This document shows, one piece after another, positions 1-64,000 of a DNA stretch of 64,000 nt (within the stretch, counting starts at the first letter, position 1; the number at the start of each line of letters is the position of its first letter). The translations under genes and the position numbers were made by a program. This DNA comes from Candidatus Latescibacterota bacterium (lineage in GTDB: Bacteria; Latescibacterota; UBA2968; UBA8231), in assembly GCA_965204725.1 (NCBI GenBank), contig OZ242005.1, positions 2,336,001-2,400,000 on the forward strand, in the 5' to 3' direction. The notes beneath the pieces were generated by a model, which saw only the letters and a program-made list of their open reading frames with translations, was not told the DNA's origin and made no database searches.

Positions 1-1807
1 ACTCGGCCGTGCGCCTATTGCCCAACAGACGATGCACATCGGCGGTGATCTTTTTGATATCGCCCTTGTCAACCGTGCGGTTGATAAAGCCGATTTCCTC
101 CGGGAGCACCTCGTTGAAAAGCAAGCGACCGACAGTCGTTTTCACCATCTCTCCCTCGATGCACACCACAATCGGCTGGTGCAAGGTAATGCGGCCCGCT
201 TCAAAGGCCGCAACCGCCTCAGTCTTATTGGCAAAGTTGCGCTCGACCTCCCCTTTTTCGCTAAAGCGCGTCTTGGTCAGGTAGTAGCTGCCGAGCACGA
301 TGTCTTGAGGGTTGTCCATAATTACCGGCTCGCCATCGGCCGGCTTGAGGATGTTGTTGGTAGAGAGCATTAAGAGCCGCGCCTCAATTTGGGACTCGAA
401 TGAGAGCGGGACATGCACGGCCATCTGGTCGCCATCGAAGTCGGCATTAAAGGCGGCGCAAACCAGCGGGTGCAGGCGAATGGCTTTCCCCTCGACGAGA
501 ATGGGCTGAAAAGCCTGAATGCCCAACTTGTGCAAGGTCGGCGCTCGATTGAGCAATACGCAGTGGTCGCGAATGATCTCCTCGAGAATGTCCCAGACTT
601 CTGGGCGCTCGCGCTCGACCAACTTCTTGGCACTCTTGACGGTTTGCACCAGCCCTTTTTCTTCCAACTTTTTGATCACAAAGGGCTTAAATAGCTCCAA
701 GGCCATTCCCTTGGGTAAGCCGCACTGGTACAGCTTGAGTTCGGGACCGACGACAATGACTGAGCGGCCCGAATAATCGACGCGCTTGCCCAGCAAGTTT
801 TGGCGAAAACGGCCCTGCTTACCCTTGAGCAGATCACTGAGCGACTTGAGCGAGCGATTGCCGTCGCCGCGCACAGCCCGCGAGCGACGCCCGTTGTCGA
901 AGAGGGCGTCAACGGCTTCTTGGAGCATCCTCTTCTCATTGCGCAGAATGACCTCGGGCGCCTTGATGTTGATCAGCTTCTTCAAGCGGTTGTTGCGATT
1001 GATGACCCGGCGGTAGAGGTCGTTGAGATCGGAAGTGGCGAAGCGACCGCCCTCTAAGGGCACCAAGGGGCGCAGATCCGGCGGAATGACCGGAATGTTG
1101 TCGAGAATCATCCACTCGGGCCGGTTTTCAGACTGGCGGAAGGCCTCGACGACCTTGAGGCGCTTGAGTGCTTCTTGCTTGCGTTGGATCGAACTCTCCA
1201 TCCTGACCAAGGTTCGCAATTCGGCCGAGAGCTCTTCGATATCGATCTGCTCTAAGAGGCGCTTGACTGCGGGTGCTCCCATCTCGACCTCGGGATCGCC
1301 GCCCGCTTCCTGTACCTCCATGAGCTCCTCTTCAGTCAAAAGCTGGAACTTCTCTACGGGTGCGTCCCGCGGATCGATGACAACATAGGACTCGTAGTAG
1401 AGGATGCGCTCTAGGTTGCGCATCGAGATGTCGAGTAGGGCCCCGATGCGCGAAGGCAGCGATTTGAAATACCAGATGTGGGAAACCTGTACGGCGAGCT
1501 CAATGTGGCCAAGGCGCTCGCGGCGAACCTTGACCTGCGTGACCTCAACGCCGCAACGATCGCATACTATGCCTCGATAGCGGATGCCCTTGTACTTGCC
1601 GCAGTGGCAATTCCAGTCCTTGACCGGACCGAAGATGCGTTCGCAGAACAACCCGTCGCGCTCCGGTTTGAAGGAGCGATAGTTGATCGTCTCAGGCTTA
1701 GTGACTTCACCTTGTGACCAGGCGCGAATGGTCTCGGGCGAAGCGAGCTGAATGCGGATGGAATCGAAATCAATCGGTTTGCGCGATGCATTGACAGTCT
1801 GTAACAC
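1..1807 (-). CDS. rpoC: RNA polymerase beta' subunit, N-terminal part (runs off window)
   Basis: Reverse-strand translation from GTG at 1807: [25 protein letters not shown]...[25 protein letters not shown]...[12 protein letters not shown]; lies directly downstream of rpoB. Confidence 0.98.
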
Positions 1808-1845
1808 GGGCACCCCCTTTGCGCTTTATGCACATGCTCTGCGAT

Positions 1846-4800
1846 TCAATACGTCTCGACGATCCTGCTGTCTTCAAGGATCACATCCAGACACAAACTC
1901 TGTAGCTCCTTAACCAGCACATTGAACGATTCTGGAATGCCTGGTTCGGGTGGATTCTCTCCTTTCACAATGGCCTCGTATATCTTGGAACGCCCGGCGA
2001 CGTCGTCGGATTTGACAGTCAGCATCTCTTGCAGCGTGTAGGCTGAACCGTAGGCTTCCAAGGCCCACACTTCCATCTCGCCAAAGCGCTGGCCGCCAAA
2101 CTGGGCCTTGCCCCCCAAGGGCTGCTGCGTGACCAGCGAGTATGGCCCGATGGAGCGGGCGTGAATTTTGTCGGCGACCAAGTGCGACAGCTTTAACATG
2201 TATATGTAGCCCACGGTCACTCGCTTGTCTAGCTTGTTGCCGGTCCGCCCATCGTAGAGCACTTGTTTGCCGTCGTCGGGCATCCCAGCCTCGCCGAGCA
2301 TATCCCGGACCTCATCGAGGGATGCCCCGTCGAAAACCGGGGTCGCCACATGCATATTTAAGGCGTCGGCCGCCATGCCCAGATGGGTTTCAAATATCTG
2401 GCCCAAGTTCATGCGCGAAGGCACTCCCAAAGGGTTGAGGGCGATATCCACGGGCGTACCGTCCTCGAGAAAGGGCATATCCTCCTCCGGCGCGATGTAC
2501 GCGACGACCCCCTTGTTGCCGTGGCGGCCGGCCATCTTATCGCCGACCGAGAGCTTGCGCTTCTTGGCCACATAGACCTTGACGAGCTGCGCGATGCCCG
2601 GCGGCAGCTCATCGCCGCGCGTGATGCGCTCTAGTTGGCGCTCGGTTTGCTCGTCAACCAGCTTTAACTGCTCGTCGGCATAGCGCAAAAGTTCGGCGAC
2701 TTCGCCGCTGACTTTGGGGTCTGTGGTCCAGCCTTCTTCGGGTTGCAGCGTGGAGAAATCTTCACCCACCCGTTCGAGCAGCCGCTGGCTCAACTGAGTG
2801 CCTTTGCGGACCTTCAGCTCGCCGTCTTGGGAGTATAAGTTGCCCAACTTGACGTTCCCCACCACCTCCAGCAACCTAGCGTTGCGTTGGGCTATCAGGG
2901 TCTCCTTGCGCTCGGCCGATTCTTTCTCGCATGCGTCGATGCTCTCTCGACGCCGGGATGGATTGCCTCGCTCGCGGCGCGAGAAAACCTTGCGGTCAAT
3001 GACCACGCCCTCCATGCCGGGGGGCGCTTTCAGCGATGCATCGCGGACATCCCCGGCCTTCTCGCCGAAAATGGCCCGCAAGAGCCGCTCTTCGGGCGAT
3101 AGCTCGCTCTCGCCCTTAGGCGTCACTTTGCCGACTAGAATATCGCCGGGGCCGACCTCGGCTCCAATGCGAATAATACCCTCGTCATCGAGGTTGCGCA
3201 CCGCTCCTTCGCTGACGTTGGGAATCTCTCGGGTGATTTCCTCTTGACCGCGTTTGGTGTCGCGCACTTGGAGCTCAAATTCCTCAATGTGTACGGAAGT
3301 GAAAATGTCCTTTTTGAGGAGGCGCTCGCTGACGACGATGGCATCTTCAAAGTTGTAGCCATTCCAAGGCATGAAGGCAACCAAGACATTCACGCCTAGG
3401 GCCAAGTCGCCCCGATCCGTAGCAGCACCATCAGCCAAGGGCTGGCCGGTCTGTATCTTGTCGCCGACTTGGACCAAGGGCCGCTGATTGATGCAGCAGT
3501 CTTGGTTGGAGCGGGCGAACTTGATCAGCTTGTATTCGTCGGTGTCCGCAGAATCCAATGGGGTCAGCCGCGTACTGCGCTTCTTGTCGCGGCGCACGAC
3601 AATGCGCTTGGCATCAACGCTGACCACCGTGCCGGGGTTGCGGGCTACGATGATCGCGCCCGAATCGAGCGCGACCTTGCTCTCCATCCCGGTGCCGACA
3701 TAAGGGGCTTGAGTAAAAAGCAACGGCACTGCTTGGCGCTGCATGTTGGATCCCATGAGCGCTCGATTGGCGTCGTCGTGTTCGAGGAAGGGTATTAGGG
3801 CCGCGGCCCCACTGACGAGCTGATTGGGCGATACGTCCATGTAGTCGAGCTCGTCGGGGGTTACCATGGGATAATCATCCCGCTTGCGGGCTTTGACCAA
3901 TGGGTTTTTGAACTTGCCCTTGTCGTCGATGGGCGCATTGGCTTGGGCGATGATGTATCTGTCTTCTTCGGCCGCCGTCAGAAATTCGATCTCATTTGTC
4001 GCCTTGCCGTTTATCACCTTGCGGTACGGCGTCTCCAAAAAGCCGAAGGAATTGACTCGGGCATAGGTGCTCAACGAGGAGATTAGGCCGATGTTGGGGC
4101 CTTCGGGCGTCTCGATGGGGCATATCCGGCCGTAGTGCGTATAATGCACATCCCGCACTTCAAAACCAGCGCGGTCGCGGCTCAGGCCCCCCGGGCCGAG
4201 GGCACTAAGGCGGCGCTTGTGAGTCAACTCGTCGAGCGGATTGGTCTGTTGTATAAACTGCGAGAGTTGGCTCGAACCGAAGAACGCTTGGACCACGGTC
4301 GAAACCGTGCGCGCATTGACTAAGTCGTGCGGCGTGATCTGGTCCTCGTCGCGCAGATTCATGCGCTCGCGAATAGTCCGCGCCATGCGCGTCAGGCCGA
4401 TGCCCAACTGGTTGGCGAGTAATTCGCCGACCAAGCGCACGCGGCGATTACCCAAGTGATCGATATCGTCGGTATTGCCCTGCCCTACCCGCAATCCCAA
4501 TAGGTAGTGGATTATCGCCATGAAATCCTCTAGATGCAGCACCGTACTCTCGAAGGGAATTCCCACGTCCAACCGGCGGTTGATGCGATAGCGACCCACA
4601 TCGCCTAGGTTGTAGCGCTTGGCGTTGAAGAAGAGGCGATCGAGCAATTCGCGCACGGTGGCGATATTGGGCGGATCGCCGGGACGCAGCAGGTTGTAGA
4701 TGCGCGTGAGAGCATCTTCCTCGCCTTCGCTCGGGTCCTTTTCGAGCGTTTTTTCTATGACCCCGGGATCCTTATCCGACGGGGCGGCCAAAACCTTTAG

Positions 4801-5634
4801 CTTCTCGATATTGGCTTCCTGTAGCCCGGTTAGTTTTTCGCGGCTTATCTTATCGTAGGCATCCAATAAAATTTCGCCGCTATCTTCATCGACGATGTCC
4901 GCGCCACCGTTGTAGCGATCGAGCAACTCTTCGTCTAAAACCTCCTCGACCTCTTCGCGGAACAGACTGAGAATTTCGCCGTCTTTAGAGCAGCCAAGGG
5001 CCTTCAAGAGCGCGGTCACCGGCAGTTTGCGCCGCCGGTCAATATGCACGTACATGATGTCGTTGATGTCCATGCTGAACTCTAGCCACATCCCCTTGTT
5101 GTAGGGGAGGATCCGCGCCGAGAACAGCCGCTTGCCATTGGGGTGCAAGGTCTCGTCGAAGAACACCCCAGGCGAGCGATGCAACTGGCTGACGACTGCG
5201 CGTTCGGCCCCGTTGATAATAAACGTGCCCTCGCTGGTCATCAGGGGCAGTTCGCCCAGAAATACGGCCTGTTCGACCACGTCCTTGACCGGGCGGTCCT
5301 CGATTTCCTTGTCGCGGGTCACGAGGCGCAGAGTCGCCCGCAACGGGGCGGCGAAAGTCATATCCCGCTCGCGGCATTCCTCTTCGCTGTAGCGGGGGTT
5401 GCCAATGGAGTAGCTGACGTATTCGAGAGAGTATATTCCATGGACATCAGTGACCGGAAAAATACTCTGGAAGACTAGGTGCAAACCGCGCCGCTGGCGC
5501 TGATGGGGCTGGACGGAGAGTTGCAGGAAGTCCTCGAAGGAGTCAAGCTGAACTGAAAGCAGGTTGGGCATCTCTACGGCTTCTTTGATTTTGCCAAAAG
5601 AGTGCCGTTTAATACTGCCGTTCGTCTTTGCCAA
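1846..5634 (-). CDS. rpoB: RNA polymerase beta subunit
   Basis: Motifs [44 protein letters not shown]; probable TTG start at 5634 after a GAGGAG SD. Confidence 0.99.
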
Positions 5635-5670
5635 AGTCCAACTCCTCAATTTGTGGTTTAAGGCAAATAC

Positions 5671-5700
5671 TCATGGAGCTATCGGCCAATAGCTCCATGA
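5671..5700 (-). terminator. rplL-rpoB intergenic hairpin (attenuator/terminator-like)
   Basis: Perfect 12-bp inverted repeat TCATGGAGCTAT-cggcca-ATAGCTCCATGA. Confidence 0.55.
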
Positions 5701-5758
5701 ATGTGCGCTGCAAAAAAGCAGGTATGAATTAACGAGCTACTATATTCGCAGCAGTCTT

Positions 5759-6169
5759 CTATTGGAGTTCTACCGTGGCTCCGACATCCTGCAATCGGCT
5801 CTGAATTTCTTCGGCTTCTTCCTTGGTCACTCCTTCCTTGACGGGCTTGGGGGCCTCGTCGACTAGCGCTTTGGCCTCTTTCAGCCCTAGGCTGGTGATC
5901 TCGCGGACGACCTTAATGGCTTGAATTTTCTTCTCGCCGGCACTCGTGAGCACGACGTCAAAGGAATCCTTCACCTCAGCGGCCTCTTCGCCGCCGCCAT
6001 CGCCGGGCATTGCGCCAGCTATCATTACAGGTGCTGAGGCCGACACGCCGAACTTATCTTCGAGGGCTTTGACCAATTCGGCCAGCTCTAGGACGGTCAG
6101 GCCGCCGATGGTCTCAATGATTTCGCCTACCTTGCTGTTGGCGACGGTGGCAGTGGTTTCTTCGGTCAT
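5759..6169 (-). CDS. rplL: 50S ribosomal protein L7/L12
   Basis: [21 protein letters not shown]...[20 protein letters not shown]. Confidence 0.98.
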
Positions 6170-6227
6170 GGGATACAGCCTCCTATATCCGTATTTGATT
6201 TGAGTTTGTTAAAGGAACGAATGGGAA

Positions 6228-6761
6228 TCAGGCGTTTTCCCCGCCTTCTACCCGTTGCTTTTCGATAGCCGACAACGCGCCGACCAAGCCTCTGAGCAAC
6301 CCGCTCAAGACACCGCTCAGCCCGTAAAGCGGACTCTGGGCACTAGCGGCTACCTTGCCTAGCAATTCTTCCCTAGAGGGCAGCTTGGCTAATGCCTCGA
6401 CTCTATCGGCGGCGAGGACTTCGCCTTCCATAAAGCCGGTCTTGATCTGAATTTTGCCACCATCGGCGCCAAAATCTTGCAGAATTTTGGCTGGTGCGAT
6501 GGGATCTTCTTTTGAATAGGCTATCGCCGTAGGCCCGGTGAAATGCTCTTTGAGGCCGGCGATACCCACTTCCTCGGCCGCGCGAATGGCCAAGCGATTT
6601 TTGATCACTTGGTATTGAACCTCACCCTCGCGCAGCTTGTTGCGTAGCTCGGTCACTGCCGCTACGTCAATACCCGTAAAGTCGGCTAAATAAAAGCCCT
6701 TTGCCTCGGCCATAATGGCCTTCAACTCTTCTACTTTCGCTTCTTTCTCGGCCGTCGCCAT
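6228..6761 (-). CDS. rplJ: 50S ribosomal protein L10
   Basis: ADFTGIDVAAVTELR, VIKNRLA, LAKLPSREELL; synteny. Confidence 0.97.
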   Translation of the reverse strand: MATAEKEAKVEELKAIMAEAKGFYLADFTGIDVAAVTELRNKLREGEVQYQVIKNRLAIRAAEEVGIAGLKEHFTGPTAIAYSKEDPIAPAKILQDFGADGGKIQIKTGFMEGEVLAADRVEALAKLPSREELLGKVAASAQSPLYGLSGVLSGLLRGLVGALSAIEKQRVEGGENA

Positions 6762-6777
6762 AGTACAGGAGCTTTCT

Positions 6778-7476
6778 TTAGGCAGCGAACTGGGCGCGGT
6801 CGATCTTGATGCCCGGCCCGATTGCCGACGAGAGGACTAGCTTGCGAATGTACTGCCCTTTTGCCGCAGCCGGCTTGGCGCGCCAAATGGCATCGGTAAA
6901 CGCTTGGGCGTTTTCGATTAGTGCCTGCTCGGTAAAGGACAGCTTGCCGATGGGGCCTTGGGCGTTGTTGCCGGACTTGCTGTCGGCGCGGTATTCAATG
7001 CGGCCAGCCTTGGCCTCGCGGACGGCTTGAGCCACTTCGCGCGTTACCGTGCCGGTCTTGGGATTGGGCATCAAGCCTCGCGGCCCCAAGATCCTCCCCA
7101 GTTTACCTACCTGCCCCATCATATCTGGCGAGGCGATGACTAGGTCGAAATCGAGCCAACCGCCTTGGATTTCCTCGGCCATATCGGCTCCGCCGACAAA
7201 ATCGGCCCCGGCGTCTTGGGCCTCCTGCACGAGCGGCCCTTGGGTAATGACTAAGACCCGGAGTTCCTTCCCCGTGCCGTGGGGCAACATCACCGTGCCG
7301 CGCAGCGTTTGATCGGCTTGGCGACCATCGATCCCCAGATGGCAACAAAGCTCGATGGTCGGGTCGTAATTGCACGTTGGGAACCCCTTGAGGAGCTTGA
7401 TTCCCTCTCCCCACGAGTAGGCTTTGTCGCGGTCGAAAGACGCCAAGGCGTTCCTGTATTTTTTTCCTCTGGCCAT
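6778..7476 (-). CDS. rplA: 50S ribosomal protein L1
   Basis: LRGTVMLPHGTGK, LGRILGPRGLMPNPKTGTV. Confidence 0.98.
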   Translation of the reverse strand: MARGKKYRNALASFDRDKAYSWGEGIKLLKGFPTCNYDPTIELCCHLGIDGRQADQTLRGTVMLPHGTGKELRVLVITQGPLVQEAQDAGADFVGGADMAEEIQGGWLDFDLVIASPDMMGQVGKLGRILGPRGLMPNPKTGTVTREVAQAVREAKAGRIEYRADSKSGNNAQGPIGKLSFTEQALIENAQAFTDAIWRAKPAAAKGQYIRKLVLSSAIGPGIKIDRAQFAA

Positions 7477-7514
7477 ATCCTAAACCTCATTATGAGGGTT
7501 GCGATGCGAAGCAA

Positions 7515-7937
7515 CTACTCGATTAAGATCCCCATGCTGCGGGCCGTCCCCGCGATCATCGACATCGCGGCTTCCATTGAGGCCGCGTTCAAATCGGGCA
7601 TTTTCAATTCGGCGATTTCGCGCACTTGGTCTATAGATACAACGCCGATGCGGTCCCTGTTGGGTACGCCCGACCCCTTGGGCTGTCCCGCAGCCCGCAA
7701 AAGTAGCACCGCAGCCGGCGGCGTCTTGGTGATAAACGAGAACGTGCGGTCGACGTACACCGTAATGATCACGGGAATAATCAACCCCTGCTGGTCTTGG
7801 GTCTGGGCATTGAAGGCCTTGCAGAATTCCATGATGTTGACGCCGTGTTGGCCTAGGGCCGGACCAACGGGTGGTGTTGGATTCGCCTGACCGGCTGGAA
7901 CCTGCAATTTAATTTGGGCTATTTCCTTTTTGGCCAT
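7515..7937 (-). CDS. rplK: 50S ribosomal protein L11
   Basis: [30 protein letters not shown]. Confidence 0.99.
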
Positions 7938-7958
7938 TTAGTTATATCCCTGTGAAAA

Positions 7959-8504
7959 TCAGCCGACCGTCTCTTGGACCGGCTCGACCTGCAACACGTC
8001 CAATTCCACTGATGTGCCGCGCCCAAAAATGCTCACCATAATTTTCAATCGGCGCTTCTCCGGCAGCACCTCCTGCACGGTGCCGATAAAATCCTTGAAC
8101 GCGCCATCGTTGACCTTGACCTGATCGTCAACGGCAAAGGGAATCTCTTCGAGCTCTTGGTCTTTGCGGCGGTCGGCGTGCCCCAAGATGCGATCGACTT
8201 CCTCCTGCCGCAGCGGTTGCGGCTTGCGCGCTGGGCCGACGAAATTGGTCACCCCGGGAATGTTGGTTACTTGGTACCAAGCGTCCTTGGACATTTCCAT
8301 TTCCACCAGCACATAACTAGGCAAAAAGCGCTTCCTAGTCTTGGTTTTCTTGCCGGCACGGAGTTCAACCACTTCCTCGGTCGGCACAACGACCTGAGCA
8401 ATTGCACCATTGGCAGCCCCCGACTCAATGAGCGACTCCAAGTAGGTCTTTACTTTATTTTCGTGCCCCGAATACGTATGTAAAGCGTACCAGCACTGTG
8501 CCAT
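7959..8504 (-). CDS. nusG: Transcription factor NusG
   Basis: MAQCWYALHTYSGHENKVK, PSYVLVEM, KOW GAFKDFIG, VSIFGRGT; true start placed at 8504. Confidence 0.97.
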   Translation of the reverse strand: MAQCWYALHTYSGHENKVKTYLESLIESGAANGAIAQVVVPTEEVVELRAGKKTKTRKRFLPSYVLVEMEMSKDAWYQVTNIPGVTNFVGPARKPQPLRQEEVDRILGHADRRKDQELEEIPFAVDDQVKVNDGAFKDFIGTVQEVLPEKRRLKIMVSIFGRGTSVELDVLQVEPVQETVG

Positions 8505-8602
8505 GGCTTCAATCCGGTGTTGGCCCTCGTTTGCCGAGCGTAAACAAGGAAAAGAAGCGGTGCATGTATGCGCCGCTTCCCTTAGAAAGGCCCTAGCGAG
8601 AA

Positions 8603-8791
8603 TTACTGCCCTAAAAGTATTCCCCAAACAAAGGAGATAATCAGGTCGAACATGCCAATAAAAACCGCAAAGACCGCCGAAAAGACTAATACCACTCCAG
8701 TGGAACTGACCAAATCCTCGCGCGTAGGCCAACTCACTTTGGAGAATTCGGTCCGCACATCTTTGACGAAATTAGTAAGTTTATTCCACAT
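8603..8791 (-). CDS. secE: Preprotein translocase subunit SecE
   Basis: MWNKLTNFVKDVRTEFSKVSWPTREDL plus one TM helix; lies between tRNA-Trp and nusG. Confidence 0.95.
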   Translation of the reverse strand: MWNKLTNFVKDVRTEFSKVSWPTREDLVSSTGVVLVFSAVFAVFIGMFDLIISFVWGILLGQ

Positions 8792-8812
8792 CCGTTCCCT
8801 AATGCAGAAGCC

Positions 8813-8888
8813 TGGCAGGGCAGACAGGACTTGAACCTGCAACCGCCGGTTTTGGAGACCGGAGCTCTACCAATTGAGCTACTGCCCT
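8813..8888 (-). tRNA. tRNA-Trp (CCA)
   Basis: 76-nt cloverleaf AGGGCAGTAGCTCAATTGGTAGAGC...CTCCAAA...GGTTCAAGTCC...CCA. Confidence 0.97.
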
Positions 8889-8892
8889 ATGC

Positions 8893-9045
8893 CTAGCGGG
8901 CTTCCTTGTGGGCCGTGTGCTTGTGGCAAAAGCGGCAATATTTTTTGTACTCCACGCGGCTTGGTTGGCTTCGTCTATTTTTAGTCGTTGTGTAATTTTG
9001 CTGGCTGCATACTTCGCACTCCAGCTTTATTTGATCTCTTGGCAT
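8893..9045 (-). CDS. rpmG: 50S ribosomal protein L33 (Zn-ribbon form)
   Basis: Hand translation MPRDQIKLECEVCSQQNYTTTKNRRSQPSRVEYKKYCRFCHKHTAHKEAR (50 aa, too short for the ORF track). Confidence 0.95.
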   Translation of the reverse strand: MPRDQIKLECEVCSQQNYTTTKNRRSQPSRVEYKKYCRFCHKHTAHKEAR

Positions 9046-9082
9046 CAGGAGTTGCCGTGTTTAGATGGAAGCACTAGGAAGG

Positions 9083-9158
<76 letters not shown>

Positions 9159-9176
9159 TGCAATTGTTTGGCGATC

Positions 9177-9253
9177 TGGAGCGGGAAACGGGACTCGAAC
9201 CCGCGACCCCGAGCTTGGAAGGCTCGCGCTCTAGCCAACTGAGCTATTCCCGC
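9177..9253 (-). tRNA. tRNA-Gly (TCC)
   Basis: GCGGGAATAGCTCAGTTGGCTAGAGC...CTTCCAA...GGTTCGAGTCCCGTTTCCCGCTCCA. Confidence 0.97.
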
Positions 9254-9297
9254 TCGAGCCGGATTGATTGATGTCCGCGTTAATTTATAAGAGTTTG

Positions 9298-9326
9298 AAT
9301 ATATGACAGCTTTTTTAAGATGTCAA
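9298..9326 (-). promoter_or_regulatory. sigma70-type promoter for the tRNA/rpmG/secE operon
   Basis: TTGACA-17 nt-TATATT on the minus strand just upstream of tRNA-Gly. Confidence 0.65.
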
Positions 9327-9412
9327 GAAGCCTAGGCGCGGCTCCGAAACGCGAAACTCCCGCAGATGCGCGGGCCTTTTTGGGAATCGCCCAGTACGCT
9401 GAATACTTGCGT

Positions 9413-9883
9413 TCAGCGCGTGATTTTGACAATCCTGTAGTGTAGCTTGCCAACAGGCACTTCAATCTCGATTTCTTCCCCCACTTCGTGCCCGAGCAAC
9501 CCCCTGCCTATCGGCGAAACCGTGGAGATTTTCCCCGCTTCAAAATCCGCTTCCTCGGGAGCGACGAGCGTGTACGTAAGCTGTCGCGCCTTTGCAAGGT
9601 CCTCTAGCTCTACGGTAGCACCGATATAGACCTTGTCTTCTGGGATCGCCTCGTTTTCTAGCAGGCGGGCCCGGCTGAGTGTATCTTCGAGCTTGCCGAT
9701 GCGCTGCTCTAGGAAGAGCAACCTTTCTTTGGCTGCCGAATATTCGGCGTTCTCGGATAGGTCGCCAAATTCCCGCGCTCGCTGCAGCGCTTGGCGCACT
9801 GCCGGGCGTTCGGTCTCTTTGAGTCCCTTCAACTCGATCTGAAGTTTTTCGTAGCCTTCTCGCGAAAGATATACTTCACTCAT
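9413..9883 (-). CDS. greA: Transcription elongation factor GreA
   Basis: AREFGDLSENAEYSAAKE, KISTVSPIGRGLLG; start placed at MSEVYLS. Confidence 0.97.
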   Translation of the reverse strand: MSEVYLSREGYEKLQIELKGLKETERPAVRQALQRAREFGDLSENAEYSAAKERLLFLEQRIGKLEDTLSRARLLENEAIPEDKVYIGATVELEDLAKARQLTYTLVAPEEADFEAGKISTVSPIGRGLLGHEVGEEIEIEVPVGKLHYRIVKITR

Positions 9884-9929
9884 TACCAAGCCTTTAGAGA
9901 AAACAACATGCGCCATGCGCTATTCAACA

Positions 9930-10006
9930 CAAAACAAAAGCGGAAGCGCACGACCGCTTCCGCTACTCAAGTGAATTAATGTACAAAAAACGGTTCTCAG
10001 GTGCAA
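9930..10006 (-). promoter_or_regulatory. greA promoter and leader terminator
   Basis: TTGCAC-17-TACATT, then hairpin AGCGGAAGCG-gtcgtg-CGCTTCCGCT followed by TTTGTTTTG before the greA start. Confidence 0.6.
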
Positions 10007-10105
10007 GCTAAGGGACTTGCCCAAGTTCGTCACCCTCCTTTTAATAAATTTACGGATTTACAGACCGAGCCACCCCTTCCCAACCACAACGCACTCGCGC
10101 GTCTC

Positions 10106-11374
10106 ATGGCCTTGACACTCCTGCACTTTGCCGATCTGCATCTGGGCGTCGAAAACCACGGCGGCCTCGACCCAAGCACCGGCCTGCATTCGCGGGTTCA
10201 AGATTTTGCTGCCAGCCTAGAAGCCGTCTTCGACCTAGCCATTGAAAAGGCGGTTGATTTAGTCCTCTTCGCCGGCGACATGTACAAGAATTGCGATCCG
10301 ACCCCGACCCACCAGCGCGTCTTCGCCCGCCAGCTCCAGCGCCTGCAAGCGGCCCGCATCCCCATCGTGCTGGTGGTGGGCAACCACGACGCGCCGGGGG
10401 CTTTTGGCAAAGCCACTTCGGTTGACATTTTCAGCACCCTACAGCTAGAGAACACTCACGTCATCCGCCGCCCACAACTCCTGCGGATTGAGACGGCTCA
10501 CGGTCCCGTGCAAGTGGCCGGCCTGCCTTGGCCGACGCGCCATGCCCTACTCACCCGCGCTGAATACCGCGACCTGTCTATAGAGCAAATCCGCGCCGAG
10601 ATCCAAAAAATTTGCGCGGCCCAGATCGACGAGTATGCTCGGCAGCTCGACCCAAAGCTGCCGGGCATACTCGTCGCCCACCTCGCCGCGGCCGACGCCG
10701 TCTATTCTGGCGGCGAACGCACCGCTATCATCGGCCAAGACCCCGTTCTGCTCGCCAGCACTCTGGCCAATCCCGCCTACGACTACGTCGCCTTGGGGCA
10801 CATTCACAAATACCAAGACCTCAACTCCGGCCAACATCCACCCGTGATCTATTCGGGCAGCCTAGAGCGCATCGACTTCGGCGAGGAAGGCGAAGACAAG
10901 GGCTTCTGCCTCGTACGCATCGCCGAGGACGCGACCGCGCCGAGGGGTCGCACGACCACCTTTGAGTTCGTCCCCGTCCCGGCTCGGCGCTTTGCGACCA
11001 TCGAGCTAAAGGTGCTCGCTGGGCAAGACGCCACCGAGCGCATCGTCGCGGCCTGCGCCGGGGCCGATATAGCAGGCGCCGTAGTCCGCGTCCTCTACCA
11101 CCTGCCCGCTGGCTACGCCACACCAGTGGACTTACAACAGGTGCGGGAAGCACTCAAACCGGCCTTCCACGTCGCCTCCATCCAGCCGCGCTTTGCCCCG
11201 GAAAAGCTCCAACGCCGAGCTGAAATCAGCGAGGAGGCCGAGCTAGGCGACGCCCTCGACCGCTACATCGACAACAGCCCAGACCTGCAAGAACACCGGG
11301 CCGAGCTCAAAAACTACGCGCTCCGTCTAGAGCGCACGCTCGAATCGGGCCAACGCAACGGAGACGACGCATGA
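10106..11374 (+). CDS. sbcD: Exonuclease SbcD (Mre11 family)
   Basis: LHFADLHLG, FAGD, GNHD, YVALGHIH, YSGSLERIDFGE. Confidence 0.93.
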   Translation: MALTLLHFADLHLGVENHGGLDPSTGLHSRVQDFAASLEAVFDLAIEKAVDLVLFAGDMYKNCDPTPTHQRVFARQLQRLQAARIPIVLVVGNHDAPGAFGKATSVDIFSTLQLENTHVIRRPQLLRIETAHGPVQVAGLPWPTRHALLTRAEYRDLSIEQIRAEIQKICAAQIDEYARQLDPKLPGILVAHLAAADAVYSGGERTAIIGQDPVLLASTLANPAYDYVALGHIHKYQDLNSGQHPPVIYSGSLERIDFGEEGEDKGFCLVRIAEDATAPRGRTTTFEFVPVPARRFATIELKVLAGQDATERIVAACAGADIAGAVVRVLYHLPAGYATPVDLQQVREALKPAFHVASIQPRFAPEKLQRRAEISEEAELGDALDRYIDNSPDLQEHRAELKNYALRLERTLESGQRNGDDA

Positions 11375-14300
11375 TCCCCCTGTCCCTTTCGCTGCACAAC
11401 TTTCTCAGCTACGGCGAGGAGGTGCCGCCCCTCGACTTCACCCAGTTCCACGTCGCTTGCCTCACAGGCGGCAACGGCCACGGCAAGTCCGCCCTGCTCG
11501 ACGGGATTACCTACGCCTTATGGGGCCAAGCGCGCAAAAGCCGCAGCGACGAAGAAATGTGTCGGATCGGTGCCAAAGAGATGCGGGTTGACTTCGACTT
11601 CGCCCTCGGGGAAAAGCACTTCCGCGTCATCCGCAGTTGGCGTCGCACCAAGCGGGGCGTCCCGGCCCTAGACCTGCAAGTAGAAAGCGACGGCGTCTTC
11701 CGCACCCTCAGCGAAGGCGAGGGCATCAATCCCACCCAGCAGCGCATCAACGAGCTCCTATCTATGGACTACGACACCTTCGTCAACTCGGCCTTCATCG
11801 TCCAAGGACGCGCCGACGAGTTCACCCAGAAAAACGCACGGCAACGCAAGGAAGTCCTCGGGCGCATTCTCGGCCTAGAGCGCTACGACCAACTCCAAGG
11901 CATGGCTCGGGTCCGCTATCAAGAGCACCAGCGCCAGAGCGATACTCTGCGAACACGTCTCGGCGAGCTCGATGAAGAGTTGGCCCAGCGCGAAGGCTAC
12001 GAAGCCGATCTACGCGCCCTCGACGACCACCTCGCTTTACTCGGCCGCGAAATCAGCAGCCGCGAAAAAGCGCAAGCCGAGTTGGAGGCCCAACGCCTAG
12101 AACAAATGCAAATCCGCCAGCGCGTCGCCGAGCGGCAGCGGGAGCAGCAGCGCGTTGCCGAGCGGCAGCAGCAGGTCGCCACCGAACTCGAAAACCTGCG
12201 GGAGCAGCAGCGCCAAGACAGCAAAATCCTAGCGGCCGCCGAATCCATTGAGCGGGATTTTGCGGCCTATAACGAGCTCCGCGACCAAATCCACCTGCTC
12301 GAACAAAAGGCTCAGCAGCACGGCGAATTAGAGGCCCGCCGCAGCCAGCTAGAAGCGCGAATCGCCCAAGTGCGCCAAGAGGTGGAGCGCCAGCAAGAGC
12401 GCTGGGCGGCCACGCTCGACGAGCGCCAGCGTCAGCTCGACGAGCATCGAGCGTTGCTCAATCGAGAACAGACCATCGCCATCCGCTACGCCCAATTCAA
12501 CAGCCTCAGCGAGCAGGCCCAAGCCCTAGAGCAGGCCCGGATTCGCTACGAGGATCTCCTCCACCAGCGTCGCGGCCTCAAACACGAACTATCGCTTGCA
12601 GAAGAGCAGCGCAAAAGCCAACGCCAAGCACTAGCCAACCAATTGGCGCAAATCGACCGAGCCATGGCCGAAGGGGAAACCCTAACGGCCCACATCCGCC
12701 AGTTGCAAGCGCAACGGACCCAATTGCAGGCTAAAGCCGAGGAACGGGACCGCCTCGCGGACGAAGGCCGCGACCTCAAGGCCCAGATCAGTGAGCGGCA
12801 GCAGAAGCGACAGGCCGAAGAGGAAGAGTTGACCAACGAGCGCCAGCAGGCTCAGGTCTTGGCCCGTTCCGACGACGCCAACTGCCCATTGTGCGGCAGC
12901 GCGCTCGACGCCGAACACCGCCAGCGGGTCGCGGCCGAACTCGCGCAGCGGGAAGACCGCTGCCAAGAGCGCATCGCCGCCCTCGGCCGCGAGTTGGCCA
13001 CGCTCGGCGAGCAATTGCAAACGATGCGCACTCAGTACAAGGCACTCGACGAGGAAATCGCGCCCCTCCAGCAGGTTCACCAAAAACTGGCCGCCGAGGA
13101 GGCTCGGCTCGGGCAGTTGCGGGAATCGGCCTCAGCGGCCTCGTCGCTAGCCGAGCAACTAGCCGCCCTCGACCGCGAACTCAAAGACCAACTATACGCT
13201 CCCGGCACACGCGAACGCCTGCACAAGACAGCCGGGGAAATCGAGCTATTGGGGTACAGCAGTGCCGAACACGACGCCCTGCGCCAAAAGCTCGCCGAGT
13301 TGCGCCCGGTCGAGGCCGAGCACACCCGCTTGCAAGACGCCAAAAGTCAAGCCGACCGGCTCGAAAGCGAGCGGGCCGAAGTCCAAAGCCAACTTGAGCG
13401 GGCCAACCACCAGCTCGCCGCAGCCGACTATGCCCACGAGGAACGGGAGCAACTCGGCCAAGTTGAGCAGCAGCTCACAGACCTCGGCTACGACGGGGCC
13501 GAGCACCAGCGGGCGCGCCGGCAACAGGACGAGCTGCGCGACAGCCCGCTCCGATTTGAACGCCTGCAACACGCCCGCCAACGCCGCGCTTCGGCCGGTG
13601 AATCGCGGGCGCGCTACGAGGCCGAAGCCGCTGCGCTAGCCGAGCAATTGCAGACCATACAAGAAGAACGGGAACGGTTGCGCGAGCGGGCCGGCGCGTT
13701 GGAAGACGTCGACCGGCAGTTGGGTGAAAACCAAGTCCAACTAAAAAAGCTGCGGGCTGAACGGGATCCACTCCTCCAACGCCGGGGCAGCCTAGAGGCC
13801 CAATGCAGGCGTTGCGCCGAACTGGCGCAGGAACGGGATGCGTTACACCAAGACCTGCAAGACTCCCAGCGACAGGCCTGGATCTACCAACAGCTCGACA
13901 AGGCATTCGGCAAGGATGGGATCCAAGCGCTGATCATTGAAAACGCCGTGCCCCAGATCGCCGAAGAAGCCAACGCCATTCTCGCCCGCCTAACCGACAA
14001 CCGCATCCAAGTCGCCTTTGAGTCGTTGCGCGACCTCAAAAAGGGTGGCACCCGCGAAACCCTCGACGTCAAGATCGCCGACGAGGTGGGCGAGCGGTCC
14101 TATCACCTCTATTCCGGGGGGGAGGCCTTCCGCACCAATTTCGCCTTGCGTATCGCGCTCTCCAAGGTGCTGGCCATGCGCTCGGGCACCCGCCTTCACA
14201 CCCTCTTTATCGACGAGGGCTTCGGCACTCAAGACGAGCAGGGGCTGGAACAACTCATCGAAGCCATCCAAAAGGTCAGCGAGGATTTCAAAAAGGTGTT

Positions 14301-14406
14301 GATCGTCACCCATCTCGACCAACTCAAGGCGGCCTTTCCAGTGCAAATCGAGGTCGCCAAACACCCCGACGTCGGCTCGCGTTTCGCTATAACGCAACAC
14401 GCTTAG
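11371..14406 (+). CDS. sbcC: SMC-like ATPase SbcC (Rad50 family)
   Basis: Walker A GGNGHGKS, coiled coil with CPLC zinc hook, signature YSGGE, Walker B FIDEGFG. Confidence 0.93.
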   Translation: MIPLSLSLHNFLSYGEEVPPLDFTQFHVACLTGGNGHGKSALLDGITYALWGQARKSRSDEEMCRIGAKEMRVDFDFALGEKHFRVIRSWRRTKRGVPALDLQVESDGVFRTLSEGEGINPTQQRINELLSMDYDTFVNSAFIVQGRADEFTQKNARQRKEVLGRILGLERYDQLQGMARVRYQEHQRQSDTLRTRLGELDEELAQREGYEADLRALDDHLALLGREISSREKAQAELEAQRLEQMQIRQRVAERQREQQRVAERQQQVATELENLREQQRQDSKILAAAESIERDFAAYNELRDQIHLLEQKAQQHGELEARRSQLEARIAQVRQEVERQQERWAATLDERQRQLDEHRALLNREQTIAIRYAQFNSLSEQAQALEQARIRYEDLLHQRRGLKHELSLAEEQRKSQRQALANQLAQIDRAMAEGETLTAHIRQLQAQRTQLQAKAEERDRLADEGRDLKAQISERQQKRQAEEEELTNERQQAQVLARSDDANCPLCGSALDAEHRQRVAAELAQREDRCQERIAALGRELATLGEQLQTMRTQYKALDEEIAPLQQVHQKLAAEEARLGQLRESASAASSLAEQLAALDRELKDQLYAPGTRERLHKTAGEIELLGYSSAEHDALRQKLAELRPVEAEHTRLQDAKSQADRLESERAEVQSQLERANHQLAAADYAHEEREQLGQVEQQLTDLGYDGAEHQRARRQQDELRDSPLRFERLQHARQRRASAGESRARYEAEAAALAEQLQTIQEERERLRERAGALEDVDRQLGENQVQLKKLRAERDPLLQRRGSLEAQCRRCAELAQERDALHQDLQDSQRQAWIYQQLDKAFGKDGIQALIIENAVPQIAEEANAILARLTDNRIQVAFESLRDLKKGGTRETLDVKIADEVGERSYHLYSGGEAFRTNFALRIALSKVLAMRSGTRLHTLFIDEGFGTQDEQGLEQLIEAIQKVSEDFKKVLIVTHLDQLKAAFPVQIEVAKHPDVGSRFAITQHA

Positions 14407-14419
14407 CCCCTTGCCCGCT

Positions 14420-15382
14420 ATGGCCCATCACGACGAATACCAAGCCGCCCGCGCCGGCGTCGCCCTGCACGAGCAAGCCTCGTTTCGCTTGGACATGCGC
14501 GGCGCCGACCATCTCGATTTCCTCCACCGCATGACCTCCAACGACTTCCACAACCTGCAAATTGGGCACGGCCTCGAAGCGGTCTTTATCGAACACCGGG
14601 CGCGGATTCTCGACTTGGCCACCTGCTATCGCGGCCCGGACGCCACGGCCTTGATCCTGAGTCCCGATTCGCGCGCCGCAATCCCCGCTTGGTTGGATCG
14701 CTTTATCTTTGCCGAGGCTCTCGAATGGGCAGACCGCACCGACGAGACGGCCCTGTTTGAACTCGTCGGCCCACACGCCGCTCCGCTCGTCGCCCGCACC
14801 TTGGCTGCGGATCTAACTGAATTGCAGGATCACCAGTTACTCGACCCACAGGTCGCCGACGGCCTGTGGCTGGCGCGCACGGCCGGGCCGGGGTTGCGCG
14901 CCTTTGGGCCGCCCGCTGCCATAGAGGCCCTTTGGCAACGACTCGCCGCTGCCGGGGCGCGGCCAATAGGGGCGGCGACCGGGGAAATTTTGCGCGTCGA
15001 ACAGGGCCGGCCCCGGCTCGGGCGCGAGCTGACCCAAAGCTACAATCCTTGGGAAGCCGGGCTTGATCGCGCTATTCATCTAGATAAGGGCTGCTATATC
15101 GGCCAAGAAGTCATCGCCCGCCTAGATACCTACGACAAAGTCAAGCAGCACTTAGTGGGGCTGCGGCTTTCCACCGCCGAGTTGCCGGCAACCGAGCAAC
15201 CGCTACGCGATGGGGGACGCGAAGTCGGGCGCATCACTTCTGCGGTTCATTCCCCCCGCTTCGGCCCGATTGCCCTCGCCTATGTGCGGCGGCGTGCTTG
15301 CGCCGAGGGCACGGTGCTCGACGCGGGTGGAGCGCGAGCCACTGTAGTCGCCCTGCCTTTTTCAGCGCATGAGTCCTGCTAA
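14420..15382 (+). CDS. ygfZ: Folate-binding aminomethyltransferase-like protein YgfZ
   Basis: Signature KGCYIGQEVIAR; GcvT-like ends. Confidence 0.85.
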   Translation: MAHHDEYQAARAGVALHEQASFRLDMRGADHLDFLHRMTSNDFHNLQIGHGLEAVFIEHRARILDLATCYRGPDATALILSPDSRAAIPAWLDRFIFAEALEWADRTDETALFELVGPHAAPLVARTLAADLTELQDHQLLDPQVADGLWLARTAGPGLRAFGPPAAIEALWQRLAAAGARPIGAATGEILRVEQGRPRLGRELTQSYNPWEAGLDRAIHLDKGCYIGQEVIARLDTYDKVKQHLVGLRLSTAELPATEQPLRDGGREVGRITSAVHSPRFGPIALAYVRRRACAEGTVLDAGGARATVVALPFSAHESC

Positions 15383-16280
15383 GGCCGGCCGACGCCGCAA
15401 GATAGTCCATATTGGGATTGATAGCGGCCCGCGCCACAACACCCGAACCTGCTCCGAATTCGCCGCGCTCCTGCGCGAATACACCGATTGGATCGAGTGG
15501 GGCGACGGCCATGCCATTCTCGACGTCACCGACAACAAGCTCGACATCCCCTTTGGAATGCGCGTCGCCAAGATGATCAAGAGCGATGTCAAGCGGCAGC
15601 TAGGCTGGGGCATTTCCGTGGGGTTGGCCCCCAGCAAGTTCTTGGCGCGGCTGGCCATGGAACGCCAGCGGCCCGATGGCCTAACAGTCGTGCTGCCCGA
15701 ACAGATCGGAGATTTTCTCGCCGACGTGCCCATTGACCAACTCCCCGGCGTGGGAGCTATCACGCGCCAGCAGCTCGCGGCCATGCAAATAGAGCGCGTG
15801 GGTTCGCTGGCTCGCGCCCCCCTGAACGAACTCGTGCGTCGCTTTGGCCAGCGGGGCCGCAGCTTTTGGCATCTCGCCCAAGGCCAAGACGACGACCCGG
15901 TCGCCGCGGCCGAGCCGCTCGGGCAAATCGGCGAGGAAGCCTCGTTTGCCGCCCCGCTATACACCCGCGAAGAAATGCGCGATGCCTTGCACACGCTAGC
16001 CGCCGCGCTCTGTGGACGCTTGCAGCGCCGGGGACTCCAAGCACACGACGTGAACCTAGCGGTGCGCTACCCAGATTTTCGCACCGCCACGCACACCGCA
16101 CGGTTGGCCTCCTTTACCGACCGCGCCCCGGTCGTCTTGGCCGCGGCCGAGGCGCTGTTAGACCGCACCGAGGCCGACGACTTGGGGGTGCGCTTGTTGG
16201 GCCTTGCATTGGGGGGATTTGCCGACGAAGCACTCGAACAGCTCGATCTGTTCGCTGGCGAAAGGTCGGTTGAGAATTAG
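15369..16280 (+). CDS. DinB/Y-family polymerase homologue, apparently inactive
   Basis: Retains SVGLAPSKFLA, LPGVG thumb and little finger (VRYPDF...GVRLLG); catalytic acidic motifs degenerate and finger region missing. Confidence 0.75.
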   Translation: MSPAKAGRRRKIVHIGIDSGPRHNTRTCSEFAALLREYTDWIEWGDGHAILDVTDNKLDIPFGMRVAKMIKSDVKRQLGWGISVGLAPSKFLARLAMERQRPDGLTVVLPEQIGDFLADVPIDQLPGVGAITRQQLAAMQIERVGSLARAPLNELVRRFGQRGRSFWHLAQGQDDDPVAAAEPLGQIGEEASFAAPLYTREEMRDALHTLAAALCGRLQRRGLQAHDVNLAVRYPDFRTATHTARLASFTDRAPVVLAAAEALLDRTEADDLGVRLLGLALGGFADEALEQLDLFAGERSVEN

Positions 16281-16341
16281 CATGGGACGCCCGTACCATG
16301 CCTAGCGAAAAACTCGCGAACCTAGCTTCTAAGAAGTAGGG

Positions 16342-16368
16342 GTCATTCCCGCGAAAGCGGGAATCCAG
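16342..16368 (+). repeat. REP-like palindrome, family GTCATTCCCGC-N-GCGGGAATCCAG
   Basis: GTCATTCCCGCGAAAGCGGGAATCCAG; six further copies in the window. Confidence 0.85.
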
Positions 16369-16418
16369 AAAAGGACCAAGCCGAATCAGAAACGGAAACC
16401 CTAATTTTCAGACCGCTT

Positions 16419-17345
16419 CTAAGGCTTGGCGAACTCACTCACAAAGTTCCAGATCACCTCGTGGGTAGATACGCCGCGGATGGCGTCCGGCCATTCGTGC
16501 CCCACGCCACTCAGCCGATAGTGCTCCACGCGCACTCCCTCGTCGCAGGCGTCATGGACGATGTGAAGAGCCGAGTCCGACTGGGTTTCGCTCTCATTCT
16601 GGCAGTTGTATTGCTCACTCCAGAATCGGACGAGACTGGGAATGTCCCGCATCGTTCCGACGGAATCCCATGCCTTCCATTCCCATTCGCTGTCGTACGA
16701 GATGATCGGGTCATCCTGACCGTGAATGTGCATGATGGATACGTTTTCTACGAGCGCACAGGAATTGGGCGTCACCGGCATCGTGCCAGCTAAAGAGGCG
16801 ATTGCCGCGAACCGAGCGTTCAAATGACAGGCCAACTCGTAGGTGAACATCGAACCGAGGGAGTAGCCTGTTGCGTAGATGCGACTTGAATCCACGCAGT
16901 AGCGCGCGGACAGGTCGTCGATCAACGCCTCGACAAAGGCGATGTCTTGGGTGGAGCTTTCGCTGGTGTTGAGTTGCCACTCCCCTTCGTTGGGCGGCAC
17001 GAGTTCGGCCAATGGATAGACCGCGATCACGCCCTCTGCCTCCACCAACTCTTCAAATTCCCGCTGCTGTGGAAACGGATAGTCGCGGCCACTGCCACCG
17101 TGAAAGGCCATGAGCACTGGCAGCACCACCCCGGCGTCGGCTTGGGGGACCGATAGCCGGTATTGCCTCCGAACCCCGTTGACCATCAGTTCCGCAAGCG
17201 TCTGGCTCTCAGCCGCCGCCGGCGTGGCGCAAGCACCATTCAGCGAATCGCCGCCCTCACTCCCCGTAGCATTGCTGTCGCCATCCCCGCCGCAAGCGGC
17301 CAACAGAACCACAAGTCCATACTTCATGCCGCTCCGTACCATCAC
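16419..17345 (-). CDS. Lipoprotein esterase, PHB-depolymerase/LpqC-like alpha/beta hydrolase
   Basis: LLAAC lipobox, AFHGG, nucleophile motif GYSLG, HIHGQDD, GHEWP. Confidence 0.8.
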   Translation of the reverse strand: MMVRSGMKYGLVVLLAACGGDGDSNATGSEGGDSLNGACATPAAAESQTLAELMVNGVRRQYRLSVPQADAGVVLPVLMAFHGGSGRDYPFPQQREFEELVEAEGVIAVYPLAELVPPNEGEWQLNTSESSTQDIAFVEALIDDLSARYCVDSSRIYATGYSLGSMFTYELACHLNARFAAIASLAGTMPVTPNSCALVENVSIMHIHGQDDPIISYDSEWEWKAWDSVGTMRDIPSLVRFWSEQYNCQNESETQSDSALHIVHDACDEGVRVEHYRLSGVGHEWPDAIRGVSTHEVIWNFVSEFAKP

Positions 17346-17439
17346 GTTCTCCTTGTCAAAAGAAATTATTGCCGACCTACAAGAGGATGTTGCCGGACAT
17401 ACTCGGCCTCCTTACGACCCGACACCAGCCCTCCGCCTA

Positions 17440-17494
17440 CCTGGGATCGAGGGCATCTTGCCCTCGTTGAGGGCGGGACGCCCTCGATCCCGGG
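17440..17494. repeat. REP doublet palindrome (different family)
   Basis: CCTGGGATCGAGGGCATCTTGCCCTC-gtt-GAGGGCGGGACGCCCTCGATCCCGGG: two hairpins in inverted orientation. Confidence 0.7.
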
Positions 17495-17555
17495 CGCAAC
17501 GACAACACCAGAAAATGCGTACTCAACGTAAGTGTCGCGTACTTAGCTCGGCCTC

Positions 17556-18818
17556 TTAGGCCACAGCCCGCGGCAACACCGAATCCCCATAGGGCATCGC
17601 CCAGATCCGGGCCTCGGGGCCAACGACCTCGTGCGCGACCGCCACGGCTTGGCCTAAGTCGTCAAAGGGCACTACCCCAACGCGGCCAATGGCCTCTGCC
17701 GCCAGCGACGAGACCAAATATACGCGGGCCTTTTTCAGCACCCCGGCAATGGCTGCGGCCTTGTGCCCGCCCAAGACGAATTCCCGCTCTATGCGTGCGA
17801 GCACCTCGTCGGCCGAATCCGCCTCCTGCAACCAAGCGGCAAAAGTCGCGCCCCCCAGCCCCTCTCGGCATTCGGCCACCCAGACGATGACGCCGCCTTC
17901 GCGCACCGCATGCACGGCGTTGTCGAGGGCCTTTTGCGCCTGATACATATTGACATCGAGCGGATAGCCGCCCGCGCTGACGAGCACCATATCAGCGCAT
18001 CGCGCAATGGGCACGGCCCCGCGCTCGGCCACCCACTCGCACCCCTTGCGGTGGGCATCGCGCACGTGCCCGGCAAAGGCGGCGACGATGCGGTGGCGAT
18101 CATCGACAATCGCATTGAGGATGAAGTCGATCCCCAGCATGGCCGCGCCTTCTTCCAGATCTTCGCGCACGGGATTGCCCGCCAAGCACCCGGTCGTCGC
18201 CCCGGGGCGGGTCATTAGACCGTGGTTGGCCGTTATCGTACTGGAGGAGGCACACCCGGGTACGACTGCCTTGGCCCCGCCGGAAAAGCCGGCGAAGTAG
18301 TGGAACTCCACGTTGCCCAAACAGAGCCGCACATCGGCCTCCACGAGGGGACGGAAAAGTTCCACCGGCGTACCGCGGGCGGTGACGCCCAGCCGCACCA
18401 CGTCTTGTAGATCGTGGTTGACGACCCGCACCCGCGCATAAACAGTCGGCCCCACTAAGGCCGCCAACTCAGCTTCGGTCTGCGCTCGATGCAGCCCCAA
18501 CGCCACGATCACGGTCACATCGGCGTCCGGGACGCCGGCCGCGGCGAGTTCCTCCAGCACCGGCGGCAACAGGCGGTCCGTCGGGCAAGGCCGAGTCATA
18601 TCGCTGACCACGATCGCGACCTGCTGACCGGGCCGCACCAGCGCACGCAATGCCGGTGTGCCCAACGGATGGGCCAAGGCTTGGCGCACCACGTCTTGCT
18701 CGGCTCGGTCGCCGTTGGTCGCGGCCTTGGGCCGCACAATGCCGAGCAGGTGCTCGGTGGACACGGCGATCGGCAGGTATCCGTCGCCATAGGGGAGCTT
18801 GAGTTCGGTCGCGGTCAT
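17556..18818 (-). CDS. larA: Nickel-pincer-dependent lactate racemase family protein
   Basis: VSDMTRPCP, ALGLHR, NHD, FHYFAGFSGGAK, GGYPLDVNMYQAQK; AGGAGG SD before MTATELK. Confidence 0.88.
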   Translation of the reverse strand: MTATELKLPYGDGYLPIAVSTEHLLGIVRPKAATNGDRAEQDVVRQALAHPLGTPALRALVRPGQQVAIVVSDMTRPCPTDRLLPPVLEELAAAGVPDADVTVIVALGLHRAQTEAELAALVGPTVYARVRVVNHDLQDVVRLGVTARGTPVELFRPLVEADVRLCLGNVEFHYFAGFSGGAKAVVPGCASSSTITANHGLMTRPGATTGCLAGNPVREDLEEGAAMLGIDFILNAIVDDRHRIVAAFAGHVRDAHRKGCEWVAERGAVPIARCADMVLVSAGGYPLDVNMYQAQKALDNAVHAVREGGVIVWVAECREGLGGATFAAWLQEADSADEVLARIEREFVLGGHKAAAIAGVLKKARVYLVSSLAAEAIGRVGVVPFDDLGQAVAVAHEVVGPEARIWAMPYGDSVLPRAVA

Positions 18819-18832
18819 CGTTCCTCCTGATC

Positions 18833-19001
18833 TATTAGTCCTAAATGACTTGCAAGCATTGTAGAGATGCTTCGCTACGCTCAGCATGACACCGAGACGG
18901 GCGCTTCGTCCCCCACACCTTGTCATACTGAGCGCAGCGAAGTATCTCATACCCAAAACGCCATGCACAACATCCCGTATGAATGATGTAGGATTGCTTA
19001 T
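18833..19001 (+). mobile_element. Non-autonomous MITE-like element carrying a REP doublet
   Basis: Ends (TATTAGTCCTAAATGACTTGCAAGCAT ... TGAATGATGTAGGATTGCTTAT) match the element at 52636-52754 in reverse; interior inverted pair GAGATGCTTCGCTACGCTCAGCATGACA / TGTCATACTGAGCGCAGCGAAGTATCTC at 18864-18948. Confidence 0.65.
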
Positions 19002-20506
19002 CACCTAAGAAGCATGAAACTCGAAAGCGGCAAGCTGACGATTCGGGGGTCGTCAACCTTCCCGGAATGATCCTGCGTGATCAGCAAGCCAAAAGAGGCG
19101 TTGTTGACTGATTTTTCCACAAACGACCGAATACCGAGTGTATCCCGCAAGGGATCAATCCGGCGTTGATATTTGATTTCCACCGGCACGCGCTGTGCGC
19201 CGACCGTCAAGACGAAATCCACTTCGCGGTCCAAGCCGCGCTCGGGCAAGTGGGCGATGTCCAAGCCGTGAACGGTCAAGGCGACCGAGCCGAAAATGCT
19301 CTCCGCGAGATGGCCGGCCAGCGCGGTGAGTTCGGGCCGCTCGGCTAGGGCTTCAGCGGTCAATGGAATCTGCTCTTGGAGCCAACTGGCTCGCAGGCCG
19401 TGATCGACCAGACACAGTTTCGCGTTCCCGCGCTTTCTCTTGAGCCGAATCTCGAGCGGTGGAATCAAGCGAAGCAGCAGGGTGTCGGCGAGAAACCTCA
19501 AGTAGTGAGTCACCCGCTGACTGCCGATGTTCGCGCCGAGCGATTGACGAGCTTCGTCCGCCAGCGTCGAAACCGTCGGCGTCTGCCCGGCATAGCGGCA
19601 GGCCAAGCGGAAAAGCTCTTCAAGTAGCTGGGCATCTCGCTTCCGGCCGCGGTCGCCGACCCGAAGGTCGTGTTGGATAACCCGCTTGATCACGGTTTCG
19701 TTCAACTGGTCCGCGAGCAAGGGCCAGCCGACATCCTTTTGCTTGTGGACTATCGGATAGCCTCCCCGCTCGGAAAAATGCCGAAAGGCTTCATTCCGAA
19801 ACGCGGTGTGCTTCTCCCCATGGGCGCGCAACTCCTGCCAGAAACCCTTGTCAATCAGGAAGCTCAGGCCGTTGTCTGGCAGGAATGGTTGCGGCGGCCC
19901 CAGTGCGCGCAACGCGCCGATTTCGGTCAGCGAAAGCACCCCTGCCTCGACCGTGCTGATGCGCCCGGCCAAGCTGTCCCGCCCCCGTTCAATCCGCAGC
20001 GCGGAACTTCCCGTAACCATGACCTTTACCGCGGTGTTATCTACGAGAAACTTGAGCTGCGGTGCCCAAGCCTGAAGGTTCTGCACCTCGTCAAAAAAGA
20101 GGTATGCCTTCTGCCCGTCTTGCGCGAGCGCGTTGAAGTGCTTCTTGATTATCTGCCGCTCGAACCAATCGGCCACATCGAGAATCGGCTGTTGAGTGGT
20201 TTTCAGCGCGGGCAGTTCGTCAAACGGGACCCGGAGGATGCTCGTGGGCGACACGCCTTCTGCAATCAAATCTGCAATGACGTGAAGCTGCGCCGTGCTT
20301 TTTCCCACTTGCCGCGGACCGCGCACCGCGACAATCGGGGCGATCTCCGCGTCGAGGCGACAGCGAATCTGCGCGACGAGGTGGCGGCGCGTACGCGGCT
20401 GCGGAGGCATGGGGTTGTCTTCCCACCAAGGATTCAGACGACGCAGGACGCGGACGAACTCCGGCGACAACTCATAGTCGATAAAAGGCAAAGCCCGCTT
20501 GCTCAT
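19001..20506 (-). CDS. AAA_14 ATPase with C-terminal DUF4143 (PD-(D/E)xK-like) domain
   Basis: GPRQVGKS, FFDEVQ, VTGSS, EVDFVL...PVEIKY. Confidence 0.85.
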   Translation of the reverse strand: MSKRALPFIDYELSPEFVRVLRRLNPWWEDNPMPPQPRTRRHLVAQIRCRLDAEIAPIVAVRGPRQVGKSTAQLHVIADLIAEGVSPTSILRVPFDELPALKTTQQPILDVADWFERQIIKKHFNALAQDGQKAYLFFDEVQNLQAWAPQLKFLVDNTAVKVMVTGSSALRIERGRDSLAGRISTVEAGVLSLTEIGALRALGPPQPFLPDNGLSFLIDKGFWQELRAHGEKHTAFRNEAFRHFSERGGYPIVHKQKDVGWPLLADQLNETVIKRVIQHDLRVGDRGRKRDAQLLEELFRLACRYAGQTPTVSTLADEARQSLGANIGSQRVTHYLRFLADTLLLRLIPPLEIRLKRKRGNAKLCLVDHGLRASWLQEQIPLTAEALAERPELTALAGHLAESIFGSVALTVHGLDIAHLPERGLDREVDFVLTVGAQRVPVEIKYQRRIDPLRDTLGIRSFVEKSVNNASFGLLITQDHSGKVDDPRIVSLPLSSFMLLR

Positions 20507-20557
20507 TCTCTTCCTTTCACGATGGGAGCTTGCTCGGGGAATGCGCTACATCTCCCC

Positions 20558-20600
20558 GTCAGGATCGCGGATTGGTGCGGATTAAAGGATGGCGCGGATT
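20558..20600 (+). repeat. Left 43-nt inverted repeat (CGGATT-triplet type)
   Basis: GTCAGGATCGCGGATTGGTGCGGATTAAAGGATGGCGCGGATT; inverted partner at 26563-26605. Confidence 0.75.
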
Positions 20601-21012
20601 AAAGACCGTTGGGTCGTCTGCGCTTGGGTTGTGAATGAACTAGTCTTTTGAACACTAAACTTTTCGACCCGAAATTGATTAACAAGCCCACTTCTAGCCG
20701 ATATGCCTTCAAATAATTTAAGGTCTGCGCTATGTGGGCATCTTCCAATACAGAAACCGCTTTCAATTCTACCAATACTTTTCCTTCAACGACAAAATCG
20801 GCGCGGCGCGTACCAATTGGCTTTGTCAATCCTTTGTAGAAAATGTGTTGCTCAATTTCACGCGCAAAAGCCAACCCCACCTGTGCCAGCTCAAACGCCA
20901 AGGCCCGCTGATAAATTACCTCTTGGAATCCATTGCCCAAAAATTTATGCACCTCGAAGGCCGCCCCGATGATTTTTTCGGTTATATCTCTGTGTTTTAG
21001 GTTATTGATCAT
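20599..21012 (-). CDS. GxxExxY protein (PD-(D/E)xK nuclease family)
   Basis: LGNGFQEVIYQRAL, RADFVVEGKVLVELKA, LLINFG. Confidence 0.92.
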   Translation of the reverse strand: MINNLKHRDITEKIIGAAFEVHKFLGNGFQEVIYQRALAFELAQVGLAFAREIEQHIFYKGLTKPIGTRRADFVVEGKVLVELKAVSVLEDAHIAQTLNYLKAYRLEVGLLINFGSKSLVFKRLVHSQPKRRRPNGL

Positions 21013-21080
21013 ACTTACTTTTCTTTCTCTACTGCGTCCTTCGACCCGTTTCAATGCCGGCGTGACCATGAGTGAATAGG

Positions 21081-21449
21081 TTATTTTGTTTCATGAGGTT
21101 CTTCTTTCTCAAACCACAGCGAGCCGGTGGGCACTCCATTAACAAGCCTAAATAGCCCGCTATATGTAAGACGTCCATAAAACCTACTTACTATATCGGA
21201 TGAAAATAATTGTTTCTCGCCGCCGATTAGCCAAAGAATATCTAATCCATTTTTGTTTAGCCATTCATCTAACTTTTGGCTATCCATCAAAGCATAACTC
21301 GGTCCGTATTGTTTGATACTCGGATCGCGGAAAATCACGCCATCATCATTCTCCCAAGATCCAAAATCATTGTCAGTTCTTCTTAAATCCAAACTTTCTA
21401 TCAACTCTTTTGTGGGAAGATAGAATGATAAAGAGTCATCAAGTGAGTA
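21081..21449 (-). pseudogene. Detached C-terminal fragment of the AVAST-like gene
   Basis: Frame YSLDDSLSFYLPTKELIESLDL...ILWLIGGEKQ begins exactly at the IS end and has the same low GC as 22294-26482. Confidence 0.75.
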
Positions 21450-22293
21450 GAAGCTATCTCATAAATACCGTAGCAGTATGAGGATGCATCCGAGTTGTAC
21501 AAAGCCGAGGTAGTTTTCAGCATAGTATTCGTATCGAACCACGATGCGGCGGAAGTTATGCAACCAAGCAAACAGTCTTTCTATTTTCCAGCGTCTTTTG
21601 TAGCCCCGCAACCGCCGCCCGTCCTGGGTTTTGGCCTGCGTGCGATTGCGGCGATGCGGGGCGATCATCTCAATGCCTTGGTTGGCCAAGCTCGCATCCA
21701 ATCGATCCGAGTCGTAGGCTCGGTCCCCGATGAGTCGTTGCGGTCGGGGCTGGACCCATCGGTTTTCCAAGGTGGCTTCTACGAGGGTGACTTCGTGGGG
21801 CGAAGCACTTTGGATGAGTACGGCGATAGGAAGACCAGCGCGGTCTGCCACTGCCATGAGCTTCGTACCTTTGCCCCGCTTGGTCGGACCCACTCGGTCC
21901 CCCCTTTTTTCGCCGCGACAAACAGGCCATCGATGAAGCATTCGCTCACATCAAGGCCCCCGCGCTCATGCAAGTCGTGCGCGAGGGTGCGCAGAATATG
22001 TTCAAAGGTGCCATCAGACGACCACTGTTGGAATCGACGATGGCAGGTCTGGTAGGACGGATAGCGAGCAGGCAGGTCATGCCCAGGCGCCCCGGTGCGG
22101 AGAATCCACAGAATACCATTGAGCACCGCCCGGTTACAACGCCAGGGACGACCCCGACCATCGCGGCGTTTGGGACACGCCGGCAGCAGTGGGGACACTA
22201 TCGACCACTGTTCGTCTGTAAGATCCATAAGAGATACCTCCGAAAGGGAATACCACTAACGTAGCACAGCCAGACTATTTATGAGATAGCTTC
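21450..22293 (-). mobile_element. IS5 family (IS427-type) insertion sequence, 844 bp, two-ORF frameshifted transposase
   Basis: Perfect 18-bp TIR GAAGCTATCTCATAAATA with TA on each flank; orfA 21779-22228 (MDLTDEQW...GILWILRTG), orfB 21459-21941 ([21 protein letters not shown]); slippery AAAAAAGGGG near 21901-21910. Confidence 0.93.
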
Positions 22294-25200
22294 TAGATGG
22301 GATGCTGATAATGTAAGGATCTGTGAGGCGTTTATTTTCGAGCTCTTCTTTTACAAGATCATAATCTTGCTTGCTAATAAAAACAGCGTTAATCCTAAAC
22401 CAACAATCTAATTTTGTTTCTCGACCTGATTTGCTCTGTTGTTCCATCCCTCTTAATACTATCCATTGATTCTGCTTACCAGGATCTTTTACTCGCAAAA
22501 GGTCTGAAAAATCGGGGATTATATCTTTATCCCAAAGAAACTCTTGCTGATCACGAATATCGTCACGGCCGGAAAAAGAGAATTTGTATGGCTGCCACCA
22601 TGTACTCTCTGAGTGATGGTCACCATTTTTTCTTATCCAAATAGTAGGATCAATATCTCGTTTGTACATTTGCCATGGGCCATAGTAATGTTTGTCTTCC
22701 ATGTCACTATAACCGCGATCTATCCAATGTACGTTATCGGATAAACGCGCAAGTATCTCATGAAACGCAATCCATTGATATTTCTTGCCGATCCTTTCCA
22801 TCTCTCCGCCGCTAGGCCCCTGATCTCGTCCATAGGAGCAATGTTCTTCAAACTTAGAAAAAAGTTCTTCTGTCCAACCAAACTCGTAGGAACGCTTACA
22901 CACCCACCTTTGTGCCCACTTACGACTAAACGCAGCCGGCCTATCATTATCCAAACCAGAAAGCCACCTATAGTATTCTCTATTTTCATCACTGCTAATT
23001 TGGGTTTTTATTTGGTCTTCCAACTCTTCCGGTCTCTTTTTTCTCTGGTCTCGTCTTTTTTCTTTTGATTTCCGTACATTTTTGTGTTTCTCAATGGCGT
23101 CGTTTTCTTTTTTAATTTCGTCAAAAGTTCGCATATTTTTTCTCACATCTACCTGTTTTAAGCGCATAGAAGATATATCAATCTTCTTAGAAGTGTTTTT
23201 AGATAGATTTGGGGCAATTTGTTTTAGATATTCTGCTTGAACCTTTCCGCGTAATAATTGTTCTGCAAATTTCTTTTTCAAATCATATCCCGTTTGGGGA
23301 GCAGGTTCGGATATAGGTGTTGGAGACCAGTTGTGAATGCAATTCATAGTGTACGTTCCAAAATCTCCTGGAAACCCCATAACAGAACTTTTTATTTTTG
23401 AGTATCCTTTGCTCTGTTGAAAAGGCTTATTTATTAGCTTGGTTCGCTCCATTATTCTATATAATATCGCAGGAGCAAGCTGTACAAGAAACTTAATCAT
23501 AGCCTCCTTAACTCTGCTTTTCAATAGAGCAATCTTTGAGTATCCTTTATTCTCAACTATGCTGTCAATTTCCTTTTGTGTAGGATTTTCTATTGGCCAT
23601 TCAGATTTGTACGGCGGTCGAAACAAGTCGATATTGACACCATCAGGAAGCAATTTTTTATATAGAGCCAACTCCAAAATACCTCTCGCATAATCTCTGA
23701 GAAGTATATGCGGTATAGGCTTGCCGTCTTTGAAGACGAGTTCAAAAACCAAAGTTGCTATACGAGAAATAATCTGTGGATCAGTAGTATTACAAACAAC
23801 TCCATAGGCAACAGCATATAGACGTTCAATCAAATAGAGATCGTTGACCAAATGAAATTCACGAAGCAAATCTGGCAAAAAAGAGGGATATTTTGACAGT
23901 ATTCTTACCAGCGATTTTGTCGCTCTATCACGTACCTTGCGATTCGATGTTGTAAGAAACCATAGCAATGTGATCGCACAAAGTTGTATCCTTTCTTTCT
24001 CAACTTCTTCTATATCTCCAAAGCATGACCATTCGATAAGATCTCTTACAATGGATTCAATCCCTTCATCTTCTTCTGATGTATAATTCAATGCCACATG
24101 AATCGACCAGAAATGGTCACGCTCAGCCATCTCTTTGCCTATTAAGTTGGTATGTATTAGCCTTGCGTTCCATGGGTGTGAGGGTTCTGTTGATAGCTTC
24201 AATAGTATATGCAATATTCGGTTAGAATATTTTATCCGATTAAGCAATTCCAGCGTTCTGTCCGAAAATGAACTTGGAGTTCTCCAAATAACTGTGTTGG
24301 AAAACATTTCAGTGGTTAGCCGTTCATCAATATCTGCATCACAAGGTAAAAGATCAATCAACTCTTTATTATATTTTTCTGCAATGATTATGGTCAAAGC
24401 CTCAAGTATTCCGGCATATCTATAATATCCGCGTTCTGCAACTGCCTTACCGAGAGGCTTATCAGGGGAAAAAATACTGTCAATATTTTCTGAGTTATAC
24501 TGCTCTATAATTTGTTGAGCAACAAAATGATCGCTGAATCTCTCATAGGTGAACCTGACTAAAGGTTTTCCTCCCTCATCAGGTTCATACGAAATATCAT
24601 CTGACAAGACACCTTCCTGCAATAATTCATTAAGAAAAGGCTTGCCTATATTTTCATTCGGATCGTGATCACGGAATAGTTTTCTAGCGTCTCCCGTGGG
24701 TATTCCAGTTAAATGTTCTGGAAATAATTTCGATGAGAATGCGATCAGAGCTTGTTTGACTATTTCTTCTCTGGGATTATAGTCTTTACGTTTAGCAATT
24801 ATTTTTTCAATGCTTTTAATATAGAAATCAAACAGACTCGTAACACCGCGTAAGCCTTTAGGGAAAGCGGTCATATTATTTGCTTTTAGAGCTTGGCAAC
24901 ATGTTTTTAAGAACAAAGGGTTAGTAAACTCTGGTGCCAATATAGGAGCACTGGGTTTTGAAATTCCTTGCTGAGATAGATACTTTTCTGCGGCACGATG
25001 CTCGTATCCTTGAAAGCCATAGTGCTTTATCTGAATAAGACGATCTTCATTTATGTGGTCAGGCAAGATATATGTTAAGAAAGTACTCCGACAGCTTAAC
25101 AAAACTGCGATATGATCAAATTTAGATATGTCTGATAAGAAGCTAATTATATGATACTGCCAGTCCTCTCTATGTAAACCTTCGTTGATAGCATCGATTA

Positions 25201-26482
25201 CGATAAGTGCCCTAGAACCGGAAGCCTCTCCTGCAGCGTTTATTGCCCCAAAAACCTGTGAATCACTATGTTCCCTCAAATCAATGGCATCTTTTATCAA
25301 TTCAATCGGATTGCCGCCGCCATATTGAGAGCCCAAAAGAAAAATTGTAGGTTGATTATTTTTTATTCGATGAAGGCTAATATCGCAGAGCAAATGAGAC
25401 TTCCCGATTCCAGCCTCGCCATATAAAAGGGCTGTCTTAATTTTTGCCGCTTTAACCTTTTCTCCTTTTAAGAAATAAGAAAAATCACTTATTATATAAA
25501 AGAAGTCATCAAAAATCCTACGTTCCTCATTGCGGTCAGGTCTCCCTTGACTGTTCCTGTTTTCCTTCGAGAGCATATCGTAATATTCTGAATATTCTGA
25601 TATTTTTTCAAAATGCTCTTGCACATCTTGAACATTGAATAGCACATCTTTTTGGTTCATCCCATCCGATAAGATGCGAGATACCACTAAATACAGTTCG
25701 TTTATCTTTGCGACTTTTTCTGAATCCAACAACTCTGATTTGTCTCCCATAAACTCCTTGAAAAACTTTTCTGCCTTTTCATTTAAGTCCGCTATTCTAG
25801 ACCCTAAGTCTTTCCACCATTGAGCATTCAGGCAAAGCCCATCAAAAACTTTAGCAATAGGTAAATCAACATGAAACTCGGGTGTATATCTATCTCCCAA
25901 AGCCTCCCGTGCTTTACCCGCTATGTCCTCGAGTTTTCCAAAATTCAATACTGGTTCGTTAAACCAATACAATGCTTTACCAGAGTACAAAGGATCGTTA
26001 ATAGTCAAAAATGATGTGATTTCATGCTTCCCCCAGTACTTAAACTCGACACTGCGTCCCTCATCTTGAGCCCTCTCTTTCCATTTTTTAACATAGATAT
26101 TCCATTCATCTTCAACAGATACTACTTTCTTGCCACCTCGTCCTTTTTTTCTGCTATCCGATTTGTCCAGAGGCAAACAGATGACATATTTCGTCAAATT
26201 AGGATGTCTCTCCAAGGCGGTAATAAAAGAATGATCCAATTGTTGCCAACGAGATTGATCCATTCCATCTGGAAAGTACTTCGCTTGCCAGCATATTTCT
26301 GAATTATCTTCTAGGACCCAATAGCACTCGACACCAGCATCACCACCAGCACCTTCCTTCCTCGTAAACCTCAATGCTTTTTGTGGTTTGCGGAGACGCG
26401 CAAGTTGACAAACCAGTTCTTCAAAGCCAGATGCTTGGCTTCCGTTATGTGCTCTAATAGTTGAAAAATCAATATTGTTCAT
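22294..26482 (-). pseudogene. AVAST-like STAND NTPase with N-terminal restriction-like nuclease (Avs2/Avs4-like), IS-interrupted
   Basis: N-terminal FEELVCQL...GDAGVEC...WQAKYF; Walker A GEAGIGKS; Walker B IVIDAINE; NPLFLK; RFTYERFSDH; C-terminal ERIGKKYQWIA...GPWQ..RDIDPT; low GC. Confidence 0.8.
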
Positions 26483-26562
26483 CTGGTTAATCCTCCTTTT
26501 TTATCCTCTGCATCACTTGCGGCGTCTGTGTTTTCTGCACCCTCCACCCACCTGCACTGCCC

Positions 26563-26605
26563 AATCCGCGTCCTCTGCGTAATCCGTCTAATCCGCGATC
26601 CAGAC
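26563..26605 (-). repeat. Right 43-nt inverted repeat (partner of 20558-20600)
   Basis: AATCCGCGTCCTCTGCGTAATCCGTCTAATCCGCGATCCAGAC; its reverse complement begins GTCTGGATCGCGGATT. Confidence 0.75.
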
Positions 26606-26621
26606 ATCTTCCACCACCGTC

Positions 26622-26732
26622 TCATCCAACACTCCGCGCCCGCTGTTTCCGATTTTCGACCAACTCGGTTACGTCGGCATATACCAACTCGCGGTCGTCA
26701 GCGGTCAAGCCCAGTGCACCAACTTCATTCAT
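26622..26732 (-). pseudogene. 36-aa chimeric gene remnant
   Basis: MNEVGALGLTADDRELVYADVTELVENRKQRARSVG; overlaps the stop codon of the R-M gene. Confidence 0.4.
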
Positions 26733-29700
26733 TATCAGCGTCCCGCATTTCTTCCAGCAACGCTTGCCCGATATATTCGTCGTGTCTTTCGCTGATGTTT
26801 GTAGCGTCAGAAGTCAATGTGCCTGCTAATGCTAGTAGGGGATCGCGTTCGGGCTGACGTTGGGCTTTCAGTTCCTCTTTACCCTCAATGGCGCGGATGA
26901 CCTCCAAGCTACCGAGAAAGAAAAGATTCTTCCGTACAGGATGTTTTCTCTCATAGAGTCGCTCAAAGATGGTGCGGAGTGCGGACATTTTATCGCCGGT
27001 GATTTCCTCGATAGAGTGCAACTGCTCGCCTTGCAACGGTTTGAAGAAGTACTTGTCAGCGCGATGCAGTTCATCGGTCAGGTAGATTTCATAAACCAGT
27101 CCGTCAACTATCCGCTCAAAAAACTTGACCATCAGGTAGTCCCGGGCATAAGCTAAATTTTTGCCGTCCGTAGATGGCTGATTCTTGAGGTAGATGATGT
27201 AATCGACGATAGTGGTGATGAGGGCGTTCTTATCGGCAGTAATCTTGGGAATGGGGATGCGTTCAACAGCGAATTTCTTCCACTGAGTAAGGCCCATTCC
27301 AGTCGTTAGGGCGGTATTCTTTATGAGCCAAGTAACAAGGGTACTGTTCAAAACCGCACAAAGGTATTTCAGCGATTTCCCCGTCATAAAAAACCCTTTG
27401 TCGTTGCAATACATTTCCGAATCAGAGTAGGCGAACCTTCCCTTGCTCGACATATCCATCCAGAACAGCTTTTCTTTAGCAAACTCTGCATGGTAGGCGC
27501 AGTTGCGAAGACTGTAAGGCGTCTGAACTCTGTCATACCGCTTTTCCAAGTTTGGATAGAACTTATCCAAGTGATTTTTGATGATCGGGTAATCGTCAAT
27601 GTTGATAGCCGGAACATCGTCATATCCGTTGTGCGTATCAATCAGCCAGACCCCTGCCCATTGCACTTGATAGCGTTGAATATCCCGGCCGCGCAACATG
27701 GGCTTGATAACCTCGGCAGACTTCGGGTCTGCGGCGACCAATTCCTTTTTGGTTGCATCGTCAATAATGAAGGCGTCGTTGAATCCAGTTGTTACGCCGC
27801 GATAGATAGACACATCCCAGTCTTTCAACGGCGTTCCAATCGCCTCCATCTTATCCATAATCGACTGCTCAATGGCCGACAGCGCACTCCACGGCTTTTC
27901 CCCTCTTGGACTCAACTGCCCCCAAAAATTGTCCTCCGGCGGGAAGGCTCTATCGGACAGGCGGTCCATATCCACCGCCTTGCAGACCGCATCGCTCTTG
28001 CCGCTACGCGCTAGCAAAATGTTGGTGTCAACAATAGCGTTTTCAAAAACATCCTTGCCCATTTCCAACAACTGCAACGGCGAGTGTTGCTCAGCAAAGT
28101 AGCGGCGTGTCGTCTTGCCGTATTCCGCCTTTAACCAACTGTTGGACGTGATATAAGCGAGTAGGCCGTGCTGGGACGCGAGCAGTTGGCAGCCCTTCTC
28201 GTAAAAAAGCTGATAGATGTCGCCCGTGCGGACGAAGGTGGCAAACCCGGCGTCCTTGTAGAGCCGCCCCAATTCCCCTCTATTTTTCTGCAACTGAATG
28301 TACGGCGGATTCCCAATCACCACGTCAAACCCATCGGCGACGCCGAACATATACTCCGCGTCGAACCAATCGGCACCAGCATTCTGGTCGTAGGGATCCC
28401 ATTGGGCGACTTGGTTCGCGGCGGCAGCACTCATACTGTTCTGCAACTCGGCGGCCAATTCTCTACGCAGCCGGGCATCCTGTCGGCGATACGCCAACTT
28501 CTCTTGGCGCGTGGTGGCGTGAAAGTGCCGCTCGCGGTTTTCGTTCAGTTCCTGTTCCAACCGATTCACCGCATCCGTTTGCCCGAGGCTCATTTGGGCT
28601 GGCTTGTCAAGGCTCAACAACGTATTCGCCGCGACAAAGCGCGTCTCCAAGTTCGGCAACGGCTTAATGCCAAAGTTGTCGGCGGTCTTGTTCACTTCCT
28701 GCTCTATCGCCAGCGAAATGAAAAAGCGCAACTTGGCGATCTGGCAGGCCACCGGCTGAATATCCACCCCAAAGATGCTGTTCTGAATCAGATACAGCTT
28801 GCGCCCAAAGTCGGAGTCCCGGTAGTGCTCAAAGGTCTCGCTGATTTCATCGAGTTCGGCTTTGCGTTCCCGTGGGTCTTGGGCGTCAAACGCCACATCC
28901 GCCTTAGCTAGGGCGCGTTCCTTTTGCAACTTCTCCCAGTGGGCGTTGTCGGGGTCAATCCGCCGCAAGGCCAAAGTGAGTTTATGCAATACACCCATGG
29001 GAAACGCGCCCGATCCGACCGCTGGGTCCAACACCTTGAGCTCCGCAATCGCCTGCACAAGACGTTCCGCTTCGACCTCCTCAAACAGTTCATTGGCGTC
29101 GTTGAACGCATCCTCATAGTCCAGCAAATAGCGCAACCGATCTTGCCAAAACCCAACATCGTCGTCTCTTGGCGAACACGCCTGAGCCAATGCCTCGACC
29201 AACGCCTCATCCACCATGTAATCCACCACCGGACGCGGCGTGTAGTACGAGCCAGTCTGCTCACGCACCGTCTCGCGTGTTTCGGGATTGTACGCGGCCA
29301 GCAAATTCTCGAACACCTTGCCGAGCAACTCCGGGTCAAGCGCGACCTCCTGTTCCGCAGGCGTGTTTTCCTCCACCGTGAACTTGTAGCGGTTGAACAG
29401 AGTAATCAGCCCATCGTCGTCAAAAAACAGGCGGTTGGGAAGGCTCAACTTGTGGTAGTGAACATCGGAAAAACAGTCAACGCGCCAGCCGCCTGATGTG
29501 GTAGATTCCTCACTGTCCAGACAATCGAACAAGCCGCCGTTGATAAAGGGCGTCTGGCTGAACAGACGCAACAGCGCATCCGGGTCGCTCATTTCTCTTT
29601 TGAAGCGATAGCGGGAAAAGTCGCGGTGAGTGACATTCTTCTTTTGGCTAAAACCGCGCTTTTCGATCTCGGTGTTGAGCGTAGCGAAAAACAGGTTTTG

Positions 29701-30633
29701 TAGCACCGTGCGGTAGTACGAATCGCCCGCGTCTTGGTCGTAATCCTTCAGCAGTTTGGCGATTCGCGCCTCAATGAACAGGGCGTCGGCGATGAGCCTC
29801 TTTTCCTTGATGAACCAGACGAATAGCAGGCGAGTAATGAGGCGGATGACGTGTTCTTCGGCGTGGAGGGAACGCGCTTCGCCGGTTGGAAACGTCGCCT
29901 CCTGAACCGCACGGTTGAACCAGCCAAACAAATCGCGGTAGAACCGCCGATTCAATTCTTCCGTATCCAGCGCGGCCAACCAAGCGGCCAACAAGCCATC
30001 GAAGTTGGGCAACGCGTCGTGGGCGTCCATCCACAGCAACCGCTGCCGCAACGATAAGTCGGCGAGGATGTCCAACTGGGCGCGGTGTGGCTCAGTGGGG
30101 TTAATCTCCCGAATCAGCGACACGTGGCCCAGCACATCGCGCTTGGGGTCGCGCTTGTGTTCACGGCGGTGAACAAAGGACAGAGTCAACCGATCATCAG
30201 CGGTCTTGAACAGCACCACAGTCGGCACGGTTATCCGCTTGTTGACCTCGCGGGTAAATTGGGCGTATTGCCCACGCGGATAGGTTTTGCCGTTCAGTTC
30301 AATAGCGGCGAACAAAAAACTCCGCGCATTGCCCTTGTCAAAGCCGTCAGTGGGCAACAACGTGCGCCGCACCACCGTAATTTCAGAATCGGTCACCTGA
30401 AAGAGAATCCGCACGGACCGGGCGTTGTCGCGGAAAAACCGTTCGGCCTGTGTGTTCTCGTTTAGCGCAGGAAATTGCCGAATAAAGTCATCCACCTTGC
30501 CCGAAAGCACTACGGTGCGCTCGCTCCGATAGCCCAACACATCGAGCAGATGAACGGCATTTTCACACCATTCGCCCGTTTGGCAACGCTGTATGGCTTC
30601 GGCTATGGCCTCTCTGTATGCTGTATCATTCAT
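26725..30633 (-). CDS. Type IIG/Eco57I-like N6-adenine methyltransferase with TaqI-like specificity domain
   Basis: GSYYTPR, VLDPAVGSGAF, GVDIQ, VIGNPPY, YITSNSWL, LNS motif; last ~50 aa look foreign. Confidence 0.88.
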   Translation of the reverse strand: MNDTAYREAIAEAIQRCQTGEWCENAVHLLDVLGYRSERTVVLSGKVDDFIRQFPALNENTQAERFFRDNARSVRILFQVTDSEITVVRRTLLPTDGFDKGNARSFLFAAIELNGKTYPRGQYAQFTREVNKRITVPTVVLFKTADDRLTLSFVHRREHKRDPKRDVLGHVSLIREINPTEPHRAQLDILADLSLRQRLLWMDAHDALPNFDGLLAAWLAALDTEELNRRFYRDLFGWFNRAVQEATFPTGEARSLHAEEHVIRLITRLLFVWFIKEKRLIADALFIEARIAKLLKDYDQDAGDSYYRTVLQNLFFATLNTEIEKRGFSQKKNVTHRDFSRYRFKREMSDPDALLRLFSQTPFINGGLFDCLDSEESTTSGGWRVDCFSDVHYHKLSLPNRLFFDDDGLITLFNRYKFTVEENTPAEQEVALDPELLGKVFENLLAAYNPETRETVREQTGSYYTPRPVVDYMVDEALVEALAQACSPRDDDVGFWQDRLRYLLDYEDAFNDANELFEEVEAERLVQAIAELKVLDPAVGSGAFPMGVLHKLTLALRRIDPDNAHWEKLQKERALAKADVAFDAQDPRERKAELDEISETFEHYRDSDFGRKLYLIQNSIFGVDIQPVACQIAKLRFFISLAIEQEVNKTADNFGIKPLPNLETRFVAANTLLSLDKPAQMSLGQTDAVNRLEQELNENRERHFHATTRQEKLAYRRQDARLRRELAAELQNSMSAAAANQVAQWDPYDQNAGADWFDAEYMFGVADGFDVVIGNPPYIQLQKNRGELGRLYKDAGFATFVRTGDIYQLFYEKGCQLLASQHGLLAYITSNSWLKAEYGKTTRRYFAEQHSPLQLLEMGKDVFENAIVDTNILLARSGKSDAVCKAVDMDRLSDRAFPPEDNFWGQLSPRGEKPWSALSAIEQSIMDKMEAIGTPLKDWDVSIYRGVTTGFNDAFIIDDATKKELVAADPKSAEVIKPMLRGRDIQRYQVQWAGVWLIDTHNGYDDVPAINIDDYPIIKNHLDKFYPNLEKRYDRVQTPYSLRNCAYHAEFAKEKLFWMDMSSKGRFAYSDSEMYCNDKGFFMTGKSLKYLCAVLNSTLVTWLIKNTALTTGMGLTQWKKFAVERIPIPKITADKNALITTIVDYIIYLKNQPSTDGKNLAYARDYLMVKFFERIVDGLVYEIYLTDELHRADKYFFKPLQGEQLHSIEEITGDKMSALRTIFERLYERKHPVRKNLFFLGSLEVIRAIEGKEELKAQRQPERDPLLALAGTLTSDATNISERHDEYIGQALLEEMRDADNE

Positions 30634-30648
30634 CTTTAGCAGTCCTCA

Positions 30649-31577
30649 GAGGCTGTCTGAAAACTCCATTTTCTATTTGATTCTTTTGAGTAACAGGTGG
30701 ATCATAGCAATCTGGATCAAGGCTTCGCTATGGCGGGTCAACACCTCATAATCTCGGGCATGACGGCGCGAGTTCATCACCCATGCCAAGGTACGCTCGA
30801 CGACCCAACGGCGTTTGAGTACGGTAAATCCGGGGCCTTGTTTGGCGACGACTTCCAAGTCAATCTTGTGCGTCTTTTTTAGGTTGGCCACCCATGTTCG
30901 GATCGCCTCGCCTCGATAGCCGCCATCGCCCCACAGTTTGCGTAACCGGGCTACGCCGGACGTCCCCAAGCGGGTCAACACCTGCTGCAAGCCGTCTCGA
31001 TCGGATACATCGGCGGCGGTGACCACCACCTGTCGAAGCAAGCCTGAGGCGTCGACCAGCAGATGCCGTTTTCGGCCTTGAACCTTCTTGCCCGCGTCGT
31101 AACCGGTTGTTTTACCATGGGTTGCCGTTTTGATGGTCTGACTATCGATACAGCCCGCCGAGGGCGTGGCCGGCCGGCCGTTGCGGCGGCGTTCCTGCTG
31201 GGTGAGCCGTTCCAACACCCGCGGCCAGACCCCGTGCCGGCTCCAGCGACGGAAGTAATCATACACCGTTTTCCACGGGCCAAAACAAGCCGGTAACAAC
31301 GCCCAAGGACACCCCGTCTTGTTCAGATACAAAAGCCCGTTGACGATCGGACGCCGATCCCGCGGCGGCCGACCCGGACCGTTGGGGCGCCACCGCGGAG
31401 CCGGCAGCAACGGTTCGATCTGCTGCCATTGCACATCGGTTACATCGGTTGCATATTGGCCACTGGGCGTACTCATCATACGAGCCTTTCTGTTCAGATT
31501 TTGTGGTGAAACCTGAATATGGCCTGATGAGTACGCCGATTCAAATACGACTACATAATGGGTTTTCAGACAGCCTC
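30649..31577 (-). mobile_element. IS5 family (IS1031-like) insertion sequence, 929 bp
   Basis: 16-bp TIR GAGGCTGTCTGAAAAC...GTTTTCAGACAGCCTC; single transposase ORF. Confidence 0.92.
30673..31479 (-). CDS. IS5 family transposase
   Basis: YATDVTDVQW, IDSQTIK, GYDAGKKVQGRKRHLLVD, RRWVVERT. Confidence 0.93.
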   Translation of the reverse strand: MMSTPSGQYATDVTDVQWQQIEPLLPAPRWRPNGPGRPPRDRRPIVNGLLYLNKTGCPWALLPACFGPWKTVYDYFRRWSRHGVWPRVLERLTQQERRRNGRPATPSAGCIDSQTIKTATHGKTTGYDAGKKVQGRKRHLLVDASGLLRQVVVTAADVSDRDGLQQVLTRLGTSGVARLRKLWGDGGYRGEAIRTWVANLKKTHKIDLEVVAKQGPGFTVLKRRWVVERTLAWVMNSRRHARDYEVLTRHSEALIQIAMIHLLLKRIK

Positions 31578-31615
31578 TAAGAAGCGGTCTGAAAACTCTG
31601 GTGGTCGTCTCCCGG

Positions 31616-31725
31616 CTGGATTCCCGCGTTCGCGGGAATGACTTCTCAGAAGCTGCTTGAAACGCCAGCCTCCGTCATTCCCGCGCAAGCGGGAATCCAG
31701 TCTTGAATGATATGGGATTGCTATT
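31616..31725. repeat. Inverted REP doublet plus MITE right end
   Basis: CTGGATTCCCGCGTTCGCGGGAATGAC (31616-31642) and GTCATTCCCGCGCAAGCGGGAATCCAG (31674-31700), then TCTTGAATGATATGGGATTGCTA. Confidence 0.8.
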
Positions 31726-34498
31726 TAATCACCAGCCACGTCACAAGTTCAAAATCCGTCGTTTCGCCGATCTGCTCATCGCGTCGCGGCAAGACGCCGC
31801 TGCGACTAGACAAAAGGGTGTCAATAGCCCGTTTCTGGTAGGTGCTACTCAAAGACTGCACCGCTTTTTCGAGCAGCTCATTGTAGAACGTCATGTTAGC
31901 ACCGTCGTCCGTCTGTTTATCGAACAGGGCGCACAATTCCTCATGCGGATCTTTCACCCCCGCACACAACAGACGGCACAGCTCTAGTATCTGCTTGGGT
32001 TGGGCAAAAGTAAAGCGCACATCGCCTTTTTCCCGGACATAGACGAGAAAATAGGGATGCAGCGGGTTTATCTGCTCATTTTCCGCTGAATCGCCTTTCT
32101 GCCGGAGACAAAAAACAACGCCGGCAGTAATCATTGGATAATCCGCGTGCGGTGGAATAACAGCATACAGCCCCAAGGGCGCGTCTTCAAGGATTTGCCG
32201 ATTGCTCTCAATGTACTTCGTCAGTTCGACGCGGAAATCGTCGAGAGTAAATTCATTGAGCGCAATGCTCTCGCTGAAATCCTCAAGGTCCAATAGTTCG
32301 TCCTTCAACCGCAGCAATTGCTTGTCGCGGTAGGTAAGGTCCTTTGCGACCAGTTCCCGAATCTCTTCAGGCTCTAATAGATTGTCTCCCTGCGTGGCGG
32401 TTATATCAACCAACGCCATGCGCGCCTCAACGCGATTTCTCAGGTTGATATAGCGGTTGAGGTCGGGCGTGGGCCAGAAGTTGACGAGTTGAACTCGGTG
32501 ATTGATGCTACCGATGCGATCAATCCGCCCAAACCGTTGAATGATGCGCACTGGATTCCAGTGAATGTCGTAGTTAATCAAATAATCGCAATCTTGCAGA
32601 TTTTGCCCTTCGGATATGCAGTCGGTGCCGATTAGCAAGTCAATCGCCCCCTCCTGCGGCATGGATTGCATCTGGGCGCGTTGCTTGGCAACCGGCGAAA
32701 AGTTCGTCAGAATGTGACCGAAGTCGCGCTGGCCAAACGTCGTTTGATTCCCGGACGCGCCGCCCGATACCACGGCGAGGTGAATCCCCAAGTCTTGGGT
32801 GGCCCATAGACGCAGCGCGTCGTACAGATAGGCGGCAGTGTCGGCAAAATGGGTGAAGACCAATACCTTGCGATTCGGCTGGCCGCGCTGGTCCATGGTC
32901 GGATGTTTGACCTTTTCGGCAATGAGTTCCTTCAGTTTGGCGAGCTTGGCGTCGCGCTCGGGGGTGATGTCTTTGGCAAAAAGATACGGCAGTTCGAGTT
33001 GCTCGCGGTCGCGTTGCAAATCCGCCAGCCATTTCTCGCAATCGAGATGCGCCATGTTAAAGACCAGCTTTTTCCCCACCTGCATCGCTTCCTGCAACTC
33101 TTCATCCCCGAAATCTTCAACTGCGCCATCTTCCAAAACCAAATCAGGGTTGTCAGCGCGGAACGCCTGAAACCGCCGGATTCGTTCTTTGAGGGCCTCA
33201 ATTTTTTCAATGGTCCGCTCCATCGTAATGGCAAAGGAATGAACCGAACTTTCCAACCGCTTGAGGAAGTTCACCTTCATCATGCCGATTAGGTAGTGTT
33301 CCCGGTCGCTTTGCCTAAAGTTTTTAATCGGCTGCCCGTCGTATTCTGCACGGTATTGGGGGAGGACGTATCTCGAAGGATTGAACAGGGAAAGCTGGTA
33401 CTTGGAGATTTCGTCGTTCAACTCGTCGTACGACATAAACCGCTTCGACGGGTCCTCTTGCAGCGCGTCAATATCCGCATAGACCGCCTGCGGCTGACCG
33501 CGCTCGGGGAATCCACCCAGTTCCGCCAGCGAGTCCGGGTAGTATTGCTCAATGTGCTTGCGGGAACGGGCAATGGTCAACTCGTCGAGCAGCTTAAAAA
33601 AAGTGGAACTGAGCCGTTCCAAGAGATCGCGGGTGTGGCGAGCACCGGGCCGCTTGGCCCAGTCCGTAAAGGTGCGTTGGGCGGCTGCTAATGTCTCTTG
33701 CAGGCTGGCCACGCCGAGCGATTCGCGGAAAGAGTCATCTCGGCCTTCGGTCAAAAAATAGAGCTGGTTGCGTAGATCTTTCAGGTCGTTGTTCACCGGC
33801 GTAGCGGAAAGCAACAAGACCTTGGTCTTAACGCCGCGCTGAACAATATCCTCCATCAAACGCTGATAGCGGCTCTTGCGAATCAGCTTGCCGTCCTCGT
33901 CCCGCTTACCGGGGGTGTTGTTGCGGAAGTTGTGCGATTCGTCAATAACCACCAAATCGAAATTGTCCCAGTGGATGGTCGCCAGATCGAGATCGCCCGA
34001 CCGGCCGCGGTCGCGGCTCAGATCGGTGTGGGCTAGCACCGTGTAGCTAAAGCGATCTTTGAGAAACGGATTGAGCGCACTGTTGTTCTGCGCTTGATAC
34101 ATCGTCCAGTTGTCGCGCAGCTTCTTGGGACACAAGACGAGAACTCGGGCATTGAGCAATTGAAAGTATTTGATCACCGCGAGGGCCTCAAAGGTCTTGC
34201 CCAAGCCCACGCTATCGGCGATGATGCAGCCATTGTGTTGCCGTATTTTGTTGATCGCGTTCTTCGCGCCATCCCGCTGAAATTCAAACAGGGCCTTCCA
34301 TATCTCCGTATCGACGAGTTGCTGAGGCCCAGTGAGCAGGCCGCTGGCTTCCTGCTCCGCCAAAAACCGCTCAAAGAGGTGAAACAGGGTTTTGTAGTAG
34401 ATAAATTCCGGCGCGTGATTCTGAATGTTGTTGCCCGCCGGACTCAGGCCCAAGCCGCGCACCGTAAAATTGGAACTGCCCAAAATAGCCTCTTCCAC
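31721..34498 (-). CDS. SNF2-like SF2 helicase, R-M partner, with truncated PLD nuclease domain
   Basis: IADSVGLGKT, VIDESHNFRN, LLSATP, SEGQNLQD, QRFGRIDRIG; the N-terminal GSSNFT is only the second half of a PLD motif. Confidence 0.8.
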   Translation of the reverse strand: MEEAILGSSNFTVRGLGLSPAGNNIQNHAPEFIYYKTLFHLFERFLAEQEASGLLTGPQQLVDTEIWKALFEFQRDGAKNAINKIRQHNGCIIADSVGLGKTFEALAVIKYFQLLNARVLVLCPKKLRDNWTMYQAQNNSALNPFLKDRFSYTVLAHTDLSRDRGRSGDLDLATIHWDNFDLVVIDESHNFRNNTPGKRDEDGKLIRKSRYQRLMEDIVQRGVKTKVLLLSATPVNNDLKDLRNQLYFLTEGRDDSFRESLGVASLQETLAAAQRTFTDWAKRPGARHTRDLLERLSSTFFKLLDELTIARSRKHIEQYYPDSLAELGGFPERGQPQAVYADIDALQEDPSKRFMSYDELNDEISKYQLSLFNPSRYVLPQYRAEYDGQPIKNFRQSDREHYLIGMMKVNFLKRLESSVHSFAITMERTIEKIEALKERIRRFQAFRADNPDLVLEDGAVEDFGDEELQEAMQVGKKLVFNMAHLDCEKWLADLQRDREQLELPYLFAKDITPERDAKLAKLKELIAEKVKHPTMDQRGQPNRKVLVFTHFADTAAYLYDALRLWATQDLGIHLAVVSGGASGNQTTFGQRDFGHILTNFSPVAKQRAQMQSMPQEGAIDLLIGTDCISEGQNLQDCDYLINYDIHWNPVRIIQRFGRIDRIGSINHRVQLVNFWPTPDLNRYINLRNRVEARMALVDITATQGDNLLEPEEIRELVAKDLTYRDKQLLRLKDELLDLEDFSESIALNEFTLDDFRVELTKYIESNRQILEDAPLGLYAVIPPHADYPMITAGVVFCLRQKGDSAENEQINPLHPYFLVYVREKGDVRFTFAQPKQILELCRLLCAGVKDPHEELCALFDKQTDDGANMTFYNELLEKAVQSLSSTYQKRAIDTLLSSRSGVLPRRDEQIGETTDFELVTWLVIK

Positions 34499-34513
34499 GC
34501 CGTTGCGGGCGGG

Positions 34514-35044
34514 CTAGTCTCCGGCATGGTGCAGGGCCTTTTGATACAGGCCGACGCTGTAAAATTCATAGGCCGCCGCCTTGTCCGGGAAATCAACCAC
34601 GTGTACCGTGAAGCGGGCCGGCACCCCGGCGTCGGGCATACAGTCGCGGAAAAAATGGCTGTACGCTTGGGCGTACTCTTGGTAGAGCCGCTGTTGCTCC
34701 TCGTGAAAGCACTGCGGATCGGTCAGGGGGTTCACGTCCTTGGGCTGCGCGCCAAAGGCGTGTACTTCGATGAAATCTATCTGGGCAATGGAGTCGCAAA
34801 TCTCGGCTTCCCGCAGCCACTGCTCCCAACAGCGGAAGACCAATTCGACCTCGACAGCCGGCGTCATCCGCACCAACTCGTCGCGCCCGAGGATCCCCTG
34901 CGCCGAATGCCCGCCGGTCAAGCCCGCGAAGTAAATCTTCAGGTCGCCGTTGTCCAGCACCTCGGTCACCAAGGCCGATAAGGTAGGGTGATCCCCATGG
35001 TAGTAATAGGTCAATCGGCCGCGTTGCTTGATGTTAAACGCCAT
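34514..35044 (-). CDS. Hypothetical protein (176 aa)
   Basis: AAGGA SD before MAFNIKQRGRL; host-like codon usage; family not recognised. Confidence 0.6.
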   Translation of the reverse strand: MAFNIKQRGRLTYYYHGDHPTLSALVTEVLDNGDLKIYFAGLTGGHSAQGILGRDELVRMTPAVEVELVFRCWEQWLREAEICDSIAQIDFIEVHAFGAQPKDVNPLTDPQCFHEEQQRLYQEYAQAYSHFFRDCMPDAGVPARFTVHVVDFPDKAAAYEFYSVGLYQKALHHAGD

Positions 35045-35064
35045 CGTATTCCTTTCATTTTGCG

Positions 35065-37929
35065 TTAGAGTGCTTCGACGAAAATCTCGGCCCAATGCCG
35101 CGCTTGACGCCCGGTAAAATCGGCGATCTGGTGGCGGCACGAAGTACCGACCGCCGCGATCTCCACCTCCTCGGCTGCATCCTCCAGCACGGCAAAGAGC
35201 CGCTCCTGCCCCACGGCGCGCGATATTTCAAAGTGTTCCTTTTCGTAGCCAAAGCTACCGGCCATGCCACAGCAACCCGACGGGATTTCCTCGGCGCGAA
35301 AGCCGGGTGGCATGTTGAGCACGGCCAGGGTCGCGGCCGTTCCCGTCAGAGCCTTTTGATGGCAGTGCCCATGCACCAAAATATGGCGGGCTGTCTGGTT
35401 GAACTCCAAATCAAGCGGGGCCGCGCCCACGAGAAAATCTTCTAGCAGGACGATCTGCTCGGCCACGCGCCGACCTTGTGGATCGTCGACCAAGTCTAGG
35501 TAATCGTCGCTGAGGGCCGACGTGCAGCTCGGCTCCAGCCCGATGATCGGCACCCCTTGCTCGGCCCACGGCGCGAGCACCTCTATATTGCGCTGGGCCA
35601 AGGCGCGGGCGCGCTCGAGAAAGCCCTTGGATATGAGCGGTCGGCCACAACAGACTTTGCCCTCGGCCAAGACGACTTCGTACCCGGCGCGCTCCAAGAT
35701 GCGCGTCGCCGCCCGGCCAATGGCCGGCTCGTTGTACTCGACGAAGGTGTCGTTGAAGAGCACGACGCGGCCCTTGGTGCCGCGGACCGGCTGGCGGCCG
35801 GCAAACCAGCGCGAAAACGGCTGGCGAGCAAAGGCCGGTAGCCGCCGCCGGCGGTCGATGCCCAACAACGCATCCAACAGCCAGCGATTGAACCCACTAC
35901 GACCCAGCCAATTCGACAGGGGCGCCAACGCCGATCCCAAGCGGCTGATGCGGGCTATGTTGGCAAAGAGCCGCGACCGCAACGGATACCCGTGCTGGCG
36001 GTGGTAGTGGGCGAGAAACTCGTACTTGAGCTTGGCCATATCCACGCTCGACGGGCACTCGGCCTTGCAGGCTTTGCACTCCAAGCAGAGGTCCATCACG
36101 CGGTGGACGGCTTGGCTGTGCAGGCCATCGGGCAACGTGCCGGCGAGCGCGGCGCGCAGGGCATTGGCGCGGCCGCGAGTGGTGTGCTCCTCGTCCAAGG
36201 TCGCCATGTACGAAGGGCACATGGTGCCGACCAGCTTTTTGCGGCAGTGGCCCACCCCAGAGCACATTTCAACGGCCTCCTGAAAGCCGCCCGCCTCGCT
36301 AAAGCTGAAAAACGTCTCTAGCGGGGCCGTCGGATAGCCCTCGGGGTAGCGCAGGTGCTCGTCCATCCGCGGGGGGCGGGTGATCTTGCCGGGATTCATG
36401 ATCCCCTGTGGATCAAAGGCGTCCTTCACCTCGGCAAAAGCCGCGACCAACTCCGGGCTGAACATCTTGGCGATCCACTCGCTGCGGGCCAAGCCATCGC
36501 CGTGCTCGCCCGACACAGTGCCCCCGTATTCGCGCACCATGTCGCTCACGCGCTCCTCAATCTGGCGCAAAAGCCTTATGCCCTCGGGGTCTTTGAGGCT
36601 GAAGATCGGGCGGATGTGCAACAGGCCGACGCTCGCGTGCCCATAGTATTCGGCCTCAATCCCCAATTCCTCCATCAGCGCGACCACTCGGCGGACGTAG
36701 TCGGGCAGTTTAGCGACCGGGACGCAGGTATCCTCTACCCCGGGCTGGGGCTTGGGATCGCCCTTCATGCCCATCAAAAGCCCCAACCCGGCCTTGCGCA
36801 GCCCCCAGATGGCCTGCTGATCTCCGGCATCTACGGCCCGTGCAAACGCATAGCCCATCCGGCGCGCGCGCAATCGCTCCTCCAGTTCGTCCAGCTTGCG
36901 GTTTAGCTCGGCCTTGGAGTCTGCATAGTATTCAACGATGAGCAGGGCGGCCGGATCGCCGGTGAGTAAGCGGCGACTCGGGGCGTGTTCGAGCGAGCCT
37001 TGCGTCTGGTCGAGCAGAATTTTGTCAATCAGCTCGCTCGCCACGGGCGAGGTCTCCAACGCGGTCAGGTTGGCCTCCAGCGACTCGACCAAGTCGTGAA
37101 AGTGGACGGCCACCAAGCCCTTGTGAGCGGGTAGCTCGACCAAGTTTAACCGCGCTTCGACGACCGCACAGAGCGTGCCCTCCGAGCCGACGACCAGCTT
37201 GCTCAGGTCAAAGGGAGCATCGCCGACGAACTCGTCGAGATTGTAGCCTGAAACGCGGCGCATCACCGCGGGAAATCCCGTGCGAATCGGTGCTTGGCGC
37301 GCCCGGACGATGCGGCGCACTTCGCGGTAAATGCGGCCTTCGAGGCCGTCCAAGCGCACTCGGCGTTCACTCTCCGCGTCGTCCAGCGGCCCGAACACCG
37401 CTTGCGAGCCGTCGGCTAACACCACCTTTAGCTCCTGTACGTGGTCGATGGTCTTGCCGTATATGATGGAGTGCGCCCCACAGGAATTGTTGCCGATCAT
37501 GCCGCCGATATTGGCCCTACTGCTCGTGGATACATCGGGCGCGAACATCAGGCCGTAGGGCTGCAAAAAGGCATTGAGTTCATCGAGCACCAAGCCCGGC
37601 TGAACCCGAACCCAGCGCTCGTCCGGGTCGAACTCCAAGATCCGATTCATGTATTTGGAAAAATCGACATGGACCGCCGCGGCCACCGACTGGCCGGCCA
37701 AACTCGTGCCGCCGCCGCGGGGCAAGACGGCCGCTTGCTGCTCAGCGGCAATTTTTACGGTAGCAACGACATCGGCCTCGTCTTTGGGCACGACTAAGCC
37801 GAGGGGCTCCATCTCGTAGATGCTGGCGTCGGTGCGGTAGAGCATGCGCGAGACCGCGTCAAAGCGCACTTCGCCTTGGATGGCCTGTTGCAAGGCCATC
37901 GCCAATGTATCTCTATTCATTTTAGGCAT
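35065..37929 (-). CDS. FAD-linked oxidase fused to 4Fe-4S/CCG domains (GlcD/GlcF-like dehydrogenase)
   Basis: PRGGGTSLAGQ, GSEGTL, SGEHGDG, CLECKACKAECP, CCGRP, HGHCH, GCCGMAGSFG. Confidence 0.9.
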   Translation of the reverse strand: MPKMNRDTLAMALQQAIQGEVRFDAVSRMLYRTDASIYEMEPLGLVVPKDEADVVATVKIAAEQQAAVLPRGGGTSLAGQSVAAAVHVDFSKYMNRILEFDPDERWVRVQPGLVLDELNAFLQPYGLMFAPDVSTSSRANIGGMIGNNSCGAHSIIYGKTIDHVQELKVVLADGSQAVFGPLDDAESERRVRLDGLEGRIYREVRRIVRARQAPIRTGFPAVMRRVSGYNLDEFVGDAPFDLSKLVVGSEGTLCAVVEARLNLVELPAHKGLVAVHFHDLVESLEANLTALETSPVASELIDKILLDQTQGSLEHAPSRRLLTGDPAALLIVEYYADSKAELNRKLDELEERLRARRMGYAFARAVDAGDQQAIWGLRKAGLGLLMGMKGDPKPQPGVEDTCVPVAKLPDYVRRVVALMEELGIEAEYYGHASVGLLHIRPIFSLKDPEGIRLLRQIEERVSDMVREYGGTVSGEHGDGLARSEWIAKMFSPELVAAFAEVKDAFDPQGIMNPGKITRPPRMDEHLRYPEGYPTAPLETFFSFSEAGGFQEAVEMCSGVGHCRKKLVGTMCPSYMATLDEEHTTRGRANALRAALAGTLPDGLHSQAVHRVMDLCLECKACKAECPSSVDMAKLKYEFLAHYHRQHGYPLRSRLFANIARISRLGSALAPLSNWLGRSGFNRWLLDALLGIDRRRRLPAFARQPFSRWFAGRQPVRGTKGRVVLFNDTFVEYNEPAIGRAATRILERAGYEVVLAEGKVCCGRPLISKGFLERARALAQRNIEVLAPWAEQGVPIIGLEPSCTSALSDDYLDLVDDPQGRRVAEQIVLLEDFLVGAAPLDLEFNQTARHILVHGHCHQKALTGTAATLAVLNMPPGFRAEEIPSGCCGMAGSFGYEKEHFEISRAVGQERLFAVLEDAAEEVEIAAVGTSCRHQIADFTGRQARHWAEIFVEAL

Positions 37930-38065
37930 TGATCGGTTGGGGACGCCTGCTCCACTCGGCAGCGGGCTTGGCAGGGACACCGCAATAGTAAGAAGGCGCT
38001 CTACGGGCCGTCAATTCTGCACGGGCCGCACTCTTCACCTTTTATAAAAAAATATCAATATGTAG

Positions 38066-38094
38066 TTGACAAACATTTTTGACCCCAATAGATT
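38066..38094 (+). promoter_or_regulatory. sigma70-type promoter upstream of zapA
   Basis: TTGACA-17 nt-TAGATT preceded by an AT-rich UP-like tract. Confidence 0.6.
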
Positions 38095-38189
38095 GATTAC
38101 TCGCCACGTGGTTAGCGCGCAAAAAGGGACTTCCGGGACAAGGGGAGATCGCGGAAGTCCCTACTTTTTTCTTTATCCCCCAAAATCTC

Positions 38190-38519
38190 ATGTCGCAAGC
38201 CCAGCCAGTCGCTGTCCGCATCTACAATCAGACCTATCACCTCGTCAACAACGAGGGCCAAGACCCCGAGTACATCCGGCTCGCCGCAGCCTATCTCGAC
38301 GAGAAGATGCAGCAGATCGGCACTACGATTGGGCACCGCGGCCCGCTCGATGTTGCCATCTTAGCCGCGCTCAACATCGCCGAAGAAGTGCTCCGCGCTC
38401 GCCAGCACAAGGACGCGCTGATCAACCGAGCCGATGCCCGCATCGACTCCTTCACCCAGTTGCTGTCCGACAATCCCACCCCCACAGAAAGCCCCCCGGC
38501 CGAAACCAAGCGGTTCTGA
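38190..38519 (+). CDS. zapA: Cell division protein ZapA
   Basis: VRIYNQTYHL...YIRLAAAYLDEKMQQI...AILAALNIAEE. Confidence 0.88.
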   Translation: MSQAQPVAVRIYNQTYHLVNNEGQDPEYIRLAAAYLDEKMQQIGTTIGHRGPLDVAILAALNIAEEVLRARQHKDALINRADARIDSFTQLLSDNPTPTESPPAETKRF

Positions 38520-38579
38520 TTCGCCGCTGCCAGTCCGTCAGCCGTTTCGAGAAGGCTCCCAAAGAGACACGACTGAGGC

Positions 38580-38779
38580 GTCCTTCCCGCTTTCGCGGGA
38601 ATCCAGACTCTACGACCGCATTCGCCCGGACGGCTACCACGTCCTTCCCGCGAAAGAACGTCACCCCGTGCCCCAACACGGGGCGGGAATCCAGAAGCGC
38701 GACGGTTCGATGTCCGACGATTGGACCGTCATTCCCGCGCACGTGGGAATCCAGACTTGAAGGATGTAGGACTGCTATA
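38580..38779 (+). repeat. Cluster of three same-orientation REP-like palindromes plus MITE right end
   Basis: Copies at 38580-38606, 38641-38694 (with inserted hairpin) and 38728-38754, then ACTTGAAGGATGTAGGACTGCTATA. Confidence 0.8.
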
Positions 38780-38806
38780 TATCTCCCGCATGAACGGGGC
38801 GAATGC

Positions 38807-40584
38807 CTATCGGCTCAGAAAACGGACCAGTCCTCCATCAAGCAATAGCGCGAGACGTCGATCCGGCATTTGCGCGAGATCCCGGATCCGGTTGCCCACC
38901 TCAATCCGCTCGACATCCGGTTGCCCACCTCAATCCGCTCGACGTATTGCACGTCCGTGCCGTCGCGCCGAACTCGAAAGAGCGCGTAGCCGCTCCCCTG
39001 TGTACCGGAAAGTGAACCAATCAGCAGGTCATCTCTCCACAGCGGAAACAAGCACTCGTCATTGACGATGACGCTGGAGATGCCGATGGACGGAACCCAA
39101 GCGAAAACGGGCTTTGCAAAGCCATCGTGTAGCCCCACCGCTTCGGCGCGGGGCACATTAACCCGACTTCCATACCCGACGCCATAGGAGACCCGAGGCC
39201 AACCGTAATTGCCGCCTGCGACCAGCACGTTGAGTTCGTCGCCGCCTTGCGGTCCGTGATCGGTTCCCCACAAGCGACCGGCCGCATCCCGGGCGAGCCC
39301 CTGCGAATTGCGGAGGCCCAAGGCCAGCACCTCCGCCCGGCCGGTTTCGATTTCAACGCGGACGAGCTTACCCAAGTGCGAGGCCGGGTCTTGAGCGGCC
39401 TCATTTACCAGATGCGGTCCCGGTACGACCAACAAGTGGTCGGGGCCGTCCGTCAACATCCGGCCCCCCGCTTGGACGGACGCGGTTTTCAGGCACGGCT
39501 CCGCATCATATATCGTTCTCCATTTCGGCGACACCGAAACGTCTGCGCCTCGGTGCCGAAGCGTCGTCGTGGACAGCCGGAACCGCAGGCACGCGCTGGT
39601 GAAATGGTGATGCGCCACAAATAGTTCATACCGCCCGGCCGAACGCCGTTTCAACAAAATGTCGGTCACTTGGAACCGGTTCAAGAGGATATTGTCTTTG
39701 TCCGGGTGGGCGAGGAGTCCGGCCTTATTCATCGGCACGTTCCCTTTGAGCGGCACCACCTCCCCGGTGGTCGGGCGTATCAGATTGAACCGTCCCCACG
39801 GCGTTACGACGAGCAAGTCGTTGCCCAACGGCGCGATGGCACCGCCGCGCACGTAGCTATTGGGTATATGATCCCATCGGTCTCGGAGATAGACCGTCGC
39901 CGGTTGCAGATCATACAAGTGCGTCGTCAGCACCCCGGCGGCTTCGACGATGCCCAACTCCGCTGTCGCAGAGTACGACACGCCCTCTTTGTCGTAGTCA
40001 ACCTGAACCGACAGGCGCTTCCCTTGCATGGCCGGCTCCACGAAATACCGCCAAGACGGTTCATATTGACGCTTGGGCAATACCTTGCAATCAAGCCCGT
40101 CCGCGCTACAAATAAACCAATGCCACGGCGACCTGTTCGTAAATGGACGCTGGCTGCCCAAAGCAACGACTATGAATTGTCCCATCACCAGGGACGAGTA
40201 GATGCGAATCGCATCAGCCGGATCCGCTTGCAGCACGGGGGCTGTCATCGAAACCGGGGCCGACCACTCGGATTGTCCGTGGGCACTGACAGCGGCCACC
40301 CGCACCTCGTACTGCATCCCGCTCATTGCCCACATCTTGATGGTATAGGGCGAGGAGGTCGCCGTGTATTCGCGCCATGTAGGGACGAGTTCGTTTTTTG
40401 GTCTGACGGCGATCGTGTAACTCGTCGCGTCGGGGATTGCGTCCCAAGCGACGGTCAGTCGTTTGTTGGCAGCACCAACGGCGACTTCGGTGGGCGTACC
40501 GAGCATAGGTGATTCGATGCGACGCGCTTCCACCTTGTCGGGGATTCTTTTGACGTACATGCAGCCAGCGGGAGCCAACGCCAT
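38807..40584 (-). pseudogene. FN3 plus PQQ-dependent (GSDH-like) sugar dehydrogenase, frameshifted near the C-terminus; 5' end uncertain
   Basis: FN3 (LTVAWD...YEVRVAAV..GQSEWS); GLRNSQG, DHGPQGGDELN, GGNYGWP; 29-bp tandem duplication at 38886-38943. Confidence 0.75.
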
Positions 40585-40732
40585 GAGCAAAAGAGCAAGC
40601 AGCGAGACACCGCAAGACTCAGAAAATCGGTCAAGAAGCGTGACGCCAGATCGCTCAAGGGCAGGGCGACCGCGAGGGGCGCGGTGGCGGCCAGTGCCAA
40701 TAGCCGCGACCGGAGTGGTGTAAATCAACTGG

Positions 40733-42472
40733 TTATATATAGTACTCGACCTCCCCATCCCGCGCCCCTTGCGAATGCGGTACATTGAGCGGACACCCGG
40801 CCTTGTAGTCGGGATGGAGCTGCGCCCACAGGTGATCGAGCGCGTGTTGGTTCCAGCGAAAAAAGTGGTCGCGGCCAATCTGCTCCATCAGCCCCGACCG
40901 CTCTAGCGCGTCGGTAAGCTGCCGTTTAGCCCGCGTGAAGTACAGGTCTAGCCCAACCTCGCGCAGGCGTTCAACCACCTCGCGCAGGACCTGTTCGCCC
41001 GAGGCGTCAATCCGGTTGATCCCGTTTGCATCGAGAACCAAGTACCTCAGCTCGGGCACGGCCGCGATCGTTTCGAGCACCTTATCCTCAAAATAACGGC
41101 TCGACCCAAAGTAGAGCTGGCCGTCAAAGCGCATAATCGCGATCTGCTGATCCGGCCGCAGCCCCGCGTCGCTGCCGCGCATCGTGCCGTCGAGGTGCCG
41201 AGCGAGAAAAACCACGCGGGGCCGCATGGTGCGGTAGAAGTTGAGCACCAGCGAGGCCCCCACGCCGAGGGCAACCCCCAAGTGCAGGTCCGGGGCCAAG
41301 ACCAGCGTACCGACAAAAGTCGCAATCCCAATCAACCCATCCTGAGCCTTAATCCGCCAAGCGGTCACTAAGGGTTGGACGCGTACCAAGCCGCACACCG
41401 CAGCGATGATGACAACCGCGAGCGTCGCCTGGGGCAGATAGTACAACAGCGGCGTCAGCCAGAGCAGGGTCGCGGCAATGACCAGCGACGCCACGACCGA
41501 GGCAAAACCCGTCCGCGCCCCGCTTTGATAGTTGACGGCCGACCGCGAAAACGAGCCCGAAGTCGCATAGCTTTGGAAAAGCCCGCCGATCACGTTGGCC
41601 AGGCCTTGGCCGATGAGCTCCTGATTGATATCGAGATGCTGCCGCGTCCGCGCCGCGAGGGTCTTGGCAATAGCCATGGCCTCCATCAAGCCGAGCAGGG
41701 TCAAGGTCAAGGCGCCTAGGAAAAGCTCGAACAGGATCGCCGCGTCTAAGTCCGGGGCCGCAAGCCGCGGCAAACCGCGGGGGACCGCGCCGACCACTGC
41801 CCCGCTAAAACCGGTCAGCCAAGCAACGAGCGTGGTGACCACCAGCGTCGTCAACATGCTCGGCAGCTCCCAGCGCACCCAGCGCAAAACCACCAGCAGC
41901 CCCCCGGCCAACGCGGCCATCCCAAGCGTCGGCCAATGGACCTCCAACAGCGCTAGGTCAACGACGCGAAGCGCGGCCAGCAAATGGCCCCCCGGTTGGG
42001 GCGCGACCCCGAACACCTTGTGCAACTGGGAAATGGCGATGATAAGGGCCGCGGCATTGGTAAAGCCGACGACCACCGGGCCGGACAGCAGGTCGATTAG
42101 CAAGCCCAGTCGCAACGCGCCCAAGGCGATCCGAATCAGACCGACGAGCAAGGCCAAAACCAGCGAATAGGCGATGAATAGCTCGCTGCCCGCAACGGCA
42201 AGCCCCTGCACAGTCGTCGCGCTGATGAGCGAAGCGATGGCCACCGGACCGGTGGACAAATGCCGGGAAGAGCCAAAGAGCGCGGCGATGGCCGGCGGCA
42301 GAAAGGCCGCGTACAGCCCATAGACCGGCGGCAGCCCGGCCAACTCGGCGTAGGCCATGGCTTGGGGCACGAGGATCGTCGCCACAGTGAGGCCCGCGAC
42401 CACATCGGCGCGCAAGACGCCCGGCTGGCCGAGTTCGGGCAGCCAACGGATACATGGAAAAAATCGCTTCAT
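40733..42472 (-). CDS. SulP/SLC26 anion permease with STAS domain
   Basis: PQAMAYAELAGLPPVYGLY, FGSSRHLSTGP, GSFSRSAVN, STAS DANGINRIDASG. Confidence 0.92.
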   Translation of the reverse strand: MKRFFPCIRWLPELGQPGVLRADVVAGLTVATILVPQAMAYAELAGLPPVYGLYAAFLPPAIAALFGSSRHLSTGPVAIASLISATTVQGLAVAGSELFIAYSLVLALLVGLIRIALGALRLGLLIDLLSGPVVVGFTNAAALIIAISQLHKVFGVAPQPGGHLLAALRVVDLALLEVHWPTLGMAALAGGLLVVLRWVRWELPSMLTTLVVTTLVAWLTGFSGAVVGAVPRGLPRLAAPDLDAAILFELFLGALTLTLLGLMEAMAIAKTLAARTRQHLDINQELIGQGLANVIGGLFQSYATSGSFSRSAVNYQSGARTGFASVVASLVIAATLLWLTPLLYYLPQATLAVVIIAAVCGLVRVQPLVTAWRIKAQDGLIGIATFVGTLVLAPDLHLGVALGVGASLVLNFYRTMRPRVVFLARHLDGTMRGSDAGLRPDQQIAIMRFDGQLYFGSSRYFEDKVLETIAAVPELRYLVLDANGINRIDASGEQVLREVVERLREVGLDLYFTRAKRQLTDALERSGLMEQIGRDHFFRWNQHALDHLWAQLHPDYKAGCPLNVPHSQGARDGEVEYYI

Positions 42473-42554
42473 CAGTTCGGTATGGGGCGGTTGACACTTA
42501 GTCGGCGGCCAGTGTACACTTAGCGCGTTATCACTTCAACAGGAGGAGGGCCGC

Positions 42555-43355
42555 ATGGACCCACACGAGCAGCAAGCCTTTTTTCAACAGCAGGGCTACT
42601 TAATCGTCCCCGACCTGCTCAGCCGCGGCGAAGTCGCCGAATGCCAGCGCGAGGTCCAACGCCTGCACCAACTAGCCGCCGATCTAGAGGCCAGCCAAGA
42701 CCCGATCAGCAACCACTTTCAGCGCGAGCCTTTTTCTTCGGCCCCAAACCACAACGGCCTGCCGGTCCTGCGCAAAATCGAGAACACCCGCGCCCTGTCG
42801 CCGTGCTTTACCCAGCTCGCGGCCCATCCCCGCCTCGTCGCCATCGTCCAATCGCTGCTCGGGGCCGACTTGCTCCTCTTCCGCAGCACCCTCATGCTCA
42901 AGCCCGCCTTCCACGGCTCGGCCCACGCCCTGCACCAAGACTCGGCCTATTGGCCCATGGAGCCGCCCGCGCTCGTAACGGCGAGCATCGCCCTCGACGA
43001 CGCCACCCCGGACAACGGCTGCATCAAGGTCATTCCCGGCAGCCACCATTGGGGCTTGCAGGAATGGGGCCACATTGCCCAACAGCAAGAGGCCCCGCTA
43101 ACCAACCGGGACGACATCGACCGCACGCGCCAAATTGACGTGCCGCTCGCGGCCGGGTCCGCCGTGCTATTCCACAGCTTGATGGTCCATGGTTCCGGCC
43201 CCAACCAGACGGACCGCCCGCGCAACACCGCGCTCTACGCCTATTTCTCACCGCACGTGCGCTACGTGCCCGGCGCCAACGGCCCGCAATCGAAGTCCTT
43301 CCCGGTCATCGCCGGCCTCAATGGCGCAGCCGAACACGTGCTGGTCGCCTCCTAA
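42555..43355 (+). CDS. Phytanoyl-CoA dioxygenase (PhyH) family protein
   Basis: HQDSAYW, NGCIKVIPGSH, VHGSGPN; AGGAGG SD. Confidence 0.9.
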   Translation: MDPHEQQAFFQQQGYLIVPDLLSRGEVAECQREVQRLHQLAADLEASQDPISNHFQREPFSSAPNHNGLPVLRKIENTRALSPCFTQLAAHPRLVAIVQSLLGADLLLFRSTLMLKPAFHGSAHALHQDSAYWPMEPPALVTASIALDDATPDNGCIKVIPGSHHWGLQEWGHIAQQQEAPLTNRDDIDRTRQIDVPLAAGSAVLFHSLMVHGSGPNQTDRPRNTALYAYFSPHVRYVPGANGPQSKSFPVIAGLNGAAEHVLVAS

Positions 43356-43431
43356 AGCTATGGTAAAAAAGAAAATTCTATCCCTAAGTGCCAAAATCCT
43401 CGGCGCGCGGCGGGTGGCAGCAACAGGGCGC

Positions 43432-43470
43432 AAAAAAAGGCCGACGCCCGCAATGCGGACACCGGCCTTT
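43432..43470 (-). terminator. Intrinsic terminator after infC
   Basis: AAAGGCCG...CGGCCTTT stem followed by a T7 run on the minus strand. Confidence 0.55.
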
Positions 43471-43489
43471 CGCGCTGCTCGTCCAAACC

Positions 43490-44011
43490 TCAGAGGGGCC
43501 TGAGAATGAGCGACATTTCGCGGCCTTCCATTTTGGGACTCTGATCAATGATGGCTACATCCTTGAGCTTGTCGGCCAGCTCCTGCAGCAGCCGGTAGCC
43601 CCGCTCCTGATAAGCCATCTGCCGTCCTTTGAAGCGGACGCTGACTTTGACCCGATTCCCCTTTTCAATAAACGTGCGAATGTGGCCCATCCGGTATTCG
43701 AGATCGTGTTCGGAGATATTGGCTCCGGCGATGCGAATGCCCTTCATCTGCACGTTTTGCTGCTTCTTGCGCGCTTCTTTGGCCTTTTTTTCTTGGTCGT
43801 AGCGGAGCTTGCCGTAGTCGATGATCCGGCAAACCGGGGGCCGCGCTTCGGCGGCCACTTCCACTAAGTCGAGATTGGCTTCCTCCGCCATGGCCAAGGC
43901 ACGGGCCGTTTCGATGATCCCCACTTGCCCCCCATCAGACCCGATGAGCCGGATTTGGGGTACGCGAATATCATCGTTTACTCTGGTAAAACTCTTTTTC
44001 TTTGCTGCGAT
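43490..44011 (-). CDS. infC: Translation initiation factor IF-3 (non-canonical ATC start)
   Basis: In-frame RVNDDIRVPQIRLIG...DLVEVAAEARPPVCRIIDYGK...VRFKGRQ; GGAGG lies 8 nt before the ATC at 44011. Confidence 0.93.
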   Translation of the reverse strand: MAAKKKSFTRVNDDIRVPQIRLIGSDGGQVGIIETARALAMAEEANLDLVEVAAEARPPVCRIIDYGKLRYDQEKKAKEARKKQQNVQMKGIRIAGANISEHDLEYRMGHIRTFIEKGNRVKVSVRFKGRQMAYQERGYRLLQELADKLKDVAIIDQSPKMEGREMSLILRPL

Positions 44012-44171
44012 TGCATCAACCTCCGTAAAGGGTGGAAAGCGCGGGCGTTTCCCGCAGGGGTTTTAATATATTCTCAGGGCGAATTAAAACAAGAAAAGAT
44101 TTGCTCCGTCCCGCTTTGGCAGCCACGAGCGAATAGGTTATTTTGCCTATTTTCCATCCGCAGGAAAGCCC

Positions 44172-45173
44172 ATGACCCGCACGTATGATGTCTATGGCGT
44201 CGGCAACGCCCTCGTGGACATCCAATATCAAGTCGCCCCCGAGTTCCTCGCCGAGTACCAAATCGAAAAGGGGGTTATGACCCTCGTCGATGAGGCGCGG
44301 CAACGCACCCTCACGGCCGCGGTCGGCCGCGAGCCAATCGCGGCGGCTTCGGGCGGCTCGGCGGCCAATACCCTCATCGGCGTCGCCTGCTATGGCGGCC
44401 GAGCCTATTACGCCTGCCTGACGGGCCGCGACGATTGGGGCGACTTCTACCAGCGCGATCTCGAAGCGGCCGGCGTGGCCACGCATTCGGCCAACCGCGG
44501 CGCGGGCAAAACCGGCCAGTGCTTGGTTTTTATCACGCCCGACGCCGACCGCACCCTCAACACCTTCTTGGGCATCAACAGCACCCTCGGCCCGGCCCAG
44601 CTTCAAGAGGAGGTCATCGCCGACAGCCAGTACCTTTATATAGAAGGCTACCTCCTCGGCTCGGACGCCGGCTTTGTCGCGGCGGGTCGAGCGCAACAAA
44701 TAGCCCAGCACCACGGCACGGCCGTCGCCCTGACTCTGAGCGATCCCTTTGCGGTCCGGGCCTTTCGGGCGCGCTTTGACGCGCTCTTGCAGCGCGGCGT
44801 CGATCTGCTCTTCTGCAATGTGGAGGAAGCGCTTGCCAGCACCGGCCTCAGCGACCACGAGGCCGCTGGCACGGCCTTAGCGTCCCAGGTCGGCACGACC
44901 TATATAACGTGCGGGGCCGACGGGGCTTTAGTGTACGCCGACGGCACTCTCTACCAAGTCCCCGGCATCCCGGTGCAAGCCATCGACACCAACGGCGCCG
45001 GCGATCTTTTTGCCGGTGGCGTGCTCTACGGGCTGTCCCACGGGTACAGCTCCTTAGACGCGGCGCGGCTGGGCTGCTATGCGGCCGCGCAAGTGGTGAC
45101 CCGCTTCGGGCCGCGCCTAGAACAATCGCTCGCCGATCACATCGTTCCCATCCTATCTCGTTTCTCAACCTAG
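44172..45173 (+). CDS. PfkB/adenosine kinase family carbohydrate kinase
   Basis: GVGNALVD, SGGSAANT, DTNGAGDLFAGG. Confidence 0.9.
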   Translation: MTRTYDVYGVGNALVDIQYQVAPEFLAEYQIEKGVMTLVDEARQRTLTAAVGREPIAAASGGSAANTLIGVACYGGRAYYACLTGRDDWGDFYQRDLEAAGVATHSANRGAGKTGQCLVFITPDADRTLNTFLGINSTLGPAQLQEEVIADSQYLYIEGYLLGSDAGFVAAGRAQQIAQHHGTAVALTLSDPFAVRAFRARFDALLQRGVDLLFCNVEEALASTGLSDHEAAGTALASQVGTTYITCGADGALVYADGTLYQVPGIPVQAIDTNGAGDLFAGGVLYGLSHGYSSLDAARLGCYAAAQVVTRFGPRLEQSLADHIVPILSRFST

Positions 45174-45186
45174 CTTGGAGGTCTCC

Positions 45187-46143
45187 GTGAAAATTCTAGT
45201 CCACTACCCATTCACCGACGAACAGCACGACCACCTGCGCCAGATCGCGCACGAAAACGGCGGGCACGAAGTCTTTGTGGTCAGCAACGATCAAGAGGCC
45301 ATCGCCGTAGCCGACACAATCGACGTCATCGTCGGCCACTTCCCGCCTGCGGTCTGCGCGGCCGCTCCCAACCTGCGCTGGGTCCAGTCCTTCAGCACCG
45401 GCATGGACAAATTTCTCTTCCCCGACATCATCGCCCGCGACGAAGTAGCCATTTCCAACGTAGCCGGGCTGTACGCCCCCCAAGGCGGCGAACACGCTTG
45501 GGCCTTGCTCCTCGCCCTGACCCGGGGCATTGATCGGTCGATTCGCCACAACGACCAGCGCGAGTGGGGCGGCGGTGCCACGGTCGAGCTAACGGGGCAG
45601 ACGTTGGGCTTGGTGGGGTTGGGGGGATTTGGGCTTGAAATGGCCAAGCGAGCGGCCGGCTACGACATGCCGATCATCGCCATTGATCCGGTGCGCCGCG
45701 ACCGGCCGCCGGGCGTTTGCGAGCTCAAAGACAACACCCGCGAAAACCTGCACAGCCTTCTCGGGCGCGCCGACGTGGTCATGATGGCCTGTCCGCTCAC
45801 CGAGGAGACCTATCACCTCATCGGCCGCGAGGAACTGGCATTGATGAAGCAGAGCGCCTATCTGATCAACGTGACGCGGGGCGGCATCATCGACGAGGAC
45901 GCGCTCTGCGCGGCCCTGCACCAAGGGCAAATCGCCGGCGCCGGTATCGACGTCACCGAAATCGAGCCGCTTCCCCCCGAGTCCCCGCTGTGGGACGCGC
46001 CCAACATCATCCTCACCCCGCACCGAGCCGGTTCCTCCCAGCACCGACCGCGCAAAATCTACGAGTTCTTCTGCGCCCAGCTAACGCGCTACCTCAAGGG
46101 CGAGCCGGTCCTCAACATCATCGACAAGAAGAAGGGGTACTAG
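45187..46143 (+). CDS. D-2-hydroxyacid dehydrogenase family
   Basis: GLVGLGGFG, INVTRG, DVTEIEPLP, ILTPHRAG; GGAGG SD before GTG. Confidence 0.9.
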   Translation: MKILVHYPFTDEQHDHLRQIAHENGGHEVFVVSNDQEAIAVADTIDVIVGHFPPAVCAAAPNLRWVQSFSTGMDKFLFPDIIARDEVAISNVAGLYAPQGGEHAWALLLALTRGIDRSIRHNDQREWGGGATVELTGQTLGLVGLGGFGLEMAKRAAGYDMPIIAIDPVRRDRPPGVCELKDNTRENLHSLLGRADVVMMACPLTEETYHLIGREELALMKQSAYLINVTRGGIIDEDALCAALHQGQIAGAGIDVTEIEPLPPESPLWDAPNIILTPHRAGSSQHRPRKIYEFFCAQLTRYLKGEPVLNIIDKKKGY

Positions 46144-46290
46144 AGAACACCTCAAGCGACCGAATACGGCTGATCTCGGTACGCAAAGCAACCACGAATG
46201 AAGCAAGGCAATACAATGAAACAGGAATATGATTTTTCCAAAGCCGCGAGAGGGAAATTTTTCCGCGAAGGGGCAGAACTACAACTACCA
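46143..46290 (+). pseudogene. BrnT toxin 3' remnant overlapping a BrnA-like antitoxin 5' remnant
   Basis: ENTSSDRIRLISVRKATTNEARQYNETGI* (to 46232) and MKQEYDFSKAARGKFFREGAELQLP (from 46216). Confidence 0.7.
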
Positions 46291-49200
46291 ATGTGCTCTG
46301 ACAGGAGTTCCCAAGCGGAATTTGCCCAAGGCCAAATCGTATGCTTGGATTCCGAGCCATCCATCCGGGGGGCCATCGTCGAAGTGTTGCCCGGAACACC
46401 CGAAGACCGCATCAAGGTTTTTGTAGATGGCAGTATTCAGACCTATTACGCATCTCAGTTGCGGGCCGATGATCAGGGCGATGGCGTCTCGTCTCTTTCG
46501 TCCGATCCGTTTCACGCCTACTTAACTGCCTTGCAAATACGCCATCCTAGCCTATCCACCTTGTACTCGCTCAACGCGGCGCGGGTTGACTTCATCCCCT
46601 ATCAGTTCCGTCCAGTACTGAAATTTATCCGCTCGGACCGTCCGCGCCTGCTGATCGCCGATGGGGTCGGCGTCGGCAAAACCATTGAAGCTGGACTGAT
46701 TCTGCGAGAATTGCAGGCGCGGCGAGAAATTCAATCCGTTCTCATTATCTGTCCTCGTCCCCTAGTGACCGAGCGCAAGTGGGAAAAGGAAATGAGGCGG
46801 TTTGACCAACAGTTTACCCATCTCGACGGACGCACCCTGCGATACTGTATCAGCGAGATGGATTTAGAAGGCGCGTGGCCCGATCGACATCAGAAGGCGA
46901 TTATGCCCTATTCGCTGTTTAACGAGGTACTTCTTCATGGCCAAAAGCGGACAAAGGGGCTGCTAGACCTCGACCCACCGCCGCAATTCGACCTCGTGAT
47001 CGTCGATGAAGCCCACCACATCCGCAACCAGCACACCTACGCGCACAAGGCAGTGCGGTTTTTCTGCGACCACGCGGAAGCAGCGGTCTTTCTCACTGCC
47101 ACCCCGATCCAACTCGGCGACCACGACCTGTTTGTGCTCCTCAATGCGCTGCGTCCCGACTTTGTTTTGGACGAGAAAAGTTTCCAGCATATCGCGGCTC
47201 CCAATCCGTTTATCAACGAGGCGGTCTATCATGCGCGGACCCAAGTATCGGGTTGGACAGCGCAGGCGGCCCAAGCTCTCGACCAAGCCGCCGCAACTCC
47301 TTGGGGACAGACCATGCTCAGGGCCAATCCTGAGTTTAACCGGATTAAAAATCAGCTTGCCGAAGATCGCGTCGGCACCAACGACAGAGTCCGGCTCATC
47401 ACCGACCTAGAAACATTGCACACCTTTGCGGGGATCATAAACCGGACGCGCAGGCGCGACATCGGCGCGTTCACCATTAGAAAACCAGAAACGGTTAATG
47501 TTCCATTCACCGCCCCACAGCAACAGCTTCACGACGCATTGCTCCGAGTCCAAGCGGACATATTCAGCCGCCTGCACGGCGACATTAACGTCAAATTCAT
47601 GCTGACCACAATCCGACGCCAAGCGGCGAGTTGCCTGCATGGACTAGCCCCTTTCCTTGAGAATATCCTGAAACGGCATCTCGACGAATTGGAATGGGAA
47701 GAAGCCGATGATATAGGGCTGGGGCCATCCGACGAGGCCATCGACTTAATCCAAGGGCAAATTCAAACTATCCTTGAAAAGGCACGCAGCCTTGATCCCT
47801 GCGATCCAAAGCTCGAAGCCCTACGCAAAATCATCCGCGACAAGCAACGCCTACCCAATAATAAGGTGATGCTGTTCAGCAGCTTCCGGCACACTCTTTC
47901 ATATCTATACGAACATCTCAGGGCCAACAGCGTCCGCGTCGGCATGGTTCATGGAGGAACGCCGGACGAAGAACGCATTGCGCTCAGGAGCCGCTTTGAG
48001 CAGCCGCGAGAGGTCGGCGACACACTCGACGTGTTGCTGTTCTCGGAAATCGGTTGCGAAGGACTGGACTACCAGTTCTGCGATTGCATCGTCAACTACG
48101 ACTTGCCGTGGAATCCCATGCGCGTTGAGCAACGCATTGGCCGCATTGACCGCAATGGCCAGCAGAGCGAGGCCGTCGCCATTGTCAACCTAATCACGCC
48201 GGGAACAGTTGATGCGGACATCTACGAACGCTGTCTCGTGCGCATCGGGGTATTCGAGAATGCTTTGGGCGGCGGCGAGGAAATTCTGGGGGAAATCTCC
48301 AAGGCGATCAAAAACATCGCCGAGAACTATGCTCTGAGCGAAGCGGAACGAAGGACCAAGCTACAACAGTTGGCGGACAACAAAATCCGGTTGGTACAAG
48401 AACAGGAAAGGCTTGAACAGCAGCAGATGGAGCTTTTTGGCATCCGTCTGCCCGAAGACCAGATGAAGGAGGAGATTGAAGAGGCCTCCAGTTTTTGGTT
48501 GTCTCCGGCCTCCTTGCAAAGGCTCGTCGCAATTTATCTGAACGATACATGCGGCGAGGAACGAGAATTCATCCTCGGCGAAAAAGCCTTGAAAACGCTC
48601 CGCCTTTCGCAGGAAGCGCGAACTGCCCTGTTGCGCGATTTCCAGCAACTCCCCAGACGCACCACGCCCGACCATCGGGCATGGGAAAAGTGGCTGAAGG
48701 GTGGCGAGCCGCACTTATCCATGACCTTCGAGGCGGCCTGTGCAACGCACCATCCCAACGCTGCGTTCATCACGCCGCTCCATCCTTTAGTGAAGCAAGC
48801 GGCCCGATCACTGGAGACCGGGCAACGAATTTTTACCGCGCTGAAGACACAGAGCGATGAGGCCCCTGCGGGCCGCTATGAATTTGCCGTGTATCAGTGG
48901 CGATTCCACGGCATTCGGGAAGATTGGGTGCTCAAGCCGATAGCCTCGTCAGCGGCTGTGACACCGCACTTAGGACGCCTGCTTGAGAACGCAGTGGATG
49001 CTTCGGCTACTGAGCCGGTGGATAGCGGCTCTCCAGTATGGGACGCCCTCGACGCGCAGCACCATACATTGTGGTCGCAAGCAAAGGAAGATCATCGGCA
49101 ACGGACGCGAGAGCTCGCCGAGTATCGCAAAGAAAGCCTGTCGAAAAGCCATCAAGCACGGATGGAGCTTCTTGCGGAACAACTCGCTCAGGCCAGCGAC

Positions 49201-49365
49201 GAGAAGCTGCAACGAATGCGGAGGTCGCAAATCGCGGCTGCGGAGGCCGACTACACTCGACGTCTCCAAGACTTAGGTACTGCGACGAAGCGAGCGGATA
49301 TTATCGCCGAGCCGGTGGCGTATGGCGTGATCGAACTACAAGGAAAAAGGCAACATGCCGAGTAA
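46216..49365 (+). CDS. SNF2/RapA-like SF2 helicase (N-terminus fused to antitoxin remnant)
   Basis: FIPYQFRPV, LIADGVGVGKT, VIVDEAHH, LTATP, EGLDYQFC, NPMRVEQRIGRIDR. Confidence 0.88.
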   Translation: MKQEYDFSKAARGKFFREGAELQLPMCSDRSSQAEFAQGQIVCLDSEPSIRGAIVEVLPGTPEDRIKVFVDGSIQTYYASQLRADDQGDGVSSLSSDPFHAYLTALQIRHPSLSTLYSLNAARVDFIPYQFRPVLKFIRSDRPRLLIADGVGVGKTIEAGLILRELQARREIQSVLIICPRPLVTERKWEKEMRRFDQQFTHLDGRTLRYCISEMDLEGAWPDRHQKAIMPYSLFNEVLLHGQKRTKGLLDLDPPPQFDLVIVDEAHHIRNQHTYAHKAVRFFCDHAEAAVFLTATPIQLGDHDLFVLLNALRPDFVLDEKSFQHIAAPNPFINEAVYHARTQVSGWTAQAAQALDQAAATPWGQTMLRANPEFNRIKNQLAEDRVGTNDRVRLITDLETLHTFAGIINRTRRRDIGAFTIRKPETVNVPFTAPQQQLHDALLRVQADIFSRLHGDINVKFMLTTIRRQAASCLHGLAPFLENILKRHLDELEWEEADDIGLGPSDEAIDLIQGQIQTILEKARSLDPCDPKLEALRKIIRDKQRLPNNKVMLFSSFRHTLSYLYEHLRANSVRVGMVHGGTPDEERIALRSRFEQPREVGDTLDVLLFSEIGCEGLDYQFCDCIVNYDLPWNPMRVEQRIGRIDRNGQQSEAVAIVNLITPGTVDADIYERCLVRIGVFENALGGGEEILGEISKAIKNIAENYALSEAERRTKLQQLADNKIRLVQEQERLEQQQMELFGIRLPEDQMKEEIEEASSFWLSPASLQRLVAIYLNDTCGEEREFILGEKALKTLRLSQEARTALLRDFQQLPRRTTPDHRAWEKWLKGGEPHLSMTFEAACATHHPNAAFITPLHPLVKQAARSLETGQRIFTALKTQSDEAPAGRYEFAVYQWRFHGIREDWVLKPIASSAAVTPHLGRLLENAVDASATEPVDSGSPVWDALDAQHHTLWSQAKEDHRQRTRELAEYRKESLSKSHQARMELLAEQLAQASDEKLQRMRRSQIAAAEADYTRRLQDLGTATKRADIIAEPVAYGVIELQGKRQHAE

Positions 49366-52300
49366 TTACCGAGACATAACAAGGTATAACGAGGAACAGT
49401 TAGGGCGGGATACTGCCTCGCGCAAGACGCAGATCTCCATGTACTCCGACTCGACTCATTTTATATATGAGATTCTGCAAAATGCGGACGACTATAAAGC
49501 AAAGGAAGTGTTTTTCAAGCTCTCGGAAACGGAACTTTGGATTGAACACGATGGAGAGCCGTTTGCCAAGAAAAACGTCAAGGCGATCACTTACTTCGGC
49601 CAGAGCACAAGTCGAGAAGACCTTGTCAAGACAGGTCATTTTGGCGTCGGCTTCAAGTCAGTCTTCGCTTTCACGGCAACGCCGATTATCATTTCAGGCG
49701 ATGAACACTTTCAGATATACGGTCTGTACCGAGTCAAGGATCATCCCTATCCAGATGATTTCCCAAGTTCTCGCACCCGTATCATCCTTCCTTTCAACCA
49801 CGAATCCGAGAAACCGGATTATGTGGAAGACCTTATGTCGCGAGAAGATGCTTACTCGAAAATAAAAGAACGATTGACGAGTCTAAATAAAAACACACTG
49901 CTGTTCACACGAAACATTCGGGAGATTCGCTGGGAGACAAATGACGACTCAGGACACTATTCACGCGAAGACGATAAAAGCAATAATACCCGAATGACCA
50001 CGATTACCGACGGAGAACATGTAAAAAAATATCTTGTGTTCTCACGAAAGCCAAGATGGAACGACGAGGTGCATAAAACGGTGGATGTAGCCTTTGGTAT
50101 GGACGAGAAAGGAGCAATTGTGCCAGTGCCAGCAGAAGAGGATTTTCTCTACGTCCTCTTTGCGACAAAACAGGAAACCCATCTCAGATTTATACTAAAT
50201 GGCCCATATCGAACAAATCCAGCACGGGAAACCATCCCGGAAGATGATTCTTTCAACAGACATCTTATAGAGGAGACCTGTGATTTGGTAGAGAGTATGC
50301 TATTACAAATCCGAAAAAAGGGGCTTCTTACGACCAAATTTTTAGCCGTCCTTCCAAACAGAAAAGATAGGCTGGGGGATTTTTATAAACCAATCCTGAA
50401 CAGGCTAGTTGATCTATTCAAAAAAGAAAAGCTGACGCCGATGAAACGCGGGGGTCATGCCGCTGCATCAGGAATCTACCAATACCGAGGAAACAGGCAG
50501 TTATCTGCACTGATCAACGACAAAGATTTGGCAACAATTCTTGGAAAGGATCCATCTTTACCTCTATGGGTTGCCAATGCTCCACAACGACACCAAGAGT
50601 CAGATAATTTTCTGTCTTCACTCGGAATCCCTGAGTGGGATGAAGAAAAACTTGTAAGCGAGCTATCTGTCCAATCTGATTTGATACAGATATGGCTAAA
50701 GGACAAATCAGACAAATGGCATCAGGAATTTTATGCATTGCTCGGCGATTTCCTGTCGAATACCCCTTATTTATATAAAAATCGCAAGGATACGCTATCA
50801 GCTCTTCCTATCGTCCGACTCAGCGATGGCACCTATAAAAAGGGAGAGGACTGCTATTTCCCAAGCGACGCTGTGGAACACGATAAAATATTTCCTCGTG
50901 TCGCCAAAGGCGTCTATTCATCTGGAAAGAACAAGAACCAGCAGGAAAAAGCTCGCAAATTCCTTGGCGATGATATTGGTGTTAGTGAAGTTAAAGAAAG
51001 CGACCGAGTTAAGGCGATTTTGGATCAGCGGTACGTAAAAGGTACAATTAATCTCCGAAAGCGACATCATGAGAAAGATCTAAAAAGATTTATTAAACTT
51101 GTTGAGGACGAACCAAGTCAAGCAAATTTATTTAAGGATTACTTTATCTTTGAACTAGACAACAAGAACTGGGGAATGCCATGTGCCCGTGTTTTCGTAG
51201 ATCATCCTTATCTCGATACCGGATTGAGTGCCTACTATGAAGCTCTTGGCAGGAATTCAGATCGAAAACGGGCACTTCACCCGAAGTATAAAAAATATGG
51301 TATAGAGCCAAGAAGGATCGGGGGATTTGCCGAAGCGGTAGGTGCTCATATAAAGCTTGAGCCTCAACATCAACTGATTCCGAAAAGTCATCCTGAATAC
51401 AAGTATTTAATATCTGCACCAGGCGAAAGAAGGGGAAGTGAGAGAAATATAGATTATACAATTCCTGAATTTAAGGTTCTACTCAATAGACTCTGTATCG
51501 GTAAGGCTCGGCTGATTTGGAGAACGATGAATTCACTGTCTGCCTGTCATTTAGAAGCACGATATCAGAAAACTGAAAGGTGGGGATCTCGTGACGGAAA
51601 ATCTAGTCTTGTACATGATCTAATGAAGGCAGCATGGATGCCACAGAAAAATGGGGATTCTTTTCGTTTTGTACGCCCTTGTGATGCATCAGTTGATCTC
51701 CTTCCAGAAGAGTTTCCATACGAAAATGGAAAAAAGTGGCTCGAAACGGTTAAATTTGGGGAGAATGCCAAGAAAGCAAGCGAGGAATATAAAAAGCGCG
51801 AGGTATTACTATCTTCCCTACCTATTGATAAAGAAATAGTCGATTATGCAAGCGGACTCTCTCCAGAAGAACAGAAAGAGATGATGGAAGACCATAAGCG
51901 CAAGAAGGCACGATATAGTGATCAATCTACTCAGCAGGGAAATATTCCCTTCCATAAGGCCCTGTCCGATTCTTTTGTAGCATCCAGTAAGGACGCAATT
52001 GAAGATAACGTAGGCTTAGGCTACGGAGGTTCCGTTAAAAATTCTTCACGTCGCCGGGATAAAACTTCAAAAAGCATCGCTGCCGACATAAAGAAAGAAG
52101 GCGAGCAGGAAATACGCTCGTATTTTTCCGCAGTTAAAAAATGGAAGGGTAAAAACGACCAAGTCCGAGTAAACCTGATTGAATGGTACGGAGGCCAATG
52201 TCAAATTTGCGGCAAGACCTTTACTCAAAGCAACGGCGAGCCATACTTTGAAGGGCTGTACCTTGTGTCCTACACAACCGCCGGATGGGTTGACCGAGTT

Positions 52301-52549
52301 GGCAATGTTCTCTGCCTCTGTCCTTGGCATAGTGCAATGTTCCGGTTTGGCCCGAAAGAAGTTGACGAAGACATCATTCAGCAGATTTTACAGTTGAAAG
52401 TTCGGGCTGAAGGAGGCGATGGTCAGCTCGCAATCAAGTTGCGATTATGCGGCGAGAACGTCGAAATAAAATTTGAAGAGAGCCACCTTATCGATTTGCA
52501 AGAAATGGTCAAGCAATCTCAGGAGTTAGAACGTCCTTCGGTCGGTTGA
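49355..52549 (+). CDS. Sacsin/NOV-like GHKL ATPase with C-terminal HNH-like zinc domain
   Basis: HFIYEILQNADD, GHFGVGFKSVF, LNGPYRTNPARE; C-terminal YGGQCQICG...GNVLCLCPWH; low GC. Confidence 0.8.
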   Translation: MPSNYRDITRYNEEQLGRDTASRKTQISMYSDSTHFIYEILQNADDYKAKEVFFKLSETELWIEHDGEPFAKKNVKAITYFGQSTSREDLVKTGHFGVGFKSVFAFTATPIIISGDEHFQIYGLYRVKDHPYPDDFPSSRTRIILPFNHESEKPDYVEDLMSREDAYSKIKERLTSLNKNTLLFTRNIREIRWETNDDSGHYSREDDKSNNTRMTTITDGEHVKKYLVFSRKPRWNDEVHKTVDVAFGMDEKGAIVPVPAEEDFLYVLFATKQETHLRFILNGPYRTNPARETIPEDDSFNRHLIEETCDLVESMLLQIRKKGLLTTKFLAVLPNRKDRLGDFYKPILNRLVDLFKKEKLTPMKRGGHAAASGIYQYRGNRQLSALINDKDLATILGKDPSLPLWVANAPQRHQESDNFLSSLGIPEWDEEKLVSELSVQSDLIQIWLKDKSDKWHQEFYALLGDFLSNTPYLYKNRKDTLSALPIVRLSDGTYKKGEDCYFPSDAVEHDKIFPRVAKGVYSSGKNKNQQEKARKFLGDDIGVSEVKESDRVKAILDQRYVKGTINLRKRHHEKDLKRFIKLVEDEPSQANLFKDYFIFELDNKNWGMPCARVFVDHPYLDTGLSAYYEALGRNSDRKRALHPKYKKYGIEPRRIGGFAEAVGAHIKLEPQHQLIPKSHPEYKYLISAPGERRGSERNIDYTIPEFKVLLNRLCIGKARLIWRTMNSLSACHLEARYQKTERWGSRDGKSSLVHDLMKAAWMPQKNGDSFRFVRPCDASVDLLPEEFPYENGKKWLETVKFGENAKKASEEYKKREVLLSSLPIDKEIVDYASGLSPEEQKEMMEDHKRKKARYSDQSTQQGNIPFHKALSDSFVASSKDAIEDNVGLGYGGSVKNSSRRRDKTSKSIAADIKKEGEQEIRSYFSAVKKWKGKNDQVRVNLIEWYGGQCQICGKTFTQSNGEPYFEGLYLVSYTTAGWVDRVGNVLCLCPWHSAMFRFGPKEVDEDIIQQILQLKVRAEGGDGQLAIKLRLCGENVEIKFEESHLIDLQEMVKQSQELERPSVG

Positions 52550-52635
52550 ACGAATAGTTTGGTATCCTAACCGTCCAGCCAATTCGCACCGACGAGAAAA
52601 CCGTTTACCCGAGAGAGGAAGAATTTGGTCGGACA

Positions 52636-52754
52636 TATAGCCATCCTACATCATTCAAGACTGGATTCCCGCTTTCGCGGGAATGACGCCTGATATGCAA
52701 AAAAGACCATGCCGATCAACATTCCATGCTTTCGAGTCATTTAGGACGGCCATA
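52636..52754 (-). mobile_element. MITE-like element with one REP palindrome
   Basis: TATAGCCATCCTACATCATTCA ... ATGCTTTCGAGTCATTTAGGACGGCCATA; internal CTGGATTCCCGCTTTCGCGGGAATGAC at 52661-52687. Confidence 0.7.
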
Positions 52755-52778
52755 TCAGCCCCTGTACCGTGCGTCGTC

Positions 52779-53930
52779 CTATTTTGCATCGGCGATAAAG
52801 TCGAGATAATTCCCAGAATGGACGACCTCAAACGAACTGTCGCTATATGCTTGACGCCAGCCGCGGGGGACCCGGGCGGAGGATTGAGGCGACCACTTCA
52901 TTTCAGCGGCGCGCAGACGCCCGCCCCACTCCTCGATCAAGTCGATCTCCTGCTGGTCGTAGGTGCGCCAGAAGTGGCTCTCGGCCAAGCGCCCCGTGTA
53001 TAGGTTGTACTTCAGCCGCTCAACCAAGACATAGTTCTCCCACAAGGCCCCCACATCGTCGCGCAGCGACAAGGCATTGAAGTTGTTGATCAGCCCGTTC
53101 CTGACGCCATTGTCGTAAAAATAGTACCGCCGGCTCTTGGTAATTTCCTTGCGGAGATTGCGGCTGAAGCCGCGGCGGCTATAGAGGATATAGGCTTTTT
53201 CGAGCAGGTCGAGATAGCGCTCCACCGTGTTTTTGTTCATGCCGAGTTGGGTGCCCAATTCCGCCACGGAAACCTCGCGGCCAATCTGAAAGGCCAGCAA
53301 CTGGAGCAAGCGGAGCAGTTTGTCGGCGTGGCGAATGCCCTCCAACTGTAGAATGTCTTTGAACAGATAGGAAGCGATTAGTTCCTTTATATAAAGCTGG
53401 CGGTCTTCATGCGACTCCATGAGGACGACTTCGGGATACGACCCGTAGATCAACCGCAGTTCGAGCTGGGCCTTCGTCTGGTGCGCGGTCTCCACCTCCT
53501 GTAGTTCGAGCTGGGCCAAGGGCAACAGCAGCAGGGTGTATTTGCGGCCGGTCAAAGGCTCGCCCGTCTGCTGCGCTAGATCAAAGGACGACGAACCCGT
53601 GGCGATAATGCGCAGCCCTGCGACGTGGTCGGCTAACAGCTTCAAATTCAGGCCGATTTGCCGCACGTACTGGGCTTCGTCGATAATCAACGTACGCCGC
53701 TGGCCGATAAAGGCTCGCAATTTGACGAGGGATTGACTTTCCAAATAGTCGCGTACCGTTATATCTTCCCCGGTCACCAAGAGGACGTCGCGGTCGTGCT
53801 GTTGGACGTACTGCTGGATCAAGGTGGTCTTGCCCACTCGCCTAGGACCGTACACCACGACCACTTTACCGGGGCGAGCCAAGCGCTTGAGGCGAGTGAG
53901 TTGTGCTTGGGGAATGTAAATATCGGACAT
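52779..53930 (-). CDS. AAA_14 ATPase with DUF4143 domain
   Basis: YGPRRVGKTT, IIDEAQ, ATGSSSF, LTGRK, YFYDNG, EIDLIEE...AEMKW. Confidence 0.88.
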   Translation of the reverse strand: MSDIYIPQAQLTRLKRLARPGKVVVVYGPRRVGKTTLIQQYVQQHDRDVLLVTGEDITVRDYLESQSLVKLRAFIGQRRTLIIDEAQYVRQIGLNLKLLADHVAGLRIIATGSSSFDLAQQTGEPLTGRKYTLLLLPLAQLELQEVETAHQTKAQLELRLIYGSYPEVVLMESHEDRQLYIKELIASYLFKDILQLEGIRHADKLLRLLQLLAFQIGREVSVAELGTQLGMNKNTVERYLDLLEKAYILYSRRGFSRNLRKEITKSRRYYFYDNGVRNGLINNFNALSLRDDVGALWENYVLVERLKYNLYTGRLAESHFWRTYDQQEIDLIEEWGGRLRAAEMKWSPQSSARVPRGWRQAYSDSSFEVVHSGNYLDFIADAK

Positions 53931-53933
53931 AGT

Positions 53934-53963
53934 ACTGACTAAATTAACGTTAATTCAGTCAGT
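53934..53963. promoter_or_regulatory. 30-bp near-perfect palindrome (putative operator)
   Basis: ACTGACTAAATTAACGTTAATTCAGTCAGT, in the 64-bp divergent intergenic gap. Confidence 0.55.
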
Positions 53964-53994
53964 TACAAGTCCACAAGAACAAAGTGAGCATCCG

Positions 53995-54750
53995 ATGGAA
54001 CTAGAAATAACCGCCCGGCACCGCGAACAGTACGAGCGCGATGGCTATGCGATCGTCCGCGGCGGCTTTACCGCCGACGAGTGCGACCGCTTTGTCGCCT
54101 ACATGCTGGACCTCCACGCTGGCCGCTTCAGCGTCGAGGGCTATCCCCCGCGCCAGCCAGACGATTGGAGCCGCCTCATCAGCCGCAGCCTGCACCATCC
54201 GGCCGGCCTCGCGTGGATGCTCAGTCCGCGGCTGCGCCAGCCGTTGCGCACCTTCCTCGGCGACGAGCCCGATGGCGTCCAGAGCATGTACTTTTACAAG
54301 GGCTCCGAACAACGCCGGCACCAAGACGCCTTTTTCCTGCCGGGCTGCATGGGGGTTTGGGTCGCTCTCCAGCCAGTCAGTGCCCGCAACGGCAGCATTC
54401 ACATTCAGGTGGGCTCCCACAAGGGTGCCCTAATAGAAAAGCGTCACTTCCGCCGCGATGAGACCGGCGAGCAAGGCCCTTGGTATGGCTGGGATCAGGA
54501 CGAGGCTTTTGACGCCCTTTTCGCGCGCAACGGGTTGCCGGAAATCGCCATTGAAGCGGCCAAAGGCGACATCGTGTTCTTCAACGGCCGCTTAATTCAC
54601 CGCGGCGGCCCCATTCTGGACGAGGGTGCTTTCCGCCACAGTTGGGCCGGGCACTACATTCCCCGCTCCTACAATCCGTGGCCCTACGAGAGCCACCCCC
54701 GCTTGCGCGTCTCCTTTGACGGCGCGTGCCGCTTTACGCCCACACACTGA
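53995..54750 (+). CDS. Phytanoyl-CoA dioxygenase (PhyH) family protein
   Basis: YERDGYAIVR, HQDAFF, NGSIHIQVGSH, LIHRGG. Confidence 0.88.
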   Translation: MELEITARHREQYERDGYAIVRGGFTADECDRFVAYMLDLHAGRFSVEGYPPRQPDDWSRLISRSLHHPAGLAWMLSPRLRQPLRTFLGDEPDGVQSMYFYKGSEQRRHQDAFFLPGCMGVWVALQPVSARNGSIHIQVGSHKGALIEKRHFRRDETGEQGPWYGWDQDEAFDALFARNGLPEIAIEAAKGDIVFFNGRLIHRGGPILDEGAFRHSWAGHYIPRSYNPWPYESHPRLRVSFDGACRFTPTH

Positions 54751-54779
54751 GATACCCCAAGGCGAGGAGGAGGTTGACC

Positions 54780-56150
54780 ATGAAGCTGTGGATGGATGTA
54801 ATGCGCGATCTCGAAAGCGTGATGAACGATCACGAGCGCATCCTCGATGCGTGGGCCGAGGGCGGCGTCGACGGAGTCGTGTTCGGTCCACTCGTTTTCG
54901 GCGCGGCAAAACTGTCGCAACATGCCGTGGCCGCTCCCAGCGACGCCATCGTCGCAGAGGCGTACGATCCGAACCCGGCGGTGTACGCACGACTCGGGGT
55001 TGAGCCGCCGCCCCCGCCGGACCAGAAGCTGCCGGAAAAAAGGGCCTTGCTAGCAAAGACGATGCACGCCGCCAAGGAACGCGGCATGCAGGTGTACTGC
55101 ATGTACGCCGATGGGGGCGCCGGTCCAGGCGGTCCAGGCCACCCCCTGCACGACGACAAGACGCTGGCGTCGCGGGTGGCGCGCATGGTTGACGCGCTAG
55201 AGCACTTCCCAATGGCGGATGGGGCCGTAATGGACGGGCCGGAGTGGGGGTACGAAATCGCCCCCCATCACATGAATCACCGCTCCTACTTCTTCCACGA
55301 CCTGCCCGAATCGGTGGCACCGATGGCCGAGGAGCTAGGGTACGACTACGAGGCCATGGTCGCCGCGAAAGACCGGCTCTTATCTCGGTTGCACAACCTC
55401 GACCCGGCGCGCATCCGCGCCCATGCCAGCGGCGGCCTAGTGGGTGCCTACCGCATGCTCGGCGCCGACCCCGACTTGATGGCTTGGCTGTCGTTCCGGG
55501 TCGCCTCCCTGACTCGCTATTTTCGCCGCATCCGCGCCGGCGTGGCCGCGGAGTTGGCGCGTCCGGTGCGCCTCGGCTGCGGCCCGCGCTCGGCCGCCTT
55601 CGCTCCCTTGTGTGGGTACGACTTCGTCGACCTAGCCCAGTTCATGGATTTTCTGCTGCCAAAGCACTACTTCTTTCACCGCGGCTTCGACGGCTTCCTC
55701 GGCACGGTCTATCGCTATTCGCAGACGCTCTTGGAGTGGAATGCGGGGATCAGCGTGGCCGACACCCTCCGGGTAGTGGAAGCGCTCTTCGGCATCGTCC
55801 TACCGGGCGTGGCCGACGACCTGCTCGATTTTGAGGGGGCCCTCAACCCAGAGTTTTTCGAGCAGGTGGTAACGCAGGAGACGCGACGAGCGCTGGCCTC
55901 GGTTGACGACCCGGAGCGCATCGTCCCTTGGCTCGACACCGGTCGCTTTCCCCACGACGGCGACCCCATGTCGGCCCGCGACCTCAAGATGTTGCTCAAC
56001 GCCGCTGAAGCCGCAGGGCTGAGGCGCTTTAACTACCACCACCAAGGGAACCTCAGTCGCGGGGAATGGCTGGTCATCAGCGACAAATGCGGAACCCGCT
56101 GGGACCCGCGCCAGAGCGACTACGAGCCGCCGGACGAACTGGTGTTGTAG
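54780..56150 (+). CDS. Hypothetical protein, possible glycoside-hydrolase-like TIM barrel
   Basis: Long ORF with strong SD (GAGGAGG); DGAVMDGPEWGY motif; fold assignment tentative. Confidence 0.6.
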   Translation: MKLWMDVMRDLESVMNDHERILDAWAEGGVDGVVFGPLVFGAAKLSQHAVAAPSDAIVAEAYDPNPAVYARLGVEPPPPPDQKLPEKRALLAKTMHAAKERGMQVYCMYADGGAGPGGPGHPLHDDKTLASRVARMVDALEHFPMADGAVMDGPEWGYEIAPHHMNHRSYFFHDLPESVAPMAEELGYDYEAMVAAKDRLLSRLHNLDPARIRAHASGGLVGAYRMLGADPDLMAWLSFRVASLTRYFRRIRAGVAAELARPVRLGCGPRSAAFAPLCGYDFVDLAQFMDFLLPKHYFFHRGFDGFLGTVYRYSQTLLEWNAGISVADTLRVVEALFGIVLPGVADDLLDFEGALNPEFFEQVVTQETRRALASVDDPERIVPWLDTGRFPHDGDPMSARDLKMLLNAAEAAGLRRFNYHHQGNLSRGEWLVISDKCGTRWDPRQSDYEPPDELVL

Positions 56151-56151
56151 T

Positions 56152-58092
56152 TCACAAGTACCCCAAGACATTCCCCGTCATCCCTGTGAAGTAGTCGATT
56201 ACCAGCCACATACCTGCCACCACTACTTGGCCTAAGATCAGCCCTAAAAAGAAGGGCCGAGTCCGGCTGTAGGCCGCAGAGCCGCCGTACTTGAGCACGA
56301 TAGTCTTGAACAGCCAAGCCAAAAAGATGCTAAACCACACCCAGTTCATAATGTAGAATGTGCCGGTGGCGAATCCCAAAGGATGGATCGGCCACCACAC
56401 AAAGCGGTAGCGAATATAGGTGAACAGACTCATCAAGAGGGCACCCAGTCCCGTGAAGGCCCAGCCTGCTAGACTGGCCGGTACGGGGCTGTCGAACTTG
56501 GGGGCGATATAGGTGAAAGCCATCTGCGGAACGAAGATGAAGAAGAAATTGTGCAGGTTGATGCCGCCGTGAGCATACGCCATTTCCATCACCAGATAGA
56601 TGGAACTGGACAAAGTGAGGACAATGGCGAGCAATACAGCCCAGAGCAGCCTCCTTTTGCGGCCTTTTATCTCTTCGGCCAATTTGAGGGCATTGGCAAA
56701 GCAAGCCATGAAGAAAATGCGCACATTGGCAATCCATACGTACGTGAAGGCCACGCCGATCAAGCCGGAGGCCCCCAAGGCGGTCGTCCCTAGGCCAGAA
56801 ATGGTGAAATCAGCCGGGGTAATGGGCGTCCGCAGCACAGAAATCCCTCCTTCAACCACCGCCCGAGTAAGCGCGATGAGGACGACCGCTACCCCGAAGA
56901 GAAACACCAAGACGATCCACAGCGGGATGCCCGACTTCCACAACCACCCGATCATCACCGCTAGGCCGACCACCAAGCCCAATACGGCACTGCGGTAGGA
57001 CAAGACCTCCTCGGAATCGTCAATGCGGGCATCCCCTCGCAACGCCTTGACAAAGACAGCGCGCAAGTGCCCGCGCCCCAGCCACAGCCCGGAGAGCACC
57101 AGCACGATCATGGCCCCCATGGCTTGGTGGGCCATGTGCGGCCCGACTAGGTTGGCGAAACGGCTCAGGTTTTCCGCACTGTAGATGCCCAGCACATTGA
57201 AGACCCCCCGCTGTAGCGAGGATAGCAAAAAGAAAAACCAGAACCCCAAGGCAACATCCCGGCTCAATAGGTAGGCAAAGCCGATCAGCGCTAGGTTCAT
57301 ATCTAGGCGCAGGTACGTAGTGCCGCGAAAGAGATGGAAGTCGGTCGAGGTGGTGATGCGGGGCACGAACTCGTAGTAGCTATGCAGGGCATTGACATGG
57401 CCGATGAGGAAGGGAATGATAAACCCCAGCCACATCGCCGGATTGGAGAAAAAGGGGGCTAGCAGCGTCGGTCTCCCATCGTCATCGTCCTGAATCATCT
57501 CTAGGGGAACTTGGGCCAAGGGATAGAGCAGTTTTTCGCTTTCCATCCACTGGCGGCGCACGATCACCATGGCGCAGATGGATACCCAGTAGAAGGCGAG
57601 GATGAACAGGCACCAGTAAGCCAAGGGCTCGAACCAAGCACTCCAAGGCAGCGGCTGCCCCTCGGGTAGCCCTTCGTAGAAATAGCGAATGGCGTCGGGA
57701 TCTTGGGGGACCATCCATTCGGGCACATGGGGATGAATCAAGTGCGCCCAGTTGTTTTCAGGGGTGGCAAAGTAGTACAGCCCCGTGATGATGGGCAGGA
57801 CGTATTCGGTAAAGCCGATGGTGGGGATGGAAGTAGCTACCATCGCCATGATATAGACCACGGCCAATTCCCCTCGGGACAGGGCCAAGCCCCGGTGCAA
57901 CAGGTGCAACAGCGGATTGAGAAAGAGGACGAGGACGAAGAAGATAAAGAGGGCGACCGGAGTGCTGAAGTTGTGTGCTAGTACCGTCCCCTTGATGACC
58001 ATATTGGAATAGGGTACGGCAATGCCGATGAAGACCGAGGAGCCGCCGCCGATTAGCAGGGCTTTGAAGGTGACGCCGCCCGAGTTTCTCAC
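56152..58092 (-). CDS. Large polytopic membrane protein (DUF6785/DUF6784-like, OPT-superfamily-like)
   Basis: Many TM segments; RRQWMESEKLLYPLAQVP, WWPIHPLGF, RPFFLGLILG. Confidence 0.7.
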   Translation of the reverse strand: MRNSGGVTFKALLIGGGSSVFIGIAVPYSNMVIKGTVLAHNFSTPVALFIFFVLVLFLNPLLHLLHRGLALSRGELAVVYIMAMVATSIPTIGFTEYVLPIITGLYYFATPENNWAHLIHPHVPEWMVPQDPDAIRYFYEGLPEGQPLPWSAWFEPLAYWCLFILAFYWVSICAMVIVRRQWMESEKLLYPLAQVPLEMIQDDDDGRPTLLAPFFSNPAMWLGFIIPFLIGHVNALHSYYEFVPRITTSTDFHLFRGTTYLRLDMNLALIGFAYLLSRDVALGFWFFFLLSSLQRGVFNVLGIYSAENLSRFANLVGPHMAHQAMGAMIVLVLSGLWLGRGHLRAVFVKALRGDARIDDSEEVLSYRSAVLGLVVGLAVMIGWLWKSGIPLWIVLVFLFGVAVVLIALTRAVVEGGISVLRTPITPADFTISGLGTTALGASGLIGVAFTYVWIANVRIFFMACFANALKLAEEIKGRKRRLLWAVLLAIVLTLSSSIYLVMEMAYAHGGINLHNFFFIFVPQMAFTYIAPKFDSPVPASLAGWAFTGLGALLMSLFTYIRYRFVWWPIHPLGFATGTFYIMNWVWFSIFLAWLFKTIVLKYGGSAAYSRTRPFFLGLILGQVVVAGMWLVIDYFTGMTGNVLGYL

Positions 58093-58104
58093 CTCAGTTG
58101 CTAT

Positions 58105-59487
58105 TCAGTCGGCGTAGTAATAGCCGTAGAGAATCATCATTTCATCGGCCCGCGTGAACCCGAAGTTGAGATTCCGCTCGGTGTCGTTGTCGTAGGTCGC
58201 CCTAATCCTGAAGCCCTCGCCTGCTTTGAGCGCGAGCGGCGGGTCGAATCTGAGGGGGGCCGGGTGTTCCCAGTCGTAGCTGATGTAAACCAATTCCCCG
58301 TCCCGAGGTCCGCCGATGAGTTCGGCCGTGAATTCCTCCATGCGGGCATGGGTGTGGGAAACGAGTTGGAAGATGTGCCTGTCCTCCTTAAAAACGAACT
58401 CTTTCTCTAGGGCCGTGACCCGGCCAGCGGGCAGGTCAATATCGAAGTTGCTCAGAGCGAAGACCTCGGCTACCCGTTCCACTTTTGCCGGCTCAACGAG
58501 ATGCAGGTTGACAAACACTTCGCCCATCACGACCTGATCGGTGGTGTTGGCGTAGTGGGAGTTCATATCGAGTCCCGTTCCAGCGGGCAGACGCATGGCC
58601 ACGCCGGGCGGCAAGCTGAAGTCGAGGCGCGGCGATTGGGCAATTGCGATGGGGATCTGGTACTGCATGACCCGCCAGTCGAATAAATCGTACCCTTCTG
58701 CGTCTTGGTAATTGCCGGCGGCGTCGCGCAGGTCGCGGTAGATTTCCGGCTGGGGCATGACATCGGCCGGTGTGTAGTCGGGAAACTGGTTGAGAATAAA
58801 GTGGTGACTCCCCGACCGCATGGATAATTCAAAGCGGTTGACGAAGAGATCCTCAGCGTGGCCCAAGGGCTGGTAAAAATAGACCTCGCGCTCGTACTGG
58901 GGGGCTACCTCAAAGGGGCCTAAGTGGAGTTGGATGCCGCTGCTCGGCGGCTGGAGCGGCGCGAACTCCGGTACTGCATAGCGCGTTTCGTCCTGCAGCA
59001 GGGCCAAGTCTGCTACCACTCCTTGTTCGGGGGCCTTAGCGCGGATCCACTGGCGTATGAACTCCAGTTGGCCGGTGGTCAGGGGCGGGCGACCCAGCGG
59101 CATCTGCGCGCCGTAGTTGGGATGGTCGGCGTAGAAGTGCTCTTGGGCGGGCGCGTTGATTTTTTCCCAAAGGTAACTCTTAAAAAGACCCGCAAGCCCC
59201 TCATTGCTCAGCAAGACCAAGCCGTCTTGAGCGGCCGCGGCATTGCGCGGTACAGTATTGAGCAGTTGGCTATAAGCCAAATCTGGCGTCAGAACCAAGC
59301 CCGACTGCCGGGCAAAGGCGGTGCCGGCGCTGTGGCAGCTAACGCAGTTGGAGGCGAAGATGTCGTGCTGAATAGTATCCCAAGTCGATGTTTCTTGGGG
59401 CTCTACCGACCGGCCGGAATCGCACCCGCTCAGCAGCCAACTCGCCGCGCCGAGCAATGCGCTTGGTACAAAGCCAATTCGCCGCAT
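58105..59487 (-). CDS. Lipoprotein: c-type cytochrome domain plus copper type II (PHM-like) monooxygenase domain
   Basis: LLSGC lipobox; CVSCH; GSHH, NSHY, SHTH, DEMM copper-ligand pattern. Confidence 0.7.
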   Translation of the reverse strand: MRRIGFVPSALLGAASWLLSGCDSGRSVEPQETSTWDTIQHDIFASNCVSCHSAGTAFARQSGLVLTPDLAYSQLLNTVPRNAAAAQDGLVLLSNEGLAGLFKSYLWEKINAPAQEHFYADHPNYGAQMPLGRPPLTTGQLEFIRQWIRAKAPEQGVVADLALLQDETRYAVPEFAPLQPPSSGIQLHLGPFEVAPQYEREVYFYQPLGHAEDLFVNRFELSMRSGSHHFILNQFPDYTPADVMPQPEIYRDLRDAAGNYQDAEGYDLFDWRVMQYQIPIAIAQSPRLDFSLPPGVAMRLPAGTGLDMNSHYANTTDQVVMGEVFVNLHLVEPAKVERVAEVFALSNFDIDLPAGRVTALEKEFVFKEDRHIFQLVSHTHARMEEFTAELIGGPRDGELVYISYDWEHPAPLRFDPPLALKAGEGFRIRATYDNDTERNLNFGFTRADEMMILYGYYYAD

Positions 59488-59685
59488 ATTCATCCTCCAC
59501 AAGTGCGGGGAGATGATAGACTAGGGCCACAGACGTGCCAAACGTCTGTTCGCCTATTGTATTCCAGATACCACCATTTTGGGAGATTGTCAAGTTTCAC
59601 TGGGCGACTCGGATACCTCGGGTCGTAGAGCGGGCAATTTTGGTTGATATGCTCGTTGATTGCTCGTAGTTTGCTCTCTTCTACT

Positions 59686-61575
59686 ATGACTATGGCTGAC
59701 TTATTCCGTTCATTGATCTGGGTCCTCCCGCTGTGGGCTGGTTTCGCGGCCGGACCGGCCTCCGGGTTGGTCATATACCGATTGGGCGGCGAGGCACTGG
59801 AGCCGCCTCCAGAAGCCGATCACGAAGGAGTGGAATTCATCGAGTTGAACTGGACGGCTCTCGACCCTTCCCTCGGCGGAAGAGCCATTGATTTGGATAT
59901 AGACCCCGCCGCTATCCGGCCTCTCGAACGCGACCCAAATTTCAACATAGCTCCCGAAATTGAAGCACATGGCGGAGAGTACGTCAGGCCCAATGTGAAT
60001 GCGGAAGTATGGGACGGAGATGTCGGTACGGCTTGGGTGGCGGCCAGTTATCTGTGCGGCACACTCAGCAGGTTTTTCTGCGTGGACGATTTTGGCCGAC
60101 AGGGCACGGCTAATATCAACTTGGGCAGTCGCTATCTCGTCGACCGAGTCCGGATCATATCGGGCCTGACCGACCCGAGCAAAATAGTGCGGACATTCCG
60201 CATTTACATCGCGCCGGAGTTGCCTTGGAAGAACCGATCGCTCATTGATCATCCCCCGCCGTATTCGCCTTGGGTCGTCGAGGTGCGCGACAACCGCGAG
60301 CAAATCATAGATGTACCCCTCCCGCCGCAACAGGGAACGACCTTTGTACAGGTAGCCGCCAGCGAGCACAGCGAGGATTGGGAAGTAAACGAGATCGAAA
60401 TCTATGCCAAAGGCTTTGTCGAACAATCAACGTATATCTCCAATATCCTCGATTTTGGCCAGCCCATGGCCTGGGGCGACCTGCGCTGGGCAGGCCACCA
60501 AGACCCCAAAGCCCGCGTCCTCATCCAATCCCGAACCGGACACGACGACGACCCCGACCTGTTCTGGCGATTCACCGGACGAGGCGACGAAAGAATACCC
60601 GTCAGCCGAGCCGACTACGCCAAGCTAGCGCGAGGCGAAAAAGCCGGCATCGGCTACGATCGCGCCAACTGGACGTTCTGGTCGGCCCCTTATGCCTTTG
60701 CCGACAGCAACGGCACCCCCGTCGCCTCGCAGGGGCCCAGACGCTATCTCCAACTCAAAGTAGATTTGCTGCCCCAAGACGACGATGGCGGTCACGTCAA
60801 CTGGCTCGAAGTGCGCGCGTCCCCGCCGGTGGCGACGCAATTGGTCGGCGAGGTCTGGCCGGTCGAAACCACCGTCGGCCAGCCGCAGCCGTTCACTTAT
60901 GTGCTGCGTCCCACTATTGGCGGGGAGGGCGGCTTTGACCGGCTGGAGATGACCACGACAGCGCGGCTGGAGGCTGTAACAGGCGTCCGCATCGGCGATG
61001 AGCCGGTCGATTATGCCGTGGAAGCGACTGAGCCTCACCGGGTAGTCGTACGCATCCCGCGACTGACCGCCGAGGATTCGGGCACTTTGGTCGAGGTCGG
61101 CTTCGACGCGGCCGTGTTGCGCTATGGCTCGACGTTTTCCGTGCGGGTGTGGGACAGCACCCAGCCGTTGGAAGTGCCCCAGAGCGCCCAAGAGGGCGAT
61201 GCCAGTCCTACCTACGAGGCCAATCGGGTCTGGGTCGCCACTCGGGCGGAGCATCAGAACGTGTTGCAGCTAGCGGCCGGTCCGGTGGTCTTGACGCCCA
61301 ACGGGGATGGGGCCAACGACGCGGGGCGGCTAGGATACGACTTACTGGAACTGATAGAGCCGGCGTCCGTGTCGGTGGGGGTGTGGGATTTATCGGGTCG
61401 TCGGGTGCGTCGGGTGTATGCGGGCTGGGATGGAGTGGGTCTTTATGAACGGGTGTGGGATGGCCGGGACGAGGCGGGGCGACTGGTGCCGCCGGGCTTG
61501 TACCTGTACCGGGTCGCCGTCGAAGCCGACCGCCAAACCATCGAGGCGATAAAACCCATACACGTCGCCTATTAA
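59686..61575 (+). CDS. Secreted protein with C-terminal FlgD Ig-like domain
   Basis: Signal peptide; LTPNGDGAND, VWDLSGRRVR, WDGRDEAGRLVPPGLYLYRV. Confidence 0.75.
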   Translation: MTMADLFRSLIWVLPLWAGFAAGPASGLVIYRLGGEALEPPPEADHEGVEFIELNWTALDPSLGGRAIDLDIDPAAIRPLERDPNFNIAPEIEAHGGEYVRPNVNAEVWDGDVGTAWVAASYLCGTLSRFFCVDDFGRQGTANINLGSRYLVDRVRIISGLTDPSKIVRTFRIYIAPELPWKNRSLIDHPPPYSPWVVEVRDNREQIIDVPLPPQQGTTFVQVAASEHSEDWEVNEIEIYAKGFVEQSTYISNILDFGQPMAWGDLRWAGHQDPKARVLIQSRTGHDDDPDLFWRFTGRGDERIPVSRADYAKLARGEKAGIGYDRANWTFWSAPYAFADSNGTPVASQGPRRYLQLKVDLLPQDDDGGHVNWLEVRASPPVATQLVGEVWPVETTVGQPQPFTYVLRPTIGGEGGFDRLEMTTTARLEAVTGVRIGDEPVDYAVEATEPHRVVVRIPRLTAEDSGTLVEVGFDAAVLRYGSTFSVRVWDSTQPLEVPQSAQEGDASPTYEANRVWVATRAEHQNVLQLAAGPVVLTPNGDGANDAGRLGYDLLELIEPASVSVGVWDLSGRRVRRVYAGWDGVGLYERVWDGRDEAGRLVPPGLYLYRVAVEADRQTIEAIKPIHVAY

Positions 61576-61583
61576 AGGGCTTC

Positions 61584-63617
61584 TCAAAACTCTTCCGGGG
61601 ATGTCCCCGCCCGCCGTAGCCGCTCGGCGGTTTCAAAGGCGGTCTGGGCCAATTCTCGTCGCCCGGTCTGCATATAGAGTACGCCTAGATTGTAGTGGGC
61701 AATGGCTACATCGGGTTCGAGATGCAGGGCTTGGCGCAAGGCCGCTTCGGCTCGGGCGTGCTCGCCGCGCCGCAGGTACAAGGCACCAAGGTTGCGATGG
61801 GCGGCGGCAAACCCCGGATCTATCTCTATAGTCTGTCGCAAGTGCTGGATCTGCTCGGCCTCGGCCCCTAGATGGTGGCAGGCATTGGCCAAGGCGTAGA
61901 AACCTTCGGCTCGTTGCTCGGCTGCTAGTGCTGTGGAGAAAGCACCATAAGCCCGCCGATAGTCCCGCTGGTCTAGGTGGAGATACCCTAGGTAGTAATG
62001 CCCCTCGTATTGAATGGCGGGACGCGGGTCGTTGGCGAGTGCCGCAAGGAGGTGGGACTGGGCTTCAGCGAAGCGCTGCTCCCCGCGGAGCAGGTTGCCC
62101 AGATTGAGCCGAGCCCGAGTGTGATCAGAGGCCATCGCAAGGGCTTGGCGATAAGCTGTTTCCGCTTCCCGAGGCCGCCGCTGCGCTTCGTAAACCGCGC
62201 CCAGACTGCTATAGACATCTGCATCGTTGGGAGCGACTTGGAGGGCTTGCAAATAGGCCGCCTCCGCGTGGTCGTATGCTTGGTTGCGTGTATGGGCCTG
62301 TCCATAGAGCCAAGCGGAGCGCAGGTGATCCACCTCGGCGGGGTCAATTCCGGTGTGCGCCAGTGCAAAAGCAGCCCCCAGAGCCAGCACCCAAGCCGCA
62401 CTGCGCCTCCACTGCCGCCCCTTTAGACTGAGAGCACCTCGACGGATCGCTTCGGCGGCGAAAATCATCAGAAAAGGCACCGCGGGAAGCCGGTAGCGGG
62501 CACACACCGTAAAGAGCAGGCCCGCGACCAAGTAGGACAGTCCAAAACCGTAGAGCAAGCCGTACTCGCGCCACCGACGCCCGTTCCACACGAGTCCCAC
62601 TAAGGCTAGGGACGCGACCATGCCAAAGCCGAAAACATTCAGGCGACTCAGGTGGGAATGCGCCTCGTAAAAGTGAATGTCAACGCTCACCGGGACTTCA
62701 AAGGCGTGCCAGAACAGTCTGAATTTGCGGTAGAGCAAGTAGAGATAGGAAAGCGGTTGATCGACAATGAAGCCGAGCCCCTCAGTCAGATAGAACCGGC
62801 CCCGGTCGGCTGGCGACGCGGCCATCCCGGTTTGGTAGGGCAGAATTTCGAGGCGTTGCCAGTCCAGCCCTTGGCGCGCATAAGGGGTGCCGTCGGCTGC
62901 TGGATTGTTGCCCATGTAAAAGCTCCAAGCACCTTGGAAGGGGAGCGGCGTACCTTGGACGAGGCTGTTGTGGACCAAGAAGGGCGTCAGGATGACGCAG
63001 AAGCCCAAGCAGAAAGGCACCAGCAATTTGTATCGAGTCCGATGGTAGAGCCACCACAGGGCCACCGGCACCAGCAGCAGGGTATTGCTGCGCGTCTCGA
63101 CCAGCAGACCCAGTAGCACGCCAGCACCGGCGGCCGCCCCATAGCTAGACTGGTCGGTGCAGCGCACCAGTTGGATTACCAAAAGCAGTTCGATAAAAAT
63201 GGTCAGGGTGGTGGCCAGCAGCTCGCCATTGTAGAGCATAAAAGGCCAGTATCCAACGGCCATCAGGCCGGTTAGCAAAGGCGTCGGAGCGGGGAAAAAG
63301 CGCCGAGCAACAGCGTAGAGGAGGACGCAGGAGAAAGCCCCGAGGACGGCTTGGAACAGGCGCATGGCCCCGAGTTCGGCCCCGCCCAGTTTGAGCAGGG
63401 CCAACAGCACCGGATAGAGCGGACCGTGAACGTAGGTGCGGTGCGTAGCGAGCCACCAGTCGCCATTGAGCAGGGCCTGAGCCAAATAATAGTACTCCTC
63501 GGCGTCGAGGAGCAGGGTGTGAAAGTAGATTGTATCGCGGATTTCTGCTAGGTACGCGAGGCGCAGAATTAGGGCCGAGAGGAAAAGGGCGACGGCATGG
63601 CGCTTGTTTATGCACAT
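61584..63617 (-). CDS. GT-C/PMT-like membrane glycosyltransferase with C-terminal TPR repeats
   Basis: DAEEYYYLA, PLYP, GNNPAADG, RYRLP; TPR-like repeats (AHRNLGALY, AHYNLGVLY). Confidence 0.75.
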   Translation of the reverse strand: MCINKRHAVALFLSALILRLAYLAEIRDTIYFHTLLLDAEEYYYLAQALLNGDWWLATHRTYVHGPLYPVLLALLKLGGAELGAMRLFQAVLGAFSCVLLYAVARRFFPAPTPLLTGLMAVGYWPFMLYNGELLATTLTIFIELLLVIQLVRCTDQSSYGAAAGAGVLLGLLVETRSNTLLLVPVALWWLYHRTRYKLLVPFCLGFCVILTPFLVHNSLVQGTPLPFQGAWSFYMGNNPAADGTPYARQGLDWQRLEILPYQTGMAASPADRGRFYLTEGLGFIVDQPLSYLYLLYRKFRLFWHAFEVPVSVDIHFYEAHSHLSRLNVFGFGMVASLALVGLVWNGRRWREYGLLYGFGLSYLVAGLLFTVCARYRLPAVPFLMIFAAEAIRRGALSLKGRQWRRSAAWVLALGAAFALAHTGIDPAEVDHLRSAWLYGQAHTRNQAYDHAEAAYLQALQVAPNDADVYSSLGAVYEAQRRPREAETAYRQALAMASDHTRARLNLGNLLRGEQRFAEAQSHLLAALANDPRPAIQYEGHYYLGYLHLDQRDYRRAYGAFSTALAAEQRAEGFYALANACHHLGAEAEQIQHLRQTIEIDPGFAAAHRNLGALYLRRGEHARAEAALRQALHLEPDVAIAHYNLGVLYMQTGRRELAQTAFETAERLRRAGTSPEEF

Positions 63618-63708
63618 GGGCCAGTCTTTCGACAAAGGCAAAAAAGTTGGCTTTATTGGGGTGTTAATAGTTTAATATGCGGCCCTAGAGGCGTTGGAGG
63701 AAAACGGC

Positions 63709-64000
63709 GTGAAAGACCTGAGAAGCAGTCCTCTTGTATCCACTGCGACGAGATGGGGAATCCGGGCGGCCCTGCTGGCGATTGGGGGGACAGGGTGCGC
63801 CCAGCAAGCGGAAGAAGTCGCCCAGCCAGAGGCCGCGCTCGTCACCACTCCAGATTCGACCGCTCAGTCGAAACTCGAACTAGCCCGGGTGGGCGACCGA
63901 TCCATCACCGCTGGCCAACTGCGGGCGTTCTACGGCAAAATCCCCCAGTACCTCCAGAGCGACCAGGAAGGACTGGAAAAGGAGCGCAACCATTTGCAGA
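63709..64000 (+). CDS. Probable lipoprotein SurA/PrsA-like foldase, N-terminal part (runs off window)
   Basis: GGAGG SD; GTG start; ...LLAIGGTGC...LARVGDRSITAGQLRAFY. Confidence 0.55.
   Translation, partial: MKDLRSSPLVSTATRWGIRAALLAIGGTGCAQQAEEVAQPEAALVTTPDSTAQSKLELARVGDRSITAGQLRAFYGKIPQYLQSDQEGLEKERNHLQ

Follow-up and report, generated by a model that had tools for sequence, protein, structure and literature searches.

The 6-kb block at 20558-26605 raises the question of what bounds it and whether it can move. "The window" denotes the whole 64,000-nt stretch of a Candidatus Latescibacterota contig that was analyzed. The sequence-only reading had proposed that two facing repeats and a small GxxExxY gene form a minimal mobile unit with an anti-phage gene as cargo. 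The interval probably belongs, as a cargo carrier, to a family of small selfish elements that appears to be undescribed and in which a GxxExxY gene is located between two inverted ends. A literature search on family names, identifiers, and end sequences found no published description of GxxExxY with such ends.

Architecture of the locus

The element and its neighbors are composed of the following features (G numbers are genomes used for comparison).

19001-20506, minus strand: AAA_14/DUF4143 ATPase, the downstream neighbor (PADLOC candidate PDC-S01)
20549-20616, plus strand: left repeat, the downstream end, a B-type module (core 20558-20600, outer end 20558)
20599-21012, minus strand: GxxExxY gene encoding 137 aa counted from MINNLKH; its open frame extends to 21069
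21013-21080, minus strand: spacer from the Avs2 stop to the GxxExxY start; the G025 cassette is homologous from 21029 onwards, G019 and G029 only as far as the GxxExxY start
21081-21404, minus strand: Avs2 C-terminal fragment (PADLOC Avs2 profile 1396-1501 of 1504, E 2e-24; NCBIfam NF041813 positions 1225-1314)
21448-22295, minus strand: IS5-family insertion (Pfam DDE_Tnp_1 and DUF4096), replacing about 155 nt of Avs2
22256-26482, minus strand: Avs2 N-terminal 1408 aa, a STAND NTPase anti-phage protein (PADLOC Avs2, 1487 bits; GC 0.35-0.43)
26503-26605, minus strand: right repeat, the upstream end, an A-type module (core 26563-26605, outer end 26605)
26606-26879, minus strand: element flank, what remains of a toxin-gene start (36 codons, MNEV...) plus the restriction-gene ORF tail (by comparison with G025 and G032)
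26725-30633, minus strand: type IIG restriction-modification gene (Eco57I, TaqI_C), upstream and co-oriented (Pfam/PADLOC-type profile matches)

The left repeat (20558-20600, plus strand) begins with GTCAGGATCGCGGATT, followed by further CGGATT units, and carries GATT-type words at offsets 12, 22, 31 (degenerate, GATG), and 39. The right repeat (26563-26605) is the same sequence read on the minus strand. Both 43-nt segments were recovered as the sequence-only reading had described them, with the same coordinates, CGGATT units, and agreement at 15 of the outer 16 nt. The left module (20549-20616) matches repeat copies in G025, G032, G027, and G029. The right repeat forms the outer portion of a module of about 100 nt (about 26503-26605), whose inner side reaches the ribosome-binding site of Avs2.

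The outer 16-mer, allowing up to two mismatches, matches twice in the window against 0.17 expected, and 2 of 100 shuffles also gave two matches; as the pattern was taken from the data itself, whole-genome counts are the better test of chance. On the 5,381,243-nt contig, each strand has a single cluster of at least three CGGATT units spaced by no more than 30 nt, namely the left and the right repeat. The 16-mer pattern of the sequence-only reading has one other match in the genome, at contig position 1589289, which lacks additional CGGATT units.

Between the repeats, the minus strand carries the IS5-split Avs2 and the GxxExxY gene. Three further claims made from the letters alone also hold: the block has a GC content of 0.35-0.48 against 0.58-0.66 outside, the GxxExxY stop codon (20599-20601) shares 2 nt with the left repeat, and the IS5, which has its own 20-nt inverted ends, is the only transposase between the repeats. 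A Pfam search found no other transposase of known class there, and the IS5 ends differ from the repeats. No target duplication was detected at the element (best flank-to-flank alignment score 10, shuffle mean 10.4). An Rfam scan of 20300-27000 returned nothing but one sub-threshold snoRNA-like match, and promoter and terminator scans gave no surplus over shuffles.

The 3′ side of a restriction gene is one of the usual sites for GxxExxY elements, and the window element fits this pattern. The restriction-gene ORF tail in the flank is the fused C-terminal part of an RHH-type antitoxin.

Avs2 and the nested IS5

The anti-phage gene had been called AVAST-like. Its profile matches identify it as Avs2 (AVAST type 2), split by the IS5, with 21081-21404 as its C-terminal piece. 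The N-terminal piece scores 907.8 bits with the NCBIfam Avs2 model, below the cut-off of 1000, because the gene is truncated. The intact Avs2 of G025 covers profile positions 3-1313 of 1317 with 980 bits, slightly below the same cut-off, and comparison with it set the extent of Avs2 lost to the IS5. The inverted ends of the IS5 (TAGAAGCTATCTCATAAATA) are perfect over 20 nt at 21448-21467 and 22276-22295, and its transposase consists of two frameshifted ORFs (21459-21941 and 21779-22228). In contigs of the sequencing runs X4, X5, and X6 the IS5 is absent, and 21450 is joined to 22294 with 154 other letters between. The IS5 broke Avs2 later, in this strain.

This Avs2 was found in only 2 of the 132 genomes of the class, the window genome and G025. 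Three weak Avs2 paralogs in the class lack the end motif, and a metagenome scan for Avs2 relatives yielded one distant locus (55% identity), likewise without it.

The GxxExxY protein

The window protein matches PF13366 (PDDEXK_3) at 5e-36 with 124 bits (cut-off 22) and TIGR04256 with 131 bits (cut-off 35) over profile positions 1-116 of 116. In an alignment of 40 sequences, it has every invariant residue of the subfamily, including E31, D72, E82, and K84. Its AlphaFold model (pLDDT 90.6) takes on an alpha-beta core, for which Foldseek gave Cas4, Hjc, and tRNA endonuclease as nearest folds; all matches are weak, the best being Cas4 SSO0001 (E 9e-4, TM 0.51). GxxExxY has a predicted PD-(D/E)xK fold with conserved catalytic E, D, and ExK residues. 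A sequence search of the PDB gave no meaningful match. An entry in a 2012 survey of the superfamily lists GxxExxY/PDDEXK_3 as "Unknown" with "multiple transfers" (PMC3424549).

Ends of GxxExxY loci across phyla

The same 16-mer (up to two mismatches) is present within 150 nt of the gene in 61 of 80 GxxExxY loci from Bacteroidota, Cyanobacteria, Poribacteria, Spirochaetota, and other phyla. Its density is 2.5 per kb near GxxExxY and 0.07 per kb at 2-4 kb; on the same loci the motif gave 230 matches read forwards and none read backwards. A typical unit of about 470 nt is built from an end, the GxxExxY gene, and a second end. Each end of about 45 nt has TTGTCTGAATC at its terminus and then four GATT words at a spacing of about 9 nt (offsets 12, 21-22, 29-31, and 38-40 in 227 end copies), a pattern to which the window ends conform. 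Since the same ends flank GxxExxY elsewhere, the window block is read as an element of this kind, in which Avs2 occupies the space from the upstream end to GxxExxY.

Mean pairwise identity is 0.79 for the 16-mer, a value biased upward by the choice of the set with up to three mismatches, and 0.40 for third codon positions of GxxExxY. Judged by this difference, the ends are under selection, their sequence being kept while synonymous sites are near saturation. Flanking repeats are widespread: at 75 of 88 GxxExxY loci, flank-to-flank repeat scores exceed those of all 50 shuffles. In distant clades the ends are organized alike, with other words (TGATT, CAGGAT, TTCGTG, GCAGAT, CACAAA). When the word type is placed on the protein tree, 17 changes are needed, compared with at least 22 in 500 shuffles, and kin share labels; as far as a tree can tell, this shows joint inheritance of words and protein, not binding. 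When 25 of 34 selected units without a gene were folded, the consensus reached -2.4 kcal/mol, with compensatory changes at 2 of 11 pairs. Because the fold is weak and the covariation slight, the ends look like protein sites rather than a selected hairpin. The idea of a nuclease with cognate ends is thereby strongly supported, through the 61 of 80 loci, the conserved ends, and the clade-specific words.

The sequence-only reading had asked whether inverted pairs are enriched around GxxExxY genes and enclose variable cargo. Ends are enriched at the gene, but the repeats closest to it do not share one orientation (+- 21, ++ 11, -+ 9, and -- 9 of 80 loci), and none of the 80 loci is a cargo-bearing example. 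Many GxxExxY genes adjoin gene-less units instead of sitting cleanly within one pair.

The upstream neighbor is co-oriented at 61 of 71 loci, and in 15 of the 71 its frame ends at a TGA within the end sequence. The 47 upstream neighbors scanned include 12 restriction-modification genes and 12 histidine kinases. Among loci of the histidine-kinase subgroup, the final ~90 nt of the kinase gene recur immediately after the element, starting at the YDI codons; this further copy, often decayed, was recognized by pattern in 8 of 11 loci and by eye in 10. The histidine-kinase domain adjoining locus L040 is itself a tandem paralog family, so likeness of the upstream 3′ module between loci cannot be credited to the element alone.

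Relatives of the window element and gene-less copies

In G019, a genome of the same genus, the left repeat and GxxExxY are kept at 91% identity and Avs2 is absent; in its place are two genes, encoding an ATPase and a TIR-domain protein. One breakpoint coincides with the GxxExxY start codon and the other lies within the restriction gene's 3′ end; the outer repeats are not involved, so the 6 kb is not the presence/absence unit within the genus. The sequence-only reading had itself named relatives that lack the anti-phage gene and break away from the repeats as speaking against it, and G019 is in part such a relative.

G025, from another family, carries an A-end, an intact Avs2 (1467 aa), and a B-end at a different site and without GxxExxY. 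This cassette is 85-89% identical to 21029-26606 of the window (86% overall), and the homology breaks off at 26606, level with the A repeat's outer end. The cassette sits between the restriction-gene stop and an antitoxin gene, the window element beyond that antitoxin part. No target duplication was seen at the G025 cassette by eye. Either the ends alone may be sufficient there, or another route may be acting.

Several features are signs of past mobility. GxxExxY is patchily distributed, being present in 45 of 132 genomes of the class and in 5 of 30 other genomes of the window genus; G007 lacks the element at a site occupied in G019 and the window. Gene-less copies have burst in 3 of the 132 genomes (112, 55, and 133 copies). 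G025 has 145 copies by a looser 16-mer pattern but a single gene; in G032, 56 copies accompany a broken gene. Both genomes are rich in solo copies and single-end arrays, and tandem repeat arrays occur with periods of 72, 111, 143, 147, and 189 nt. Where one genome has several gene-bearing copies, these are old (85% identity in G134) or unalignable (G132, G133, and G136), so no recent jump was caught. For the gene-less units of G025, comparison with G076, G032, and G029 gave no clean empty sites, the sites being compound or rearranged. Contigs of the sequencing runs X3-X6, which drop rare forms, contain no excision or empty-site joint, and contigs from three other sponge-metagenome studies have the same fixed arrangement as the window.

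Alternative explanations

The Avs2 cassettes could also be explained if the repeats are portable homology only. Avs2 would then have been embedded once in a gene-less unit and spread by homologous recombination through the A/B modules or the restriction gene, with GxxExxY uninvolved. We regard this as unlikely, although several observations suit it: the G025 cassette lacks GxxExxY, both cassettes adjoin homologous type IIG restriction genes, G019 differs from the window by replacement and not by clean insertion, one G025 repeat unit lies at a rearrangement breakpoint, and the window element has no target duplication. However, the arms are short (45-100 nt) and only ~75-90% alike, and the two cassettes are differently placed relative to the antitoxin segment. 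The conservation of ends beside GxxExxY across phyla and the clade-specific words would be left unexplained as well.

Less probable still is that GxxExxY is a stationary accessory nuclease of restriction or defense loci, with the repeats serving as operators, insulators, or RNA-processing signals and the gene-less copies arising by slippage and recombination. Restriction-modification genes do make up 12 of the 47 upstream neighbors, the tandem arrays would fit slippage, and GxxExxY, being co-oriented with and abutting its upstream gene, may be read through. Yet histidine kinases are equally frequent among these neighbors, many of the rest are housekeeping genes, arm-to-arm base pairing is not conserved, and neither bursts of dispersed copies confined to three genomes nor patchiness within one genus suits a stationary gene. 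That two unrelated solo intergenic repeats flank a horizontally acquired block in facing orientation by coincidence is very improbable. Such solo copies and arrays abound in G025 and G032, but the window repeats are the only two copies in their genome, they combine an A-type with a B-type end as complete units do, and the same pairing around Avs2 recurs in G025.

Proposed mechanism

In the preferred reading, that of a GxxExxY element with Avs2 as cargo, GxxExxY would bind the words in both ends and cut at or close to the termini. A copy of the unit, or the unit itself, would then enter the 3′ end of a co-oriented gene, taking along anything between the ends. As a whole, the sequence-only proposal is partly supported. 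Movement of Avs2 as cargo is plausible: its position between an end and GxxExxY and the second cassette speak for the mobile unit with anti-phage cargo that had been proposed, while the G019 breakpoints and the missing target duplication and excision joint speak against it. More tentatively, GxxExxY proteins could be the mobilizing nucleases of a new cross-phylum class of minimal prokaryotic elements. These would be units of ~470 bp with clade-matched, spaced-word inverted ends that settle at gene 3′ ends, notably of restriction-modification and histidine-kinase genes, sometimes bring a replacement 3′ end, spawn gene-less copies, and are able to carry defense genes such as Avs2 between distant bacteria.

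Comparison with known systems

MITEs have parent insertion sequences, as exemplified by Correia elements and Nezha, and they share with the GxxExxY elements the inverted ends, the short gene-less derivatives that burst in some genomes, and insertion near genes. GxxExxY elements differ in having no DDE or other known transposase, a cognate protein of only 125-137 aa with a PD-(D/E)xK fold, four spaced words per end, and no short target duplication that could be found. REPtrons (REP/RAYT) similarly have one or two genes flanked by their own repeats and tens to hundreds of gene-less copies elsewhere. RAYT, however, is an HUH/Y1 enzyme acting on short palindromes, in contrast to the predicted PD-(D/E)xK fold and word-array arms found here, for which a hairpin is unsupported; Pfam detected no Y1 (HUH) domain among the ORFs of the locus.

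Tn7-like elements resemble the GxxExxY unit in having several repeats per end (protein-binding in Tn7), a nuclease of restriction-endonuclease fold (TnsA; predicted here), and a TGT terminus. The ~0.47-kb unit differs in lacking TnsB, TnsC, and targeting genes, and profile scans of 19001-34498 found no TnsA with TnsB and TnsC genes. With homing endonuclease genes and integrative elements that replace 3′ ends it shares a small nuclease gene at a constant position within a conserved coding sequence, as in the fixed YDI-codon junction with its 3′ copy in the histidine-kinase subgroup. Homing genes are without inverted ends and gene-less derivatives, and integrative elements differ by their integrase, which is absent here. 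Like integron cassettes, Tn7-like elements, satellites, and islands that carry defense genes, the window element holds an anti-phage gene in a bounded, putatively transferable unit within a defense island, but its boundaries are of GxxExxY type and it has no recombinase of known class.

Significance

To our knowledge, GxxExxY/PDDEXK_3 is a very common family without a known role, and the clade-matched ends give it a concrete candidate function that is cheap to test. If the proposal is true, it would add a new enzyme type to bacterial mobile elements, account for intergenic repeats of one family seen in sponge symbionts and elsewhere among bacteria, and provide a further route by which anti-phage genes travel.

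Genes and repeats of the locus

The cassette belongs to a run of minus-strand genes that reads type IIG restriction gene, right repeat, Avs2, GxxExxY, left repeat and AAA_14/DUF4143 ATPase.

Genes surrounding and within the cassette (window positions)
19001-20506, minus strand: AAA_14/DUF4143 ATPase
21081-21404, minus strand: C-terminal part of Avs2, matching the last ~100 positions of the Avs2 models
22256-26482, minus strand: N-terminal part of Avs2, matching the Avs2 models from the N terminus
26725-30633, minus strand: type IIG restriction-modification gene (Eco57I, TaqI_C)

The sequence-only reading had described two repeats facing each other across a low-GC block. Both segments are present at 20558-20600 and 26563-26605, their outer 16 nt agree at 15 of 16 positions, and the GC content between them is 0.35-0.48 compared with 0.58-0.66 in the surroundings. 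Clusters of three or more CGGATT units on one strand occur twice in the 5.43-Mb assembly, and these are the left and right repeats. The 16-mer pattern suggested in the same reading has one extra match in the genome, at contig position 1589289, which lacks additional CGGATT units.

The GxxExxY gene most likely starts at MINNLKH (21012), and its product scores 131 bits against TIGR04256 (cut-off 35). In a 2012 superfamily survey (PMC3424549), the family PF13366 is listed with unknown function and multiple transfers. Avs2 is broken in the window by an IS5 with perfect 20-nt ends of its own, which lies between both pieces and replaces ~155 nt of the gene. Contigs from three other sponge-metagenome studies (X4, X5, and X6) have the arrangement of the window from ATPase to restriction gene without the IS5; they carry 154 letters in its place and thus an intact Avs2. 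An in-frame stretch of 138 nt in the window's Avs2 (23397-23534) is skipped in these contigs and unaligned in G025, a genome of the sister family, and possibly represents a duplication specific to this strain. Between the restriction gene and an SNF2 helicase lies a second IS5-family copy, this one intact (30673-31479, 268 aa); it is absent from G019 and G007, two genomes of the same genus. The helicase (31721-34498) aligns to the PADLOC candidate "HKD+Snf2" from profile position 190 onward only. Its start falls inside an HKD-like motif, and the N-terminal phospholipase-D portion is apparently cut away.

Ends associated with GxxExxY genes

A scan in which each species was represented by one genome returned at least 603 stretches related to GxxExxY, of which at least 592 were confirmed. 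The best 80 of these, with 59-93% amino-acid identity to the window's protein, derive from isolates as well as MAGs, with labels that include Bacteroidota, Cyanobacteria, Poribacteria, Latescibacteria, and Spirochaetota. The 16-mer (≤2 mismatches) is found within 150 nt of GxxExxY in 61 of the 80 loci, at a density of 2.5 per kb compared with 0.07 per kb at a distance of 2-4 kb. The same loci read backwards yield no match, against 230 forwards. In the commonest layout (21 loci), a "+" copy precedes the ATG by ~30 nt and a "-" copy follows the stop at a distance of ~40 nt, giving units of 465-478 nt. The remaining layouts are ++ (11), -+ (9), -- (9), copies on a single side (14), and no copy (16), a mixture of orientations which indicates that many GxxExxY genes sit among gene-less units.

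Across 227 copies, the ends consist of TTGTCTGAATCACGGATT followed by GATT at offsets 21-22, 29-31, and 38-40, an anatomy to which both window ends conform. The mean identity is 40% at third codon positions of GxxExxY and 79% for the 16-mers, the latter value being biased upward by their selection with ≤3 mismatches. Aligned with one another, 25 of 34 selected gene-less units offer hardly any evidence that pairing of the arms is conserved, and the ends therefore look like protein sites rather than a hairpin. The repeats are probably cognate ends of GxxExxY genes.

More distant GxxExxY genes (20 loci from the class, 33-60% identity) mostly lack the window-type 16-mer. Their flanks show the same build with different words, namely CGCAGATGA, CAGGAT, TTCGTG, TGATT, and CACAAAAGG. 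Repeats shared from flank to flank exceed all 50 shuffles in 75 of 88 loci. On the protein tree, the word type changes 17 times compared with at least 22 in 500 shuffles, or six times compared with at least 10 when the two GATT types are merged. As relatives share labels, this count shows that the protein and its ends are inherited together, not that one binds the other. In two genomes of the window's genus, G014 and G001, a distant GxxExxY (L135 and L136, 42-44% identity) directly follows a type I hsdM-like C terminus and is flanked by inverted CGCAGATGA arrays instead of CGGATT.

Position at gene ends

An upstream neighbor is present at 71 of the 80 loci and is co-oriented with GxxExxY in 61 of them. 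The TGA within GTCTGA is the exact stop of the upstream frame in 15 loci, and likewise of the restriction gene in G025. The neighbor scan covered 47 of the 71, leaving out 10 on the opposite strand and 14 co-oriented ones (10 of these at loci without a 16-mer); it contains 12 histidine kinases, 12 restriction-modification genes of several types, and one TIR-domain gene. In G032, another relative, solo A-type ends (the type of the right repeat) separate tandem genes of like orientation, each of them placed directly where the upstream ORF terminates (L027, 1766000-1776000).

In L040, L044, L051, L065, L068, and other Bacteroidota loci, large sensor histidine kinase genes have the element at their stop codon. 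A second copy of the kinase's last ~90 nt (~30 residues) follows right after the downstream end and restarts at YDI codons in 8 of 11 kinase loci according to the pattern and in 10 of the 11 on visual inspection. This copy is often frameshifted or decayed. The restart points to a possible site-specific event after which the 3′ end of the host gene still works; it is treated as a lead because the kinase domain is a tandem paralogue family and the loci lack independence. L051 also contains arrays in which the 90-nt kinase piece plus a 98-nt gene-less unit recurs every 189 nt.

The repeats and the cassette in relatives

A flank search of relatives with the 45-nt left repeat and the ~115-nt right-repeat module gives many matches in a sister genus of the same class. 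GTCTGRATCRCRGATT occurs 145 times in G025, 56 times in G032, once in G019, never in G029 (sister family), and twice in the window's genome; the control read backwards gives none. The two matches in the window's genome are the right repeat and the unrelated site at 1589289, the left repeat (GTCAGG...) falling outside the pattern. Copies take the form of inverted A-type/B-type pairs (B being the type of the left repeat) with 150-280 nt spacing, of solo copies, or of tandem arrays that repeat every 147 or 111 nt. Under a stricter pattern, copies occur in 21 of 132 class genomes, and all but three of these (with 112, 55, and 133 copies) have at most two. At L118 (G025, 2248500-2251700), two genes that are widely separated in each of the genus's 20 other genomes are joined by a repeat unit, which therefore marks a rearrangement breakpoint. 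A different repeat of ~195 nt is found in G025 (L122, 1500-1700) and in G076, where it has at least 45 copies.

In G007, the ATPase is followed by a TIR-domain gene and an ATPase gene and then the restriction gene, with neither GxxExxY nor repeats at the locus. G019, 91% identical to the window from ATPase through GxxExxY, reads ATPase, B repeat, GxxExxY, second B repeat, partial inverted A repeat, TIR/ATPase pair, and restriction gene. The outer end of its second B repeat lies 15 nt from the GxxExxY start codon, and the pair is the same as in G007. It comprises a RecF-like ATPase (475-479 aa) and a TIR-domain protein (403-404 aa) and is probably another defence system in the slot of Avs2.

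Two-gene pair in the place of Avs2
L021 5235-7870: G019
L022 5980-8620: G007

In G029, a GxxExxY with 88% nucleotide identity is followed by a B/A pair and the restriction gene. The Avs2 itself is held by only 2 of 132 class genomes, the window's and G025. G025 reads restriction gene, repeat arrays, A end, intact Avs2 (1467 aa), and B end, with GxxExxY absent between Avs2 and the B end. Its cassette is 85-89% identical to window positions 21029-26606, and the match stops at the outer end of the A repeat. Comparison with G032 places the ~5.7-kb insert between the stop of the restriction gene and an RHH-type antitoxin gene, which is a separate small gene in G025. In the window and G032, the antitoxin's C-terminal part (a ~50-aa tail in the window) is fused to the type IIG restriction gene. 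Beyond this fused part lies the element of the window, adjoining what is left of the partner toxin gene, 36 codons (MNEV...) that follow the antitoxin tail (26606-26879). As the insert positions differ relative to the antitoxin, the two Avs2 cassettes occupy different sites.

Proposed mechanism and cargo

Along the direction of GxxExxY, the window reads upstream end, Avs2, GxxExxY, and downstream end. Judged by its sequence, the cassette is a standard end-GxxExxY-end unit with a 5.5-kb guest. The main rival takes the repeats as mere portable homology for ordinary recombination, which agrees with the replacement in G019 and with a G025 cassette that lacks GxxExxY, but leaves ends that cross phyla and match the protein clade unexplained. 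The nearest analogues are MITE/IS pairs, REP/RAYT, Tn7 ends with TnsA, and homing endonuclease genes; each has one or two traits in common with GxxExxY units but fails a defining trait. No account of repeats or mobility was found for GxxExxY, PDDEXK_3, three family accessions, or the end words in literature outside subscription journals and database family descriptions, where an earlier account could exist.

With the anatomy of the ends, their association with GxxExxY, their conservation, and the two cassette sites as observed, the reading of the ends as partners of GxxExxY favors the following route as the most likely. GxxExxY would bind the spaced words of both ends. The cut would fall on or close to the termini, or else at the target. 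The unit would then be copied or moved into the 3′ ends of genes, and DNA between the ends would travel along. On the basis of two related cassettes, ends of the GxxExxY type may thereby carry cargo such as Avs2.
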